Below the pieces are notes generated by a model. The model ran no database searches. It saw nothing but the letters and a program-made list of their open reading frames with translations, and was not told the origin of the DNA. 64,000 bases of DNA, from the NCBI GenBank assembly GCA_963737065.1, contig CAVTRC010000001.1, positions 832,001 to 896,000 on the forward strand, written 5' to 3'. A program made the translations under genes and the position numbers. Position 1 is the first letter of the stretch, and the number at the start of each line of letters is the position of its first letter. The DNA comes from Candidatus Eremiobacteria bacterium. GTDB lineage: Bacteria > Vulcanimicrobiota > Vulcanimicrobiia > Vulcanimicrobiales > Vulcanimicrobiaceae. This document shows, piece by piece, positions 1 through 64,000 of the stretch.

Positions 1-119
1 CGGGCAGGCTGCTCGCCAGATAGGTTTACCAATTTCCGTTAGCGCGTGCAGTCACAAAGCGATGCTGGGATTATCACGATAACGCTACAGACTCGAGGCT
101 CCGGGATGATCACGGAACG

Positions 120-710
120 TTGTGGCTCACACGCACGGGCTCGCAACTGGCGTTCGCGATTGCGCTAATAACCGCCATCCCCGATACCGGGAAGCTGATG
201 TTCCGCGATTCCAAAACGCCGGAGTATGTCGCAATTGGAAAGAGCCTCAACCGCGACACGTTGCTGCGGTTCGCGGCGTACATGGCGTGGTTCGTTCATA
301 ATCGCTGGGTCGATAGGAACAGCGAAGCACTGTGCAACGAAGCGGGCGAATTGGATGCGACCGGCAGAGCGATGCTTGCCGACATGGAGCGCGTCCGCGT
401 AGCGGTTTTCCCCGACAACGACCCGGCAGTTCAAGCCGCAATCAGCCGGGCGCGGGCAAACGACGAACGAGGACTGAGCGATAGCGGGAACGCCGCTACA
501 ATGCGCTACAGCGAGGAGTTTTGGCTCATCCTCAATTCGCTTCTCGGTCTCCCGGAAGGACGCAGGACCCAAAGATGCGACTTGAGAGGACGCTCGAAGT
601 TGGGCGAATCCAAACCTTCGCACTCAATATGTTTACCCAGCTGTTCGATACGTTCGCCAAAGACCCGTCGATGCTGCGCTAGAGGACGGCCAGCGGAAAC
701 AATCAGGTGA
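120..710 (+). CDS. hypothetical protein (frame open from ~24; start and 3' end uncertain)
   Basis: 196-aa ORF with no recognised motif. Confidence 0.4.
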   Translation: MWLTRTGSQLAFAIALITAIPDTGKLMFRDSKTPEYVAIGKSLNRDTLLRFAAYMAWFVHNRWVDRNSEALCNEAGELDATGRAMLADMERVRVAVFPDNDPAVQAAISRARANDERGLSDSGNAATMRYSEEFWLILNSLLGLPEGRRTQRCDLRGRSKLGESKPSHSICLPSCSIRSPKTRRCCARGRPAETIR

Positions 711-786
711 GTGCCCAGCCCGACGCGCGAAGAGACACCGCCCTTTGATTCGGGCTAGAGCGGAGCCCCGTGCGTCGGCTGGGGCC

Positions 787-1905
787 TTAAGAAACGGCCT
801 GCGCCTTCTCAGCCGCGTGCTTTGCGGCTATCGAGTTCCGTTCGACTTGTGCCCTAAGCTGCCCGCATGCGGCTGATATGTCGCGACCCATATTGTGGCG
901 GACCGTGGTCGGGACGCCGGCTTCGCCCAGAATACCGGCGAACGCCCAGATCCGAGGCTCTGCCGTACCTTGAAACGGCCCGTCGGGCGTCGCGTTGTAC
1001 GGAATGAGATTGACGTGGTACAGCTTGCCGCGCATTAAATCGGCAAGTTCGTGCGCGCACTCTTCGGTGTCGTTGATCCCTTCGAGCATGACGTATTCGA
1101 AGAACACCTTACGATTCGTCTTCTCGACGTAGCGCTCGACCGCCGCCATCAACTGCGCCGTGTCGAACTTTTGATTCACCGGCATGATCGCACTGCGCAC
1201 GCGATCGCTCGGCGCGTGGAGTGAAATCGCCAGATTGACTTGTAAACCTTCGTCTGCAAATCGGTCGATCTTATCGACGAGACCGACGGTGGAGATCGTG
1301 ATGTGGCGATGGCCGAGCCCCAGACCGTGAGGGTCGTGCAGCAATGCGATCGCGTTCATCACTGCATCGTAGTTGTGGAAGGGCTCGCCCATCCCCATGA
1401 AGACGACGTTCGTGATACGCTTGCCGCGCGATTGCAGTTCGCGTGCAAAGAATAGAGCTTGATCGAAGATTTCGGTCGCCTGGAGATTGCGCGTGAAGCC
1501 GGCTTGACCGGTCGAACAGAACGCGCACGCGAACGCGCATCCGGCTTGCGATGAAATGCACACCGTCGTGCGACCGCCGAAGTGTTCCATCAGCACAGCT
1601 TCAACTTCATTGCCGTCGCGCAGACGGAAAAGCCCCTTCGTCGTTTGACCGTCTTTCGAGCGCTGCAAAACAACGGGCGAGAGCGAAGAGAACGTGACGC
1701 CGCGCGCATGCAACTCGGCGCGCAATTCTTTCGGCAGCGTGCTTACGTCGCCGATGTTCTCGACGAGTTCTTTTGCGGCCGCCCGGTAGAGTTGTCTGAG
1801 GCGAAACGGCTTCAGGTCGACGGCTCGCGCAAAATCGTCGGCGCCCGCAAAACCCGCCCGGCGCGCAACATCATCAACCCAAATACGAAGGGCATCCCTG
1901 GTCAT
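787..1905 (-). CDS. rlmN: 23S rRNA m2A2503 / tRNA m2A37 radical SAM methyltransferase
   Basis: CISSQAGCAFACAFC, VFMGMGEP, LAISLHA and DISAACGQL motifs. Confidence 0.95.
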   Translation of the reverse strand: MTRDALRIWVDDVARRAGFAGADDFARAVDLKPFRLRQLYRAAAKELVENIGDVSTLPKELRAELHARGVTFSSLSPVVLQRSKDGQTTKGLFRLRDGNEVEAVLMEHFGGRTTVCISSQAGCAFACAFCSTGQAGFTRNLQATEIFDQALFFARELQSRGKRITNVVFMGMGEPFHNYDAVMNAIALLHDPHGLGLGHRHITISTVGLVDKIDRFADEGLQVNLAISLHAPSDRVRSAIMPVNQKFDTAQLMAAVERYVEKTNRKVFFEYVMLEGINDTEECAHELADLMRGKLYHVNLIPYNATPDGPFQGTAEPRIWAFAGILGEAGVPTTVRHNMGRDISAACGQLRAQVERNSIAAKHAAEKAQAVS

Positions 1906-1925
1906 GACAGCACCCCATCATACCA

Positions 1926-2582
1926 TTACGTGTCAAACAGTACGGCTTGCTCAAGGGGAATGCAGGGCGCTTGCTCCTGAAGCTTCGCTCGTACCGCTTT
2001 GAGGTCGTTCCAAACCATGCGCTTAACGGCGGTAAGTTCGCCTCCGGTCTGCCGCAGCAAATACGCCGGATGAAAGGTTACCATCAGCGGAATGGTTTGC
2101 GGCCCGACATACCACCGACCACGCATTTTCGTAATTTGAAATTCGCGCCCGAGAAACGACTTCGCCGCGGGCGCGCCGAGCGCGAGGATGACGCGCGGCT
2201 GAATGATGTCGATCTGCTCGTCGAGGTACGGCCGGCAATTGGTCATCTCAAGCGGTTCGGGCGCGCGATTCCTCGGACCGCGCGGGCCGGGAAGCGTTGG
2301 ACGGCACTTTACGGTATTGCAAATGTAGACGTCCTCGCGCGCGAGACCGATCGCCCCGAGCATTTTATCGAGCAACTGTCCGGCCCGGCCGACGAACGGA
2401 CGCCCGAGTAAATCCTCCGTCTCGCCCGGCCCTTCACCGATCACCATCAACCGCGCGCATGGATCGCCTTCACCGTAAACATTGTTCCGGCGTTGCGAAC
2501 CGATCGCGCATTTGCGGCACGCCGCCGCAAGGGCCGCGGCGTGTTCGAGCACGCGCGCACGCCGTGCGCGCTCTTCAAGCAC
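1926..2582 (-). CDS. uracil-DNA glycosylase family 4 (Fe-S)
   Basis: CRKC, IGEGPG, GRPFVGRAG, NTVKCRP and FHPAY motifs. Confidence 0.92.
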   Translation of the reverse strand: MLEERARRARVLEHAAALAAACRKCAIGSQRRNNVYGEGDPCARLMVIGEGPGETEDLLGRPFVGRAGQLLDKMLGAIGLAREDVYICNTVKCRPTLPGPRGPRNRAPEPLEMTNCRPYLDEQIDIIQPRVILALGAPAAKSFLGREFQITKMRGRWYVGPQTIPLMVTFHPAYLLRQTGGELTAVKRMVWNDLKAVRAKLQEQAPCIPLEQAVLFDT

Positions 2583-2925
2583 GAGGCTCGTCCTCGTCGC
2601 GCGCCGTCAAAACCGCTTCGCCGAACGCAACGACCTTACACGAACCGTCCGCGCTTTCGGACACATGGAAACTCAGTCCGATCACCGCATTGGCGCCGAG
2701 CACCGTTGCGCGTTTATAAATTCCTTCGAGCGCTTCGTTCCGCAAGTGTTCCGCGTCGCTGAGAAACTCGTTCGGTGCGACACCGATCAACATTCCGAGG
2801 CTCCGAAACGTCGAGCGTAGACGATTGCGCGGACGCGATGCGATTCCCGAAACGTAACCGTAACGGCGAACGATACGGACGCCGTCCAGTTCGCTGAAGG
2901 TGACCACGTCGTGCGGGGCAATCAT
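2575..2925 (-). CDS. YbjQ-like (UPF0145) putative heavy-metal-binding protein
   Basis: size and LGANAVIG...GEAV pattern. Confidence 0.75.
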   Translation of the reverse strand: MIAPHDVVTFSELDGVRIVRRYGYVSGIASRPRNRLRSTFRSLGMLIGVAPNEFLSDAEHLRNEALEGIYKRATVLGANAVIGLSFHVSESADGSCKVVAFGEAVLTARDEDEPRA

Positions 2926-2934
2926 CCAAGCACC

Positions 2935-3906
2935 ATGCCGCAGACTTCACCGTCGGTGCTCGTGATCCGCCTGGATGCAATCGGCGACGCACTCGCATTG
3001 ACGCCTCTGCTCGCCGCCTTGCGCGAGCGCTCGATCCCGGTCGAGCTCGTGCTGCGTCGCGTAAACGCTGGTATTTTCTCTTCGCGGGCGGCACGCGCGG
3101 TTCACGTTGCATCGTTTGCGCTTCGCTCGAGCGCGCGGGAGAATCGACGTGCGATCGATGAATTCGCCCAGCGCTTATCGGCCAATCCATTCACCCACAT
3201 CCTCGTTGCAACAGAAGATCCGAGCGGCTACCGGCTCGCACATCGCATCGGCGCGCCTGTGCGCGTTGGTTTTATCAACGGATGGGGGAAGCCGTTCAAA
3301 TCGCTGTGGGCGCGTACGCTCGTCAATCACGTCGTCGTCCGCAGCGCCGGACTCGATCCGGCTGGGCCGCACGAATCGGTGGTGCTCTTCAATCTTGCGC
3401 GCAGCATTCTTGGCGACGATGCCACGCCGACGCATGATTCGGCCCGGTTGCGTTCGCTGATCGTCGAACGAGAACCGCCGCGCAGCTCGCGTATCGCGTT
3501 CCAAGTCACGGACAAATGGCAGCGCCTGGGCATGTCGCTCAAAGATGTCGTCACAGCGCTGCAACGGACTGCAAATGCCGGTGAAGTGCACGCCATTGCG
3601 TCCGAAAACGAAGCGGACTACGCGCGAACGGTCGCATCCGAAAGCGGCATGACCGTCGACCGATTCTCGTCGTTGGAACCGTGGAAAGAAGCGATCGCAG
3701 GCGCGCGCGCAATCGTCGCGCCGGATTCGGGAGCGCTTCACGTTGCGGGGATGGTCGGAACGCCGACGGTCGCCGTGTTTCCGCCTATCAAAGACTACGC
3801 ACTACAAACGGCGCGCTGGTCGCCGTGGGCTGCGCCGTATCGCGTGATTCGCGCCGACGACGGATGGCCGGCGCAGATTTCACGAGCACTGCGGCAGCTG
3901 CTCTAG
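2935..3906 (+). CDS. glycosyltransferase family 9 (heptosyltransferase-like)
   Basis: VLVIRLDAIGD and PDSGALHVAGMVGTPTVAVF motifs. Confidence 0.88.
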   Translation: MPQTSPSVLVIRLDAIGDALALTPLLAALRERSIPVELVLRRVNAGIFSSRAARAVHVASFALRSSARENRRAIDEFAQRLSANPFTHILVATEDPSGYRLAHRIGAPVRVGFINGWGKPFKSLWARTLVNHVVVRSAGLDPAGPHESVVLFNLARSILGDDATPTHDSARLRSLIVEREPPRSSRIAFQVTDKWQRLGMSLKDVVTALQRTANAGEVHAIASENEADYARTVASESGMTVDRFSSLEPWKEAIAGARAIVAPDSGALHVAGMVGTPTVAVFPPIKDYALQTARWSPWAAPYRVIRADDGWPAQISRALRQLL

Positions 3907-5240
3907 CGGCACGGTGCTTTACGGCGGTACAGTTCGATCGAGTCGCGTTGCCGGACGAGCGTGTAGACGCGCGACGCGACGAGCCGCTCGAACGCCTCGC
4001 CGTATTCTTGCAAACGCGGCGATTGCGGAAACGCACGATCGATCAGAACGAAGCACGCGTCGAGCAATTCGCCTGAATCCTCGGGTAAAAGCCGCACATT
4101 CGGATCGTGCAACGCGAGATGCGTGTACGCTTCTTCTTGCGTCGCAACCGGCACACCACGTGGAAGCGCCGCAAGCGCGCGATCCAAAGCGACGTCTCGT
4201 GGTTGTCGCGCGCGCAGATTTATACCAGGGTGAAGCGGGTTCGCGACCGTCAGTTCTACGACACAGAGCGCGCAGCATGCGATCAGACGGGAACGAACGC
4301 CTGAAGGACGAGGGTCGCGCACCGCGTACGCGAACGCGGCCAGCACATAACCGATCCACGCGCCCGCATAATGCGACCCGGTTGTAAACGTCGTCGACAT
4401 CCGAGAGAGCAGAACTTCTGCAAACGGCGCAAGTGCGAACCACAGCGTGTGCGAACGAAACGGTAAAAAAAGCAGCGGGAGAAAAACCAAGACGATGAAA
4501 CCGAGCCGTTGCGCAATTCCGACGGGGAAGAGCGTTTTTACGTCGCCGCTTGACCACGCATAGAAGCGAACGGGCTCCCAGTTCGGATTGGCGGTCGCGT
4601 GCGGTTGGATCACGAGGAAAAACACACCCGCAATGAGGACTCCGCACACCGCGACGACCGCTCCGGCCGCTCCACGCGGCGTCCGCCGGAAAAACCACGC
4701 CGAAGCGGCGCCGCATATCACCATGAAGATCGCTTGATCTTCCTTGATGCACATCGCAACGAGCGCCGCGATGACGGCGAACGTCAGCGCTCCGGCATCG
4801 AATGCCCAAAAAGCCCACAGCACCGCCGCCGGCGCAAGCGCGTTCTCATGAAAATCGTTGAAGGTCAACCCCTGCAACGGCGGATACAGGAAGGCCACGA
4901 GCGCCGAGAGGCGCGCGATCGTTCGATCGCCACGATGCAATACGAGTCCGTATACCGGCGGGATCGCGAGCGCACCGCCGATCGCCGACGCGGCAATCAG
5001 CACGAAGGGCGAATCCCACACCTTCACGATCGCGCCGACTATGTAGAGAATCGGCGAAAAGTGAAACGCCCAATGGCTTCCCTCGATCGGGTTGCAGTAA
5101 CAGCCGAACGCGCTCGCTATCGTCTGCGCAAAGATACCGAAGTCGACGAAATTCCGGTGTACGCTATAGCGGATTGCGCCGAGCCATGTAAAGACCGCCG
5201 CGTAGATGAGCGCGAGAACCCAGGGGAAGCGATCGCGCAT
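3903..5240 (-). CDS. DUF2079-like integral membrane protein (GT-C-like)
   Basis: DFGIFAQ, HFSPIL, DFHE and KED motifs; many TM helices; ATG overlaps the prfB stop. Confidence 0.75.
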   Translation of the reverse strand: MRDRFPWVLALIYAAVFTWLGAIRYSVHRNFVDFGIFAQTIASAFGCYCNPIEGSHWAFHFSPILYIVGAIVKVWDSPFVLIAASAIGGALAIPPVYGLVLHRGDRTIARLSALVAFLYPPLQGLTFNDFHENALAPAAVLWAFWAFDAGALTFAVIAALVAMCIKEDQAIFMVICGAASAWFFRRTPRGAAGAVVAVCGVLIAGVFFLVIQPHATANPNWEPVRFYAWSSGDVKTLFPVGIAQRLGFIVLVFLPLLFLPFRSHTLWFALAPFAEVLLSRMSTTFTTGSHYAGAWIGYVLAAFAYAVRDPRPSGVRSRLIACCALCVVELTVANPLHPGINLRARQPRDVALDRALAALPRGVPVATQEEAYTHLALHDPNVRLLPEDSGELLDACFVLIDRAFPQSPRLQEYGEAFERLVASRVYTLVRQRDSIELYRRKAPCR

Positions 5241-6344
5241 CAGGAAAGCTTGCGCCGCTGCTGCAGGTACGCCCAAACGAACGTGTCGATATCGCCGTCG
5301 AGGACTCCTTGCGCGTTACCCGTTTCGACATTGGTTCGGTTATCTTTGACCAACTGATACGGCTGCAACACGTACGACCGGATCTGCGAACCCCACTCAT
5401 TGGCTTGGCGTTCGCCGCGCAATTCTGTAAGTTTCGCATGGCGTTCTTCCGCCGCACGCTGCACGAGCTTCGCGCGAAGAATGTTCATCGCGACATCGCG
5501 GTTCTGCGCCTGCGAACGCTCCTGCTGCGAGGCAACGATGATGTTCGACGGTAGATGAATGATGCGCACGGCCGATTCCGTCTTATTGACGTATTGGCCG
5601 CCCGCGCCGCCGGACTTGAACGTTTCGACGCGGAGATCGTCCGGTTTGATTTCGACCTCAACATCTTCGCCGGCTTCGATCTCGGGAATGACGTCGACTG
5701 CTGCAAACGACGTATGGCGTCGATGGGCCGCATCGAACGGCGACAACCGCACGAGCCGGTGAACGCCGCGTTCGCTCTCCAGCAGTCCGTACGCATTGCG
5801 TCCCCGAACGAAGAACGTTACGGATTTCAGCCCGGCTTCTTCAGCGGGCGATTCATCGACGATTTGCGTAGCGAAGCTCTTTTGATCCGCCCAGCGTAGA
5901 TACATGCGCAGCAACATCTGCGTCCAATCGGCCGCGTCGACGCCGCCCGCGCCGGCGAAGATGCTTACGATGGCGCCGTGCGAATCGAATTCCCCGTCGA
6001 AATTCGCGGCCATCTCGAGTGCGTCGAGTGCCGCTGAAGCTTGCGTAAGATTCGCGTCGATTTCGTTCGAGGCCGCTTCATCGTCGCCGAAGACTTCAAG
6101 GAGCTCACGTGCGTCGCGCAGTGTACGCTCGACGGCGTCCATACGCGCAACTTCTTCGCGGAGGTCGGCGAGCTCTTTCATCGTCCGCTGTGCCGCGTCG
6201 GGATCGTTCCATAACCCCTCTGCTCGCGACCGTTCGTCCAGCTCGCTGATCCTGCGGCGTTGCCCTACGTAGTCAAAGACGCTCCTTCAGTATCGTGAGG
6301 CGGTCGTTGAAGCGGTTAATCGTGCCGACTTGGTTCTCGCTCAT
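5240..6344 (-). CDS. prfB: peptide chain release factor 2, +1 programmed frameshift
   Basis: SPF and GGQ motifs; ORF1 MSENQVGTINRFNDRLTILKERL* joins the +1 frame DYVGQRRRIS... at CTT TGA C. Confidence 0.96.
6272..6287 (-). promoter_or_regulatory. RF2 autoregulatory +1 frameshift site with internal Shine-Dalgarno
   Basis: minus strand AAGGAG CGT CTT TGA C. Confidence 0.95.
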
Positions 6345-6427
6345 TGCGCAAGCCGATTCTCGTCCGCTCGCGTCGTCCCTTTCCGCGCATCGAAGCCGTG
6401 GGATGGTACGGCGAAGGAGGTTCTTCG

Positions 6428-7270
6428 ATGAGTTTTGCGGTGCAAGAGCGTCCCCTGGACGTTTCGTTCGGACAAGCGCCGAATCCCGAGCAGGTCTTAC
6501 CGTATCTCGCCGCGCCGCTCGGTGCAGCGGTGATGAGCGGCGGCGATTTTATCCGCAGCCAGTACAATGAAAATTCATGGCAATCGAACAACGAGCCATG
6601 GCAAAATTCATTCGGCTCGATGTTCGGATCGTTCAGCGCAAACATCTTGCAACAGCTGTATCAAATGCTGCAGCGGTTTTTCGGAGGTCAGACGAGCGGC
6701 GAGCAATACTTTCAGAACGCCACCGGCGGATCGGTTGGCGATCCGCATCTTTCGTTCAACGGACAAACATGGAACAACATGGGCAGTCAGCCCAACCTGC
6801 TATCTTCGGATTCGATTTCCGGCGGGTATCAGATCTCGACACAAGCAACGCCGCCGGCGGCAAACGGCGTAACGTACAACCAATCCGCCACCGTCACTAC
6901 GAACAACGGCGCAACGAACGTCACGATGAATAAAGATGGAAACGTCAAGATTTCGCAGTTCGGGCGAAGCTTTTCACTCGAACCGGGACAAAGCGCCGAT
7001 CTCGGCAACGGCGAGTTCGTAGCGCGCAATCAGGACGGATCGCTTGCGGTAACGTGCAATAACGGTACCGGCGGCAACATCACGACGACCATGCGTTCAA
7101 ACGGAACCGGCGTCGACGTGAACGCCACCGCGAATAACGTCGATCTCGGCGGAACACTCGTCAATGGTCCGAACGCGCCGAACCCGGTTGCAACGCCGGC
7201 CCCGATGCCGACCCGCGAACCACTCGTAAGCGGACGTCATATGACGTACAACGTGTTGGACGTCAAGTAG
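6428..7270 (+). CDS. hypothetical Asn/Gly/Thr-rich protein with GDPH motif
   Basis: RBS GAAGGAGG before ATG 6428; GSVGDPHLSFNG motif followed by a beta-rich region. Confidence 0.75.
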   Translation: MSFAVQERPLDVSFGQAPNPEQVLPYLAAPLGAAVMSGGDFIRSQYNENSWQSNNEPWQNSFGSMFGSFSANILQQLYQMLQRFFGGQTSGEQYFQNATGGSVGDPHLSFNGQTWNNMGSQPNLLSSDSISGGYQISTQATPPAANGVTYNQSATVTTNNGATNVTMNKDGNVKISQFGRSFSLEPGQSADLGNGEFVARNQDGSLAVTCNNGTGGNITTTMRSNGTGVDVNATANNVDLGGTLVNGPNAPNPVATPAPMPTREPLVSGRHMTYNVLDVK

Positions 7271-7379
7271 CGTCGGAAGCGCTACGAGCATCCCACAAGA
7301 TGCGAGCACGTGATGACAATTACGTCAACCGTGCTCGCCGTTATTGGGATTTCGTAAAAGCCTTCGAACCGTACGACGC
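7270..7379. other. rod-like imperfect hairpin between convergent genes
   Basis: nested stems 7302-7310/7330-7338, 7290-7295/7345-7350, 7283-7287/7352-7356, 7276-7279/7362-7365. Confidence 0.55.
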
Positions 7380-7772
7380 CTAGAACGTGATCGTGCGCGC
7401 CGGCGCGGTTGCGGCGCATGCCGGTTGAACGACTCGCGTCAAAAGATTCAACGTCACGCTTCCCTCACCAGCCTCGCTCGAACGTGAAAGCGTGTAATAC
7501 GCTTTGTACGATCCGCCCGGATGCAACGGTGGAATACCAATCGCGTCGAGCTTTTGATGATTCTTGTAGATGTCGACGAACTGCATCGTGTTTCTCGCTT
7601 GCGTCGCGCTAGTGTTGTTCAAGATCGTCATCTCGATCCGATAGTGATTCAAATTTCCATCGTGCGAAACGTCAACAACGCGCGCAGACGAAACGGTCGG
7701 GGCCACGCACGTGTTAGCCGCCGCCGGAACGATGGCGCTCATCAAAATCAGTATCGTTGCCATCACTTTCAT
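7380..7772 (-). CDS. small secreted protein, CARDB/Ig-like fold possible
   Basis: signal peptide MKVMATILILMSAIVPAAA; IEMTILNN...IPPLHPGGS pattern; two terminal Cys. Confidence 0.6.
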   Translation of the reverse strand: MKVMATILILMSAIVPAAANTCVAPTVSSARVVDVSHDGNLNHYRIEMTILNNTSATQARNTMQFVDIYKNHQKLDAIGIPPLHPGGSYKAYYTLSRSSEAGEGSVTLNLLTRVVQPACAATAPARTITF

Positions 7773-7831
7773 ACTGCGCTTGTACCCAGCCAAGCGGCCA
7801 CGCGACGTAACGCGACCCCGCATACCAACAA

Positions 7832-8038
7832 GCAGTCGAAGGGCCGTCTCGCGCAGCGACGTACGTGACCCCTCGTAAGGGAAATTTGCAGCTTTTTCGG
7901 GCTTGCCCGGAGGGCAATTTCAAAACTTCGTTCTCCCGAAAAAGTGCGTAAGTAGAAAACCCGCACGAGGCGGGTTTTCGGACGCTTTCCCTTACGAGGG
8001 GTCACGCACGTCGCTGCGCGAGACGGCCCTTCGACTGC
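7832..8038. repeat. 207-bp element with 53-bp terminal inverted repeats (MITE/REPIN-like or structured RNA)
   Basis: arms 7832-7884 and 7986-8038 match at 52/53; internal hairpins. Confidence 0.85.
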
Positions 8039-8058
8039 GGCGCAAAGCACCTACGAAG

Positions 8059-10716
8059 CTAGGCGCTAGCGCCGTGACATTTCTTGTATTTTTTGCCGCT
8101 GCCGCACGGACACAGATGGTTGCGCCCGATCTTATCCGCGTGACGCGCCGGCTTCGCCGGTTCGCCGTCGCCAAGATTCGTATGCAGTTGTTGAGGACGG
8201 CGATCCGCACCCGGCATCGGTCCGAGCAACTGCTCTGCTTCGCGCGGTGACAGACGCCCTTCGGGTGCAGCTTGCGGAACCATTGCACCGGCGGGGATCG
8301 GCTCAAACGGCGGCAACGGAGCATGCTGGCCACTGCCTTGGCCGCCATTTTGTCCGGGCGGTGGGCCATGCTCGATCACGACGCGGAAGACGCCTTTGAT
8401 CGCTTCGTCCGCGATGTTGTTTTTGAGCGATTCGAAGATTTCGTACGCTTCTTTTTCGTACTCGACGCGGGGATCTTTTTGACCGTACCCGCGCAGGCCG
8501 ATGCCGGTCTTCAAATGATCCATCACGTAGAGATGGTCGACCCACTGGCGATCGATGATCGGCAGAAGCAGATACCGTTGTTCTACCACGCGCAGAATTT
8601 CGGGTGTGACTTCCGCTTCTTTCGCTTCATAGGCCGCGCGTGCGCGATCGTTGAGCATGCGGCGGACTTCTTCGCGATCTTTGCCCCGCAGCTCGTCTGC
8701 CGTCAGCTCTTGCTTGATGGGAAAGACTTGATCGAGCATCGCGAGCATCTCGTCATAATCCCACTCGCTCGCATGCGCGTTTTCCGGCGCGTTGTGGTCG
8801 ACGGCCTCGTCGACTTTCGCTTCGAGGGACTGCAGCATGAACGTACGCGAGTCGAAGTTGCCTTCCAGTATCGCGCGACGGTCGGCGTAGATGATTTCGC
8901 GCTGCTTGTTCATCACGTCGTCGTATTCCAGGACGTGCTTGCGAATCTCGTAGTTGTGATTCTCGACCTTGCTCTGGGCCCGTTCGATCGATTTCGTGAC
9001 GAGCCCGGATTCGATCGGCTGCTCATCGGTGAAACCGACGCGATCCATGATGTTCGTCATGCGGTCGCCGCCGAAGAGACGCATCACTTCGTCTTCGAGG
9101 GAGACGTAGAACCGTGTCGACCCGGGATCACCTTGGCGTCCCGAACGGCCGCGCAACTGGTTATCGATACGGCGCGACTCGTGGCGCTCGGTACCGATGA
9201 TGTGCAAACCGCCCTTCTGCGCGACGTTCGTGCCGAGCTTGATGTCGGTGCCGCGACCCGCCATGTTGGTCGCGATCGTCACTTGCGCGTCCTGGCCGGC
9301 ATCTTTGACGATCTCGGCTTCCTGCTCGTGATATTTTGCGTTGAGCACATTGCACTCGACGCCTTTACGGCGCAGCATTGCCGCAAGCAGTTCGCTCTTC
9401 TCGATCGACCGCGTTCCGACGAGCACCGGGCGTCCCTTGGTGTGCTCGGCGATGATCTCGTTGACGACCGCGTCAAACTTTGCTTTCTCCGACTTGTAGA
9501 CGATGTCCGAGCTGTCTTTACGCGCCATCGGGCGATTCGTCGGAACCACGACTACGTCGAGGCCATAGATATCGCGGAATTCGCGCTCTTCGGTCTTCGC
9601 GGTACCCGTCATGCCGGCGAGATGATCGTAGAGACGGAAAAGGTTCTGGAACGTGATCGTGGCGAGTGTTTGGTCCTCGCCTCGAACCTTTATGCCTTCC
9701 TTCGCTTCAATCGCCTGATGGATGCCGTCGGAATAGCGGCGTCCGTGCATCAAACGCCCCGTGAACTCATCGACGATGATCACTTCACCGTCTTTGACGA
9801 TGTACTGCTGGTCCTTATGGAACAGATTCCAAGCCTTCAGCGCAGCGTTGAGCTGGTGTGCGAGCTCGATGTTGCGCTGATCGTAGAGATTCGTGATGCC
9901 GAGCATCTTCTCGACCTTCGCAACACCCGCTTCCGTGACCGGAACGGCGTGCGCCTTTTGGTCGACGGTGTAGTCTTCTTCTTTCTTGAGCCGCGGAAGA
10001 ATCTGCGCAAACTTTTCATATAGCTCGGTCGACTCTTGCGATGGGCCGCTGATAATCAGCGGCGTGCGCGCCTCGTCGACGAGGATGGAGTCGACTTCGT
10101 CGACGAGCGCAAAATAAAGCTCGCGCTGTACGAGATCTTCCATCTGCCACGCCATGTTGTCGCGCAGATAGTCGAAACCCACCTCGTTGTTCGTGACGTA
10201 TGTCACGTCGCACGCATACTGTTCGCGGCGTTCCGGCGGCGTAAGGTCGTGCTGAATCACGCCGACTCTCAACCCGAGAAACTGATAGAGCGGTCCCATC
10301 CACTCGGCGTCGCGGCGCGCAAGATAGTCGTTGACCGTGACGACATGAACGCCGCGGCCTTCGAGTGCGCGCGCATAGACCGGCAGCGTTGCAACGAGCG
10401 TCTTGCCTTCGCCGGTTTTCATCTCGGCGATGCGGCCTTCGTAAAGCACCTGTCCGCCCATGATCTGCACGTCGAAATGTCGCATGCCGAGCACACGCTT
10501 GCCGGCCTCGCGTACGACGGCGAAAGCTTCGGGCAACAAATCATCGAGCAGTTCGCCGGCGGCTAGGCGTCCGCGAAATTCTTCCGTCTTCGCGCGAAGC
10601 GCTTCGTCGGAGAGCGCTTCAGTCTGCGATTCGAGCGCGTTGACTTGGTCAACGGTGCGCCGCAACCGGGAAATTTCGCGCTCGTTGCCGTCGAAAAGCG
10701 CCTTGAGGAATGCCAT
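8059..10716 (-). CDS. secA: preprotein translocase ATPase SecA
   Basis: [29 protein letters not shown] and C-terminal [14 protein letters not shown]. Confidence 0.98.
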
Positions 10717-10902
10717 ACGGGTTTGTAACGTTCTCCGGGATCAGTTGTTTCTTTAAGAAGCTCTGCTTTGACCGATGTCTTCGTCGCCGCGCGCCCGATT
10801 TACCGCAGTCGAGTTTCACGGCCGCCGCCGCGCTTCAGTCTCCGCCACAACAGCTTCCGAGGTCGCTCTCGCCGCCGAGGGTGGAAAGGCACGCTTCGTC
10901 GA

Positions 10903-12036
10903 TTACGGCGCTAGGCCGAGGCCGATCACCGTACCCGGTGACGTGAACGTAGTCGTTGGCGCCACGTTTCCGGTCGCACCGGAAGGAAAGACGTAGATAA
11001 CGCCCGCGCCGGACGCCGTCGAATCCGCGACATAGATCTTTCCTGAGCTGTCAACTTTAACATCGGTCGGAGCAAACAGTTTTGTATTGCTTCCGGCAAT
11101 AAACGTCGGCGTCGTGCTGCCGTTCGCGAAGATGAGCACGGCCGGACATGAGGGCGTACACACTTTCGCTGCCTGGTCGCTGACGTAGAGCGTTCCGCTG
11201 CCGCCAAGCGCGATCCCGGTCGGCTGACCAATGCCGGTGGTGAGCGTCTTCACGGGCGCGACGTTGACCGGCGTCGCGGTCGGCGACGGTGTCGGTGAGG
11301 GGGTCGCCGTCGCACCGGTGGGCGTTGCGGTCGGCGACGGCGTTGCCGTCGGTGATGCGGTCGCGGTCGGCGACGGCGTGGGCGAAGGGCTCGGCAAGGT
11401 AAACTCCTCGACCGACGCGCCTTGAAGGTTCGTCACGTAGATGTTCTGGTTGGAATCGACGGCCACGCCGCTCGGGACGTTGAGTCCGGTGAGGGGACCG
11501 GCAACCCGTTCGATCGCGCCACCCAAGACCACCGCGTTGAAGAGCTGCAGCTGATTCGAGAACGCTTGCGGCTGGTTCGGATCGACGACGGCCGTGACGA
11601 GATAATCGGTTTTCGTCGAGCCGCTCGTCGTTGAGTACCCCGCGATGCCGCGCGGATGCACGCTTCCATAGCTGAACCCGTTGAAAGGAATGACGTTTCC
11701 GGTCGCTTCGGCTTTGATCTCGACAATCGCCCCGCTTTTAAGGCTGGGCTGCCAATTCGTCGTGAAGATGTTGGCTTTGCTGTCGAACGTGAGATACTGC
11801 GGGCCGTTTAGACCACCGGCGGAGCCACCGGTCGAAATCTGATAATCGGGACCACCGGCCGTCGACGTCGTATAGACGCTGATGCCGTTCTGCGTTGCAT
11901 TGGTCGCGTACAGCGTCTCGGGCGCGAACGACGGACCGACGGAAAGGGTTTGGTTTGCACCGCCGGACGCGCAGCCGGCGACCGCAATCGCCGTAGCGGC
12001 GAGTCCCGCAAGACCAATGGCAAGCCTACGCAGCAT
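10903..12036 (-). CDS. lipoprotein with NHL-like beta-propeller repeats and Pro/Thr linker
   Basis: lipobox-like VAGC; LNVPSGVAVDSNQNIYV and LFAPTDVKVDSSGKIYVAD repeats; RBS GAGGAGA. Confidence 0.75.
   Translation of the reverse strand: MLRRLAIGLAGLAATAIAVAGCASGGANQTLSVGPSFAPETLYATNATQNGISVYTTSTAGGPDYQISTGGSAGGLNGPQYLTFDSKANIFTTNWQPSLKSGAIVEIKAEATGNVIPFNGFSYGSVHPRGIAGYSTTSGSTKTDYLVTAVVDPNQPQAFSNQLQLFNAVVLGGAIERVAGPLTGLNVPSGVAVDSNQNIYVTNLQGASVEEFTLPSPSPTPSPTATASPTATPSPTATPTGATATPSPTPSPTATPVNVAPVKTLTTGIGQPTGIALGGSGTLYVSDQAAKVCTPSCPAVLIFANGSTTPTFIAGSNTKLFAPTDVKVDSSGKIYVADSTASGAGVIYVFPSGATGNVAPTTTFTSPGTVIGLGLAP
11270..11395 (-). repeat. Pro/Thr/Ser/Ala low-complexity coding repeat (SPTATP units)
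   Basis: repeated gcggtcggcgacgg units on the + strand. Confidence 0.8.
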
Positions 12037-12253
12037 ACAATCTCCTCGAGGAAAGCAGTCCCAGGTTGGATAGGCGGGCCACTTTTCCTGGAATGGATAA
12101 GCCGACCGCTGCCGGGTGATGTGACGCCCTCCACAGTTCAAAGGCGACGAATGCAACGATCGCGATCAGAATGATCGTAACGACCCAGCGGATTGCAAGC
12201 CGCCGGTGATACGCGGGCTTACTCGATTCCGTGTCGATAATCTGTCGAGGCAC
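12026..12253 (-). CDS. small single-pass membrane protein
   Basis: RBS-like AAGGAA; hydrophobic WVVTIILIAIVAFVAF; overlaps the next gene. Confidence 0.55.
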   Translation of the reverse strand: MPRQIIDTESSKPAYHRRLAIRWVVTIILIAIVAFVAFELWRASHHPAAVGLSIPGKVARLSNLGLLSSRRLYAA

Positions 12254-12277
12254 GAGGATTCCTTCTTAGGAGGACGG

Positions 12278-13099
12278 CTAAACCGTTTTGTCGTGCGGCG
12301 CGTGGTTCACGGCGTACGGCGTAACGTGCCGCAGCAGTTCACCTGCCGTTACGAACGTGTACCCGGCGCGGCGAAAACGAGCGACGATAGCCGGGATCGC
12401 CTCCACCGTTGCCAGTTTGCCGCTGTGCATAAGAACGATGTCCGGCGCCGTTGCGTTCTTGACAACGCCGTTTTCGATATTCTCGGGCGTGACGGTGCGC
12501 CAGTCGCCGGTGTCGTCCGTCCACAGCACGACATCGTAGCCCATTTGCTGCGCGGTCTCGATCGTCGCAATGGTATAGCGCCCGTGCGGCGGGCGCATCA
12601 TCGTGCGCACGGATGGATCGTGCACGAGGCTCCATAACACGTCGCGTCCGCGCGTGATCTCGTCGCGAACTTGCTGCGGCGTCTCTTGATCGAGATTCGG
12701 ATGCGAATAGGTATGATCGGCGATCTCGTTGCCTTGCGCTTCGATGCGCTGCGCGAGTTCCGGCCATTGTTCGGCATCGCGCCCGATCAAAAAAAATGTC
12801 GCGGGAACGTTGAGCGAGTGAAGCTCGTCGAGGAGCAACGGCGTGAACATCGGATACGGACCGTCGTCGAACGTCAGCGCGATGAGCTTCGGATGGTCAA
12901 CCGCACCGCGCGATTGCGTTCTCTCGGCGAGACGGTGAATGCGGGCACCGAGCCCCGTGCCGAGTTCTGCATCGGCATTCATCGTCGGCGTAATGACGGC
13001 CGACGTCGGTTCCGTCATATGCTTCAATTCGCGCGCGCCCGCAATCAGGAGCGCAATGACCAGGAGCGTCGCGATAACGGTTTGCATTCGCGCGCGCAC
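12278..13099 (-). CDS. polysaccharide deacetylase (CE4/NodB)
   Basis: LTFDDGP, HTYSHPNL, RPPHG and IVLMH motifs. Confidence 0.92.
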   Translation of the reverse strand: MRARMQTVIATLLVIALLIAGARELKHMTEPTSAVITPTMNADAELGTGLGARIHRLAERTQSRGAVDHPKLIALTFDDGPYPMFTPLLLDELHSLNVPATFFLIGRDAEQWPELAQRIEAQGNEIADHTYSHPNLDQETPQQVRDEITRGRDVLWSLVHDPSVRTMMRPPHGRYTIATIETAQQMGYDVVLWTDDTGDWRTVTPENIENGVVKNATAPDIVLMHSGKLATVEAIPAIVARFRRAGYTFVTAGELLRHVTPYAVNHAPHDKTV

Positions 13100-13100
13100 C

Positions 13101-14525
13101 TTACAACGGCGATGCGGACGGTGTCGTCCGCTTCGCGACGACGGCGTTGGCTAAATCACGGCCGACGTACACGGTCACGTCACTCGGCTGCGCGGTCGCC
13201 GTCGCGCTGGGGCTGCTGCTCGCCGGCGGCAAGCCCGTGATCGGCGTGGATTGCAGCGCTGCGGGCAATGCCGAACGCACTTTAGCGCCGGCGAACGTAA
13301 CCGTAGAATGTTCTTGGATTTGCGTCTTGTCCTGATCCGTGACGTCGGCATTACCCACGTCACCGATCGCGAAACCCGCATTCTTTAGCGTATCGGCAAC
13401 GGCGCGCGCGGCGCCCGTCGTTCCGCTCGCGTTCTCGACGTCCACGCGGACCGTTCCCGGAGCAATCGCGGCGAGAGCCATGGCGTCGGGCGATGGTTGC
13501 GGCGTCGGAGGCGCAATCAACGTATTCTGCACGATGCCCGCGAGTTGCGTTTTGTCGGGTATCAAATCGTCACCATCGGCCATCTCGACGTCGTCTGTAT
13601 ACGGCACCTGCGCGAAGTGCACGTTCTTCGGAGAGAAATTCGAAAAGTACGACGCAAGGGAAAACAGCTCGTTTTGCGTGAGATTCGTGTCAATGTCGCG
13701 ACGAATGACGGCAAGAATGTTGCCCGCGTGAATCAGCGTGTTCATCTTGTCGCCCTTGATCTTGTCGAGCACGGCCGTTATGACTTCATTTTGTCGCATA
13801 ATGCGGCATGGGTCGCTGCACCAGTCGTGACGGAAGCGGCCGTAACCGACCGCCGCATCGCCATCTAGATGATGCAGCCCTTCGGACAAGTGAATGTGCA
13901 GATGACCCCACGTATCATCATAGTCGAGTCGTCCGCCGGTGCACCCCGTGTGATTCATCAAACAATCGGACGTTTTGACGTAGAGATCGATCCCGCCGAT
14001 CGCGTTGATCAGATCTTTCGTTGCGTCGATGCGCAACACGACGTAACGGTCGAAACCCGGGATGCCGAGAAATTGCGCAATGACTTGCTGCGCTTCTTTG
14101 ACGCCACCGTCCGATTGCGCCTCGTTGATCTTGCGTTGCGAGCCGTTCGGATATGTCGCCAGCATATCGCGCGGTACTGAAACGACGTAAACGCCTTTAT
14201 TGACGAAGTCGAGGTTGACCGCCTTGATGACGTCGCTTCGCGAATTCTTCGAAAACTCGATGTCGTTGTCGGTGTAGTCATAATCGAGGCCTTCCATCAG
14301 CACGAGCAGGTTCGGTTTCCCGAAGACCTGATCGGGCGACGGCACGAAGGCGTCGGTAATGAACTGCACCGGGTTCTCGTGTTTGAAGATAGCGAAACCG
14401 GCAAGCGCGGACCCGAATCCGACGAGCACGAGCCCGATAATAAGCGTCGTACGCCGTATCCACAACGGCGTGGTAGGTTCGGGCTTTTCCATCGAGACCG
14501 GCGGCTGCTCCAAGTGCTTACCCAA
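13101..14525 (-). CDS. LCP (LytR-CpsA-Psr) family protein with LytR_C domain
   Basis: RSD, SVPRD, KINEA, RFRH..SD..RIMRQ; C-terminal VENASGTTGAA. Confidence 0.9.
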   Translation of the reverse strand: MGKHLEQPPVSMEKPEPTTPLWIRRTTLIIGLVLVGFGSALAGFAIFKHENPVQFITDAFVPSPDQVFGKPNLLVLMEGLDYDYTDNDIEFSKNSRSDVIKAVNLDFVNKGVYVVSVPRDMLATYPNGSQRKINEAQSDGGVKEAQQVIAQFLGIPGFDRYVVLRIDATKDLINAIGGIDLYVKTSDCLMNHTGCTGGRLDYDDTWGHLHIHLSEGLHHLDGDAAVGYGRFRHDWCSDPCRIMRQNEVITAVLDKIKGDKMNTLIHAGNILAVIRRDIDTNLTQNELFSLASYFSNFSPKNVHFAQVPYTDDVEMADGDDLIPDKTQLAGIVQNTLIAPPTPQPSPDAMALAAIAPGTVRVDVENASGTTGAARAVADTLKNAGFAIGDVGNADVTDQDKTQIQEHSTVTFAGAKVRSALPAALQSTPITGLPPASSSPSATATAQPSDVTVYVGRDLANAVVAKRTTPSASPL

Positions 14526-15900
14526 CCGAAATCGGCTCCTTTATGCCGGCCGCGACGCGTCCGTAGAAGTCAAACGGGCCATGACCTTCCAACGTGATCG
14601 GGGCGAATTCCCCGATCCGCGCATCGCCGGTAAAATACACACCGCCGTCGACGCCGGGTGCTTCGCCATCAGAACGTCCGTACCACACGTCGGCCCCTCC
14701 GAGCGGCGCGCGCAATGCATCACTCTTGCGCAGCCGGCGCCGCTCTTCGACGAGGACCTTGACCGTCGAACCGACCCGCTTCGCGCGAGCCCGTTCGGAA
14801 GCGAGCCGTTGCGCTTCACGCAGGCGAACCAGCCGTCTGCGCCGCTCGCGCGCGGGCACCTGACCGGTCAGTTGTGCGCCCGGCGTTCCCTCCTCCGCGC
14901 TGTACTCAAAAAAGCCGACGCGATCTAATTCGGCCCGGCCGATCCACTCCTCGAGGTATCGCACGTGTTCCTCGGTCTCGCCCGGGAATCCGACGATGAA
15001 GGTCGAGCGCATCGTAATTCCCGCGACGCGTTCGCGGAAGTCGTTGATGATTTCTAAGTAGCGCTCGCCGTTGCCGGGGCGCAGCATCGCGCGCAGGACG
15101 TCGGGATGCGCGTGCTGCAGCGGCATGTCCATGTATTTGCAGATCTTCGGAAGGCTCGCAATCGTGTCGATCAGTTCGCCGTCTACCGTTGCGGGATACA
15201 GGTAGAGCAACCGAATCCACTCGATACCGTCGATCTCGTGAAGATGCTGGAGAAGCGCCGCGAGGCCGCCTCGGCGCATTCCGCGGTCGCGTCCGTACAT
15301 CGACGTATCCTGAGCGATCAAGATCAGTTCTTTCGCACCGGCCGCCGCAAGCGCACGCGCTTCCTTGACGATCGACTCGGCGCTACGGCTGCGGAAACGA
15401 CCGCGCAATTTCGGAATGATGCAAAACGTGCACGGATGATCGCAGCCTTCGGCGACTTTCAAGTACGCCGTCGCTTTCGGCGTCGTAATCAAGCGCGGAA
15501 GAAAATCGTGCTCCGCCTCCGTTTCGAAATCCAAACGAACGGGTTTGCGCCCGGCATGAACGTCGTCGAGCAATTCGACGATGCTGCCGTACGCGCCGGT
15601 ACCTACGACGCCGTCGATTTCCGGAATCAGCGACTGGAGTTGCTCGCCGTACCGCTGCGCGAGACAGCCCGCCACCACAAGTTGCTGCCCGGGAAGCTTC
15701 CGTTGCGCGTGCTCGAGAATCATTTCCGTCGACTCGGCTTTTGCGGGATCGATAAACGCGCAGGTGTTGATAATGACGGTATCCGCGCGGTGCGCCTCAG
15801 CGGTGAGTTCATATCCTGCGGCGCCAAGCTTCGCAATCATGACTTCGGTATCGACCAGATTTTTTGCGCAGCCTAAACTAACGAAGGAGACGGTGGCCAT
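14518..15900 (-). CDS. rimO: ribosomal protein uS12 methylthiotransferase
   Basis: SLGCAKNLVD, NTCAFI, EGCDHPCTFC and APGVDG motifs. Confidence 0.95.
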   Translation of the reverse strand: MATVSFVSLGCAKNLVDTEVMIAKLGAAGYELTAEAHRADTVIINTCAFIDPAKAESTEMILEHAQRKLPGQQLVVAGCLAQRYGEQLQSLIPEIDGVVGTGAYGSIVELLDDVHAGRKPVRLDFETEAEHDFLPRLITTPKATAYLKVAEGCDHPCTFCIIPKLRGRFRSRSAESIVKEARALAAAGAKELILIAQDTSMYGRDRGMRRGGLAALLQHLHEIDGIEWIRLLYLYPATVDGELIDTIASLPKICKYMDMPLQHAHPDVLRAMLRPGNGERYLEIINDFRERVAGITMRSTFIVGFPGETEEHVRYLEEWIGRAELDRVGFFEYSAEEGTPGAQLTGQVPARERRRRLVRLREAQRLASERARAKRVGSTVKVLVEERRRLRKSDALRAPLGGADVWYGRSDGEAPGVDGGVYFTGDARIGEFAPITLEGHGPFDFYGRVAAGIKEPISVG

Positions 15901-15903
15901 GGC

Positions 15904-16395
15904 TTACCGATAATTCACAAACTGGAGGGGCAGTTCAAAGTTCATCGCTTTGAGTTCTGCGATGACTTTTTGAAGATCGTCGCGGCTCTTGCCCGTTACA
16001 CGAATCTGCTCGTCTTGATACTGCGCGTTGACCTTGACCTTGAGCGCCTTGATTTTCTCCATCAGCGGCTTGCTCTTGTCTTTCGGAATGCCGCTGCGTA
16101 CCGCGATCACGCGGCGCACGGTTCCACCGGCTGCCGGTTCCACTTCGCCGATGTCGAATGCCTTGATATCGATTCCGCGCTTCACGGCTTTGCTTTCGAT
16201 GATATCGATGACGTTTTTCATCTTCAGCTCGTCGTCAGAAACCACCGTGATCTTCTTCGAATCGTTTTCGATCGACGTTTTCGAGCTTTTAAAGTCGAAC
16301 CGGTTGTCGATCTCCTTGCGCGCCTGGTTGAGCGCGTTATCCAGCTCTTGCTGATCGATGCGCGACACGATATCGAACGACGCTTCGCTCGCCAT
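15904..16395 (-). CDS. yajQ: YajQ family nucleotide/c-di-GMP-binding protein
   Basis: SFDIVS, NRFDFK, RVTGKSRDDLQ, LQFVNYR. Confidence 0.95.
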   Translation of the reverse strand: MASEASFDIVSRIDQQELDNALNQARKEIDNRFDFKSSKTSIENDSKKITVVSDDELKMKNVIDIIESKAVKRGIDIKAFDIGEVEPAAGGTVRRVIAVRSGIPKDKSKPLMEKIKALKVKVNAQYQDEQIRVTGKSRDDLQKVIAELKAMNFELPLQFVNYR

Positions 16396-16428
16396 GAACC
16401 TTCCTCTACCTCAAAAATGCTCAGCCGG

Positions 16429-17184
16429 TCAGAGGGTGAAGCTGCGCTCCACGACGTCGCCCTCTGCGCCGAGCTTGCCGACGTGTCTTCCGTCGACAAA
16501 CACGTCCACGCCGCCCGCATTGCCGATTCGGACGACGGCGTTCTTTCCGTGGAACACGCGGGCGGTCCCGGCCGGAAACGTACCCTCCATGCTAACACTG
16601 CCGTCAACCGCTACCCTAATCCACGAAGCGGCCAGAAGCCGCACCTTGAGCGTCTTCGGCTCGTCGGAAGAGGCCGCGGCCGGGGACGCCAGCCCTCCAC
16701 CCGACATCGCCGGTGACGGCGAGCCGCCGGGCGGCTCCGTCGACATCGGCGATGCGGTATTAGAAGGAAGAGCGGCTGTCGCTTCGACTTGGCGCGCGTG
16801 CAGCGTGAACTCGTTGTAGAACACGAAAGCGACGAGCCCAACCGCGATGAGCGACGCAAGCCAAATCAGTGGAGAGAGGTTGCGCGGGCGCGGTTCATGG
16901 AGGCGCGAGATCGACGCAGACGCGGGCGGCGCACCTGCGGTCGCGGGACCGGATGGAGTCGCGCGGTTGAACTCGGCGACGACCTCTTCCGGATCGAGTC
17001 CCAGAAAGCGGGCGTACGTGCGAAGGAAGCCTCGGGTATAAACGGGCGCGCCGATTGCAGTCCAGTTCTCGTCTTCGATGGCACCGAGGTAGACCGAACG
17101 AATGCGGATCTGCTCGGCAACATCGGAGAGAGAGAGGCCGCGTGCCTCGCGTGCGGCGCGAAACCGTTCGCCCAATGCTGCCAT
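16429..17184 (-). CDS. rodZ: RodZ-like HTH-TM-DUF4115 protein
   Basis: N-terminal HTH with [17 protein letters not shown] helix; RIGNAGGV. Confidence 0.88.
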
Positions 17185-17230
17185 TGAGGGGTGGAGTTAT
17201 GCCCCTATTCCTGTTATCCTGTGCCACGGT

Positions 17231-18310
17231 ATGAGCCCTAAACCGCGCGTAATCGCTGCAATGAGCGGCGGCGTCGACTCCGCCGTCGCGGCCGGATTGC
17301 TCGTTGAAGCAGGTTACGATGTCGTCGGCGTGACGATGAAGATGTATTCGCCGACAAAAGCGCCGCATGCAAAAAGCTGCTGCGGCATCGACGATTTCGA
17401 CGACGCGCGCCGTAGCGCCGCAGTGCTCGGCATTGCGCACTACGTGCTGAACTTCGAAGAAACGTTTCGCCGCAGCGTGATCGAGCGCTTCGCGGACGAT
17501 TATGCGAACGGACGTACACCGAATCCGTGCGTTGCGTGCAACAACTTCGTCAAACTTGGAACGCTCGCGGAGTACGCACGCCGCCTGAACGCGCAATCGG
17601 TGGCGACCGGGCATTATGCGCGCGTGCAGCACCGCAATGACGGCCCGCATCTCTTTCGCACGGCGAACGCCAAAGATCAGTCGTACGCGCTCGCACAGCT
17701 GACGCCGGCACAGCTCTCGATGCTGCTGCTTCCGCTCGGCGACTTCGACAAGCAGGTGACGCGAGCGCATGCCAATCGCATGGGACTGCCGGTACACGAC
17801 AAGACGGAGTCGCAGGACATCTGCTTCGTGGAAGGCGGCGACTATCGCGACGTTCTCAAGCGCTTGCGCCCGGAAATCAACCGTGAAGGTGCGATTCGCG
17901 CGGCGTCCGGCGAACTCGTCGGCGCGCATGCGGGGATCGCGAACTATACCGTCGGACAACGGGCGAAACTGCCGGCGCACGACGACGGCGCGCGTTACGT
18001 CACGCGCATCGATCCGGAAACGAACACGATCCTGATCGGACGCGAAGACGAATTGATGGCGACGTCGCTCATCGCCGACGAAGTGAACGTAATTCGTCCC
18101 GAACGCTTTAGCCGTCCGCGCGCGCGAGTTCGCGCCATGGTGCGCTATCGGGCAACGCCCGCGCTTGCGTGCGCGAGCCTTTCGGGCGAAACGCTTACGT
18201 TGGAGTTTGACGAACCGGTGCGCGCTGTGAGCCCCGGGCAACTCGTCGCTATTTTCGACACGGACGGGACGGAAGTGCTCGGCGCGGCGACGATTCGTTC
18301 AGCTGCTTAG
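17231..18310 (+). CDS. mnmA: tRNA 2-thiouridine synthase
   Basis: [34 protein letters not shown]. Confidence 0.96.
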
Positions 18311-18313
18311 CGG

Positions 18314-19399
18314 CTATGCGGTCGCGGGTTCCATATCGCGCCGCACATTCCAATACGTGTCGCGAATAACCGGTTTGAAACCGGCCCCGATAATCGCGTT
18401 TTCGAGATCGCGACGCGTTGCGTCGTTGTTCGCACCGGCGTCGCGAACGACGCGATCTTCGATGATGACGCCGCCCATGTCATCGCACCCGTAAAAGAGC
18501 GCCAGTTGCCCCATCTTTAGTCCGGGCGTCAACCACGACGCCTGAAGGTGCGCAAAGTTATCGAGGTACAAGCGTGCGATGGCGAGCACCCGCAGATACT
18601 CGAGCGCGGTCGCCTCTTTTCCGCGAAGCGGCGTCTTGAACGGCACGTAGAACCAGGGGATGAACGCCGTGAATCCGCCGGTTTCATCTTGTAGTTCCCG
18701 CAACACGTCCATGTGCTCGATGCGTTCCGCGTCCGTTTCGATGGAGCCGTACATCATCGTCGCGGTGGTCGGCATGCCGAGGTGATGTGCCTGCCGCATC
18801 ACGTCGAGCCATTCGCGCGGCGTCACCTTGCGCGCGGAAATCCGTTTGCGTACCCGCTCGACGAGAATCTCGGCTCCTGCGCCCGGCAGTGACTTCAATC
18901 CGGCTGCCTTCAAACGAACGAGCACGTCGCGCGGTGTCGCGTTCTCGATCTTCGCGAGCCCCGTGACTTCCGATACGGAAAGCGAATGAATATCGACGTT
19001 CGGAAATTCGCGGCGAACGCGGTCGAACAGCTCTTCGAACCACTGCAAACGCAGTTCGGGATTGACACCGCCCTGAATCATGATCTGCGTCGCGCCGAGA
19101 TCGGCCGCTTTTTTGACCCGCGCGAGCACTTGATCGTGCGTGAGCGTACGCCCTTCTACGTGGTGTTCCGGCCGGAAGAACGCGCAGAACGAGCAGTGTA
19201 CGTTGCAAACGTTGGTATAATCGATCGTCGTATCGATAACGTACGAAACGGTATCGTGCGGATGCATGTCCATCCGGCGCGCGTGCGCCGCCATGCCGAG
19301 TTCGTGCAAGTCGGCGTCCCGATAGAGTTGCAGCCCTTCGTCAAACGAAAGGCGCCCGCCGTTTGCGGCGCGATCGAGCAACCTAGCGAGAGACGACAC
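18314..19399 (-). CDS. mqnC: cyclic dehypoxanthinyl futalosine synthase
   Basis: CNVHCSFC, PGAGAEIL, HLQASW; operon with mqnE and mqnA. Confidence 0.85.
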   Translation of the reverse strand: MSSLARLLDRAANGGRLSFDEGLQLYRDADLHELGMAAHARRMDMHPHDTVSYVIDTTIDYTNVCNVHCSFCAFFRPEHHVEGRTLTHDQVLARVKKAADLGATQIMIQGGVNPELRLQWFEELFDRVRREFPNVDIHSLSVSEVTGLAKIENATPRDVLVRLKAAGLKSLPGAGAEILVERVRKRISARKVTPREWLDVMRQAHHLGMPTTATMMYGSIETDAERIEHMDVLRELQDETGGFTAFIPWFYVPFKTPLRGKEATALEYLRVLAIARLYLDNFAHLQASWLTPGLKMGQLALFYGCDDMGGVIIEDRVVRDAGANNDATRRDLENAIIGAGFKPVIRDTYWNVRRDMEPATA

Positions 19400-20219
19400 C
19401 AATGACCTCCGGCAGCGATGACGGCACGCGTTCGATCGCGCCGATCGCATGTAGCTCACGGCAGTATGCGCGGAGACCGGCTTGCGCGGCGGAGTGAAAC
19501 GTAAAGTTCAATTTGCCGTAGTACCGCTCGTAAAATGCCTCGGAACGCGGACGCAGCCGCTGCGCTTCGGCAATCACCTCGTCCATGTGCGAGCGCGACC
19601 ACGTGTATGAATCGGTCAATGCGTGCATACACTCGCGAATCGCTTCCGCGTCACGCTCGTACGCATCGCGGCGCGCGGCCCATACCGCGAACACCGTTTG
19701 CGCGTGCGTCCATTCGTGCCAGAGCGTGCCGAGATCGTAAACGTGCTCGTGCGCAAAGCACTCGAGCGCATCGATGGCAGCATCACCGATCAAGAGCGCG
19801 GGCGCTCCGGCGGCGGCTTCCTCCAACGGATTCGCGGACTCGGCATAGTGCGGACGCACGCCATAACGGCGTTCCAACACGACGCGCAGCAAGTTGCGGC
19901 CGCTCGCCGATTCGGCGGTCAGCGCGATGCGCATGCCGTCAAGCAATGCGGGGGGCGTTTGCGAGACGAGCACGACGGACACGACTTCGTCGCGCGCGCC
20001 GATGCACAAGTCCGGCAGCAACACGAGTTGGTCGCAGTGCTTCGCCCACGCGAACGCACTGATCGGACTCAAGTCCAAGTCGCCTGCAAGCAGCATCGCG
20101 TTCAGGTTTGCCGGCACGTCGGCGTGAAGGCTTCCGGGATACTCGATGACGCCCGAATCGAACGCAGTATAGATCGGCAGATCGTTCGTGTAGATGATCC
20201 GTCCGCATCGGAGCGACAT
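19383..20219 (-). CDS. mqnA: chorismate dehydratase (futalosine pathway)
   Basis: YTNDLP, LIGDAA, DLGTLW, VFAVWA motifs. Confidence 0.88.
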   Translation of the reverse strand: MSLRCGRIIYTNDLPIYTAFDSGVIEYPGSLHADVPANLNAMLLAGDLDLSPISAFAWAKHCDQLVLLPDLCIGARDEVVSVVLVSQTPPALLDGMRIALTAESASGRNLLRVVLERRYGVRPHYAESANPLEEAAAGAPALLIGDAAIDALECFAHEHVYDLGTLWHEWTHAQTVFAVWAARRDAYERDAEAIRECMHALTDSYTWSRSHMDEVIAEAQRLRPRSEAFYERYYGKLNFTFHSAAQAGLRAYCRELHAIGAIERVPSSLPEVIGVVSR

Positions 20220-21436
20220 TAAGCGTCCCCGGCGGCTGCGCCGACCGCGGGCGCGCATGCTGAGCCGCGGAGTGCCGGTTCGACGAGCGGCGTCCCCGAT
20301 TGCGTCGAACACGCAGTTGCCGTTGGCGTCCAGTCATAGGGAAATTCGTCGTACGTCGAGTTGCGTCGTACGGGAACGTATCCGGCATCCTCGATCAACC
20401 GTCGGAATTCGCGATCGTCGACATATTGACCCGATTGCGTTCCCGACGAGTGATAAATCATCTCTTCGTCGGTCGAACCGTGCGTGCCGTCCATGTCGTC
20501 TGCGCCGAATTGGAGCGCGACCTGGCAAATCTTCAAACCCTGGATCATCCAGTACGCTTTGATGTGATCGAAGTTGTCGAGCATCAACCGCGCAACGGCG
20601 AAGGTTTTCAGATCGTCGAGTCCGCTCGTCCATCCGCAGTGTGAGAGCTCGTTGCCGTCGGGATGGAACGCTAGCGGGATGAACGCGTTGAATCCGGGCG
20701 AGCGCTCTTGCGACTGACGCAACTTGATGAGGTGATCGACGCGATCCTCGAGCGATTCGATGTGACCGTAGAGCATCGTTGCATTCGATGCGACGCCTTG
20801 GCGGTGAAGCTCTTCGTGAATGACGAGCCAGTTTTCGCCGGAGACCTTGTTCGCGCAGATCTTCGACCTCGTCGGTTCACCGAGGATCTCCGCAGCGCCG
20901 CCGTTGACGTTATCGAGGCCCGCGTCTTTGAGTGCCTTGATGATGTCGGAGAAGCTCATGCGATGCCGCTTCGCCATGTATTCGATCTCCGCCGCGGTAA
21001 AAAACGACAGCTGCACGTGCGGGAGCGCTTCTTTGAATCGCCGCATCAGCGGAAGCCAATAGTCCAGGGAAAGCTGGCGAGGATCGTGTCCGCCGACGAT
21101 GTGGATTTGATTGAAGTTCGAGCCGGTCTCCAGCGCCTTCGCGAAGACCTGATCGGCAGTCATTCGAAAGACGCGTTGCGGCTCTTTGAATTCATCGGCA
21201 GCAAACGAACAGAACTTGCAGTTGGCATAGCACACGTTCGTCGAATTGATGTAGCGATTCAGAACGTAGAAAACGTTCTTGCCGCTTTTGCGCTCCTTAC
21301 GCGCCCGCGCAAGGCGTCCGAGGTTATGCAAATCGTGGGTCCGGTAGAGCGCGAGGCCGTCGTCCATCGAAAGCGGAACGCCCGCATCGAGTTTGCGCTC
21401 GATCTCCACGAGCGCCGGATCCAGTGCGTATGCCAT
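20219..21436 (-). CDS. mqnE: aminofutalosine synthase
   Basis: CYANCKFC, NATMLYGHIE, NFDHIKAYW. Confidence 0.88.
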   Translation of the reverse strand: MAYALDPALVEIERKLDAGVPLSMDDGLALYRTHDLHNLGRLARARKERKSGKNVFYVLNRYINSTNVCYANCKFCSFAADEFKEPQRVFRMTADQVFAKALETGSNFNQIHIVGGHDPRQLSLDYWLPLMRRFKEALPHVQLSFFTAAEIEYMAKRHRMSFSDIIKALKDAGLDNVNGGAAEILGEPTRSKICANKVSGENWLVIHEELHRQGVASNATMLYGHIESLEDRVDHLIKLRQSQERSPGFNAFIPLAFHPDGNELSHCGWTSGLDDLKTFAVARLMLDNFDHIKAYWMIQGLKICQVALQFGADDMDGTHGSTDEEMIYHSSGTQSGQYVDDREFRRLIEDAGYVPVRRNSTYDEFPYDWTPTATACSTQSGTPLVEPALRGSACAPAVGAAAGDA

Positions 21437-21481
21437 TGCCGCTCTATTCTAAAGACGTGGCAGACAGCCCCTCGAAGACGT

Positions 21482-22102
21482 TTATCGCGTGCGCGGGTTA
21501 ACGGCGGCTAAGGCGGCTACCACGGTGACGCCCCACAGAAAGCCGCCAAGCAAGTCGGTGAGGTAGTGCGCACCGAGCGCGAGTCGCGACCAGATGATGG
21601 CGCCGCCTAAGCCGACAAGCACTGTCCCCACGACCCGGGTTCTTTGCCACGCAAAGACACCCAGCAACATGTAAAACCCGGTTGCGATTGCGGCGTGCGA
21701 ACTTGGATAGGAAAACGCCGTCTCATGCTTCACGACCCAATCCAGGCGGCGCGGGCGGGCGAACACGTGTTGAAAGAAATCCGCTCCCTGCCACGCGAGC
21801 AACAATGCAACGATGGCGTACGCCGCACGCCACCGCCAGCGCGGATACCGTATCGCAATCGCGATCAACGCAACGCAGCACGGTACGAGGACATAGGCAT
21901 ACCCGAGCCATGTAAACCACCACGCGACAAGACTCGAATGATTTACCCACGATGCTTCCAGCGTAAGAAGCCACGCCGGATCGGGCTGATGATCGACAGA
22001 AAAAGCGAGTGCCAAAAAGAGCGCAAATGCGACGGCCGCAACGCCTCCGGGAACGATTCTACCGCGCATTGGGAAGACGACGTGCACTCCTGGCGACTCC
22101 AA
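21482..22102 (-). CDS. PAP2 family membrane phosphatase
   Basis: RPR, SYPSSH and SRLALGAHYLTD motifs. Confidence 0.9.
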   Translation of the reverse strand: MESPGVHVVFPMRGRIVPGGVAAVAFALFLALAFSVDHQPDPAWLLTLEASWVNHSSLVAWWFTWLGYAYVLVPCCVALIAIAIRYPRWRWRAAYAIVALLLAWQGADFFQHVFARPRRLDWVVKHETAFSYPSSHAAIATGFYMLLGVFAWQRTRVVGTVLVGLGGAIIWSRLALGAHYLTDLLGGFLWGVTVVAALAAVNPRTR

Positions 22103-22105
22103 AGC

Positions 22106-22663
22106 TTAGACCTTGAGCGAGCCGCGAAAACCTCTAGCCGCGTAGTAAGATTCCGCACCGTTATGATAGATGAACACCGCGCCGTAGCGACGATCGCAAA
22201 AGAGCGCGCCTCCGGCTTTTCGGATATCAGACGGCGTTTGCACCCAGCTCGACGTTTTCATATCGAACTCTCCGAGGTTTTGCAATTCGCGATATTGTTG
22301 TTCCGTTAAAAGCTCAATGCCCATGGCAGCCGCCATCTGAACAGCGCTACCCTGGGGTTTATGTTCTTTCCTTGACTCCAGCGCTTCACGGTCGTAGCAA
22401 AGACTTCTGCGGCCTCTAGGACTGTCAACCGAACAATCATAAAACACGTATTCGCCCGTCTTCTTATCATGACCGACGACATCCGGTTCGCCACCGGTCC
22501 GTTCCATTTGGTGAAGCGACGATAGTTTCTCGATCTTGGGCTCAAGTTTCGCCTGTATTTTGATCCAATCGAGATGCCGGTGGCGGTTCATGTTTTCTTC
22601 AAAACGTACTTTCAACGTTTCTAGTAGATCTTCACGTTGTTTGGGCGTCAACTTTTTCAGCAC
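22106..22663 (-). CDS. DUF4256-like protein
   Basis: MERTGGEPDVV and YHNGAESYYAARGFRG; noticeably AT-richer than flanks. Confidence 0.85.
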   Translation of the reverse strand: MLKKLTPKQREDLLETLKVRFEENMNRHRHLDWIKIQAKLEPKIEKLSSLHQMERTGGEPDVVGHDKKTGEYVFYDCSVDSPRGRRSLCYDREALESRKEHKPQGSAVQMAAAMGIELLTEQQYRELQNLGEFDMKTSSWVQTPSDIRKAGGALFCDRRYGAVFIYHNGAESYYAARGFRGSLKV

Positions 22664-22666
22664 GCT

Positions 22667-24904
22667 TTAGAACAGTTCTTGCTGCGCTTCCTCGGACTTG
22701 CCCAGGCGTGGTGCAATCACTTCCAAGTCGGCTAGACCGATCAGAATTTTGCGCGGCTTCGTGCCTTCGTGCGGCCCGACGACTTTGTAGTCTTCGAGTT
22801 GCTTCATCAAACGAACCGCGCGCGGATGACCGATGGAAAATTGCGACTGCAGTTGCGCCGTCGAGGCGTAGTTGGTTTCGATGATAAACTTCGCCGCATC
22901 GTAGCAGAGGGGGTCGGCGTCCTTCTTGCCGTTCGCGTCGTCGTCGGAGACCGGCACGACGTCGACATCGAGCAAATTATCCGGACGCGCCTGCTCCGCC
23001 CAAAAATCGACGAGCCGATTGACCTCGTTGCCGGTAATCAACGCGCCTTGCGCGCGAACCGGCTTCGGCGCGTCGATCGGTAGATACAGCATGTCGCCGC
23101 GGCCCAGCAGCCGTTCGGCACCCGCCATGTCGAGAATCGTCCGTGAGTCGACTTGAGAACTGACGGCAAACGCAATGCGCGACGGAATGTTTGCTTTGAT
23201 CAAGCCGGTGATCACGTCGACCGATGGACGCTGGGTTGCAACGATCAGATGAATGCCGGTCGCGCGCGCCAGTTGAGCGAGGCGCATGATCGATGTTTCC
23301 ACTTTGGCCGGCGCAACGAGCATCAAGTCGGCAAGCTCGTCGATGACGATCACGACATACGGAAGTTTCTCGTCGGGAAACTTCGCGTTGTACTCTTCGA
23401 TCTTCCGCACGCCCGCCTTCGCGAACCGCTCGTAGCGCGTGTCCATCTCCTTCGTCATCTCGAAGAGCGCGCCCGCGGCAAGCCGCGCGTCCGTAATCAC
23501 GTCTTTGATGAGATGTGGAATGCCGTTGTAGACGGTTAACTCGACCCGCTTTGGATCGATCATGAGCATCTGCACTTGGTCCGGTGTCGCGGATACTAGC
23601 AGCGATGCGATGATCGTGTTCAAGCAAACCGATTTGCCGGAACCGGTCGCACCCGCGACAAGTAAATGCGGCATTTTGCCGAGGTCGCCGAACACCGGGC
23701 GCCCGGTGATGTCTTTCCCGAGCGCCATCCAAAGCGGCGGAACCGTGCCGCGATTCGGAAGCGCGTCGAGAATCTCGCGAATCGCGACGATCGATACGGT
23801 GGAATTCGGCACTTCGATGCCGACGGCCGATTTGCCGGGAATCGGCGCTTCGATACGCACGCTCGTTGCTGCGAGCGCAAGCGCAAGATCGTCCGCAAGC
23901 GACGCAATTTTTGAAATCTTCACGCCGCGCTCGGGCTTGAGTTCGTAGCGTGTAATCGAAGGCCCGCGCTCGATGTGTGTAACTTTTGCGCCGACGCCGA
24001 AGCTCGCAAGCGTGTCTTCCAGCACGTGCGCGCGATTGCTGTCGTCTGCTGCTTGCACTTGCGGAGGATCGAAAAGCGCGAGATCCGGCAGATAATAGGT
24101 GCGCGTCGCGGCAAGATCGGGCGCTTCGTAATCGCCGACGATCATATCGATCTCTTCTTCTAACCGCGCGGTCACCATCGCAGGCACGACCGGCGCGAAC
24201 ACCGCGGAAACCGGCGCTATCGACGTCGTTTCATCGACGTCCTCGTCGCCATCGCCGATCTGGTCGACGTCGTGCGGTTCTTCAAGATCGAAGACCGAAG
24301 CGCGGACTTTCGGCACCTTCGGTTCGCGCTGCGGCAGCTTCGGCAACGCGAACGCATCGCGCAACGAGGCGTGCCCTTCCGGCAGGGAAAGCTTCCATTT
24401 CGGCATTTCGGCCGGACGCAGCCGCGCAAGTCCGACGACGACGAGCCCGATGATCTTCTTCAAACTGACTTGTGTCAAATAGAGCGTCAACGACAACGCC
24501 GCGATCACGAGAATGACCCAGGCACCCGCGGTTCCGATAAGCGCCGCCAGCGCCCACCAGATGGTGCTGCCGACGCTCCCGCCGCGAACGACGCCGCGCG
24601 AACCGAATGCAGCGTCGATCATCAGAAAATAGGCCAGCGCGGCGCTGCCGAGGCTCGCAATCATGCGGGGAACGTTGATTTCGAGAAAGATGATAGCGCC
24701 GAAGAGTGCGACGAGCACCGGGAAAAGCGGTGCACCTCCTCCAAACAAGTCGCGCAACCCGCCGGCCGTGAAGCGGCCGATGTTGCCCGCGTGCTCAGGC
24801 AGTGCGAGAGCGATACCGAAAAGCAGCGCCACTCCGATGGCGCCGATCCCGACGATCTCGAGATTGAGTTTTCGTGCATTCGCCTTCCGGCGTACGCGTG
24901 CCAT
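22667..24904 (-). CDS. ftsK: DNA translocase FtsK/SpoIIIE
   Basis: N-terminal TMs; PHLLVAGATGSGKS, IDELADLM, ATQRPS; gamma domain. Confidence 0.96.
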   Translation of the reverse strand: MARVRRKANARKLNLEIVGIGAIGVALLFGIALALPEHAGNIGRFTAGGLRDLFGGGAPLFPVLVALFGAIIFLEINVPRMIASLGSAALAYFLMIDAAFGSRGVVRGGSVGSTIWWALAALIGTAGAWVILVIAALSLTLYLTQVSLKKIIGLVVVGLARLRPAEMPKWKLSLPEGHASLRDAFALPKLPQREPKVPKVRASVFDLEEPHDVDQIGDGDEDVDETTSIAPVSAVFAPVVPAMVTARLEEEIDMIVGDYEAPDLAATRTYYLPDLALFDPPQVQAADDSNRAHVLEDTLASFGVGAKVTHIERGPSITRYELKPERGVKISKIASLADDLALALAATSVRIEAPIPGKSAVGIEVPNSTVSIVAIREILDALPNRGTVPPLWMALGKDITGRPVFGDLGKMPHLLVAGATGSGKSVCLNTIIASLLVSATPDQVQMLMIDPKRVELTVYNGIPHLIKDVITDARLAAGALFEMTKEMDTRYERFAKAGVRKIEEYNAKFPDEKLPYVVIVIDELADLMLVAPAKVETSIMRLAQLARATGIHLIVATQRPSVDVITGLIKANIPSRIAFAVSSQVDSRTILDMAGAERLLGRGDMLYLPIDAPKPVRAQGALITGNEVNRLVDFWAEQARPDNLLDVDVVPVSDDDANGKKDADPLCYDAAKFIIETNYASTAQLQSQFSIGHPRAVRLMKQLEDYKVVGPHEGTKPRKILIGLADLEVIAPRLGKSEEAQQELF

Positions 24905-24940
24905 GGAATCTATCGTTTCGTCGTTATACTAGGAGTTCAT

Positions 24941-26035
24941 TTGCCTACGCCCACGATCGTCGTCCTCGATGGCGACCAGACCGGACAAGAGTTGCTCGCC
25001 GAATCGCTTCGCGTTCTCGATAAATCGGTGATCGACATCGAGCTCGCGTTCGAACACTTCGATCTTTCACTCGAGAACCGCCGCGCAACAAATAATCAAG
25101 TCGTGCGCGATTCCGCCGAAGCGATGAGGACGCATAAGTTCGGATTGAAAGCCGCGACCATAACGCCCGAGCAAAGGGACGATGTCGGATCGCCCAACGC
25201 CATCCTGCGCAAGGCAATCGGCGGCAAAGTGATCGTGCGCACCGGGCGGAAACTTCCTCGCGTTCGGCCTGTCGCTGGAATCCACGCACCGATTTCGGTC
25301 GTGCGTATGGCGGTCGGCGATGCGTACGGCGCAAAAGAGTGGCGCGAAGGCGAAGGTACGAGCGAAGTCGCGCATCGCACGGAAACGATCGACCGTAGCG
25401 TGTGCCGATACGTTTCGGAATACGCCTTCGTGCATGCTAAAAAAATGAACGCAAAAGTTTTTGGGGGTCCGAAGTACACCGTCAGCCCGGTGTACGAAGG
25501 AATGCTCAAAGAAGAGATGGATGCGGCGGCTGCGCGTCATCCGGAGGTCGCATACGAGCCGCAATTGATCGACGCGACGTACGCGCTGCTGCTTTCCAAT
25601 CCGGGCGACGTGCCGCTCGTTATTCCGACACTGAATCGCGACGGCGATTGTCTCTCTGATTTGGTCATGCAACTCTTCGGATCGATTGCGGGCGCGGAGT
25701 CCGTACTGCTCTCATTCGATCCTTCGACAAGCTCAGGACAAGTTCCAAAGGTAGACGTCGTGATGGCGGAAGCGCCGCACGGTACGGCGCCGCGGCTCTT
25801 CGGAAAGAACGTCGCAAACCCCCTTGCAATGATTCTCGCGGCCGGCGCGCTCCTTTCGTACATCGACGACAAGCACGCGTCGAATGCGTCTCGCGCCGTA
25901 TACGAATCGGCGCTCGAAGCGGTGCACGGCGGCATAGCGACCGCGGATCTGGGCGGAAGCGCGACGACAACGGAGTTCACCGACGCGGTGATCGAAGGCG
26001 TCCGGCGTAAGCTCGACGTGTGGTCGCTACTGTAA
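24941..26035 (+). CDS. isocitrate/isopropylmalate dehydrogenase family protein
   Basis: GDQTGQE, KAATITP, NRDGDCLSD, EAPHGTAP; AGGAG before TTG. Confidence 0.88.
   Translation: MPTPTIVVLDGDQTGQELLAESLRVLDKSVIDIELAFEHFDLSLENRRATNNQVVRDSAEAMRTHKFGLKAATITPEQRDDVGSPNAILRKAIGGKVIVRTGRKLPRVRPVAGIHAPISVVRMAVGDAYGAKEWREGEGTSEVAHRTETIDRSVCRYVSEYAFVHAKKMNAKVFGGPKYTVSPVYEGMLKEEMDAAAARHPEVAYEPQLIDATYALLLSNPGDVPLVIPTLNRDGDCLSDLVMQLFGSIAGAESVLLSFDPSTSSGQVPKVDVVMAEAPHGTAPRLFGKNVANPLAMILAAGALLSYIDDKHASNASRAVYESALEAVHGGIATADLGGSATTTEFTDAVIEGVRRKLDVWSLL
25720..25742 (+). repeat. REP-like unit TCCTTCGACAAGCTCAGG within CDS (encodes PSTSSG)
   Basis: 17/18 identical to an inverted copy at 50130-50147. Confidence 0.6.
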
Positions 26036-26084
26036 AGATTGACACAAGGCCGCCCGCTAAACTACTTCGCGGTCTGTCGCCCGT

Positions 26085-26112
26085 TAAGGAGGCAAGGGTG
26101 CCCTGCCGAACC
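26085..26112 (+). promoter_or_regulatory. possible sigma28 (FliA/SigD)-type promoter
   Basis: TAAG-N16-GCCGAACC upstream of the PilZ genes. Confidence 0.4.
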
Positions 26113-26123
26113 CCATTAGTGAG

Positions 26124-26993
26124 ATGTTATGGCTTGGCCGCCACCCAGCCGAGCGGCGTTATTCGGGCGAGAGCAATCGGCGGCGATTCTACCGGCAGTC
26201 CATCGAGCTACCGATCGCGATCGCTGTAGCCGGTTTGCCTGCGCCCGTGTACGGGACGCTCGTCGATATTTCGGAAACCGGCTGCCGTCTCCGGTCGCTC
26301 ATACTGATCGACCGCGACCGCGACGTCGAATTCGAACTCCAGCGGCCAAACCAGGCCGCGTTCCTTTTAATGGGCCGCATCGTCACCCGCGCGATTCCGC
26401 AAAAACGCGGCGGATACGAGTACGGCGTCAGCTTCGCTCGTATGGCGACGACCGAACGGGCGGCGCTGTCCCGAGAGATTCGCGAGATCGAGCGGCGGGA
26501 AGCGCGCTCTCGCGCCGACCGCCGCTCTCATATAACGCTGCGCGCCATTGCGAAAAGCGCGAGCCAGCGGCGTGGATCGGTGCGGACGATGGCGGCGTTT
26601 CCCGTCCGCTATCGCGCGGATACCAAGCCACCGGTGGCCGCTTTGGCAAACGATATATCGGCTGGCGGCTTGCGGCTGTTAACGCAAGAGTTGCTCGTCG
26701 TCGGCGCCGTCGTCCGGATGTGCTTCACGCTTCCAAATGATTTTCTCTTCGTCTATCCGCCCGCGGCTGAGCGCGTGGAGATGAGCCCGTTCGGACCGCG
26801 GCGGCTGCGGATTCCGGACAATCGACGTCCCTTCGAAGAAATGACGGTCCACGGACGGATCGTCTCGCGATTCCAGCCGCGCAACGGTCGTGAAGTCTTT
26901 GGTGTGGAGTTCACGGACGTCGACGGTTACCAGAGTGAGGAAATCGCTCGGTTCACACACGCAGTCCAATTAGCAAAACTCCGAACGGAATAG
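26124..26993 (+). CDS. tandem PilZ-domain protein
   Basis: RRFYR...DISETG and RGSVR...DISAGG motif pairs. Confidence 0.85.
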   Translation: MLWLGRHPAERRYSGESNRRRFYRQSIELPIAIAVAGLPAPVYGTLVDISETGCRLRSLILIDRDRDVEFELQRPNQAAFLLMGRIVTRAIPQKRGGYEYGVSFARMATTERAALSREIREIERREARSRADRRSHITLRAIAKSASQRRGSVRTMAAFPVRYRADTKPPVAALANDISAGGLRLLTQELLVVGAVVRMCFTLPNDFLFVYPPAAERVEMSPFGPRRLRIPDNRRPFEEMTVHGRIVSRFQPRNGREVFGVEFTDVDGYQSEEIARFTHAVQLAKLRTE

Positions 26994-27011
26994 AGTGCTG
27001 GGAGAAAGACC

Positions 27012-27896
27012 ATGAGTTGGATTCCGAAGAAAACCGCCACGGCAGGCAACACCGCAACCGTCAACGCACCGCAGGCTTCGGCCGCTCACCGGCCGTCGCA
27101 CGCGCATTCGCTCGAGATGCCCGTCGTCTTGAGCGTGCGCCGGCTGCCGGCGCCGGTGTACGGAACGCTTATGGAAATCACGGCGCATGGAGCCAAAATT
27201 CGTTCGCTCGTGCTGATGGAACGCGGCACCGAAGTCGAATTCGATCTCGGCATCAGCAGCGGCACACCGCTGACGATCCACGGACGCGTCGAAGCGCGAC
27301 GCAACGCTCCGTCGGGCGCACGCTTCGAATACCACCTTCTTTTCAGCAATATGCCGGACCCACAGATCGACGCGCTTGCGCGCCATGTGCGCGAACTGGA
27401 ACGACGCGCGGCTGCCGCGCGTTCGATTCAGAACGCGATCGACTCCATGCCGACGACCGATCGCGAACGACGCGGCAGCTATCGCGCGCTCACGGCATTT
27501 CCGGTGCTGTACCAGCGTGACGCTGACGGTTGGAATGAAGGACGTGTCGGCGACATCTCCTCGACCGGCATTCGGATGAACTGCGATGAGTCGATCGCCA
27601 TCGGAACGCTTTTCGATCTGAAGCTGACGCTGCCGTCGACCGTGCTCGACGTCTACCCCGAAGAAACGGCCGTCCTCGACATATCGAACGGGACACCGCG
27701 CCGCGTCGGAGGACGCCCGGACATGCGGCGGCCGTTCGAAGAGATGGCGATTCGCGGACGGGTCGTAACGCGATTCCAACCGGTCCGCGATCGCGAGGTC
27801 TACGGCGTCGCGTTTCTCGAGGTCGACGGCTATCAACGCGAAGAGATCGCCCGGTTCACGCACGCGGTGCAGCTCTCAAAGATTCGCAACAGCTAG
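27012..27896 (+). CDS. tandem PilZ-domain protein (paralog; first domain degenerate)
   Basis: RGSYR...DISSTG; shares LPAPVYGTL and RRPFEEM...EEIARFTHAVQL with the upstream gene. Confidence 0.85.
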   Translation: MSWIPKKTATAGNTATVNAPQASAAHRPSHAHSLEMPVVLSVRRLPAPVYGTLMEITAHGAKIRSLVLMERGTEVEFDLGISSGTPLTIHGRVEARRNAPSGARFEYHLLFSNMPDPQIDALARHVRELERRAAAARSIQNAIDSMPTTDRERRGSYRALTAFPVLYQRDADGWNEGRVGDISSTGIRMNCDESIAIGTLFDLKLTLPSTVLDVYPEETAVLDISNGTPRRVGGRPDMRRPFEEMAIRGRVVTRFQPVRDREVYGVAFLEVDGYQREEIARFTHAVQLSKIRNS

Positions 27897-27916
27897 AACC
27901 GAAACGTAGGGCCTCG

Positions 27917-29099
27917 ATGCGGGTCCTCTTCGTTCCACGCGACGACGCCGACCGGGTTTTCGGCGGCGACGTCGTCCAGATGCAGAAGACCGCCGAGGCG
28001 CTCCGCGACCTCGGCGTTCTCGTTGATGTGGGCTTTCCTGAACGAGCAGCGGCGGGTTACGATATCGTGCATCTCTGGACGAGCCTGCATTTTCCGGACA
28101 AACTTCGCACTCAACTCGATCGCCTCGCGGCTTGCGCGGATGTTCCGGTCGCCCTCTCGACGATTTGGGCGCCGCATCATCTCGTACGGTGGATGGATGC
28201 GGCACGCCGGTGGCTGTTTTCCCGCCACCCGAACGGTGCGCGGCTCTCGCTGCAAAACGCAAACAGCGATTTGAACGCGATCGCATCGCGCGCGCTCGAT
28301 TTTACGCTTGATGACGGCGAACGGCTGAGCGCATTTGCTCCGCACCCGTTTACCGCGCTGTGCCGCGACGTGCTTCGGCGCATCGGACGTTATTTTGCCC
28401 AACTCATGGATGGAGCTCCAAGCCATCTTCACGTACCTCGGCGATTTCGCCGCGCACGGCATCGTGCCTAATGCCGTGGATGCGCGCGATTTCGAAGTCG
28501 TGTCCGAACCCGATCTCCCGGCCGAGCTGCGCGCCGGCGACTATGCGCTCATGAGTGCGCGCTTCGACACACGCAAACAACAAGATTTCTTGATGCTTGC
28601 CGTCAAAGACCTCGATATTCCAATGGTCTTCGTCGGCGATGCAACGGACCAGGAAATCTTCACGCGAATGCGCGCGCTCGCGACAAACCGTCGCGCAGCC
28701 GTCTTTTATTATCCGTTTGTTCCGCACAGCCGGCTTCGCCATCTCTACGCCGCGGCGCGCGTGCACGTGCTGCCGAGCATCTTCGAATCGCCGGGACTCT
28801 CGTCGATGGAAGCGGCACTGCTCGACTGCGCGATCGTAGCGGGCAATCTCGCGTTTGAAAGCGAGTACTTTCAAGACGGCGCCTATTACTGCGATCCTTG
28901 CGATGCGTTTTCCATCAGAAACGCAGTCCGCGCCGCCTGGGACGGCTACGATGACGACGCACTGCGCCGCTTGACGCTCGCGCAACGCATCCGAACGCAG
29001 TACACCTGGCGACACGCAGCTGAAGCGACGCTTCGCGCCTATCGACGAAGCGCAATCAACGCGACGCCCGCGAGCGCAAAGGCGACGCCGAACCATTGA
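27917..29099 (+). CDS. glycosyltransferase family 4, broken by a 1-bp insertion near 28379
   Basis: GGDVVQ N-terminus; VILPNS and LPSIFESPGLSSMEA in a second frame. Confidence 0.8.
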
Positions 29100-29875
29100 A
29101 TCAGCCCAAGCCGCTCGCGCAACACGATGCGAGCAAGAGCGACCGTGCTGGCCGGATAAAGCGACGTTAAAACCGCCGCGATCGCAAGGGCCCCGTTGAA
29201 TGTCGCGAGCACGTACAGTACGTTTGCGGCCATATCGAGCGTCCCGGAGAGCAAAATTAAGGGTAACGCTGCGCGTTGGGGACGGAAATCGACGCGTGTA
29301 ACCGTTCCGAGCACGATGAGGAATATGACCGACGCGGCACTCGATGCGAACACCCCGTACATGCCGGACTCGCGGTGCGTGTGCGCAAGAAAGAGATAAA
29401 AGCCGCCGAGCGCAATCCCCGACGCAGCGGCCTCCTTCAAACCACGCGTCGAGAATTCGCGAATCCCGTCCTCGAACGAGATCGAAATCAAGACGATGGC
29501 AATGAGTGCGAGCAATATCCCCGCTAGTTGTTGCGGCACGAGCCGCTGGCCGAACGCGATCGACACAACGACCGGCGATGCGGCGGCTAAGACAGCCGTG
29601 ATGGGAGAGACGACGCCCATCTTTCCAATCGATAGAGCGTGATATAGCAGCGCGATTCCAACGCCGCCGCACAGACCCGCAAGAGCTCCCCACAGGAAAT
29701 CCGACGGGATCGCACGCGCCGAGACAAACGGCAAAGCGGTCGCGAGAACGGCGAGCCCGGCTGCGCGGGAAATCGCCGCGACGGCGACCACGGGCGTCCG
29801 CTTCGTCGCGAACCCGCCGCAGAAATCGGCGGCGCCGTAAAAGAACGCAGCGAGGAGACTCAAGCCTACTTCCAC
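29039..29875 (-). CDS. EamA/DMT family transporter
   Basis: about 10 TM helices; SLYPASTVALARIVLRERL. Confidence 0.9.
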   Translation of the reverse strand: MEVGLSLLAAFFYGAADFCGGFATKRTPVVAVAAISRAAGLAVLATALPFVSARAIPSDFLWGALAGLCGGVGIALLYHALSIGKMGVVSPITAVLAAASPVVVSIAFGQRLVPQQLAGILLALIAIVLISISFEDGIREFSTRGLKEAAASGIALGGFYLFLAHTHRESGMYGVFASSAASVIFLIVLGTVTRVDFRPQRAALPLILLSGTLDMAANVLYVLATFNGALAIAAVLTSLYPASTVALARIVLRERLGLIQWFGVAFALAGVALIALRR

Positions 29876-29966
29876 TTGCCCACTCTTCCCGAGGCGCGAC
29901 GATCGTCATTACCCCGGCTGCGCCGCCCGCAGCGGATGCGATCACTGGTGATGCGGACGCTACGCG

Positions 29967-31661
29967 CTACACTTCCATAACGATCGGAATCACGACGGGA
30001 CGACGCCTCGTGCGCGCGTGCACCGCGCGCGCGAGGGTGCCGCGAATGTGCTCTTTCACCGTGTTCACGTCCCGAATGCCTTCCACCGAAACTTCGGCGA
30101 TCGCATCGCGCAACTCGGAGCGCAGCTCGTCAAGTACTCCGTCGGATTCGGGAATGTAGAACACGCCCTTCGATACGAGGTCCGGCTCGCCGATGACGCG
30201 TGCTTCTTCCGAATCGATCGCAATGACGACGACCATGATACCGTCGTTGGAGAGCGCTTTGCGATCGCGAAGCACGGCCTCGCCGATGTCACCAATGCCG
30301 GTTCCATCGACGAGGACGTTTCCGCCGTACGTCTTGCCCACCTTATCGCCGTACTCACGCGTGAACTCGAGCACGTCGCCGTTCTCGACGACGAACACGT
30401 TGCCCGGCTCGACGCCCGTTTCGACGGCGAGTTTCCCGTGTTGTACGAGCATGCGGTACTCACCATGGATCGGCACGAAGAACTCCGGCCGCACGAGATT
30501 GAGCATGAGCAGCAGCTCCTCTTGCGATGCGTGCCCGGAAACGTGAGAGCGTCCGTCCGTTCCGTGAATCACCGTGGCGCCCAGTTTGCACAGGTTGTTG
30601 ATCGTCTTGTAGACGCTCTTCTCGTTCCCGGGAATCGGAGTCGCGCTGATTACGACGGTATCGCCCGGGACGATCTTGAATTTTTTGTGATCGCGCACCG
30701 ACATGCGGCTCAGTCCGCTCATTGGTTCGCCCTGCGAGCCGGTCGTTACGACGCAAACGCGTTCGGGCGGGTAGTTATCGACCTCTTCGATACGTATAAC
30801 GGTGTCGGGCGGTATGCGCAAATGGCCCAGTTCGCTCGCAAAGAGCACGACGTTCTGCATCGAACGGCCGAGAAACGCCACCTTCCGTCCAAAGCGGACG
30901 GCGTGATCGACCGCCTGCTGAATGCGAGGAACGTTCGACGCGAAAGATGCGATAACGATGCGTCCTTTCGCGCGTTGAAAGATCGACGTGAATGCTTCGC
31001 CGACGATCCGCTCGGAAAGCGTGTGCCCACGTCGCTCGGCGTTCGTCGAATCGGAGAGCATGAGCAGTACGCCGTCGTCGCCGACGCGCGCGATGCGCGC
31101 GAAGTCGGCCGGCTTATTGTCGATCGGCGTCTGATCGAACTTGAAATCGCCGGTGTGAAAAAGCATGCCGACCGGCGTGCGAAGCGCGAGTGCACATGCG
31201 CCGGCAACCGAGTGCGTGATGTGGATGAACTCCGTTTCAATCGAACCGTGTCGAACGCGGTCTCCCGGATTCACCGTGACGAATTCCATCGTTTCGAACT
31301 TGTGCTCGCGCGACTTCGCCTTGATGAGCGCAATCGAGAGTGGAGTTCCGACGACCGGCGTGTTCGGAAACTGTTTGAGAAAGTAGGGAATTCCGCCGAT
31401 GTGATCTTCGTGTCCGTGGGTGACGAGCACGGCGCGTAGCTTCTGCGCGCGTTCGCGAACGTAGGTGAAGTCATTGATCACCACGTCGACGCCGAACATC
31501 TCGTCGTCAGGAAACATGAGCCCACAGTCGACGACGACCAGATCGTCGTTCGTCTCGACGATCGTCATATTGCGCCCGATTTCACCGCATCCGCCCAGCG
31601 GGATGACGCGGGTATACGGCTCGTCCGGAGGCGCCGGAACGATGAGGGTGTCTTGGTTCAA
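29967..31661 (-). CDS. rnj: ribonuclease J
   Basis: PLGGCGEIGRN, THGHEDHIGG, TGSQGEP, HVSGHA. Confidence 0.96.
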   Translation of the reverse strand: MNQDTLIVPAPPDEPYTRVIPLGGCGEIGRNMTIVETNDDLVVVDCGLMFPDDEMFGVDVVINDFTYVRERAQKLRAVLVTHGHEDHIGGIPYFLKQFPNTPVVGTPLSIALIKAKSREHKFETMEFVTVNPGDRVRHGSIETEFIHITHSVAGACALALRTPVGMLFHTGDFKFDQTPIDNKPADFARIARVGDDGVLLMLSDSTNAERRGHTLSERIVGEAFTSIFQRAKGRIVIASFASNVPRIQQAVDHAVRFGRKVAFLGRSMQNVVLFASELGHLRIPPDTVIRIEEVDNYPPERVCVVTTGSQGEPMSGLSRMSVRDHKKFKIVPGDTVVISATPIPGNEKSVYKTINNLCKLGATVIHGTDGRSHVSGHASQEELLLMLNLVRPEFFVPIHGEYRMLVQHGKLAVETGVEPGNVFVVENGDVLEFTREYGDKVGKTYGGNVLVDGTGIGDIGEAVLRDRKALSNDGIMVVVIAIDSEEARVIGEPDLVSKGVFYIPESDGVLDELRSELRDAIAEVSVEGIRDVNTVKEHIRGTLARAVHARTRRRPVVIPIVMEV

Positions 31662-31718
31662 ATCTATCGCTTACTTTACGTGAAGGCGGGCGGAGGTATT
31701 GCCCGTCAGGAGGACACT

Positions 31719-32069
31719 ATGTTCAACGGATACCCCGTCTGCCCCGCGCTGACCTCGCTCGTGTTCCTGGTAAGCCTAGCTGTAATGCAGCCGGTGCCGA
31801 AGAAACCTCACGCGTGCAGCGACATTCATCGCCTGTATTCGCCACGACTGCTACGCGAGTTACGCGCGCGCCTGATGCTGGCTTACGCGCAGGCTCACGA
31901 GCGCCGCGCCGCGGCGATCGCCAAGGCGATTCGCAATCACACCTCCGTTCCCGAGGCGATAGAGGCCGGGGTTGCGCGTTCGCCGCAAAGCCGTACCGTC
32001 GATACGCAAGAAAGCGACGACCCCAAGCTGAAACATCTGCTTGCTTACGTCGCTATGAATTGCTTCTAG
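31719..32069 (+). CDS. hypothetical protein
   Basis: RBS AGGAGG before ATG 31719; no motif recognised. Confidence 0.55.
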   Translation: MFNGYPVCPALTSLVFLVSLAVMQPVPKKPHACSDIHRLYSPRLLRELRARLMLAYAQAHERRAAAIAKAIRNHTSVPEAIEAGVARSPQSRTVDTQESDDPKLKHLLAYVAMNCF

Positions 32070-32106
32070 CGATCCTTCGCGCGTATTGCGCTGGAGAGGT
32101 GTGCTG

Positions 32107-32829
32107 ATGGCCGTAAATTCCCGAGCACCGGAGGCGAATGCATTGAAGACGGTGCTCGACACGATGATCGCGCCGAAAGAGGCGTTCGAGTCACTTCGTG
32201 TCGTTCCGACGTGGGGCTGGGCGTTGGCGATCGCGATCGTCCTCTCCGCGATCGGTTCGTACCTCATGGTGCCCGCATTTCAACATGCGTTCGCGGCTGG
32301 CTGGCCCGATATGGTGTCGAGAACGCCCCGGATCGCGCAGCTGACGGCACAGCAGCAGCAAATGCAGCTGGCGTTTTCCCAGAAAATCTTCGAGTTTTCG
32401 TGGATGTTCGTCGTCGTTGCCGTACCGGTGCTCGTCTTGATCGATGCGGTCGTCATGCTGGTCTTCGACAAGCTCGGAAAAGGCGAGGGAACCTTCATAC
32501 AGTATTTTGCGGCTGCTTCTAATATAGCGGTGCCTCTTTCGCTCGGGCCGGTCATTACAGCGATCATCGTCATGCTCCGCGGTGCGAATAGCTTCGAATC
32601 GATGACAGCCGTGCAAAATGCGCTGCCGACACTCGCGCTTCTCGCGCCCGGCGGCTCGCCGAAACTCATAGCGTTTCTCTCGGCGATCACGCCGTTTTCA
32701 CTCTGGGCCACGGTCCTCGTCGCCGTGGCAATGTTGATTATCGGACGGACACCGAAACTTCAAGCGTGGCTCGCGGCCGTGCTTTTACTCGTCGTTCCGG
32801 CCTCGCTCGCAACGCTCGGCGCGCGCTAG
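32107..32829 (+). CDS. Yip1 family membrane protein
   Basis: APKEAFESL..P.W and PFSLW patterns; 5-6 TMs; ahead of efflux operon. Confidence 0.75.
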   Translation: MAVNSRAPEANALKTVLDTMIAPKEAFESLRVVPTWGWALAIAIVLSAIGSYLMVPAFQHAFAAGWPDMVSRTPRIAQLTAQQQQMQLAFSQKIFEFSWMFVVVAVPVLVLIDAVVMLVFDKLGKGEGTFIQYFAAASNIAVPLSLGPVITAIIVMLRGANSFESMTAVQNALPTLALLAPGGSPKLIAFLSAITPFSLWATVLVAVAMLIIGRTPKLQAWLAAVLLLVVPASLATLGAR

Positions 32830-34170
32830 GTGACGATTCCAGGCGTTTTGTTCGCTACCGCGATGAACTTAACCGACGCGGTCTCCTACGCGCTCGGTCA
32901 TAGCGCAGTCGTCGCTCAGAAAGTCGCCGCGCTAGCGCAGGCCGACCATTCGCTTGCGCAAGCGCGATACAACGCGTTTCCGCCGATCGCCGGTACGCTC
33001 TCGAATTACGTAAGCAAGAGTGCAAACTATGAAGGCACCTTCGGATTCGTCGGCGCGCACCAGCAGAACGTCTACAGCCAGAACACCGCGCAATTAGGAA
33101 CGACCTACACGCTCACGACGGGCGGTCTCGCCTTTCTTCAGCTTGCATCGTCGCGCGCGAGCGACGCACAAGCGCGCGAAGATCTTGCGAACACCGAAGA
33201 CTCGATCGCGACGACGGTCACGACGGCGTATTACACGGTGGTCCAAAACCAGGCCATCGTGACGGTTGACGAGTCGGACCTCCATTACCAAAACGTTCTC
33301 GTCGATGTTGCCAAGGCGAAGGAACGCGCGGGTGTGGTCGCGGGCGTCGACGTCTTGAAGGCGCAGGTCCAGCAGGCGAAGAGCGGCTCGAACCTCGTCG
33401 GCGCGCGCGCCGACGTCGACAACGCGCGCGAGCAGCTCGCGCACACGATCGGCGCCCCGCTCACGCAAACGTTCGCCTTTGCCAAGGAGATCGCCGCGCC
33501 GCAGTTGCCGAAAGGAACAATCGATCAGCTCGAGGCGATTGCAGTCAACGCGCGTCCCGATCTCAACGCCGCGCGTGAATCGCTCCTGGCGGCGCGATAC
33601 ACGCGTAAGGGGTGGAGTCGCGAGCTGTTTCCAACCGTTCAAATGACGGCTGCGATCGGCAACCAATTTGCTCCGACGACCGCCGGTCAGATCATCGGCC
33701 TCAATCCCAACGGAACGCCGATCGTCGTTCCACGCGGAACACCCGGGTTTTGGACGCTTACCGCGCAGAGCACGTTTACGCTGCCGTTCCTCGATTACGG
33801 GCAACGAAAGACCGAGCGGGAAGCCGATGACGCTCAGGTGGCGTCGGCGGCAGTCAACGTCGACCAAACACAGACGCAAGTGGAATTGGACGTTCGTCAG
33901 AACTACCGCGGTGCGCAGACCGCGCTCGCGCAGATGGATTATGCACGCGACGAATCGCGCTTGGGAACGGAATCGGCGCGTATCGCGCAGTTGCAGTATC
34001 AGCGCGGACTCATCGCCCTTGCGGACGTCATTCAAACGCAGCAGCAGTCCGTCGTCGCGCAATCCGATTTGGTGAACGCGCGCGTCAACTACGTGAACTC
34101 CATCATCAAACTGCGCGTCTCGCTTGGTATCTATGATGCGCGCAGCGCCGTCGCCGATCTAAGTCAATAA
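32830..34170 (+). CDS. TolC family outer-membrane efflux protein
   Basis: two OEP repeats (AYY...DVLKAQV; RPDL...FPT...YQRGLI). Confidence 0.9.
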   Translation: MTIPGVLFATAMNLTDAVSYALGHSAVVAQKVAALAQADHSLAQARYNAFPPIAGTLSNYVSKSANYEGTFGFVGAHQQNVYSQNTAQLGTTYTLTTGGLAFLQLASSRASDAQAREDLANTEDSIATTVTTAYYTVVQNQAIVTVDESDLHYQNVLVDVAKAKERAGVVAGVDVLKAQVQQAKSGSNLVGARADVDNAREQLAHTIGAPLTQTFAFAKEIAAPQLPKGTIDQLEAIAVNARPDLNAARESLLAARYTRKGWSRELFPTVQMTAAIGNQFAPTTAGQIIGLNPNGTPIVVPRGTPGFWTLTAQSTFTLPFLDYGQRKTEREADDAQVASAAVNVDQTQTQVELDVRQNYRGAQTALAQMDYARDESRLGTESARIAQLQYQRGLIALADVIQTQQQSVVAQSDLVNARVNYVNSIIKLRVSLGIYDARSAVADLSQ

Positions 34171-34183
34171 ACGAGGTCGAGAA

Positions 34184-35482
34184 TTGAAGCGCGCCCGTAA
34201 CGTCATCATCCTCGTCGCGGCCCTCGCAGCGATCGTCGCGGTTGCGGTCTTCCGTTCGCATCGCGGAGGCGATTCCGCAACGCCGGTCAAGATGCAGACG
34301 GTCCGCTATCAGCCGTTCACGGTGAAGTTGCCGGAGAACGGCGTCGTCCAACGTCCGACCACGGTCACGATTCCGACGCTCATCGCGGGCAATATCGGAG
34401 CGATTTTCGTTAAAGCCGGCGACCGCGTCAGCGCCGGCGAAGTTCTGGCGACGATCGACAATCCGACGCTGCAGTACAATGCTGCCGGTGCGCAGGCCGA
34501 CTATACGAATTCGGTCGCCAACGTGTCCACCGCGCGGGTCGACGAGCGTAATGCAAGAGTACAGTACCTCGGGCAGGTGCAGACGCAGCAATCCGCGCTC
34601 GCGGAAGCGAAGCGCATTTACAACGCGGACGTTGAACTTTTGAAGCAGCGCGCGATCGCGCGCACGACGGTAGACGCCGACAAAGCGAAACTCGATCAGG
34701 CACAGGTGGCCTACGATCAGGCCGTGGCGCAGCTGAAGCTTGGCGCGGTCTCCGGATACGGGATCAACAGCGTTCAAGCAGCGCAGGCAGCGGCTGAAAA
34801 AGCACGGATTCTCAATTCTCAAAATCAACAACAGCTCGCGTTCACCCGCATCACCGCGCCGTTTTCCGGCGTCATCCAAACGGTGGCGGCGCAACCAAAC
34901 GATGCGCTTCGCTCGCTCGAACCCGGCGATCCCGTCACCGCCGGTCAGCAGCTCTTCACGCTCTCTGCGGGCGAAGGCTACATCGTCAAGGCGCAAGTCG
35001 ACGAACAAGACGTCATCAACGTAAGAACCGGCCAACGAGCGAACGTCACCGGTGAAGATTTCCCCGGCCGGACGATCCCCGGCCGCGTTGCGCGCGTTGC
35101 GCCGGTGGCTGTTAAATCCACGGATGCGTCGAGCACCGCACGACAGGTCCTTACCACGATCGCGCTCGACGCCGATCCTGATTTTCTTCGTGACGGGATG
35201 AGCGCGGATATTGACATTTTAACGACCGATATCCCGCACGCGCTGACCGTTCCGAATGCGGCGATCGGCAAGGACGGGCAATCATCGTATGTCTTCGTGG
35301 TGCGCAAAGGTATTGCGAGAAAACGCACGGTGAAACTCGGCCAAGCAAACGATAGCGTTACGCTGGTGAAGAGCGGCGTCGCACCCGGGGACGTCATCGT
35401 AGCGGCTCTCCCAACGCCTGCGCTCGCTGACGGAACGAACGTGAAGCCGATGCCTTCACCGTCGCCCAATGCGTCTCCATGA
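34184..35482 (+). CDS. MacA-like periplasmic adaptor subunit
   Basis: VKAGDRV, ITAPFSG, VDEQD, LRDGMSA, LTVP motifs. Confidence 0.9.
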   Translation: MKRARNVIILVAALAAIVAVAVFRSHRGGDSATPVKMQTVRYQPFTVKLPENGVVQRPTTVTIPTLIAGNIGAIFVKAGDRVSAGEVLATIDNPTLQYNAAGAQADYTNSVANVSTARVDERNARVQYLGQVQTQQSALAEAKRIYNADVELLKQRAIARTTVDADKAKLDQAQVAYDQAVAQLKLGAVSGYGINSVQAAQAAAEKARILNSQNQQQLAFTRITAPFSGVIQTVAAQPNDALRSLEPGDPVTAGQQLFTLSAGEGYIVKAQVDEQDVINVRTGQRANVTGEDFPGRTIPGRVARVAPVAVKSTDASSTARQVLTTIALDADPDFLRDGMSADIDILTTDIPHALTVPNAAIGKDGQSSYVFVVRKGIARKRTVKLGQANDSVTLVKSGVAPGDVIVAALPTPALADGTNVKPMPSPSPNASP

Positions 35483-36672
35483 CACGAATCGTCGCGTATC
35501 TCGGCGAAGCGGTTGCGTCGCTCTGGCGCAATAAGGGGCGCTCTGCGCTGACGATGCTCGGCATGATCATCGGCACGTCGTCGATTATCGCTGTTTTCGG
35601 CTTGAGCAAAGGCGCAACGAGCGGCATCGAAGGAACGCTGAACTCGTTCGGTACCTTTCCGATCACCGTGCAAGTGGACACGTCACAAGATTATCCCGAT
35701 CGCGCGACACTTCGGTATAGCGATGCGGCACGCGTCGCTGCCGACCTTGGCGATCGCGTCCATGAAGTGCAGCCGAGCTGGACGCGGACCTGGAAAGTCA
35801 CGTACGGTACGACGAGTGATTATTACGCGGTTGGAACCGCCGGCATGTTCCAAGACGACTCGCTGGGAATGAGCGAGGGCCGCAAAATCGGCGGCGAAGA
35901 CGTCGCATCTGCAGCTCGCGTCGTCGCGATATCGCAGACGGTCGCAGACAAGTTTTTCCCGAACGGCAACGCGGTCGGTCACGTACTGACGATGAACGGC
36001 GACCGTTACCTCATCGTGGGAGTGTATGCACCGATAAAATCACCGCTGTTGACCTCGCTCGGCGGTTCGGATTTCATCGTGATTCCGTACAGCACGTTCT
36101 ATCGCGCGGTGAACGTTCCGCCGGATAGCCTTTCGATCTATCCGATGCCGGGCGTCGACGCCGATACACTTCGCGCGCCGATTACTGCGTCGCTGCAACA
36201 CGTGCACGGCCCGCAAGCGCAATACGAAATTATCGACGGCGCGGGCGCGCTCCGAGCTTTCGACAATGTGCTCAATATCGCGGGGACGGGCTTAGCCGCA
36301 ATCGGCACCGTCGCACTCATCGTCGCAGGCATCGGCATTATGAACATCATGCTCGTCACGGTCACGGAACGCACGCGCGAAATCGGCCTGCGCAAATCGA
36401 TCGGTGCAAGCCGCGCCGATATCATGCTGCAGTTTTTGATGGAGTCGATCGTGCTTGCACTCCTGGGCGGCGGCACCGGCATGGCTTTCGGCCTGCTCTT
36501 CACCATCGGCGGCGCGGAATTGATCAGCCGGCAGTTGGGTGATGTCGTGATCCCGTACGTACTCGTCGTAGCGCTCGCGCTCGGTTTTTCGATTGCCGTC
36601 GGTATGATCTTCGGCGTTTATCCGGCGTTTCGCGCCGCTGCCATGGATCCGATCGAAGCGCTTCGATCATGA
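35479..36672 (+). CDS. MacB/FtsX-type ABC permease
   Basis: RSALTMLGMIIG, GIMNIMLVTVTERTREIG, DPIEALR. Confidence 0.93.
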   Translation: MTRIVAYLGEAVASLWRNKGRSALTMLGMIIGTSSIIAVFGLSKGATSGIEGTLNSFGTFPITVQVDTSQDYPDRATLRYSDAARVAADLGDRVHEVQPSWTRTWKVTYGTTSDYYAVGTAGMFQDDSLGMSEGRKIGGEDVASAARVVAISQTVADKFFPNGNAVGHVLTMNGDRYLIVGVYAPIKSPLLTSLGGSDFIVIPYSTFYRAVNVPPDSLSIYPMPGVDADTLRAPITASLQHVHGPQAQYEIIDGAGALRAFDNVLNIAGTGLAAIGTVALIVAGIGIMNIMLVTVTERTREIGLRKSIGASRADIMLQFLMESIVLALLGGGTGMAFGLLFTIGGAELISRQLGDVVIPYVLVVALALGFSIAVGMIFGVYPAFRAAAMDPIEALRS

Positions 36673-37868
36673 TGTACTTCGAAGAAGCAGTGCGCATGCT
36701 GCTCGGAAATCCCGTGCGAACGCTGTTGACGATAATCGGACTCATTATCGGCGTCGGTGCCGTCATCAGCATCGAGGTGCTCGGACACAGCATGGCCGGT
36801 TCGATCAGCGAGACGCTCGGCGCGCTTGCGGACAACTCGTTCATCATTTATCCCGGAACGATGCAGGGCGATTTTCAACGAGCGGCGATCCGTCTTCCCG
36901 ATCTCGACGCAATCAAAGCGACGGTTCCGAACATCGCGTCCGCCACACCGGTCGGAGGCGTAACCGAACTGGTCCGTTACGCGCACAATCAAGGACGTTT
37001 CTTTTTGACGTCCGATTCCAATCCGCCGTTTGCGAATCAGCCGCTAGCATACGGACGGATCCTCAACGACCGCGACATCGCTAGCGCGATCGATGTCGCG
37101 GTCATCAGCTGGAAGGCGTACAACCGGCTGTTTCCGAACGGCGGCGATCCGACGGGATCGAGCATTTATGCGAGCACGCACCGCTACGTCGTAATCGGCG
37201 TTCGCGCGCAGCCACGCCAGGGTGCATTGAACGTGACGTTTGGCGGTGACGTGTCGATTCCGTACACGACGTTCATCCGTGAATACGTTCACGGGAATCG
37301 AATCCTCGCCGCGCGCTTCACCGTGAACGATACGTCGACGCTTCCGCAGACCGAAACGGCGGTGATCAGCCGGATTCGCGAGCTGCGCCAAGTTGGTCCG
37401 GACGTCCGGTACCAGGCATTCGACAAGGCCAGTTTTACGGAAGGTATCAATGGCGTCTTTACGGCGGTAACGATCGTTGTTGCACTGATCGGCGCCGTTT
37501 CTCTCCTCGTCGCGGGCATCGGCGTGATGAACATCATGCTGGTCTCGATCACCGAGCGCACCAAAGAGATCGGCACGCGAAAGGCCATCGGTGCGCGTCG
37601 CGGACAGATCCTCGCGCAGTTCTTCATCGAATCGCTGATGTTGAGCAGCATCGGCTGCTTTGTCGGCATGGCGATCGGCTTGGGGATCGGAGGGTTCGTC
37701 AACAGCGTGTTCATCGTGAAGTTGACCGGATATACCGCACCGCTGCCGTACCTGCAGGCCGTAGGAATTACTGCAGTATTTGCCGCGTTCGTAACGCTGG
37801 TCTTCGGAACGTATCCCGCGCTGCGCGCAGCCGGACTCGATCCGATCGAGGCGCTGCGCTATGAATAA
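36669..37868 (+). CDS. MacB/FtsX-type ABC permease (second paralog)
   Basis: GVMNIMLVSITERTKEIG, DPIEALRYE. Confidence 0.93.
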   Translation: MMYFEEAVRMLLGNPVRTLLTIIGLIIGVGAVISIEVLGHSMAGSISETLGALADNSFIIYPGTMQGDFQRAAIRLPDLDAIKATVPNIASATPVGGVTELVRYAHNQGRFFLTSDSNPPFANQPLAYGRILNDRDIASAIDVAVISWKAYNRLFPNGGDPTGSSIYASTHRYVVIGVRAQPRQGALNVTFGGDVSIPYTTFIREYVHGNRILAARFTVNDTSTLPQTETAVISRIRELRQVGPDVRYQAFDKASFTEGINGVFTAVTIVVALIGAVSLLVAGIGVMNIMLVSITERTKEIGTRKAIGARRGQILAQFFIESLMLSSIGCFVGMAIGLGIGGFVNSVFIVKLTGYTAPLPYLQAVGITAVFAAFVTLVFGTYPALRAAGLDPIEALRYE

Positions 37869-38574
37869 CGGCTACGTGCACCCGGCAATTGTTCTAAGCG
37901 CAATCACGAAAACGTATAAGACCGGCGTGCTTGAAGTTCCCGTCTTGCACGGCATCGATCTGACCGTGCAGCGCGGGGAATACGTCGCGATCATGGGGCC
38001 GTCCGGATCCGGCAAGTCGACGTTGATGAACATCATCGGCTGCCTGGATCGTGCGACGAGCGGAACGTACGTGCTCGACGCCGAGGACGTTTCCGGCCTG
38101 AGTGACAATGCGCTGGCGGAAATCCGCTTGAAGAAACTCGGGTTCGTTTTTCAAGGCTTCAATCTGCTCGCTCGAACCGACGCGCTGAAAAACGTGGCGC
38201 TGCCGCTGTTTTATGCGGGGCTGCGTGGGCGGGAACGCCAACGCCGCGCAATGCAGGTGCTCGACGAAGTCGGCTTGACCGACCGCGCGCATCACAAGCC
38301 GAGCGAGCTTTCCGGCGGCCAGCAACAGCGCGTCGCGATCGCGCGCGCGCTGATCAACGATCCGGCCGTGCTCCTCGCCGACGAGCCCACCGGAAACCTC
38401 GACACGAAAACCAGCGCGGACATCATGTCGCTGTTCGATAAACTGCACGAGGGCGGCCGGACCATCCTGATGGTCACCCACGACGAAGCGATCGCGCGGC
38501 GGGCGCGCCGGATCATCCGGTTGCTGGACGGCCTCATCGTCGCGGACGAACGTTCCTCTCTAACCGTCCCTTAA
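37861..38574 (+). CDS. ABC transporter ATP-binding protein (LolD/MacB-like)
   Basis: GPSGSGKST, LSGGQQQR, ADEPTGNLD. Confidence 0.95.
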   Translation: MNNGYVHPAIVLSAITKTYKTGVLEVPVLHGIDLTVQRGEYVAIMGPSGSGKSTLMNIIGCLDRATSGTYVLDAEDVSGLSDNALAEIRLKKLGFVFQGFNLLARTDALKNVALPLFYAGLRGRERQRRAMQVLDEVGLTDRAHHKPSELSGGQQQRVAIARALINDPAVLLADEPTGNLDTKTSADIMSLFDKLHEGGRTILMVTHDEAIARRARRIIRLLDGLIVADERSSLTVP

Positions 38575-38602
38575 GGAAGCCGCGTAACCCTAGGTGCGTC
38601 AA
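38575..38602 (+). promoter_or_regulatory. possible ECF-sigma promoter upstream of htrA
   Basis: GGAAG-N17-CGTCAA. Confidence 0.3.
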
Positions 38603-38650
38603 AGCAGTAGCGGGTAGTATAAAGAACCAGTACCCGCACAACGTAGGAGA

Positions 38651-39857
38651 ATGGTGAAGAATCGTGTGATGCCCACGGTGATCGTGGGCCTTGTCGGTGC
38701 AATCATCGGCAGCTTTTTGATGATGCTCTACGCGAGCACGCATTTCGCAAACGTCGCCGGCCCGGATCATACGCCGCCGGCTGTTGTTGCGGCTCCGCTC
38801 ACGGGCGTCAGCGATCAGGATCGCATCGTGAGCGCCGTAAAACGGACGAAAGCATCAGTCGTCGCTATTACGGAACAGATCAACGGGCAGCAATTCGTTC
38901 CGCTCAGCCCCTTCTTCGGAAATCAAGGACCAGGCGTCGTGCAGCCGTATCGCGGCCAAGCATCGGGTTCCGGGATTCGTCTATGACGACAAGGGCGACA
39001 TCATTACGAACGCTCACGTCGTAAATCCGCCGAACGGCGGACACATCTCCAATCTGACCGTCGTCTTTGCAAACGGCGATCGCAGACCCGCGCACGTCGT
39101 CGGCGCGAACCTCGGCGCAGACCTCGCCGTAATCAAAGTCGACAACTACGGCAAACTGCCGCCGGCGTTGTCGCTTGCAGATTCCGACAAACTCGAGCAG
39201 GGCCAATGGGCGATCGCAATCGGTGAACCGTACGAGCTCAAGCAAAGCGTGACGCTCGGTATCGTGTCGGGCTTCCAACGCGCAGAGCAAGTACAAGCTG
39301 AAGGCGGCGGCGGCGTGTACGACTTCAAAGGTCTGCTTCAGACGTCTGCGCCGATCAACCCCGGAAACTCCGGCGGTCCGCTCATCGATATCGAGGGGCA
39401 AGTCATCGGCGTCAATCAGTTGACGAACGAGAACGGGCAAGGGATCGGCTTTGCAATTCCCTCGAACGAAGTTCGCACGGTCGTTCCGCAGCTGCTGAAG
39501 AACCCCGGCTTGCACCAAGGCACGAACACAGGCTTCGCAGGGTTTGCGCCGGCTCTGCTAACGCCCGGCTTGCGCAACCAGATCGGGTATAACGGGCAAG
39601 GCGGCGTCGCCGTGGCCCAGGTGGTTCCCGGCTCGCCCGCGGACAAGGCCGGCATCCAACCGGGCGACGTCATTCTCTCGGCCGACGGTAAGGCGTACAA
39701 CAGCGACTCGGCTCTCCGCCAGTATCTCGCGTCCAGAAAACCGGGTGACGTCGTCCGGCTCAACGTGTGGTCGCAAGGGGTGAAAAAGTTCATCGCCGTC
39801 ACGCTCGAGGAACGCCCAGCCGACTACGGTCAACCGGGGCCGCAGCCCACGCCGTAA
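38651..39857 (+). CDS. htrA: HtrA/DegP serine protease with PDZ; frameshift at a G run near 38972
   Basis: GSGF, ITNAHVV, ADLAVIK, INPGNSGGPL, PDZ domain; one extra G restores the frame when removed. Confidence 0.88.
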
Positions 39858-39889
39858 CTTCCGCCATCCGGAGCCTCGAGGATCGCGCG

Positions 39890-41077
39890 CTAGTATTGCA
39901 AGCGCGCGATCTTCTTTCCGAGGTCCTCGGTAACCCAAATGCGCGCGTGCGGCGCAGCCATGCAACGTCCGTCCGGATGACACGCGGCGATGCCGCGCGG
40001 CCCACTATCCGCTGTCGGCAGAGTAAATTCTAAGATCGCGCCGGACGTTGTGATACGACCGACCTTGTTCGATCCGTGCTCGGTGAACCACAGCGCACCA
40101 TCGCTTGCGGGCGTTATCGCGCGCGGATCGGCGCCTGGTGTTGGGATTGGAAATGACGTGAACGCGCCTGCGGGCGTCAGACGGCCGATCGCGTTCGCGG
40201 AGCTATCGACGAACCAGATGTTGCGGTCGGGCCCCTCGGTGATGCCGCATCCGCCGGAATCGTATGCGCCATCGGCGGTGAACGGATTATCGGTAAACGA
40301 ACAATTGCTCGCGACGCGAGCGCCGCCGAACGTGTAATTGTGCGCCACATTACCGCTCGTCTCGATCCTCGGAATCGTGTTCTCGGTACAACAGCCGTAC
40401 AGCGCAGACCACGGCCCCGTCGTCAAGCCTTGGTCCTGTAGAACGTCATTCGGTCCAGGAGCAAACGGATAAAAGCTCATGACGCCGGTCGTTGATGTCG
40501 CGATCAGTGCTTGCTGGCCGCTCGCGCACTCGAAGCTGCATACGGGCGCCCAAATCCGGCCATCCGGTCCAAGCGCGATCGTATAGGCGATGCCGCAGAA
40601 CTCGGGATCGATGATGATATTCGAAAACAGGGTCTTTCCGGAGAGCGACATCTCTTCAACGTAGTCGTTTCCGCAGTCGGCAGCATTGTTTCGAATGAAC
40701 CAGATATTTCCGTCGCGGTCGCGCGTGATGTACGGCTTATAAAAACCCGGAAATGACTCGTTGTCGTGATATTGCGAAACCGCACCGGTCGATGTGATGC
40801 GGTCGATCGAATACTGAGCCGGAAACCATGCCGCACCATCGTCCGAGATCGTAATCTCGCCCGGTCGCGCGCCGCCTGGAACGCGGTACTCCGCGATCGA
40901 TACGGGGACGCCGCCGATTTTCGGATTTGCTTGCGGTTGCATGACGGGCGCAGGCAAGACGGCGTTCGGAACGGCGCTCGAGCCACCCACTCCGGCATTG
41001 CTTGAACAAGCTGAATTGACGACGCAAAGCGCGCCCATGAACGCAATAGCGTAGATAGTTTTCAATGATTGACGCAC
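39890..41077 (-). CDS. Vgb-lyase-like beta-propeller lipoprotein, Cys-rich
   Basis: GITEGPDRNIWF, DGALWFTE repeats; lipobox-like SAC; RBS TAAGGAG before GTG 41077. Confidence 0.78.
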   Translation of the reverse strand: MRQSLKTIYAIAFMGALCVVNSACSSNAGVGGSSAVPNAVLPAPVMQPQANPKIGGVPVSIAEYRVPGGARPGEITISDDGAAWFPAQYSIDRITSTGAVSQYHDNESFPGFYKPYITRDRDGNIWFIRNNAADCGNDYVEEMSLSGKTLFSNIIIDPEFCGIAYTIALGPDGRIWAPVCSFECASGQQALIATSTTGVMSFYPFAPGPNDVLQDQGLTTGPWSALYGCCTENTIPRIETSGNVAHNYTFGGARVASNCSFTDNPFTADGAYDSGGCGITEGPDRNIWFVDSSANAIGRLTPAGAFTSFPIPTPGADPRAITPASDGALWFTEHGSNKVGRITTSGAILEFTLPTADSGPRGIAACHPDGRCMAAPHARIWVTEDLGKKIARLQY

Positions 41078-41083
41078 GGTTCG

Positions 41084-41218
41084 CTCCTTAGCGCGCTCCT
41101 GTCTTCGAGTATGGGTTTTCGCGCGGTCTCGCTGCACGAGACACACGCCTCCTTTGCCTGATTACCCGGACAGGAGGCGTGAATCGCAACCGTCTATGCC
41201 ACTTCGGTGTCATAGATA
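41084..41218 (-). promoter_or_regulatory. structured 5' leader with alternative anti-SD pairing (candidate cis-regulatory RNA)
   Basis: hairpins 41193-41216, 41144-41181 and 41126-41142; competing helix 41096-41103/41169-41176. Confidence 0.4.
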
Positions 41219-41271
41219 CTGGAGAGAGAAACAAAGCAACCCCGGCCGTTGTATGATGGGCGGGTACACAT

Positions 41272-41432
41272 CGTGCGGAAGGCCGTAAGCGGCAAGGCGC
41301 CCCGGCCCACGGTGGGTTTGCGTAGCAAACCCGAGCATCGCCGAATCGTCGTTGACGCGGACTCACCTCGGTCTGCCGATACCCCGGCTCGACTGCACCG
41401 GCGGGTAGGAATAGCTGGTCCAGGTCTGCGCG
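41272..41432 (+). ncRNA. structured RNA upstream of dnaK, raiA-motif-like candidate
   Basis: closing stem CGTGCGGA/TCTGCGCG, GGCCG/CGGCC, loop CGGCA pairing with TGCCG (pseudoknot), CCACG..hairpin..GAGCAT, 3' CCAGGTC; -10 TATGAT at 41252. Confidence 0.5.
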
Positions 41433-41458
41433 CAAGTTTGAAGAGAGGTTAGTTTGTA

Positions 41459-43318
41459 ATGGCAAAAGTGGTCGGTATCGACCTCGGTACGACCAATTCG
41501 GTCGTCGCGGTGATGGAGGGCAGCTCGCCCGTCGTCATTCCGAACTCCGAAGGTTCGCGTACTACTCCGTCGGTCGTCGCATTTACGAAGACCGGCGAAC
41601 GTCTCGTCGGTCAACTTGCGAAGCGTCAGGCGATCACGAATCCGGATCGCACGATCGCTTCGATCAAACGGCACATGGGCGAAGGCGATTACCGCGTCAA
41701 GATCGACGGCAAAGATTACACGCCGCAAGAGATCAGCGCGATGATCCTGCAAAAGCTCGTCAACGACGCGAGCAATTATCTCGGCGAACGCGTGACCAAA
41801 GCGGTCATCACGGTTCCCGCATATTTCAACGACGCGCAGCGTCAGGCGACCAAAGACGCCGGCAAGATCGCCGGTCTGGACGTGCTGCGTATCATCAACG
41901 AGCCGACGGCCGCTGCGCTTGCGTACGGCCTCGATAAAAAAGGCAACGAGACGATTCTCGTCTGGGACCTCGGCGGCGGTACGTTCGACGTGTCGATTCT
42001 CGAAGTCGGCGACGGCGTTTTCGAGGTCAAATCGACCAACGGCGACACCCATCTCGGCGGTGATGACTACGACCGCCGCATCGTCGATTGGCTCGTCGGG
42101 GAATTCCGTAAAGATCAGGGCATCGATCTGAGTAAAGACAAACAGGCGATGCAGCGTCTGACGGAAGCCGCTGAAAAAGCGAAGATCGAGCTTTCTTCGG
42201 TCGTGCAAACGTCGATTAACCTGCCGTTCATCACGGCCGATCAGGAAGGTCCGAAACATCTCGACTTCACGCTCACGCGTGCAAAATTCGAAGAGCTGAC
42301 CGCGGACTTGACCGATCGATGCGTTGCACCGTTCAAGAACGCGCTCGCGGATGCGAAGATCGACATCTCGCAAATCGACGAAGTCGTGATGGTCGGCGGT
42401 TCGACCCGCATGCCCGTCATCCAAGAGCTCGTCAAAAAGCTCACGGGCAAAGAGCCGAATCTCACGGTAAATCCGGACGAAGTCGTCGCGGTCGGCGCTG
42501 CGATTCAAGCCGGCGTGCTTGCCGGTGAAGTGCGCGACGTCGTTCTGCTCGACGTCACGCCGCTCTCGCTCGGTCTTGAAACGCTCGGCGGCGTCATGAC
42601 GACGCTCATCGAGCGCAACACGACGATTCCGACGAAGAAATCGCAGATCTTCACGACCGCTGAAGACGGTCAGACGTCGGTCGACATCCACGTGTTGCAG
42701 GGCGAACGGCCGATGGCGGGCGATAACAAGACCCTCGGACGGTTCCGTCTGGAAGGCATTCCGCCCGCTCCGCGCGGCGTGCCGCAGATCGAGGTGACGT
42801 TCAATATCGACGCCAACGGCATCGTGAACGTGAGCGCGAAAGATCTCGGAACGGGCAAAGAGCAACAGATCACGATCACCGCTTCAACCAATCTTTCGAA
42901 GGACGAAGTCGACCGCATGGTTCGCGACGCGGAAGCGCAAGGTGCAACCGATAAAGCGAAACGCGAAGAGGCCGAGGTGCGCAACAACTCGTCGAGCCTC
43001 ATTTACTCGACCGAGAAGTCGCTCAAAGAAGTCGGTGAGAAACTGGATGCCGGTGCGCGCGGCGAGGTGGAGACGGCGCTCGCGGATCTGAAGCGCGTTA
43101 GTGAAAACGGGACGGTCGAAGAGATCAAACCCGCAATCGAACGCCTGCAACAGGCGAGCTACAAGATGGCCGAGCTGCTTTACAAGTCTGCATCACCGAA
43201 CGGTGAGGCAGCCGGTGCCGGCGCAGGTGATGGTGCCGCCGCGGGAGCGGGCACAAACGGCAATGGCCAAGCGCCGCCCGAAGATGTCATCGACGCCGAA
43301 TTCAAGGAAGCGAAATAA
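41459..43318 (+). CDS. dnaK: chaperone DnaK
   Basis: [31 protein letters not shown]. Confidence 0.98.
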
Positions 43319-43325
43319 GTTTCGC

Positions 43326-43357
43326 CGGAGGGGCGAACCGCGCGGTTCATCCCTCCG
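43326..43357 (+). terminator. GC-rich hairpin between dnaK and grpE (terminator or mRNA stabiliser)
   Basis: CGGAGGG..GAACCG CG CGGTTC..CCCTCCG. Confidence 0.55.
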
Positions 43358-43378
43358 ACTCGCTTATTACTATGCGAT

Positions 43379-43912
43379 ATGAACGATAACGAATTGATTA
43401 CGGAAGCCGGCGAGGCGACGATCGACGACGCGGCCAGTTCGAGTGCGGACGAATTGCGCTCGCAGCTCGATGTTGCGAACGCAAAAGCCGACGAGAATTG
43501 GAATAAGTATCTCCTCGCGATGGCGGACTTCGAAAACTACAAGAAGCAGATGGAGAGACGCGTGCAGATGATCGTCAATGATCATCGTAAGTCGGTACTC
43601 CTGCGGTTTCTCCCGGTGATCGACAATCTCGAGCGCGCGCTGCAGTTCAATGCATCCGGTGACGACAAGTTGCGCGGCGGCATCGAACAGACGCTCAAGG
43701 GATTCGAATCGGTCTTGAACAGCGAAGGCGTCAAAGCGATCGACGTGAAGGGCAAGCCATTCGATCCACGCGTTGCCGAAGCGATCGGTACGCTTCCTGC
43801 GCAGAACGGCGTCAGCGACGACATCGTCGTCGAAGTTGCGGAAAAGGGCTATAGCATGGGTGACGAGCTGGTGCGGCCCGCGAAGGTTCTCGTCGCCAAA
43901 ACGCCTGGATGA
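43379..43912 (+). CDS. grpE: nucleotide exchange factor GrpE
   Basis: [30 protein letters not shown]. Confidence 0.95.
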
Positions 43913-44943
43913 ACTACAAAGACTACTACGCACTCCTCGGCGTTCCGAAAACTGCGCCCGAGAAAGACATCAAATCCGCGTACCGCAAGCTCGCGCGAAA
44001 GTGGCATCCCGATGCGAACCCCGACAATCCGAAAGAGGCCGAGGAGAAATTCAAGGAGATCTCGGAGGCGTACGAGGTACTCGGGGATCCGGAGAAGCGC
44101 AAGAAATATGACGTGCTCGGTTCGGATTGGCAGCGCGCCGCTCAGCAAGCCGAACAGCAACGCCGGTACCGCACGCGGTACAATCCGAACGATTTCCAAT
44201 TCGATTTCGGAACGTCCGGTCAAAACGCGGACGGTGGAGCAGGCGCGGGTCCGACGGGCTTTTCGGATTTTTTCGACATGTTCTTCTCCGGTATCGGACG
44301 CCGTCAAGGCACGCAGAGCGCCGGATTCGCGCAACGCGGACAAGATCTCGAAACGACGATCGAACTCTCGCTGCGAGACGTCTACGACGGCGGCAAGAAA
44401 GCCGTCTCGTTGCAGATCGAAGACATCTGTCCGCGATGCCGTGGCACCGGTACGGTTGGCACGCAACTGTGTCCGCAATGCGGCGGCACCGGCCATGTGT
44501 TGCTCACAAAGAAGTTTGAAGTCACGATTCCGAAAGGCATCGGCGAAGGGCAGCGGATTCGTCTCGCCGGTCAAGGCGGCGCCGGAACGCGCGGCGGTCC
44601 CAACGGCGATCTCTATTTGATCGTGAAAGCACTGGACGACTCAACGTACAAGCGCAAAGGCGACGATCTCTACGTCGATCTGCCGGTAAACCTCTACGAT
44701 CTCGTGCTCGGCGGCGAGGTCAAAGTGCCGACGATGAGCGGGCAAGTGACGATGACGATTCCCGAAGGTACGCAAAACAATCGCTTGCTGCGCTTGTCGG
44801 GCAAAGGGATGCCAAAAGTGAAAGGCGGCGGCGCCGGCGACGAATACGTTCGCTTGATCGGACAGCTGCCGCAGTCGCTGAACGACAAAGAGAAAAAGCT
44901 TTTCCGCGAACTGGCATCCATGCGGAACGGTAAAGCGAAATAA
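43909..44943 (+). CDS. dnaJ: DnaJ family co-chaperone with only two CxxCxGxG motifs
   Basis: J domain with [16 protein letters not shown] and CPQCGGTG. Confidence 0.9.
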
Positions 44944-44952
44944 GGAGCCACG

Positions 44953-45321
44953 ATGATCAAAGAAATCGCCTACACCGCCTACCCTTCGGACAACGTTCAA
45001 TCCGCGCGAGAGTGGTACGAATCGACGCTCGGGTTGAAGTTTAGCGCGCCGTACGTTGAAGACGGCGTCGAAAAGTACAATGAGGCGCAGGTCGGCGACG
45101 GCTGGTTCAGCCTCATGACGACGGAGTGGATCACGCGCCCCGCGGGCAGCGGCGTCGGCGTCGTATTCGAAGTGGACAACATCGAAGAGACGGCGAAGCA
45201 ACTGCGCGACAAAGGCCTCACCATCGAAGACATCTACGAAACACCCGTCTGCAAAATCACGTCGTTCGAAGACCCCGAACGCAACAAAGTAAGCCTGCAT
45301 CAAAGCACGGTCCCGCGTTAG
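44953..45321 (+). CDS. VOC/glyoxalase family protein
   Basis: WYESTLGL, VVFEVDNIE, FEDPERN. Confidence 0.88.
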   Translation: MIKEIAYTAYPSDNVQSAREWYESTLGLKFSAPYVEDGVEKYNEAQVGDGWFSLMTTEWITRPAGSGVGVVFEVDNIEETAKQLRDKGLTIEDIYETPVCKITSFEDPERNKVSLHQSTVPR

Positions 45322-45509
45322 CTCTAACACTGTGCGGCGGCGAAGTCCCAGTTGAAACGGCGTGGTCCCGATACCAGGTTTAATACCGCGATGATGTTTT
45401 TTAGGGCCGCCCTCGGGGAATCACGGCCCGCCACCGCGGTTTATGCGGCCCATGGTCGGGGGGCCCCACGAAGTGGGGGGCGCGCAGGCTGGGCCGGAGC
45501 GCCTTCAAA

Positions 45510-47321
45510 ATGATGAGCGGGCATGGGCTTATGTGGTCGAATATGTATTCGCCCGATAAGCCGAAGGTTCGGCGACGAATCGAGTGGGCGCGTATCGCGC
45601 GGTTGTTTACACCGTACTGGAAACAACAGACGCTCGTGCTCGTCTGCATTATCATTGCGGCATTGCTCGGCTTGGTGCCTGGGCTAATGACGGCGGATAT
45701 CATCGACCGCGCGATTCCGCATCATAGTTTCCGCGAACTCGGAATCGACGTCGGCGTTATTCTCGCGACGGCGCTCCTTTCGATGGGCTTCGGCGTTTTG
45801 CAAGGGTATGTAAATTCGGTCGTGGGCGAAGGAATCATGAGAGACCTTCGCACGAGCCTCGTGTCGCATCTCCATCGGATGCCGCTCGAGTTCTTTACCG
45901 GCACGAAGACCGGCGAAATCATGAACCGCGTCTCGAACGACGTGGACAATATCGATAACGTCGTGACCGGCACGCTGACGACGATCATTACGAACATCGT
46001 GATGATCGTCACGACCGTGATCGCCATGTTCGTTTGGAATTGGCGTCTCGCGCTCATTTCGCTGATCATCGTTCCGTTTATGGTATTGCCGCTTGGCCCG
46101 GTCGGGCGGCGGATGTACCAGATCCGTAAGAAAACACGCGAGCAGCGCGATGAAATCGAATCGATCACGCAAGAGACGCTTTCGATCTCAGGTATCACAC
46201 TCATCAAGTCGTTTGCGCGCGAAGCCTACGAACGGTCGCGTTTCTACGACGTCGGCACGCGTTTGATGAATCTCGAGGTCCGTCTCGCGATGGTCGGGCG
46301 CTGGTTCATCGCGTCGGTGACTGCAATGGTAATCGTCGGTCCAGCGATCGTATGGCTCGGGGGTGGCTGGCTCGCCGTGCAACACTTGCTCGACGTCGGC
46401 GTCATCGTCGCTTTCATCGGTTACATTCAAGGACGGCTCTATGGTCCGGCCGCCGCGCTCGTCGGAGTGCAAGTGCAGATCGTGAGCGCGCTCGCGGTGT
46501 TCGAACGGATCTTCGAATATCTCGACATGAAGACCGAAGAGTACGACCCGCCGACGGCGGCCGTTCTGAACGCAATCAAAGGGTCGGTGGATTTCGATCG
46601 CGTGACGTTCGGCTACGACGTGACGCGCGACGTGCTCCAGGACGTTACCTTCCATGTCGATGCGGGACAAATTGCGGCGTTCGTCGGCCCTTCCGGTGCG
46701 GGCAAGTCGACCATCACGCAACTGGTCCCGCGATTCTATGACCCGCGACACGGACGCGTGCTCGTTGACGGGCACGACGTAAAGGCGGTAACGCTTGATT
46801 CACTGCGCCGCGATATCGGAATCGTCACGCAAGAGACGTATCTCTTTCACGATACGATCGCGTCGAATCTTCGCTACGCGAAACCGGACGCGACGCTCCA
46901 CGAACTGATCGCTGCCTGCAAAGCAGCAAACATCCATGTTTTCATCGCGTCACTACCGGAACAGTATGATACCGTTGTCGGCGAACGCGGCCACAAGCTT
47001 TCGGGCGGCGAACGCCAGCGCCTCGCAATTGCGCGCGTTCTGCTGAAAAACCCGAGCATATTGATTCTCGACGAGGCGACGAGCGCGCTCGATTCACATA
47101 ACGAAGCCGCGATTCAAGAAGCGCTGGAAGCGGTAATGCAGAACCGGACGAGCCTCGTAATCGCGCATCGGCTCTCGACGATCGTGAACGCCGACGTTAT
47201 CTTCGTCGTCGACGGTGGCCGCATCGTCGAAAGCGGTTCGCATGCGGTACTGCTGGCTCGAAACGGTCCGTACGCGCGGCTCTACCGCCGGCAATTCCGC
47301 GACGCTGCCGTCGGTCAATAG
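45510..47321 (+). CDS. ABC exporter (TMD+NBD, MsbA-like)
   Basis: GPSGAGKST, LSGGERQR, LDEATSALD. Confidence 0.95.
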   Translation: MMSGHGLMWSNMYSPDKPKVRRRIEWARIARLFTPYWKQQTLVLVCIIIAALLGLVPGLMTADIIDRAIPHHSFRELGIDVGVILATALLSMGFGVLQGYVNSVVGEGIMRDLRTSLVSHLHRMPLEFFTGTKTGEIMNRVSNDVDNIDNVVTGTLTTIITNIVMIVTTVIAMFVWNWRLALISLIIVPFMVLPLGPVGRRMYQIRKKTREQRDEIESITQETLSISGITLIKSFAREAYERSRFYDVGTRLMNLEVRLAMVGRWFIASVTAMVIVGPAIVWLGGGWLAVQHLLDVGVIVAFIGYIQGRLYGPAAALVGVQVQIVSALAVFERIFEYLDMKTEEYDPPTAAVLNAIKGSVDFDRVTFGYDVTRDVLQDVTFHVDAGQIAAFVGPSGAGKSTITQLVPRFYDPRHGRVLVDGHDVKAVTLDSLRRDIGIVTQETYLFHDTIASNLRYAKPDATLHELIAACKAANIHVFIASLPEQYDTVVGERGHKLSGGERQRLAIARVLLKNPSILILDEATSALDSHNEAAIQEALEAVMQNRTSLVIAHRLSTIVNADVIFVVDGGRIVESGSHAVLLARNGPYARLYRRQFRDAAVGQ

Positions 47322-47327
47322 CGTGCT

Positions 47328-48215
47328 CTAGTTATAGAGCGGTTCAATGGCTCCCATTCTGCCGGAGCGGAAGTCGCGGAAGGCCTCTTCCAGCTCTTGC
47401 GTTGAGTTCATAACGAAGGGACCGTAGCGCACCATCGGTTCGTCGATCGGACGCCCCGTGAGAACGAGAAATTCAAGCACGTCGTCTCCCACGTTCGTCA
47501 CCGGAATCACGTCGCCGCGTGGATCGAAGACAACCGCCGCACGCGCGTCGTACGTCCGGTCGCCGGCGAAACGCGCGGCGCCGCGCATGAGGTAGAGGAT
47601 CGCGGTGTCCCCGTCCGATACCGCGTGCTCGATCCGTGCACCGCGCGCTAAGCGGTAATGAACGAAACCGATCGGAATACGCGTCTCGGCGGCACCGTGC
47701 ACGCCCTGCGCCTGGCCCGCGATCACACGCGCCCACGCGAGGCCGTCTTCACTCGTCCACCTGGGAATCGTTTGCGCGCGCACGTCTTGATAACGAGGCC
47801 GCACCATCTTATCCGATTTCGGCAGATTGATCCAAATCTGGAAGCCGTGCTGCCGACCGCCTTCGCGCATCATGCGTTCCGACGGCATCTCTGCATGCAC
47901 GACACCGGCGCCGGCGGTCATCCACTGTACGTCGCCCGGATGCAATTCGCCGCGATGTCCGGCGGAATCTGCGTGCTGAAATTCACCGTCGATCATGTAC
48001 GTCACCGTCTCGAATCCGCGATGCGGATGATCGGGAGCACCGATTGCTTCGCCCGGCGCGTACTGCACGGGTCCAAGCTCATCAATCAACAGAAACGGAT
48101 CGACTTGCATCACGCCCTGCACCGGGAACGGCCGGTGAACGGTAAACCCGCCGCCCTCGACAAATTCGTGCGCGGGCAGAACGGCCGAAACTTTTCGAGG
48201 TGTCATGTCGGTCAT
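47328..48215 (-). CDS. pirin family protein
   Basis: HPHRGFETVTY, QWMTAGAGVVHAE, GPFVMN. Confidence 0.95.
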   Translation of the reverse strand: MTDMTPRKVSAVLPAHEFVEGGGFTVHRPFPVQGVMQVDPFLLIDELGPVQYAPGEAIGAPDHPHRGFETVTYMIDGEFQHADSAGHRGELHPGDVQWMTAGAGVVHAEMPSERMMREGGRQHGFQIWINLPKSDKMVRPRYQDVRAQTIPRWTSEDGLAWARVIAGQAQGVHGAAETRIPIGFVHYRLARGARIEHAVSDGDTAILYLMRGAARFAGDRTYDARAAVVFDPRGDVIPVTNVGDDVLEFLVLTGRPIDEPMVRYGPFVMNSTQELEEAFRDFRSGRMGAIEPLYN

Positions 48216-49136
48216 AACGCGTCCGGGCTGCAGTGGGCTTCAGACTCGCTGTACCCGGAAAACGCGTCTATGCGTTTTCTGCCCCCCATTGCCAAGTCGT
48301 TGTCATCCTTTTCGCCGACTCCGCCCGGATATCGAATGTCAGAACGTTTGAGGCTGCTTCGCTTAGATCATCAAACTGATCGATAGCACTCAGTGAGGAC
48401 GTGTCGGTAAGGTTGGTACGAGACGAGCATGCCGCCGCTAGTGACACCGGTCCTTGGCCGGGCTACGAGACGTCAGATTGCGCAGTCCGGCGCCACCGGT
48501 CCGATACTCGCGGGCTTTCGACCGACACGCCGACCCTTGCTACTTCACATACTAAGCGTGCTCTGTGAGGGATCCTATAGCGAGTGGCGCGAGAAAGTGA
48601 CTGGCCGACGTGTTGCGAGATTTACCTCAAGCTACGTGGAACGTGCCGCGCTTGCGAGCAGCCGCCTCATGAGCAAACTCGTTCCCGTTTCGACGCGCTC
48701 TTGGTCGCTGTTGACGTCCACGCGCTGAATCAAGCCGCACCTCAATTCGTCAGGTTCTGCACGTCAACGCTTGGACAGCACTCGCGGCAAGAATTATCAT
48801 TTCGTGCGGTGTGCGCGGTCGCCATCATGTTCCAGTAGACAAGTACCGCCGCCGTACTTCCTCGGTGGACGATCGTCGCGATGCAGTCCGCGACCCGGGT
48901 GACGTGTTTGAAGCGCTACGCGAGGCTGCCAACGGCACTTAGGAAAGGAACCGCCACAACGATGCGAAGCAGAAAACGCCTACGACGCAACTTGGCTCTG
49001 CGGCTTGTTCTATCACTCGCTTTTTGGCGTCATATCTGTCAATGTAGTGAAAAAGCGAGCCGACAACTGCTACAATTCGTGACAATGTATCAAACGTTTT
49101 GATGATCCACACCAAAACTGCGACGGATGTTCATAT

Positions 49137-49421
49137 ATGAAAGCAACTTGGGAACCGCACGAAAAGCATGGGCGCCTCACGGCGCAGAGTGACTTACCGG
49201 ATTCCGTCTTCGCTTTTCCAAAGCAGCGCAAAGAACCGCTCAGCGATGCAAGCCACGTGCGAAACGCAGTCGCGCGCTTCGACCAAGTGACGGACGTTTC
49301 CGATGAAGATCGAGCGTTAGCGTTTGCGAACATCGAAAAAGCTGCCAAATATTACGACGTCGATCTTTCCGAGACGTCCTGGAAGCAACTCGGCGTGCAT
49401 CCGCCGCACGGCGATCGCTAA
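49137..49421 (+). CDS. small conserved hypothetical protein (DUF6582-like)
   Basis: LPDSVFAFPKQRKEPL.DASHVRNA.ARFDQV pattern. Confidence 0.75.
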   Translation: MKATWEPHEKHGRLTAQSDLPDSVFAFPKQRKEPLSDASHVRNAVARFDQVTDVSDEDRALAFANIEKAAKYYDVDLSETSWKQLGVHPPHGDR

Positions 49422-49434
49422 AGACGCCGCTTCT

Positions 49435-50106
49435 CTACGCGACGCCCGCCGGAATGTGCATGACGTTCAGCTTCTGAGGAACGAGCAATTTCGGTCCGGT
49501 CCCGGCCTGCACTTCTTCAACCGTTACGCCGGGCGCCAATTCCGTGAGCACCATACCGGTCGGCGTGATATCGATCGTGGCTAGATCGGTGATGATCTTC
49601 TGAACGACACGCTTTCCGGTCAGCGGAAGCGTGCAGACGTCGACGATCTTATGCGAGCCGCCCTTCGCGACGTGTTCCATCATGACGATGACACGCTTCG
49701 CGCCGTGCACGAGATCCATCGCGCCTCCCATGCCCTTGACCATCTTGCCGGGGATCATCCAATTTGCGAGATCGCCGTATTCCGAAACCTGCATTGCGCC
49801 GAGCACGGCGAGATCGATATGTCCGCCGCGGATCATCCCGAACGAGAGGGACGAGTCGAAGAACGACGCACCGGGAAGCACGGTGACGGTTTCTTTGCCC
49901 GCATTGATCAGGTCGGGGTCTTCTTCACCTGCGAACGGATACGGCCCCATGCCGAGAATGCCGTTCTCACTCTGCAGCGTAACCGTTATGCCTTCCGGCA
50001 CGTAGTTCGGAATCAACGTCGGCAAACCGATGCCAAGATTGACGTACTGACCGTCGCGCAATTCTTGCGCGACGCGCGCGGCTAGCTGAGTTCTCGTTAG
50101 AGGCAT
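49435..50106 (-). CDS. scoB: 3-oxoacid CoA-transferase subunit B
   Basis: [21 protein letters not shown]. Confidence 0.93.
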
Positions 50107-50107
50107 G

Positions 50108-50887
50108 TTATTTCAACTTACCTTTTAACCCTAAGCTTGTCGAAGGACGCGTCGTGACCCGTTCGATTCGTTTTCCTGACGGACCGACTTTGACGATCCG
50201 CTGAACGAAAATACCCGGCAAGTGGACTTGTTCGGGATCGATCTCGCCCGCATTGACGACTTCTTCCGCTTCGACGATCGTGATTTTTCCGGCCATCGCG
50301 CAAAGCGGATTAAAATTTCGCGTCGCTTTGTGGAAGATTAAATTTCCGGCGGTATCGGCAACCGATGCGCGCACGAGCGCAAAATCGCACACGATTCCTC
50401 GTTCCAATACGTACTCACGACCGTTGAAAATTTGCGTTTCCTTTTTCGGCGACGGCACCGCGACAGAACCGTCGGCGTTGTGTTTCCAAGGCAAGCCGCC
50501 TTCCGCGACGAGCGTTCCGACACCGGCCGGCGTGTAAAATGCCGGAATACCGCATCCGCCTGCGCGCAGCCGTTCTGCGAGCGTGCCTTGAGGAACGAGT
50601 TCGACTTCCAACTCACCGCTCAGGTACTGCCGCTCGAATTCCTTATTTTCGCCGACGTACGAACCGGTCGTTCGCCGAATGCGTTTTGCATCGAGCAATA
50701 CGCCGAGCCCCCACGCATCGACGCCGCAGTTATTCGAAACAGTGGCGAGATCGGTAGCGCCTTGTTTGAGGAGCGCTTGTATCAAATTGTGCGGAATACC
50801 GTTGAGTCCGAAACCGCCAACCGCAAGGGAAGCGCCGCTTGGAATATCGGCTACCGCCTCTGCGCAGGACGCCAAGACTTTATTCAT
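50108..50887 (-). CDS. scoA: 3-oxoacid CoA-transferase subunit A
   Basis: [23 protein letters not shown]. Confidence 0.93.
50130..50147 (-). repeat. REP-like unit TCCTTCGACAAGCTTAGG at the 3' end of scoA (encodes PSTSLG)
   Basis: 17/18 identical to 25720-25737. Confidence 0.6.
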
Positions 50888-50909
50888 CGCCGTGGAAGTT
50901 CTCCGGGCT

Positions 50910-52076
50910 ATGAGTATTGCCCCACCGCGTGCATACGAGTCCGACGAAGAAGCGATGATTCTCCAGATGGTGCGCGAGTTGGTTGCGGAAAAAGTCGCAC
51001 CGCGCGCCGCTCAAATCGACGAGAACGAAGAGTTTCCTCAGGACATCAAAGAGCTTTTCGCACAGAACGATTTGCTCGGCATCCCCATTCCCGCGGAATA
51101 CGGGGGCCTCGGCGGCACGTTCTTAACGTACGTGAAAGTCGTGGAGGAAATCGCGAAGGCATGTGCTTCCAGTTCGTTGATCGTTGCGGTTCAAGAATTG
51201 GGCATGCTACCGATCTTGATCGGCGGCAGCGAAGAACAAAAGAGACGCTTTCTTCCCGACATCGCGTCGGGCAGAAAAATTGCGGCGTACGCGTTAACCG
51301 AAGCCTCGAGCGGTTCGGATGCGCTCGGTTCGATGCGCACGCGTGCAGAGCGTAAAGGCGATTCATATGTCGTCAACGGGCAAAAGATCTGGATCACGAA
51401 CGGCAGCGTAGCCGACGTCGTGTGCGTTTTCGCCGTCACCGATCCGTCGGCAGGCTCTCGCGGTGTTAGCGCATTCGTCGTGGAGAAGGGTAGAAACGGA
51501 TTTAGCGTCGGGAAGAAAGAGCGCAAGATGGGCATTCGCGGTTCACCGACCGTGGAGTTGATCTTCGATAATTGCGAGGTTCCCGCGGCAAATCGTTTAG
51601 GCGACGAAGGCGAAGGCTTCAAGATCGCGATGAAAGTGCTCGATAAATCGCGGCCGGGCATCGGCGCGCAAGCGCTCGGCATTGCTGCGGGCGCGCTCGA
51701 GTACGCAACGAATTACGCAAAAGAACGCATCGCATTCGGCAAGCCGATCGGGCAACATCAGGGCGTCGGATTCATGCTCGCCGACATGAAGACCGAAGTG
51801 GAGTCCGCGCGGCTTCTACTGTACGAAGCAGCGCGCAAATGCGACGAAAACGCGTCCGACGTCACGCTTTGGGCATCGATGGCAAAACTGAAATGCGGCG
51901 ACGTCGCGATGTCCGTGACGACCGACGCCGTCCAGGTCCTCGGCGGTTTTGGGTACTCGTCGGAGTATCCGGTGGAGCGCATGATGCGCGACGCCAAAAT
52001 CACGCAGATCTACGAAGGCACGCAACAAGTCCAACGCCTCGTAATCTCGCGGGCAATGGTCGGCAAAGGGAAATAA
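50910..52076 (+). CDS. acyl-CoA dehydrogenase
   Basis: [38 protein letters not shown]. Confidence 0.95.
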
Positions 52077-52220
52077 TGGGCGCAGCGCGCCTCGCTTTCA
52101 AAGCGGGCGGCGGCGGATACGCGAACTTCCGCGCCGATCCTTGCGTTGTATAGAACGCACGGACCGCGTGCGGCTTCTTGGCCGCCGCGGTTATCTGTTG
52201 CTACGAAGGGAGGTGAACTC

Positions 52221-52535
52221 ATGAATAAGATGCTCGCATCACTCGTTGCCGCGGCGTTCCTTACGACCGGGGTCGCAATGGCAGCGTCCCCGGCCCCGAA
52301 GGGGGCGAAGACGACGACCAAGGCCACCGGGCACTCGACGAAATCCTCATCGATGAAGTCAACGAAGCCGATGAAGTCGGTCAAGCCGGCTCCGAAGGCC
52401 ACGACGAAGCCCGCGCTTCAGAAAACTGCTGCGAAGGCGACCGCAGCTCCAAAGCCGGCAAAGAACAAGAGCGGCAAGTCGATGAAATCGATGAAGTCGA
52501 CGAAGCCGGCTCCTAAGGCCACCAAGAAACCGTAA
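52221..52535 (+). CDS. secreted Lys/Thr/Pro-rich basic protein (Asr/histone-H1-like)
   Basis: RBS GGAGG; signal peptide ending AMA; SMKSTKP and KPAPKATxKP repeats. Confidence 0.75.
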   Translation: MNKMLASLVAAAFLTTGVAMAASPAPKGAKTTTKATGHSTKSSSMKSTKPMKSVKPAPKATTKPALQKTAAKATAAPKPAKNKSGKSMKSMKSTKPAPKATKKP

Positions 52536-52562
52536 CCCGTCCTTATATATCTAACCTCATAC

Positions 52563-52612
52563 CGGCGCAGCCAGACGATGTCGAAAGACGCGTGGCTGCG
52601 CCGAACCTTTTT
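52563..52612 (+). terminator. intrinsic terminator-like hairpin
   Basis: CGGCGCAGCCA/TGGCTGCGCCG 11-bp stem followed by AACCTTTTT. Confidence 0.6.
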
Positions 52613-52710
52613 AGCGGTTGCGTCTCGCCGGGGCGATTGTTATCTAATTCGCCTTCAAAAGCCAACTCGAAGTCGAGAATGTGTCGTTCCGTGGCGAAAT
52701 GCGAGTCGTT

Positions 52711-53229
52711 ATGGCCGATCCTATGAAGCCGGAATTCACCGCAGCGAACCCGATCGTCGAGGCTGCTTCCCGGATCCGTGCACGGCGCGACTTGGAGAGC
52801 GTCATCGACGCTGACAGCGGGGAAACGGTTGCGCGTAAGCCGGAAGACGCCGAAGAATCGCTGCGCCTCTTCGCGCGCAATCTGCTCGATGGCGCGAAGC
52901 GACTGAACTCAATACTTGGCCCCAACGCGGTGCGAGTCGTTACCGTCGAGAAACCGTTGCGCCTGCGGGTTCGCTTCGGTGAAAAACGCATCTCACTCGA
53001 ACTCGAAGAGGTGCAGCAGTTAGTGCGTATCGCCGGGGCGGGCCTCGACGGCGAATATCAATTCGACTTGAGCGCACCCGTGCCGGCGCTGATCAATCTG
53101 TCGAAGATTTCGACTGAAGCCGGCTACGGCGAAGCAATCACCGCTTCGTTTTTGCTGAAGCGCGTTGCTCAGGACGCCGAATTACCGCGACCGGCTCACC
53201 TCGACAATTCCGGTCCGCTACAGTTCTAG
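52711..53229 (+). CDS. hypothetical protein
   Basis: ORF with host-like codon usage; start uncertain (52681-52723). Confidence 0.6.
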   Translation: MADPMKPEFTAANPIVEAASRIRARRDLESVIDADSGETVARKPEDAEESLRLFARNLLDGAKRLNSILGPNAVRVVTVEKPLRLRVRFGEKRISLELEEVQQLVRIAGAGLDGEYQFDLSAPVPALINLSKISTEAGYGEAITASFLLKRVAQDAELPRPAHLDNSGPLQF

Positions 53230-53268
53230 GGATGAGCCAATCGCGGCCGCTGGGGTTGAAGCGCTCCG

Positions 53269-54027
53269 CTAACGCTTCGCGCCGCCGCGCTTTGCGCGCG
53301 CGGACGCCGGCTTCGCACCTCGGCCGTCCCGGCCCGCTGGAACTTTTGCGCGTGCGGCGTTCATTTTCGCGATGATCGGCGGTGTCGGACAGAGTTCGTT
53401 CACGGGGCACTGCGCGCATAGCGGTGTCGGCGCTTTGCAGATCGCGCGGCCGTGCAGAATCAGCCAATGGCTTACGAGCCGCCATTTATCCCGCGCGACG
53501 AGTTGGGTGAGATCTTCTTCCACGTGACGCGGCGTCTTCCCGAGTGTCAATCCTAGACGATGCGCAACGCGAAACACATGCGTATCAACCGCAATCGCGG
53601 CTTCTTGAAACGCGACCGACATCACGACGTTGGCGGTCTTTCTTCCGACGCCCGCAAGGCTCTCCAATTGCTCGCGTTCCCGCGGAACTTCGCCGCCGTA
53701 ATTTTCGTGCAGTTCTCGCGCGGCGCTGATGATGCTCTTCGTCTTCATGCGGAAGAAGCCGGCCGATTTGATCGTCTGCTCCACGTCCTGCGGATCGGCG
53801 TTGGCGAGCCGTTCCGGCGTCGGATATTTAGAGAAGAGAATCGGGGTGACGGTGTTCACGCGCGCGTCGGTGGTCTGCGCCGAGAGAATTACGGCGATGA
53901 GTAACTCAAACGTGTTTCGATATTCGAGCGCGGTCACCGCGTGCGGATAGGCGCGTTCCAGCATCGCTAACTCGCGTTGCGCGACGTCGCGCGGAACCTT
54001 CTTCTTGGGGAACGGTATCGTGGCCAT
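53269..54027 (-). CDS. nth: endonuclease III
   Basis: LSAQTTD, HhH GVGRKTANV, VDTH, CxxxxPxCxxCxxxxxC. Confidence 0.95.
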   Translation of the reverse strand: MATIPFPKKKVPRDVAQRELAMLERAYPHAVTALEYRNTFELLIAVILSAQTTDARVNTVTPILFSKYPTPERLANADPQDVEQTIKSAGFFRMKTKSIISAARELHENYGGEVPREREQLESLAGVGRKTANVVMSVAFQEAAIAVDTHVFRVAHRLGLTLGKTPRHVEEDLTQLVARDKWRLVSHWLILHGRAICKAPTPLCAQCPVNELCPTPPIIAKMNAARAKVPAGRDGRGAKPASARAKRGGAKR

Positions 54028-54071
54028 CGCTGCGAGCAGTGTTTTACCGGCCGCTTCCGAACCCTTGCCGC

Positions 54072-55343
54072 GTGACGACGTTCGGCAGCCCCGCCGCAGC
54101 GAATGCCAGGGCGATCGATCTCCGCGCGCAGGGTAAATTGCGCGAAGCGATCGACATCTTCCGCGCCGCGACGGCACAATTTCCTTCGATACCCGCGCTG
54201 CATCAGAATCTTGCCCAGTCACTTTACGAAGCGGGCGACAACGCGGGCGCGATCGCCGAACATCGTCGCGTTATCGCGCTGGACTCACGCAACGTTGCGT
54301 CCAATCTCGCGCTCTACGAGTTGCTGCAAATCGCGGGCGATCGCGCGCTGGCGCTCGCGCATCAGCGTCTCGCGCTCGAGGAACAGCGTCTCTTTTCTCA
54401 TGTCGCGCCGCGCGAAGCGCGCGCGGTGCTGCTGCTTTTAGCGCCCGGCGACTGGCAGACCAATATCCCTGCGGACTTTCTCTTCGATCGAGAAACGACG
54501 ACCGTCCACAAGCTGTATCTCCTCGACGAGCAATATCTTCAACGCGATCAGTTTCCGCGCTACGAAATCATGTGGAATGCGATCGCGGAATCGCCGGATG
54601 CCCTCGGACATCTCGAACTTGCTGCGCACATTATGGCGTCGCAAGACAGACCGGCCTTGAACGATCCGCGCAAGGTTATTGCGACGTCGCGGCTGCGGTT
54701 GGCCGACACGCTTCGCCACACCGACGCGCGCGTTCCGCATGTGCGCGAGGTGCGACGCTACGACCTCGAACGCGGCGACCCGGGCGTTCCGTTCCCGCTT
54801 ATCGCGCGGCCGGCAGGTTCGCATGCGGGCGCGGGACTCGCTCGTCTTTCGTCGTCGAACGAGTGCAGCGAGTATGTCGCTGCGAACGAAGCGCAAACGT
54901 ACTATGTCACCGCGTTCGTCGATTATTCCAGCGCCGACGAGTTCTTTCGAAAATATCGCGTCGTGTTCGTCGACGGGCGCCCGTACCCGGTTCATCTCGC
55001 CATCTCGCCGAACTGGATGATTCACTACTACAATGCACCAATGGCCGAGAATGAATGGATGCGCGATGAGGAAGCGGCGTTTCTTCGCGACCTTCACTGC
55101 GTGTTCGACGGAGCAAGAAACGAAACGCTTCAATCCGTCGCTGCCGCCGTCGGTCTAGAGTATTTTGGAATCGATTGCTCGATAGACCGCGATGGGCGCG
55201 TGCTAATTTTTGAAGCGGATCCGGCGATGCTCGTTCACAGCAGCGATCCGCCGGAGCTCTATCCGTACAAAACACAATACGTCCCGCGCATCTATCGCGC
55301 GGTGGAGGAGATGCTCGACCGGCGCCGAGCGGCCAGCATGTAG
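54072..55343 (+). CDS. TPR repeat + ATP-grasp-like domain protein
   Basis: N-terminal TPRs; FPLIARPAGSHAG, FRKYRVVF, LEYFGIDCS, IFEADP. Confidence 0.75.
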   Translation: MTTFGSPAAANARAIDLRAQGKLREAIDIFRAATAQFPSIPALHQNLAQSLYEAGDNAGAIAEHRRVIALDSRNVASNLALYELLQIAGDRALALAHQRLALEEQRLFSHVAPREARAVLLLLAPGDWQTNIPADFLFDRETTTVHKLYLLDEQYLQRDQFPRYEIMWNAIAESPDALGHLELAAHIMASQDRPALNDPRKVIATSRLRLADTLRHTDARVPHVREVRRYDLERGDPGVPFPLIARPAGSHAGAGLARLSSSNECSEYVAANEAQTYYVTAFVDYSSADEFFRKYRVVFVDGRPYPVHLAISPNWMIHYYNAPMAENEWMRDEEAAFLRDLHCVFDGARNETLQSVAAAVGLEYFGIDCSIDRDGRVLIFEADPAMLVHSSDPPELYPYKTQYVPRIYRAVEEMLDRRRAASM

Positions 55344-55374
55344 ATCTCCTGGTCCGATTCCGAGCCGTCGCGCA

Positions 55375-56614
55375 CTACGATTCGGCTATCGGACGCTGAG
55401 CGGCGTCCGGTAAGCGGCTCGCGAGCGCGAGCATGGCACACGCGAAGACCAGTGAAATCGCAAACGTCCACAGTAAAGCACGCTGCAGCGGCGCGCCCGC
55501 TTCGTGTGCGACCGTCACCGGCACGCCGCACAGAAAAATACCAATGCAACTTCCGAGTGATCCGGCGAGCACCGTGGCCGACGATACTGTGCCTTCCGAA
55601 CCGTCGGGCGATCCGGCAAGCGAAGAGAGTGTGAGCGTCGAGAAGCTTATCCCGATTCCCGTTCCAGCAACTGCCCACGCCATGTATGCGAATATGACCG
55701 GCGCGCCCGCGACAACGCAGAGCAACGTCCCAAGCGCAACGATGCCGAACGCGGCACCAGTGCTCACGATTGCACGCGTGCCGATCGCCGATAACAGCCG
55801 CGGCTGTGCGCTGCTGCCGATGCTCCATCCGATAACGCCGAGCGTTATGCAAACGCCGGCAAGTGCCAACGTTTGTCCACGCACCGACGTCAGCAACAAC
55901 GAGACGTACGCGTCCGCTCCGAAAAATGCTGCTTGGAGCAACGCGAACTCTACTATCGAAACATTCCTGCGGCCTCGCAACATCAACGTATCGCGCGACA
56001 ATAACATCCGGATCGCTCCGAGAGGGTCCGACTGTGAGCGAGACATTGCCATGCCGCGCAACGATGGCAGAACGAGTGCCGCCGACAGTAAGACGAGCGG
56101 AATGAACATCGCGAACACCGCCCGCCATCCGAACGCGGCAGCAATAAACGCACCGAGCGCGGGTCCGATCAGTCCGGGGACGAGCCACATCGCGGATGTC
56201 CAGGCAAACATACGCGGACGCATGCGCTCGGGGAACAGTTTTGCAATGGCTGCAAGCGAAACCGCATAATCCAATCCGCCTCCGAATCCTTCGATTGCGC
56301 GCGCGCCGACGAAGAAGCTCATCGTCGGCGCAAGCATCGACGCAAGCAAACCGACGAGCGTCAATGCAAACGCAAGCCCAAGCGCGCGTCGCAGTGCCGT
56401 ACCGGTCCGCGAACGGCCCTGCAAACGACATCGAGATCAGGCTGGCGCCATAGAGCGCCGCCGGTGCGAACCCGTAGAGACTGATGCCATGCAAGTCCGC
56501 CGCAATGCGCGGCATGACGGTCGTTACGATCAGCGACTGCGTGGCAGCCGTGAATTCCGCTACAAGAAGGCCGGCCGCCACGCGTCCGCGGCGGCCGGCA
56601 AAGAGCTCGAACAT
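55375..56614 (-). CDS. MFS transporter, frameshifted near 56395
   Basis: GPFADRYG motif in one frame; ARAIEGFGGG and GPALG in the next. Confidence 0.8.
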
Positions 56615-56638
56615 TCTTCGACTCGCTCGGGACAGCTG

Positions 56639-58649
56639 CTAGTGCAAGTATTTTGCGATCCAGTCGACCCACCGGCGCAAAACGTCTTGCGAGCGAACCG
56701 GATCGCCGGGGAAATGCCCTGCGACCGGATACGCCCAAAACTCCACCGTCGTTCCGCGATCTTTCAACGCATGAAAGAACTTGTACGATTGCGTGATCGG
56801 CACGCGGGAATCGTTCACGTCGCTCATAATGAGCGTCGGCGTCGTCACATCCCAAGCGGCATTGATCGGCGACTCCTCGACGTAGAGTTTCTCAAGGCCC
56901 TTGGTATACGGCGAACCGCCCATCGCGTAACGATACTCGACACCGTTATCCGCGAGTGCATATTCATCAGTGAGATCGTTCACCGCAGCGCCCGAAACGG
57001 CGGTCTTCCAAACATGATAATGCCCGATGAGCCACGACGTCATGTAGCCGCCGTACGACCAGCCCGGAGACGGCGACGCGCGCCCGGTCGATGGGATACG
57101 CTTTTTCGACCGAGGCGACTCCCGCCATGACGTCGCGTCCGGGTCCTGCCCCCGCATCCTTTGTAATCGCATACCAGTACTTCGCGCCGAGATTATCACT
57201 GCCGCGATAGTTGGGATTGAACACGATGTACCCGCGCGCCGCGAGCAATTGATTGCTCGCGCTAAAACCCGTAATCGAAGCAGAGTTCGGACCGCCGTGA
57301 ATCACGAGCACCAGCGGATATGTCTTCGACGGATCGTACGACGGCGGCAGCGTCAGCGTTCCATCCTCTTGGAAGCCTTCGTTCGTCCACGCGATGGTCT
57401 TCACTGCGCCGAGCGACAGGGAGGCGATGCCGTCGTTGAACGACGTTACGCGTTGCGGTGCCGCGCGTGCAGACTCCATGTAATACAACTCGCCCGGGCG
57501 ACCCGCTTGGCTTCCGACGAATGCGATCGCACCGGTTTTCGCGATCGATGCATCGAGCGAAAACGCTTGCGTGGGCTGCACGCTGCCGAGATCGACACGC
57601 TTCGCCGGCCCATCGAGCGGCTTGATCCACAGCGCTGCATCCGTGCCCTTGTCTCCGGAGACGAGAAGCGATTTCCCGTCGGGCATCCACATCGCGCGCT
57701 GCACGTTCGTGTCGATCTCCGTTGCTGTAACGTCGACGCCGTTCCCGCCTGAGGCCGGCGCGACGTCGATATCGTTGACCGCCGCCGGATCGCCGTTGTT
57801 CGGATACCGGTAGGCAATGTTCTTTCCGTCCGGCGACCACTCACCGAAGCCTTCGAGCCGGCCGTGTTGCGTCAGCGTTCGAATCACTTTACTGTCGACG
57901 TCGAGGATGGCAACGACGGCTCGATCCGAATCGGCGTCGAATGCGTTCGGCATGCGCGTGAAGCAAATGTACTTGCCGTCGGGCGACCACGAGAGCGGCG
58001 GTCCCGGCGGTTGGGCGGCGCGCGCTTGGAACGCTCCACGTCCCTTCCGTCAAGCGACGATCGTTGTTTCCGTCTGCATCGACGAGCCAAATGTGGTTGC
58101 TCGCGGGCGCTTCACGTTCGTTATACGCTTGGTCGCCAACGACAAATGCGTCGAGATGTTTTTTTCTTGCTTTTTCGTCGGCGCGTTTGTCGGGCGCGAC
58201 GTACGCGATCGCTTTGCCGTCCGGACGCCACGCGAATTGCGCAACGCCTTCCGGTGCATTCGTAATGGCGACGGGATCGCCGCCGCGAAAGTCCATCACG
58301 TAGATTTGCTGGTGCGCATCGTCGCCGCTGCCGCGGCGCGCTAAGAACGCAAGGCGGTCGCCCGCCGGCGAAAACGCCGGCGACGAAAGTTCTTTGCGTT
58401 CGAAGGTCACCGCGCGCGATATTTTCGTGGCGACGTCATAGATGTCGATCTCGCGATCGAACGTATCGTCTTTCATGTTCGATCGCGAGACGACGTACGC
58501 GATCGACTTTCCATCGGGCGCGATCGTTGCACTCGTTACGCTCACGATCTTCGGCAGATCGTCGAGCGTAAACGTACGAGTCGCAGCCGGTGCATTCGCC
58601 GGGACAACGAGCGCGAGCGCGAGCGCCGCTAAGAGATATGCTTGTTCAT
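56639..58649 (-). CDS. S9 prolyl oligopeptidase/acylaminoacyl peptidase, multiple frameshifts
   Basis: PD40-like WSPDGK repeats, IHGGP, PNYRGS, GWSYGG, D and H catalytic regions across three ORFs. Confidence 0.85.
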
Positions 58650-58659
58650 TTGCGCGATC

Positions 58660-60653
58660 CTACTTCAGATATTTGTCGAGCCACGCGAGCCAGCGTTTGT
58701 AGACGTCTTCACTGCGCACCGGATCGGAGGGGAAATGGCCGGCCACCGGATACGCCACGAACTGTACCTCGGTGCCGTTGTCCTTCAGCGCGTGATACAT
58801 CTTGAACGAGTTCGTAATCGTGACGTTGTTGTCGCCGATGTCGCCCATCAGCAGAGTCGGCGCCTTGGCGTGCGGCGGCATATGTGATCGGCGACTGCTC
58901 GCGCCATTCCGCGGTATTTCCCGGCTTCCACGGCTTTCCGTGGAAGAACGGCACGTCGGTGTCGTAGTAGAACGCGATGTTGTAGTCGTCGAGCCAATCA
59001 TCGAGCGACGCGCCGCTCACGGCGGCTTTCCACACGTTGGGATAGTTACCGATGAGCCACGACGTCATGTAACCGCCGTAAGACCAGCCGGAAACCCCGA
59101 TACGGCCGGTATCGACGGGAAACCGCCGTTCTACGCGCGCGAGGCCCGCCATGACGTCTTTGCCCGGGCCGTCGCCCGCGTCGTTCGTGATCGCATGTTG
59201 ATACGCGTCGCCGAGATTCGTGCTGCCGCGATAGTTCGGCGAAAACACGAAGTAGCCGTGAGACGCAAAGATCTGTCGCTGCGAACTCCATGCCGTCGTC
59301 GACGAGCCTTGCGGTCCGCCATGGATGAGCAACACCAGCGGCGCCTTTCCGCCGGTATAGTGCAACGGATACGTGAGCACGCCGTCTTCCGCGAAGCTTC
59401 CCTTCGTCGAATGCCAATCGACCGCAACCGCACGCGCAACGCCGGTATGCGCGACGAACGCGTTTTCGTTCGTGAGTTGCACCGGCTTGGCGTTCGGAGC
59501 GCGAAGCGCGTACACTTCGCCGGGTTTATCGTTGGAAGAGGCAACGAAAACCAACGTTCCGTTCTTTGAAGTGTTTCCGAGAGACTGCGCATTGAGCGCG
59601 CCGATGTCGGCGCGCACCACCTTGCGTCCGAGCGGCCAATACCACAGCGCGAGCTGCGTGCGATCGGGGGTCGCGATCCATATGCCGTCACCCGAACTGC
59701 TCCACGACATCTCATCGACGTTGCGGTCGAGCGCCGAGCGTAGGTCGGCAACGCGATGGCCGCGCCGGTCGGTAACGTAGATGTCGACGCCTTGCGTGTA
59801 ATCGCCGCCGGTGTTGCGAGCATACGCGATCCGAGTCGCCCCGCGGCGCGAACGCCGGCGAATTCTCCATCGATTGACCGGGCGTCAGACGATCGATCCG
59901 TCCCGCTCGACGCATTGACGAGAACTTCGTACGATGCAAGCGAATCGCCGATGAACGGCGTCGGCCGGTGATCGATCGCAATCTGCGTGCTGTCCGGCGA
60001 CCATGAGACGCTGCCGCCGTCATCCGGCTCCAAATCCGCGACGCTCCAGCTTCCCGCTCGTCAACCGGCGATTGTCACGCCCGTCCGCATCGATGACCCA
60101 CAAGTGCGCGGGCGGCGTCGCCTCGCGATGGAGATAGTCGTTGTCGTGAACTTGGAACGCGTCGAGATTTTTCTCGCCGTCCGGTTTCTTCCGTTCTTCG
60201 TCCTGCGCCGTGTACGCGAAACGCTTTCCGTCCGGACTCCATTCGAACGAGATCACGCCGCGTTTTGCATGCGTGATCTGATGCGCTTCGCCGCCGTCCA
60301 TCGGAAGAACGAAGATCTGAGATTGCGGATCTTTCTCATCCGCGTCCAGCGCCGAAAAAGCGATCGCTTTTCCGTCGGGCGACCACGCCGGATCGGATAC
60401 GGCTTTTCGATCCCATGTCAATTGCCGGCTGCGACGCGTTCGCACATCGACGATAACCAATTGCCGGTCCGTCCGGTCTTTCTCGAAATCCTGACGTCCG
60501 CGAACATATACGACTCGCGTGCCGTCCGGTGAGATGCGCGGCTGCGACACGGAAACGAATACGCCGCGCATCGGAAAAGTCGAACGCTAGTGCGGGAAGC
60601 GCACCGGCCGCCAGTGCAAACGCGGCGGCGATGGAGAGAGAACGCATGCGCAT
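58660..60653 (-). CDS. S9 peptidase paralog, multiple frameshifts
   Basis: signal peptide, WSPDGK repeats, IHGGP, GWSYGG, YPVAGHFP across 4-5 ORFs. Confidence 0.85.
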
Positions 60654-60668
60654 CTCCTTCTCTGCGTG

Positions 60669-61582
60669 CTATTCACGAAGGCTGATCTGGGCGCCGTCGC
60701 GAGCGACGAGGCCATCGCGTTCCAGTATTGCAACGAGTTCTTCGACATCCTTCACCGTACGGTTTCGAAGAACCGGCCGCAGATCGCGATGCAAGTCCAA
60801 AAGCGAAATGCGTTCGCCGGGGGAAAGGTTGCGCAAGCGGTCGACGATTCGCCCGCGCGCAAAGCGCGTCGTCGCTTCAAACGGAATCGCGTTCTGCGGC
60901 GACGCCTTCTTTGCGTGGCGGCGGCGCAGTTCGTCCAAGACGGAGCGCTCGATCGGCGCAGCAGCGCAGTGCGCGCTGCAGCGGACAAAGCAAACACTTC
61001 GGCGCTCGCGCAGTGCAGATCGCTGGCGCCGAGATCCATCATCGCGGAGTTCCAGTCGTGACCGCCGTCTGCCGGCACGAGTTTACTCGCGCGTTCGTCC
61101 AGTTCGCGCGGCGATGCGATAACCGGATGCTCGAGGCCGAAGAACAGGCGATGGACGATGCGCCGGATATTCGTGTCGATCGGTGCGATCGCCGCGTCGT
61201 ACCCGAACGAAGCGATGGCCGCAGCGGTGTACGGCCCGATGCCCGCGAGCGAACGTAATTCACCGTCGTCGTGCGGGATCGTCCCCCCGAAGTGGTCGCA
61301 TACCGCAACAGCGACCTCGAGTAGCCGTACGGCGCGCGAGTTGTATCCGAGTCCCTGCCACAGACGTAAGACGTCGCCCGTCGTTGCGGCCCCCAGGGCG
61401 CGGATCGTGGGAAATCGCTCGATGAATTCCTTGAACTTCGGCACGACGCGGTCGACCTGCGTTTGCTGCAGCATGAATTCGCTCACGAGCGTGTAGTATG
61501 GGTCGCGCACGGTGCGCCACGGGAGATCAAACCGCCCGTGACGCGCATACCACGCCAGTAAATCGCGGCGGATTGCAATCAC
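60669..61582 (-). CDS. mutY: A/G-specific adenine glycosylase (short MutY), two frameshifts near 60970-61025
   Basis: LPWR, SEFMLQQTQV, WQGLGYNSRA, GIGPYTA; Fe-S motif ICTARAPKCLLCPL restored by removing 1 nt. Confidence 0.88.
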
Positions 61583-63045
61583 GACCGCAGCGTCGAAATC
61601 GCGGTGCCGATTCGGCGGATCCCTTCGGCGATTTCGTTGCGCGCGACCGCCGTGAGCGCCAAACGGAAGTGGTGATCGCCGCCGGAATCCGCAAAAAACG
61701 CTTCGCCGAAGAGAAATGACGCTCCGTACCGCTCGGCAACGTCGAGCAGCGCACGCGCCCGTACTTCGCGCGGCGTCGCGGCCCATAGATAAAAGCCGCC
61801 CGCCGCGCCAATCGCTCGAACGCCCGCGGGCCAATGCTTTGCGATCGCCTCGTCGGCGAGCTTGCGCCGCAGCAACAATTCTTCATGCAGCTGCACGATG
61901 TGCGCGTCGTATCCGCGTTCTAAATAATCGACGATTGCCGCTTGCACGTATAAACTCGTCGCCATATCGTACGCTTGTTTGCGGAGCAGCAACCGCTCGA
62001 GAATCATGCGCGGCGCGGCAAGCCACCCTACCCGCAAACTCGGTGCAATTGTTTTGGAGAACGTCGAAAGATAGACGACATGATCGGGCGCAAGCGCGAC
62101 GAGCGGCGGCAACGCATGGTGCGCGAGCGGTCCGTACGGATCGTCTTCCACGATCGGCACGCCGGCACGACGCGCGATGGTCGCGAGCCGCTCGCGCCGG
62201 TCGGCGTTCATCGTTACGTTCGTCGGGTTATGGAGCGAGGGCATCGTGTAGATGAACCGAGGGCGCCGCGTGCGCAAGATCGCCTCTACATGATCGACGC
62301 GCATGCCGTCTTCATCGACGGGGACCGGTATTGCGCGCAGCCCGTTGATTTGGAAAATTTGCAGCGCGCCCGGATATGACGGCGATTCAACGATGATCTC
62401 GTCACCCGGTTCGGCGAGCGACTGTGCGACAATCATGATCCCTTGCGTTGAGCCGGTGAGGACGATCACGTTCTTCGGCGCCATGCCGCTCGCGCCGCGC
62501 GCGCTCATGCGCGACGCGATCGCTTGACGTAACGGTTCGTATCCTTCCGAGTCGCCATAGGACAACACGAACCGCGGATCGCGCGCGACGCGTTCAAACG
62601 ACTGCGCGAGTTCGCCGAGCGGCGACGGTTCGTCCGGCGCAACGCCTTGCACGAATGAAATGCGTCCCGGCTCTTGTTTCGCCGCGAGCTCGCCGAGAAT
62701 GTTCGGAAATTCGCCGACTCGCCACGGCGGCAGCGTGATCCACCACGGAACGCCCGCGGTGCGCGCCGGTTGCCCGCCCCGCAGTTGCGGAACGACGCGT
62801 GACCCGGACCCGACGCGCTGTTCGATCAATCCGTCCGCGACCAACTCGCGATACGCGTGCACGATCGTGCTTCGGTTGACGTTCAGCCGTTCAGCGAGCG
62901 TGCGCTCCGGCGGGAGGCGCGTCGACTCCGGAAGCGTGCCGGCGAGAATCGCCTCGCGCAGGTGCTCGTAGATTTGCCGGTAGAGCGGTACAATAGACTC
63001 GCGTTCTAGCTGAGGGAGAACGCCTGACCATCCAATTTTTGCCAT
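61579..63045 (-). CDS. MocR/GabR family regulator (GntR HTH + PLP aminotransferase domain)
   Basis: PLYRQIYE..LPPER.LA..LNVNR; EDDPY; STFSKTIAPSLRVG. Confidence 0.92.
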   Translation of the reverse strand: MAKIGWSGVLPQLERESIVPLYRQIYEHLREAILAGTLPESTRLPPERTLAERLNVNRSTIVHAYRELVADGLIEQRVGSGSRVVPQLRGGQPARTAGVPWWITLPPWRVGEFPNILGELAAKQEPGRISFVQGVAPDEPSPLGELAQSFERVARDPRFVLSYGDSEGYEPLRQAIASRMSARGASGMAPKNVIVLTGSTQGIMIVAQSLAEPGDEIIVESPSYPGALQIFQINGLRAIPVPVDEDGMRVDHVEAILRTRRPRFIYTMPSLHNPTNVTMNADRRERLATIARRAGVPIVEDDPYGPLAHHALPPLVALAPDHVVYLSTFSKTIAPSLRVGWLAAPRMILERLLLRKQAYDMATSLYVQAAIVDYLERGYDAHIVQLHEELLLRRKLADEAIAKHWPAGVRAIGAAGGFYLWAATPREVRARALLDVAERYGASFLFGEAFFADSGGDHHFRLALTAVARNEIAEGIRRIGTAISTLRS

Positions 63046-63101
63046 GGATGGCAGTCCATTTTCGGTAAAACGTATGCCAACGCTTGCCGACCACTGAATT
63101 G

Positions 63102-64000
63102 ATGGTCAATTCACGGGCCGTCGATTTGCGAGTGCCCTTTGTAGGGCGTACCTCCGAGTTCCGGCAACTGCTCGCTTTTTTGAAGCAGGGCGGGTTTGTC
63201 ACTCTCGTTGGTCCCGGGGGCGTTGGAAAATCGCGGCTAGCGTACGAGGCGGTATCGCAGTTCGAGCGCGACTCCGGGTGGCAAGCGGCCTTCGTGAGCC
63301 TGGCCGGCGTCTCGCCCGAAGCGGTTCTCGGTGCGGTCATGGGCACGCTCGAGGTTTCCGAGGAGCCCGGCCGTCCGCGCATCGACACGCTACGTGACGC
63401 CCTTTCCGAGACGCCGCTCGTTCTCGTCCTCGACAACTGCGAGCACGCGCCGGACGAAATCAGCGCGCTGATGGATCAGCTGCGCACCGTTGAAGGTCTC
63501 ACGATCGTCGCGACGAGCCAGCGGCGGCTGGACTATGCCGAAGAAGAGGTGTTCGAACTTGAACCGCTGACGGTTGATGAAGCAGTCGCGTTCTTCTACG
63601 AGCGCGCTCAAATCGAACCAAAGGCCGTAACGGGAGACGTCGAGGATACGGTGACGTCGATCGTGCGCACGCTCGATGGTCTTCCCGTCGCCGTGGACCT
63701 CGCTGCGGCCCGGCTTGCTTCGCTTTCGCTGCAAGAACTCGCCGCGGAATTGAAGTCCTTGCGGCCGTACCATCTGCGCTCGACGCGCGGCTTGGATCCG
63801 CGGCACCGCACGATCGGAAACGTCATCGCATGGAGCTTCTCGCGCCTCAGCGAGCACGCGAAGCGCGCGTTCGCGATTTCCTCGCTCTTCGCCGACGAGT
63901 TCGACGTTCAAGACATCGCGTTCGTCGCGTCGATCGATGCGATCGACGCGTCGTTCGCACTCGATGAAGTAGCCGAAACGTCGCTCGTGATGCGTACGGA
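63102..64000 (+). CDS. STAND/NB-ARC-type ATPase regulator (partial, runs off the window)
   Basis: FVGR, LVGPGGVGKSRLA, LVLDNCEH, LDGLPVAVDLAAAR (own translation from ATG 63102). Confidence 0.88.
   Translation, partial: MVNSRAVDLRVPFVGRTSEFRQLLAFLKQGGFVTLVGPGGVGKSRLAYEAVSQFERDSGWQAAFVSLAGVSPEAVLGAVMGTLEVSEEPGRPRIDTLRDALSETPLVLVLDNCEHAPDEISALMDQLRTVEGLTIVATSQRRLDYAEEEVFELEPLTVDEAVAFFYERAQIEPKAVTGDVEDTVTSIVRTLDGLPVAVDLAAARLASLSLQELAAELKSLRPYHLRSTRGLDPRHRTIGNVIAWSFSRLSEHAKRAFAISSLFADEFDVQDIAFVASIDAIDASFALDEVAETSLVMRT

Follow-up and report, generated by a model that had tools for sequence, protein, structure and literature searches.

The 5ʹ leader of the dnaK gene described here is very probably a real functional RNA, belonging to a structured RNA family that lies outside Rfam and is specific to one order of Eremiobacterota. 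Within the window (the whole 64,000-nucleotide stretch of DNA that was analyzed), it occupies a gap of about 310 nt between dnaK and a Vgb_lyase-like gene on the opposite strand, whose reading frame ends at 41146 (Table 1). With a probability of roughly one half, it acts in cis on the dnaK-grpE-dnaJ mRNA as a structured 5ʹ leader that controls translation, serving as a thermosensor, as a factor-binding operator, or as both. The odds slightly favor control at translation initiation, and the proposal that medium and long forms exert their effect through a loop that masks the Shine-Dalgarno (SD) sequence is a tentative one, rated a little short of even. While structured 5ʹ leaders that control a heat-shock gene are known, the family, its invariant core, the gene under control (dnaK) and the lineage are new.

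Table 1. Features of the dnaK leader and its surroundings, in positions of the window.
Feature	Position	Strand	Description and basis
First promoter-like pair	41185-41213	+	CGCAAC 41185-41190 and TGTCAT 41208-41213; spacing conserved; function putative
Imperfect palindrome TATGCCAC-N4-GTGTCATA	41194-41216		Inverted repeat; overlaps first promoter-like pair
Second promoter-like pair	41229-41257	+	GAAACA 41229-41234 and TATGAT 41252-41257; conserved spacing
P1 5ʹ strand (closing helix)	41273-41284	+	R1 alignment, long-form consensus fold, two-sided changes
Invariant strand GUAAGCGGCAAGGC	41285-41298	+	Bulge GUAAGC 41285-41290, P1a GGC 41291-41293, AAG, P2 GC 41297-41298
Variable arm	41299-41413	+	About 115 nt, rod of short helices; consensus fold, pair counts
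Optional hairpin insert	41313-41333	+	Absent in relatives L005-L009
Apical hairpin GCGGACU/GGUCUGC	41357-41376	+	Stem 41357-41363/41370-41376, loop CACCUC 41364-41369
Invariant strand GCUGGUCCA	41414-41422	+	P2 GC 41414-41415, P1a GUC 41418-41420, CA
P1 3ʹ strand	41423-41433	+	R1 alignment, consensus fold, pair counts
dnaK Shine-Dalgarno GAGGU	41445-41449	+	Read from sequence; complements loop 41365-41369
dnaK	41459-43318	+	Pfam HSP70, E 1.5e-253
grpE	43379-43912		After dnaK; Pfam GrpE
dnaJ	43909-44943		After grpE; Pfam DnaJ plus DnaJ_C

At the base of the leader is the helix P1, which closes an invariant internal loop in which GUAAGCGGCAAGG lies opposite UGGUCCA and encloses a 3-bp helix with an invariant G·U pair. 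In P1 itself, G41277 is bulged, A41279 and G41428 are mismatched, and the inner five pairs join 41280-41284 to 41423-41427. The internal loop is asymmetric, consisting of the GUAAGC bulge, the 3-bp helix GGC/GUC (P1a, 41291-41293 with 41418-41420) and AAG/NUG, after which come P2 (41297-41298 with 41414-41415) and the variable arm. The parts of the element follow one another in the order 5ʹ helix strand, GUAAGCGGCAAGGC, variable arm, GCUGGUCCA, 3ʹ helix strand, ribosome-binding site. UAAG and GCAAGG are invariant in 88 short forms and nine long forms; in GGTCC, the G, T and C are invariant and the other positions are at least 90% conserved. Altogether, more than 10 invariant unpaired nucleotides are kept across more than 50 genera. 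In all forms, the 3ʹ strand of P1 ends 0-26 nt before the SD sequence, and this single-copy placement beside the ribosome-binding site would suit an autoregulatory protein-binding leader of the r-protein type.

The core was defined by comparison among relatives. RNAalifold, applied to a raw MAFFT alignment of the 88 short forms, missed P1 owing to misregistered strands; 13 pairs worked out by hand were then imposed as a structure on these 88 forms, a covariance model (R1) was built, and 95 non-redundant leaders were realigned to it, each of which matched once (22.6 bits for the window's own copy). Standard pairs fill 87.6% of the cells in these leaders versus 70.8% in shuffles, with 0 of 500 shuffles as high and 27-48% for slid partners, although the alignments are fitted to the model or consensus and the genomes are kin, so that shuffle counts here and for the arm overstate both support and independence. 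Two-sided changes occur at 11 of the 13 model pairs and at all eight P1 pairs. At the innermost P1 pair, for instance, 49 leaders have G-C, 32 have C-G and 13 have A-U. P1a is far more constant: its first pair is G-C in 92 leaders and C-G in three (all from family f2), its second is G·U in 95 of 95, and its third is C-G in 95 of 95. The invariant G·U pair fits an RNA of the dnaK strand and not DNA. The core is thus a conserved, covarying, aptamer-like fold with invariant pocket nucleotides, and dnaK is its sole associated gene.

These results revise an earlier model of the fold, drawn by an initial annotation from the letters of the window. In upstream regions collected from relatives, as it had suggested, helix P1 is conserved and covarying in the 95 leaders. 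The closing helix it proposed, CGTGCGGA (41272-41279) with TCTGCGCG (41425-41432), is complementary and real, but the conserved register is that of Table 1. Its inner helix, GGCCG (41281-41285) with CGGCC (41303-41307), is likewise complementary and is paired in 79.5% of cells, yet it competes with P1, taking up C41283, C41284 and G41285, which in the conserved fold belong to P1 and to the invariant GUAAG. The pseudoknot between CGGCA (41290-41294) and TGCCG (41374-41378) does not hold up: although complementary, the two strands are paired in only 53% of cells with zero compensatory changes in nine long forms, and the 3ʹ strand sits in a portion of the arm that short forms lack. A hairpin formed by GGGTTTGC and GCAAACCC (41314-41321/41325-41332) is present in the window but optional, its letters being found in only three to four of the nine long forms. 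Scored as a whole on an alignment of nine long-form relatives (A3), the earlier model has 74.1% of cells paired versus 71.6% in shuffles, and 18 of 500 shuffles are as high.

The same annotation took the leader for a compact raiA-motif RNA. The raiA motif is associated with raiA and comFC and is known from Bacillota and Actinomycetota. Like the raiA motif (RF03072), the dnaK leader is a large structured intergenic non-coding RNA whose biochemical function is unknown. However, it shares with that motif neither Infernal similarity nor a conserved pseudoknot, belongs to another phylum, and is a dnaK leader set directly on the ribosome-binding site. The comparison was made through the Infernal model RF03072, which has a gathering score of 101.3 bits; across the whole genome, its best scores are 15.2 and 14.4 bits, both at other loci. 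The words on which the likeness was built do occur, GAGCAT and CCAGGTC included and at the places given for them; apart from this, the motif order given by the initial annotation is the sole point in favor of raiA. Several of these words, however, fall in the genus-specific arm and are missing from most family members, and with the pseudoknot unconserved and dnaK instead of raiA or comFC as the neighboring gene, a compact raiA-motif RNA before dnaK is scarcely credible. The fallback suggestion of a new RNA class at the heat-shock operon of a different lineage fared well, the leader being conserved, covarying, single-copy and always before dnaK. The case also shows that a plausible resemblance, here to raiA, may lead to a genuine element on mistaken grounds.

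Rfam as a whole gave no other identity. At the gathering score, there are no matches in the entire window, and a search of 41100-41520 against all 4227 families at E<=10, the check that had been proposed, returned one chance miRNA match on the minus strand and outside the element. At E<=1, the leaders of fifteen relatives gave four weak matches, none of them on the motif. The thermometer families of Rfam (ROSE, FourU and others) match neither the window nor these fifteen leaders.

The leader is found well beyond the genus. It can be aligned over its full length, at 76-88% identity, in six of six congeners, and within the 400 nt before dnaK in 30 relatives, the core is common to families f1 and f2. 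A two-word pattern (20 letters, 31 gap lengths) searched across the genomes of 185,579 species found 102 loci, 78 of which lie directly before dnaK when judged by eye. A regular expression flagged 76; the flag at L071 is false, and L040, L054 and L068, which have variant dnaK starts, were left unflagged. All 78 dnaK-linked loci come from Eremiobacterota, Vulcanimicrobiota, WPS-2 metagenome-assembled genomes (MAGs) or unnamed MAGs with the same leader type, the named records being Baltobacteraceae, Elarobacter, Lustribacter, Velthaea and Rubrimentiphilum. The remaining approximately 24 matches belong to unrelated taxa, are without dnaK, and are by our own estimate near chance expectation.

Searches with R1 agree with this distribution. 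In a class sample that takes in the unpublished genome G144, 94 of 151 genomes match (91 of 115 in f1, three of three in f2 and none of 32 in f3), with one match per genome except in G120, which has two adjacent. In a phylum sample, the matches are 57 of 70 for f1 and two of two for f2, with none in 78 genomes of 19 other families. Of 30 loci that were fetched, 29 have dnaK immediately downstream and the 30th ends at the end of its contig. Filtered R1 searches miss long-armed forms, including the copy in the window, which an unfiltered local search finds at 41280-41427 with a 115-nt insertion (17.1 bits, E 1e-4). Likewise, R1 passed over five f1 genomes, each from a different genus; every one of them has a long form in front of dnaK, with exactly one copy of the invariant 12-mer, 142-151 nt before the gene. 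To judge from these sequences, the element appears near-universal within f1; outside f1 and f2, it was not found in the sampled genomes. In the genome of the window, 3.08 Mb in size, a 13-mer of the invariant strand occurs once. The only filtered R1 match there (16.8 bits, E 0.68, C1:1378300-1378418) is without the motif and was set aside as noise.

Between its two invariant strands, the leader carries an arm that varies among relatives from about 10 to about 135 nt, through insertions and deletions that are not multiples of three. Nine long forms, representing three genera, adopt one irregular rod fold. On A3, the rod model has 91.5% of cells paired. Shuffles give 87.3%, none of the 500 reaching the observed level, and slid controls give 29-42%, a comparison that favors the model because it was derived from the same sequences on which it was scored. 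In the same alignment, 12 of its pairs change on both sides, and five of the seven pairs in the apical stem show two-sided change among the nine long forms.

The loop of this apical hairpin holds the sequence ACCUC (41365-41369), an anti-SD sequence in a genome whose 16S rRNA 3ʹ end reads GGATCACCTCCTTTCT. When single sequences are folded by minimum free energy (MFE), 26 of 29 distinct arms of medium or long length leave (A)CCUC unpaired at the apex, and an ACCUC loop was also found in five of five further genera. The duplex between loop and SD is predicted at -8.1 kcal/mol in the window; over 34 forms, its mean is -9.45 kcal/mol versus -5.24 kcal/mol for shuffled loops, and it reaches 7-8 bp in some forms (e.g., L005, L008 and L191). 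Loop and SD also tend to occur together. Among 149 leaders, ACCTC in the arm and GAGG within 22 nt of the start are found in 0 and 10, respectively, of 108 leaders with arms under 45 nt, in 18 and 23 of 31 with arms of 45-69 nt, and in nine and nine of 10 with arms of 95 nt or more, an association in which phylogeny is a confounder. Covariation is impossible for the CCUC/GAGG pairs because both sides are constrained, and the flanking pairs that would extend the duplex show no consistent covariation among the 34 forms.

Short forms that lack the anti-SD loop keep the same invariant core, and the loop therefore cannot be the universal effector of the family. In these forms, P1 is preceded by UCCUUG and followed by CGGAAAG; neither pairing of UCCUUG with the invariant CAAGG nor pairing of UUG with the CGG after P1 is consistently fitted by the variants among them. 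In the window, the MFE of 41260-41460 is -71.3 kcal/mol, shuffled versions average -77.2 kcal/mol (z +1.19) and 174 of the 200 are at least as stable, so the region has no unusual stability by itself. The missing excess of thermodynamic stability and the short forms without the loop both sit uneasily with the preferred reading. Nested folds of the same region leave the dnaK SD free, and contact with the loop needs pairing of the pseudoknot type. The geometry of the long forms is also unfavorable: the apical loop lies approximately 35 helical steps from P1, the gap between P1 and SD is only approximately 11 nt, and sharp bends would be required for contact.

If the leader does control translation, a mechanism for the long and medium forms can be sketched. 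In the folded state, the apical CACCUC loop would pair with the dnaK SD GAGGU and exclude the 30S subunit. Being just 5-8 bp long, this pairing would be the labile step; judging from the modeled duplexes, it should melt in the physiological range. The contact would open on warming, on a change of state in the invariant core, or on both, and DnaK synthesis would then increase with heat or folding stress. The core itself would most likely either be bound by a trans-acting factor from the chaperone network or form a rigid bend bringing loop and SD into contact. A bolder extension, which is doubtful as it stands, makes the invariant loop GUAAGC-GGC-AAG / NUG-GUC-CA the sensor of a new regulatory RNA class that sets DnaK (Hsp70) synthesis across an order of Eremiobacterota. 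The ligand of such a sensor would be a protein of the chaperone network or a small folding-stress signal, and the sensor would work through interchangeable outputs, namely the anti-SD loop in long forms and P1 with UCCUUG in short forms.

Several RNA thermometers are among the closest known systems. The ROSE, FourU and cyanobacterial hsp17 families have in common a short pyrimidine stretch complementary to the SD in heat-shock 5ʹ UTRs, and the long forms of the dnaK leader share both setting and stretch. In contrast to these thermometers, the SD of dnaK lies outside any local hairpin and its partner would be a distant apical loop, the large invariant internal loop has no counterpart, and the regulated gene is dnaK itself. 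Simple thermometers also usually keep fewer invariant unpaired nucleotides than the more than 10 found here.

The wealth of invariant unpaired nucleotides is among the points that favor the main rival explanation, in which the leader is a protein-binding translational operator without intrinsic thermosensing. A repressor protein, for instance a chaperone or a factor dependent on one, would bind the invariant internal loop beside the ribosome-binding site and be titrated by unfolded proteins; DnaK would in this way come under feedback control, and the ACCUC loop would be an accessory. This operator shares its anatomy with the preferred reading, from which it differs in the trigger, and it too would account for a core that abuts the ribosome-binding site in every form, occurs in a single copy per genome at the regulated operon, and is retained by short forms without the loop. 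Precedent comes from E. coli, in which the leader of a heat-shock mRNA is reported to mediate translational feedback, IbpA repressing its own translation through the 5ʹ UTR (PMC10474464, PMC10410725). That case concerns a different gene, phylum and RNA. For the dnaK leader, no candidate protein emerged, and the Pfam assignments of the neighbors make no RNA-binding gene evident in the dnaK operon; nor could mimicry of another RNA target be shown for the core, its resemblance to SRP RNA and to 16S rRNA being weak. On this balance, a pure operator is unlikely, though it is the strongest of the competing explanations.

Both resemblances were followed up and rejected. The genome's own SRP RNA shares with the invariant strand one 9-mer, which has 79 copies in the genome, and the opposite strand has no match. 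Near the 3ʹ end of 16S rRNA, at the tip of helix 44, 15 of 17 letters are identical, a chance match by blastn-short (E=5); mimicry was rejected because GUAA is a closed tetraloop in 16S rRNA that most leaders are unable to form.

A conserved pocket, a covarying P1, variable arms and what could be "expression platforms" that differ among short, medium and long forms would also suit a small-molecule riboswitch, in which the internal loop would be the aptamer and the stability of P1 would set access to the ribosome-binding site. However, riboswitch control is hard to reconcile with a single associated gene and one copy per genome, dnaK suggests no metabolite, the terminator scan found no terminator in the leader region of the window, and the conserved loop is a small internal loop and not a multi-helix junction. 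It is accordingly rated as decidedly improbable. Improbable, too, is a purely structural role, in which the leader would stabilize or process the dnaK mRNA without sensing. The protection of mRNAs from 5ʹ-end-dependent decay by rod-like 5ʹ hairpins is established for other mRNAs; a long 5ʹ rod could shield dnaK mRNA in the same way, and the free variation in arm length is easily accommodated. Yet stabilization leaves unexplained the invariant unpaired nucleotides, the widely kept anti-SD loop and the constant placement beside the ribosome-binding site.

How dnaK is controlled is textbook material, and what is known of it is nearly all transcriptional, through sigma-32, HrcA-CIRCE and HspR-HAIR; most known RNA thermometers belong to small heat-shock genes or virulence genes. 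Like HrcA-CIRCE and HspR-HAIR, the leader would represent lineage-wide chaperone control; unlike it, these two are DNA operators bound by repressors. The genome of the window has hrcA, and it uses this regulator for the gene itself and for groES-groEL: CIRCE-like sites precede both, in tandem in the case of groES-groEL. At dnaK, there is no CIRCE-like site and no HAIR-like site was found, as the initial annotation had stated. The lack of a CIRCE site places dnaK outside the HrcA regulon and leaves room for control of its own.

Among the papers that a literature search listed, none describes an Eremiobacterota dnaK leader, the nearest entry being the unrelated enterobacterial "dnaK motif" (PBC-38-1). 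This motif, from the Breaker laboratory, is reported from Enterobacteriaceae between dnaK and satP, where it overlaps a promoter and is suggested to function in the form of single-stranded DNA (PMC11109978). The two elements are alike as conserved structured elements of the intergenic region before dnaK, and differ in that the lineages are unrelated; Rfam 15 does not contain the one described here.

In a largely uncultured phylum of soil and peat, the ribosome-binding site of dnaK is thus directly adjoined by a leader that is conserved and covaries. Its invariant pocket and anti-SD loop are concrete, mutable targets for the question of whether an RNA sensor governs Hsp70 post-transcriptionally. 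If the core does prove to be a sensor, it would be riboswitch-like and would represent an RNA-based alternative to sigma-32, HrcA and HspR for the control of a central chaperone.

The RNA need not be the sole control of dnaK, since conserved promoter-like elements and a palindrome lie upstream. Among 107 distinct upstream sequences, GCAAC followed by TGTCAY, which make up the first promoter-like pair, are both present in 69, with 22 nt from start to start in 67 of these. The overlapping palindrome, for which a similar site was found in 54 of the 107, is a separate candidate operator. The second pair is more widespread still: a GGAACA-like hexamer is followed 16-17 nt later by GTAnnAT in 94 of the 107. 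The initial annotation had read the TATGAT of this pair (41252-41257) as a -10 box; the letters are present and the GTAnnAT-type element is conserved, but a sigma-70 scan gave no site at this pair.

RNA data bear on where transcription begins. In a soil metatranscriptome, one contig of an RNA library, with about 91% identity to the window and assigned to a congener, spans 41228-41493; it begins upstream of TATGAT and runs through the leader into dnaK, of which it covers the first 35 nt. It fits transcription of dnaK from the upstream promoter-like pair, with the qualification that an assembled contig may contain DNA and shows neither start nor strand. Nothing so far suggests a dnaK start downstream of the element. 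Of the four RNA runs compared, three covered only the dnaK coding sequence of assorted organisms, and word shares were small (at most 0.17) in all sequencing runs that matched.

Promoter-like elements and a palindrome just upstream, together with a 67-aa open reading frame (ORF) that spans 41249-41452, might suggest that conservation here reflects a promoter or operator at the DNA level, or a leader peptide, instead of RNA structure. Against this stand the compensatory changes in P1 and arm, and the invariant G·U pair, which would be A/C on the other strand. Moreover, both promoter-like pairs are upstream of the element, the ORF is lost in relatives, and the indels of the arm are not those of a reading frame. 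Both forms of the explanation are therefore very improbable. A leader peptide was also sought directly and rejected: over the 149 leaders, the longest closed ORF has a median of 8 aa and no upstream ORF is conserved. The 59-aa frame of the window is not kept in congeners, in which the lengths are 8-44 aa.

An added hairpin around the TATGAT-like motif is unsupported overall, with a mean best stem of 6.4 bp versus 5.7 bp for shuffled flanks in 94 sequences. Strong inverted repeats do surround the motif in some lineages.

Upstream of the structured leader that precedes dnaK, two tandem promoter-like pairs are predicted, and their spacing is fixed and kept across genera (see table). Among 107 upstream sequences from relatives, 69 have both elements of the first pair, GCAAC..TGTCAY, and in 67 of these the start-to-start distance is 22 nt; the second pair, GGAACA followed after 16-17 nt by GTAnnAT, is present in 94. 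The AAC found in each of the -35-like words we take to be reminiscent of ECF-type promoters. A single assembled 271-nt contig from a soil metatranscriptome run (depth about 294; identity about 91%) covers the leader into dnaK (window 41228-41493); its 5ʹ limit, at about 41226, precedes the TATGAT box by 26 nt, although such a contig may contain DNA and marks neither start nor strand.

The imperfect palindrome inside the upstream pair is a candidate operator for some dnaK regulator. A palindrome-like TG(C/A)CA-N5-9-TGTCA site occurs in 54/107 upstream sequences of relatives. A loose scan of the window's own genome (G000) for sites of this type returned 12, none of them a second such site before any chaperone gene examined. 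The same genome carries CIRCE-like repeats before groES-groEL and hrcA; an HrcA regulon is therefore present, with dnaK outside it.

Features upstream of dnaK and CIRCE-like sites in G000
Feature	Coordinates	Description
Perfect 10-bp inverted repeat	window 41144-41181	CACGCCTCCT / AGGAGGCGTG, arms 18 nt apart
Two tandem promoter-like pairs (predicted)	window 41185-41257	
Imperfect palindrome	window 41194-41216	TATGCCAC-N4-GTGTCATA
CIRCE-like inverted repeats, tandem	G000:C1:1757046-1757109 (L188 147-210)	directly before groES-groEL
CIRCE-like inverted repeat	G000:C1:2458030-2458056	hrcA (C1:2458392-2459048) follows after about 340 nt

The perfect inverted repeat is located at the start of a divergent Vgb_lyase-like gene; in relatives, an htrA-like gene has its GC-rich terminator hairpin at the corresponding place. 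A mir-2188 match falling on this repeat was dismissed as chance. Also set aside, as statistically unremarkable, were two likenesses of the leader's invariant strand, which has CGGTAAGCG in common with the SRP RNA of G000 (C1:30167-30265) and agrees at 15 of 17 positions with a segment close to the 3ʹ end of the 16S (CCGTAAGGAGCAAGGCG; 16S at C2:411691-413191).

Among the relatives' leaders, L185 (G120:C2:2004741-2004923) is of the short-form type by its UCCUUG and CGGAAAG, and its very long arm (about 135 nt) forms several hairpins and lacks the ACCUC loop; arm expansion therefore occurred more than once. The three leaders of family f2 (L026, L029 and L031) have the core GUAAG(GC/CC)GCAAGG with UGGUGC, which holds the sole compensatory change in the internal-loop helix P1a, and place a strong SD, GAGGAGG, 0-2 nt after the 3ʹ strand of the closing helix P1.
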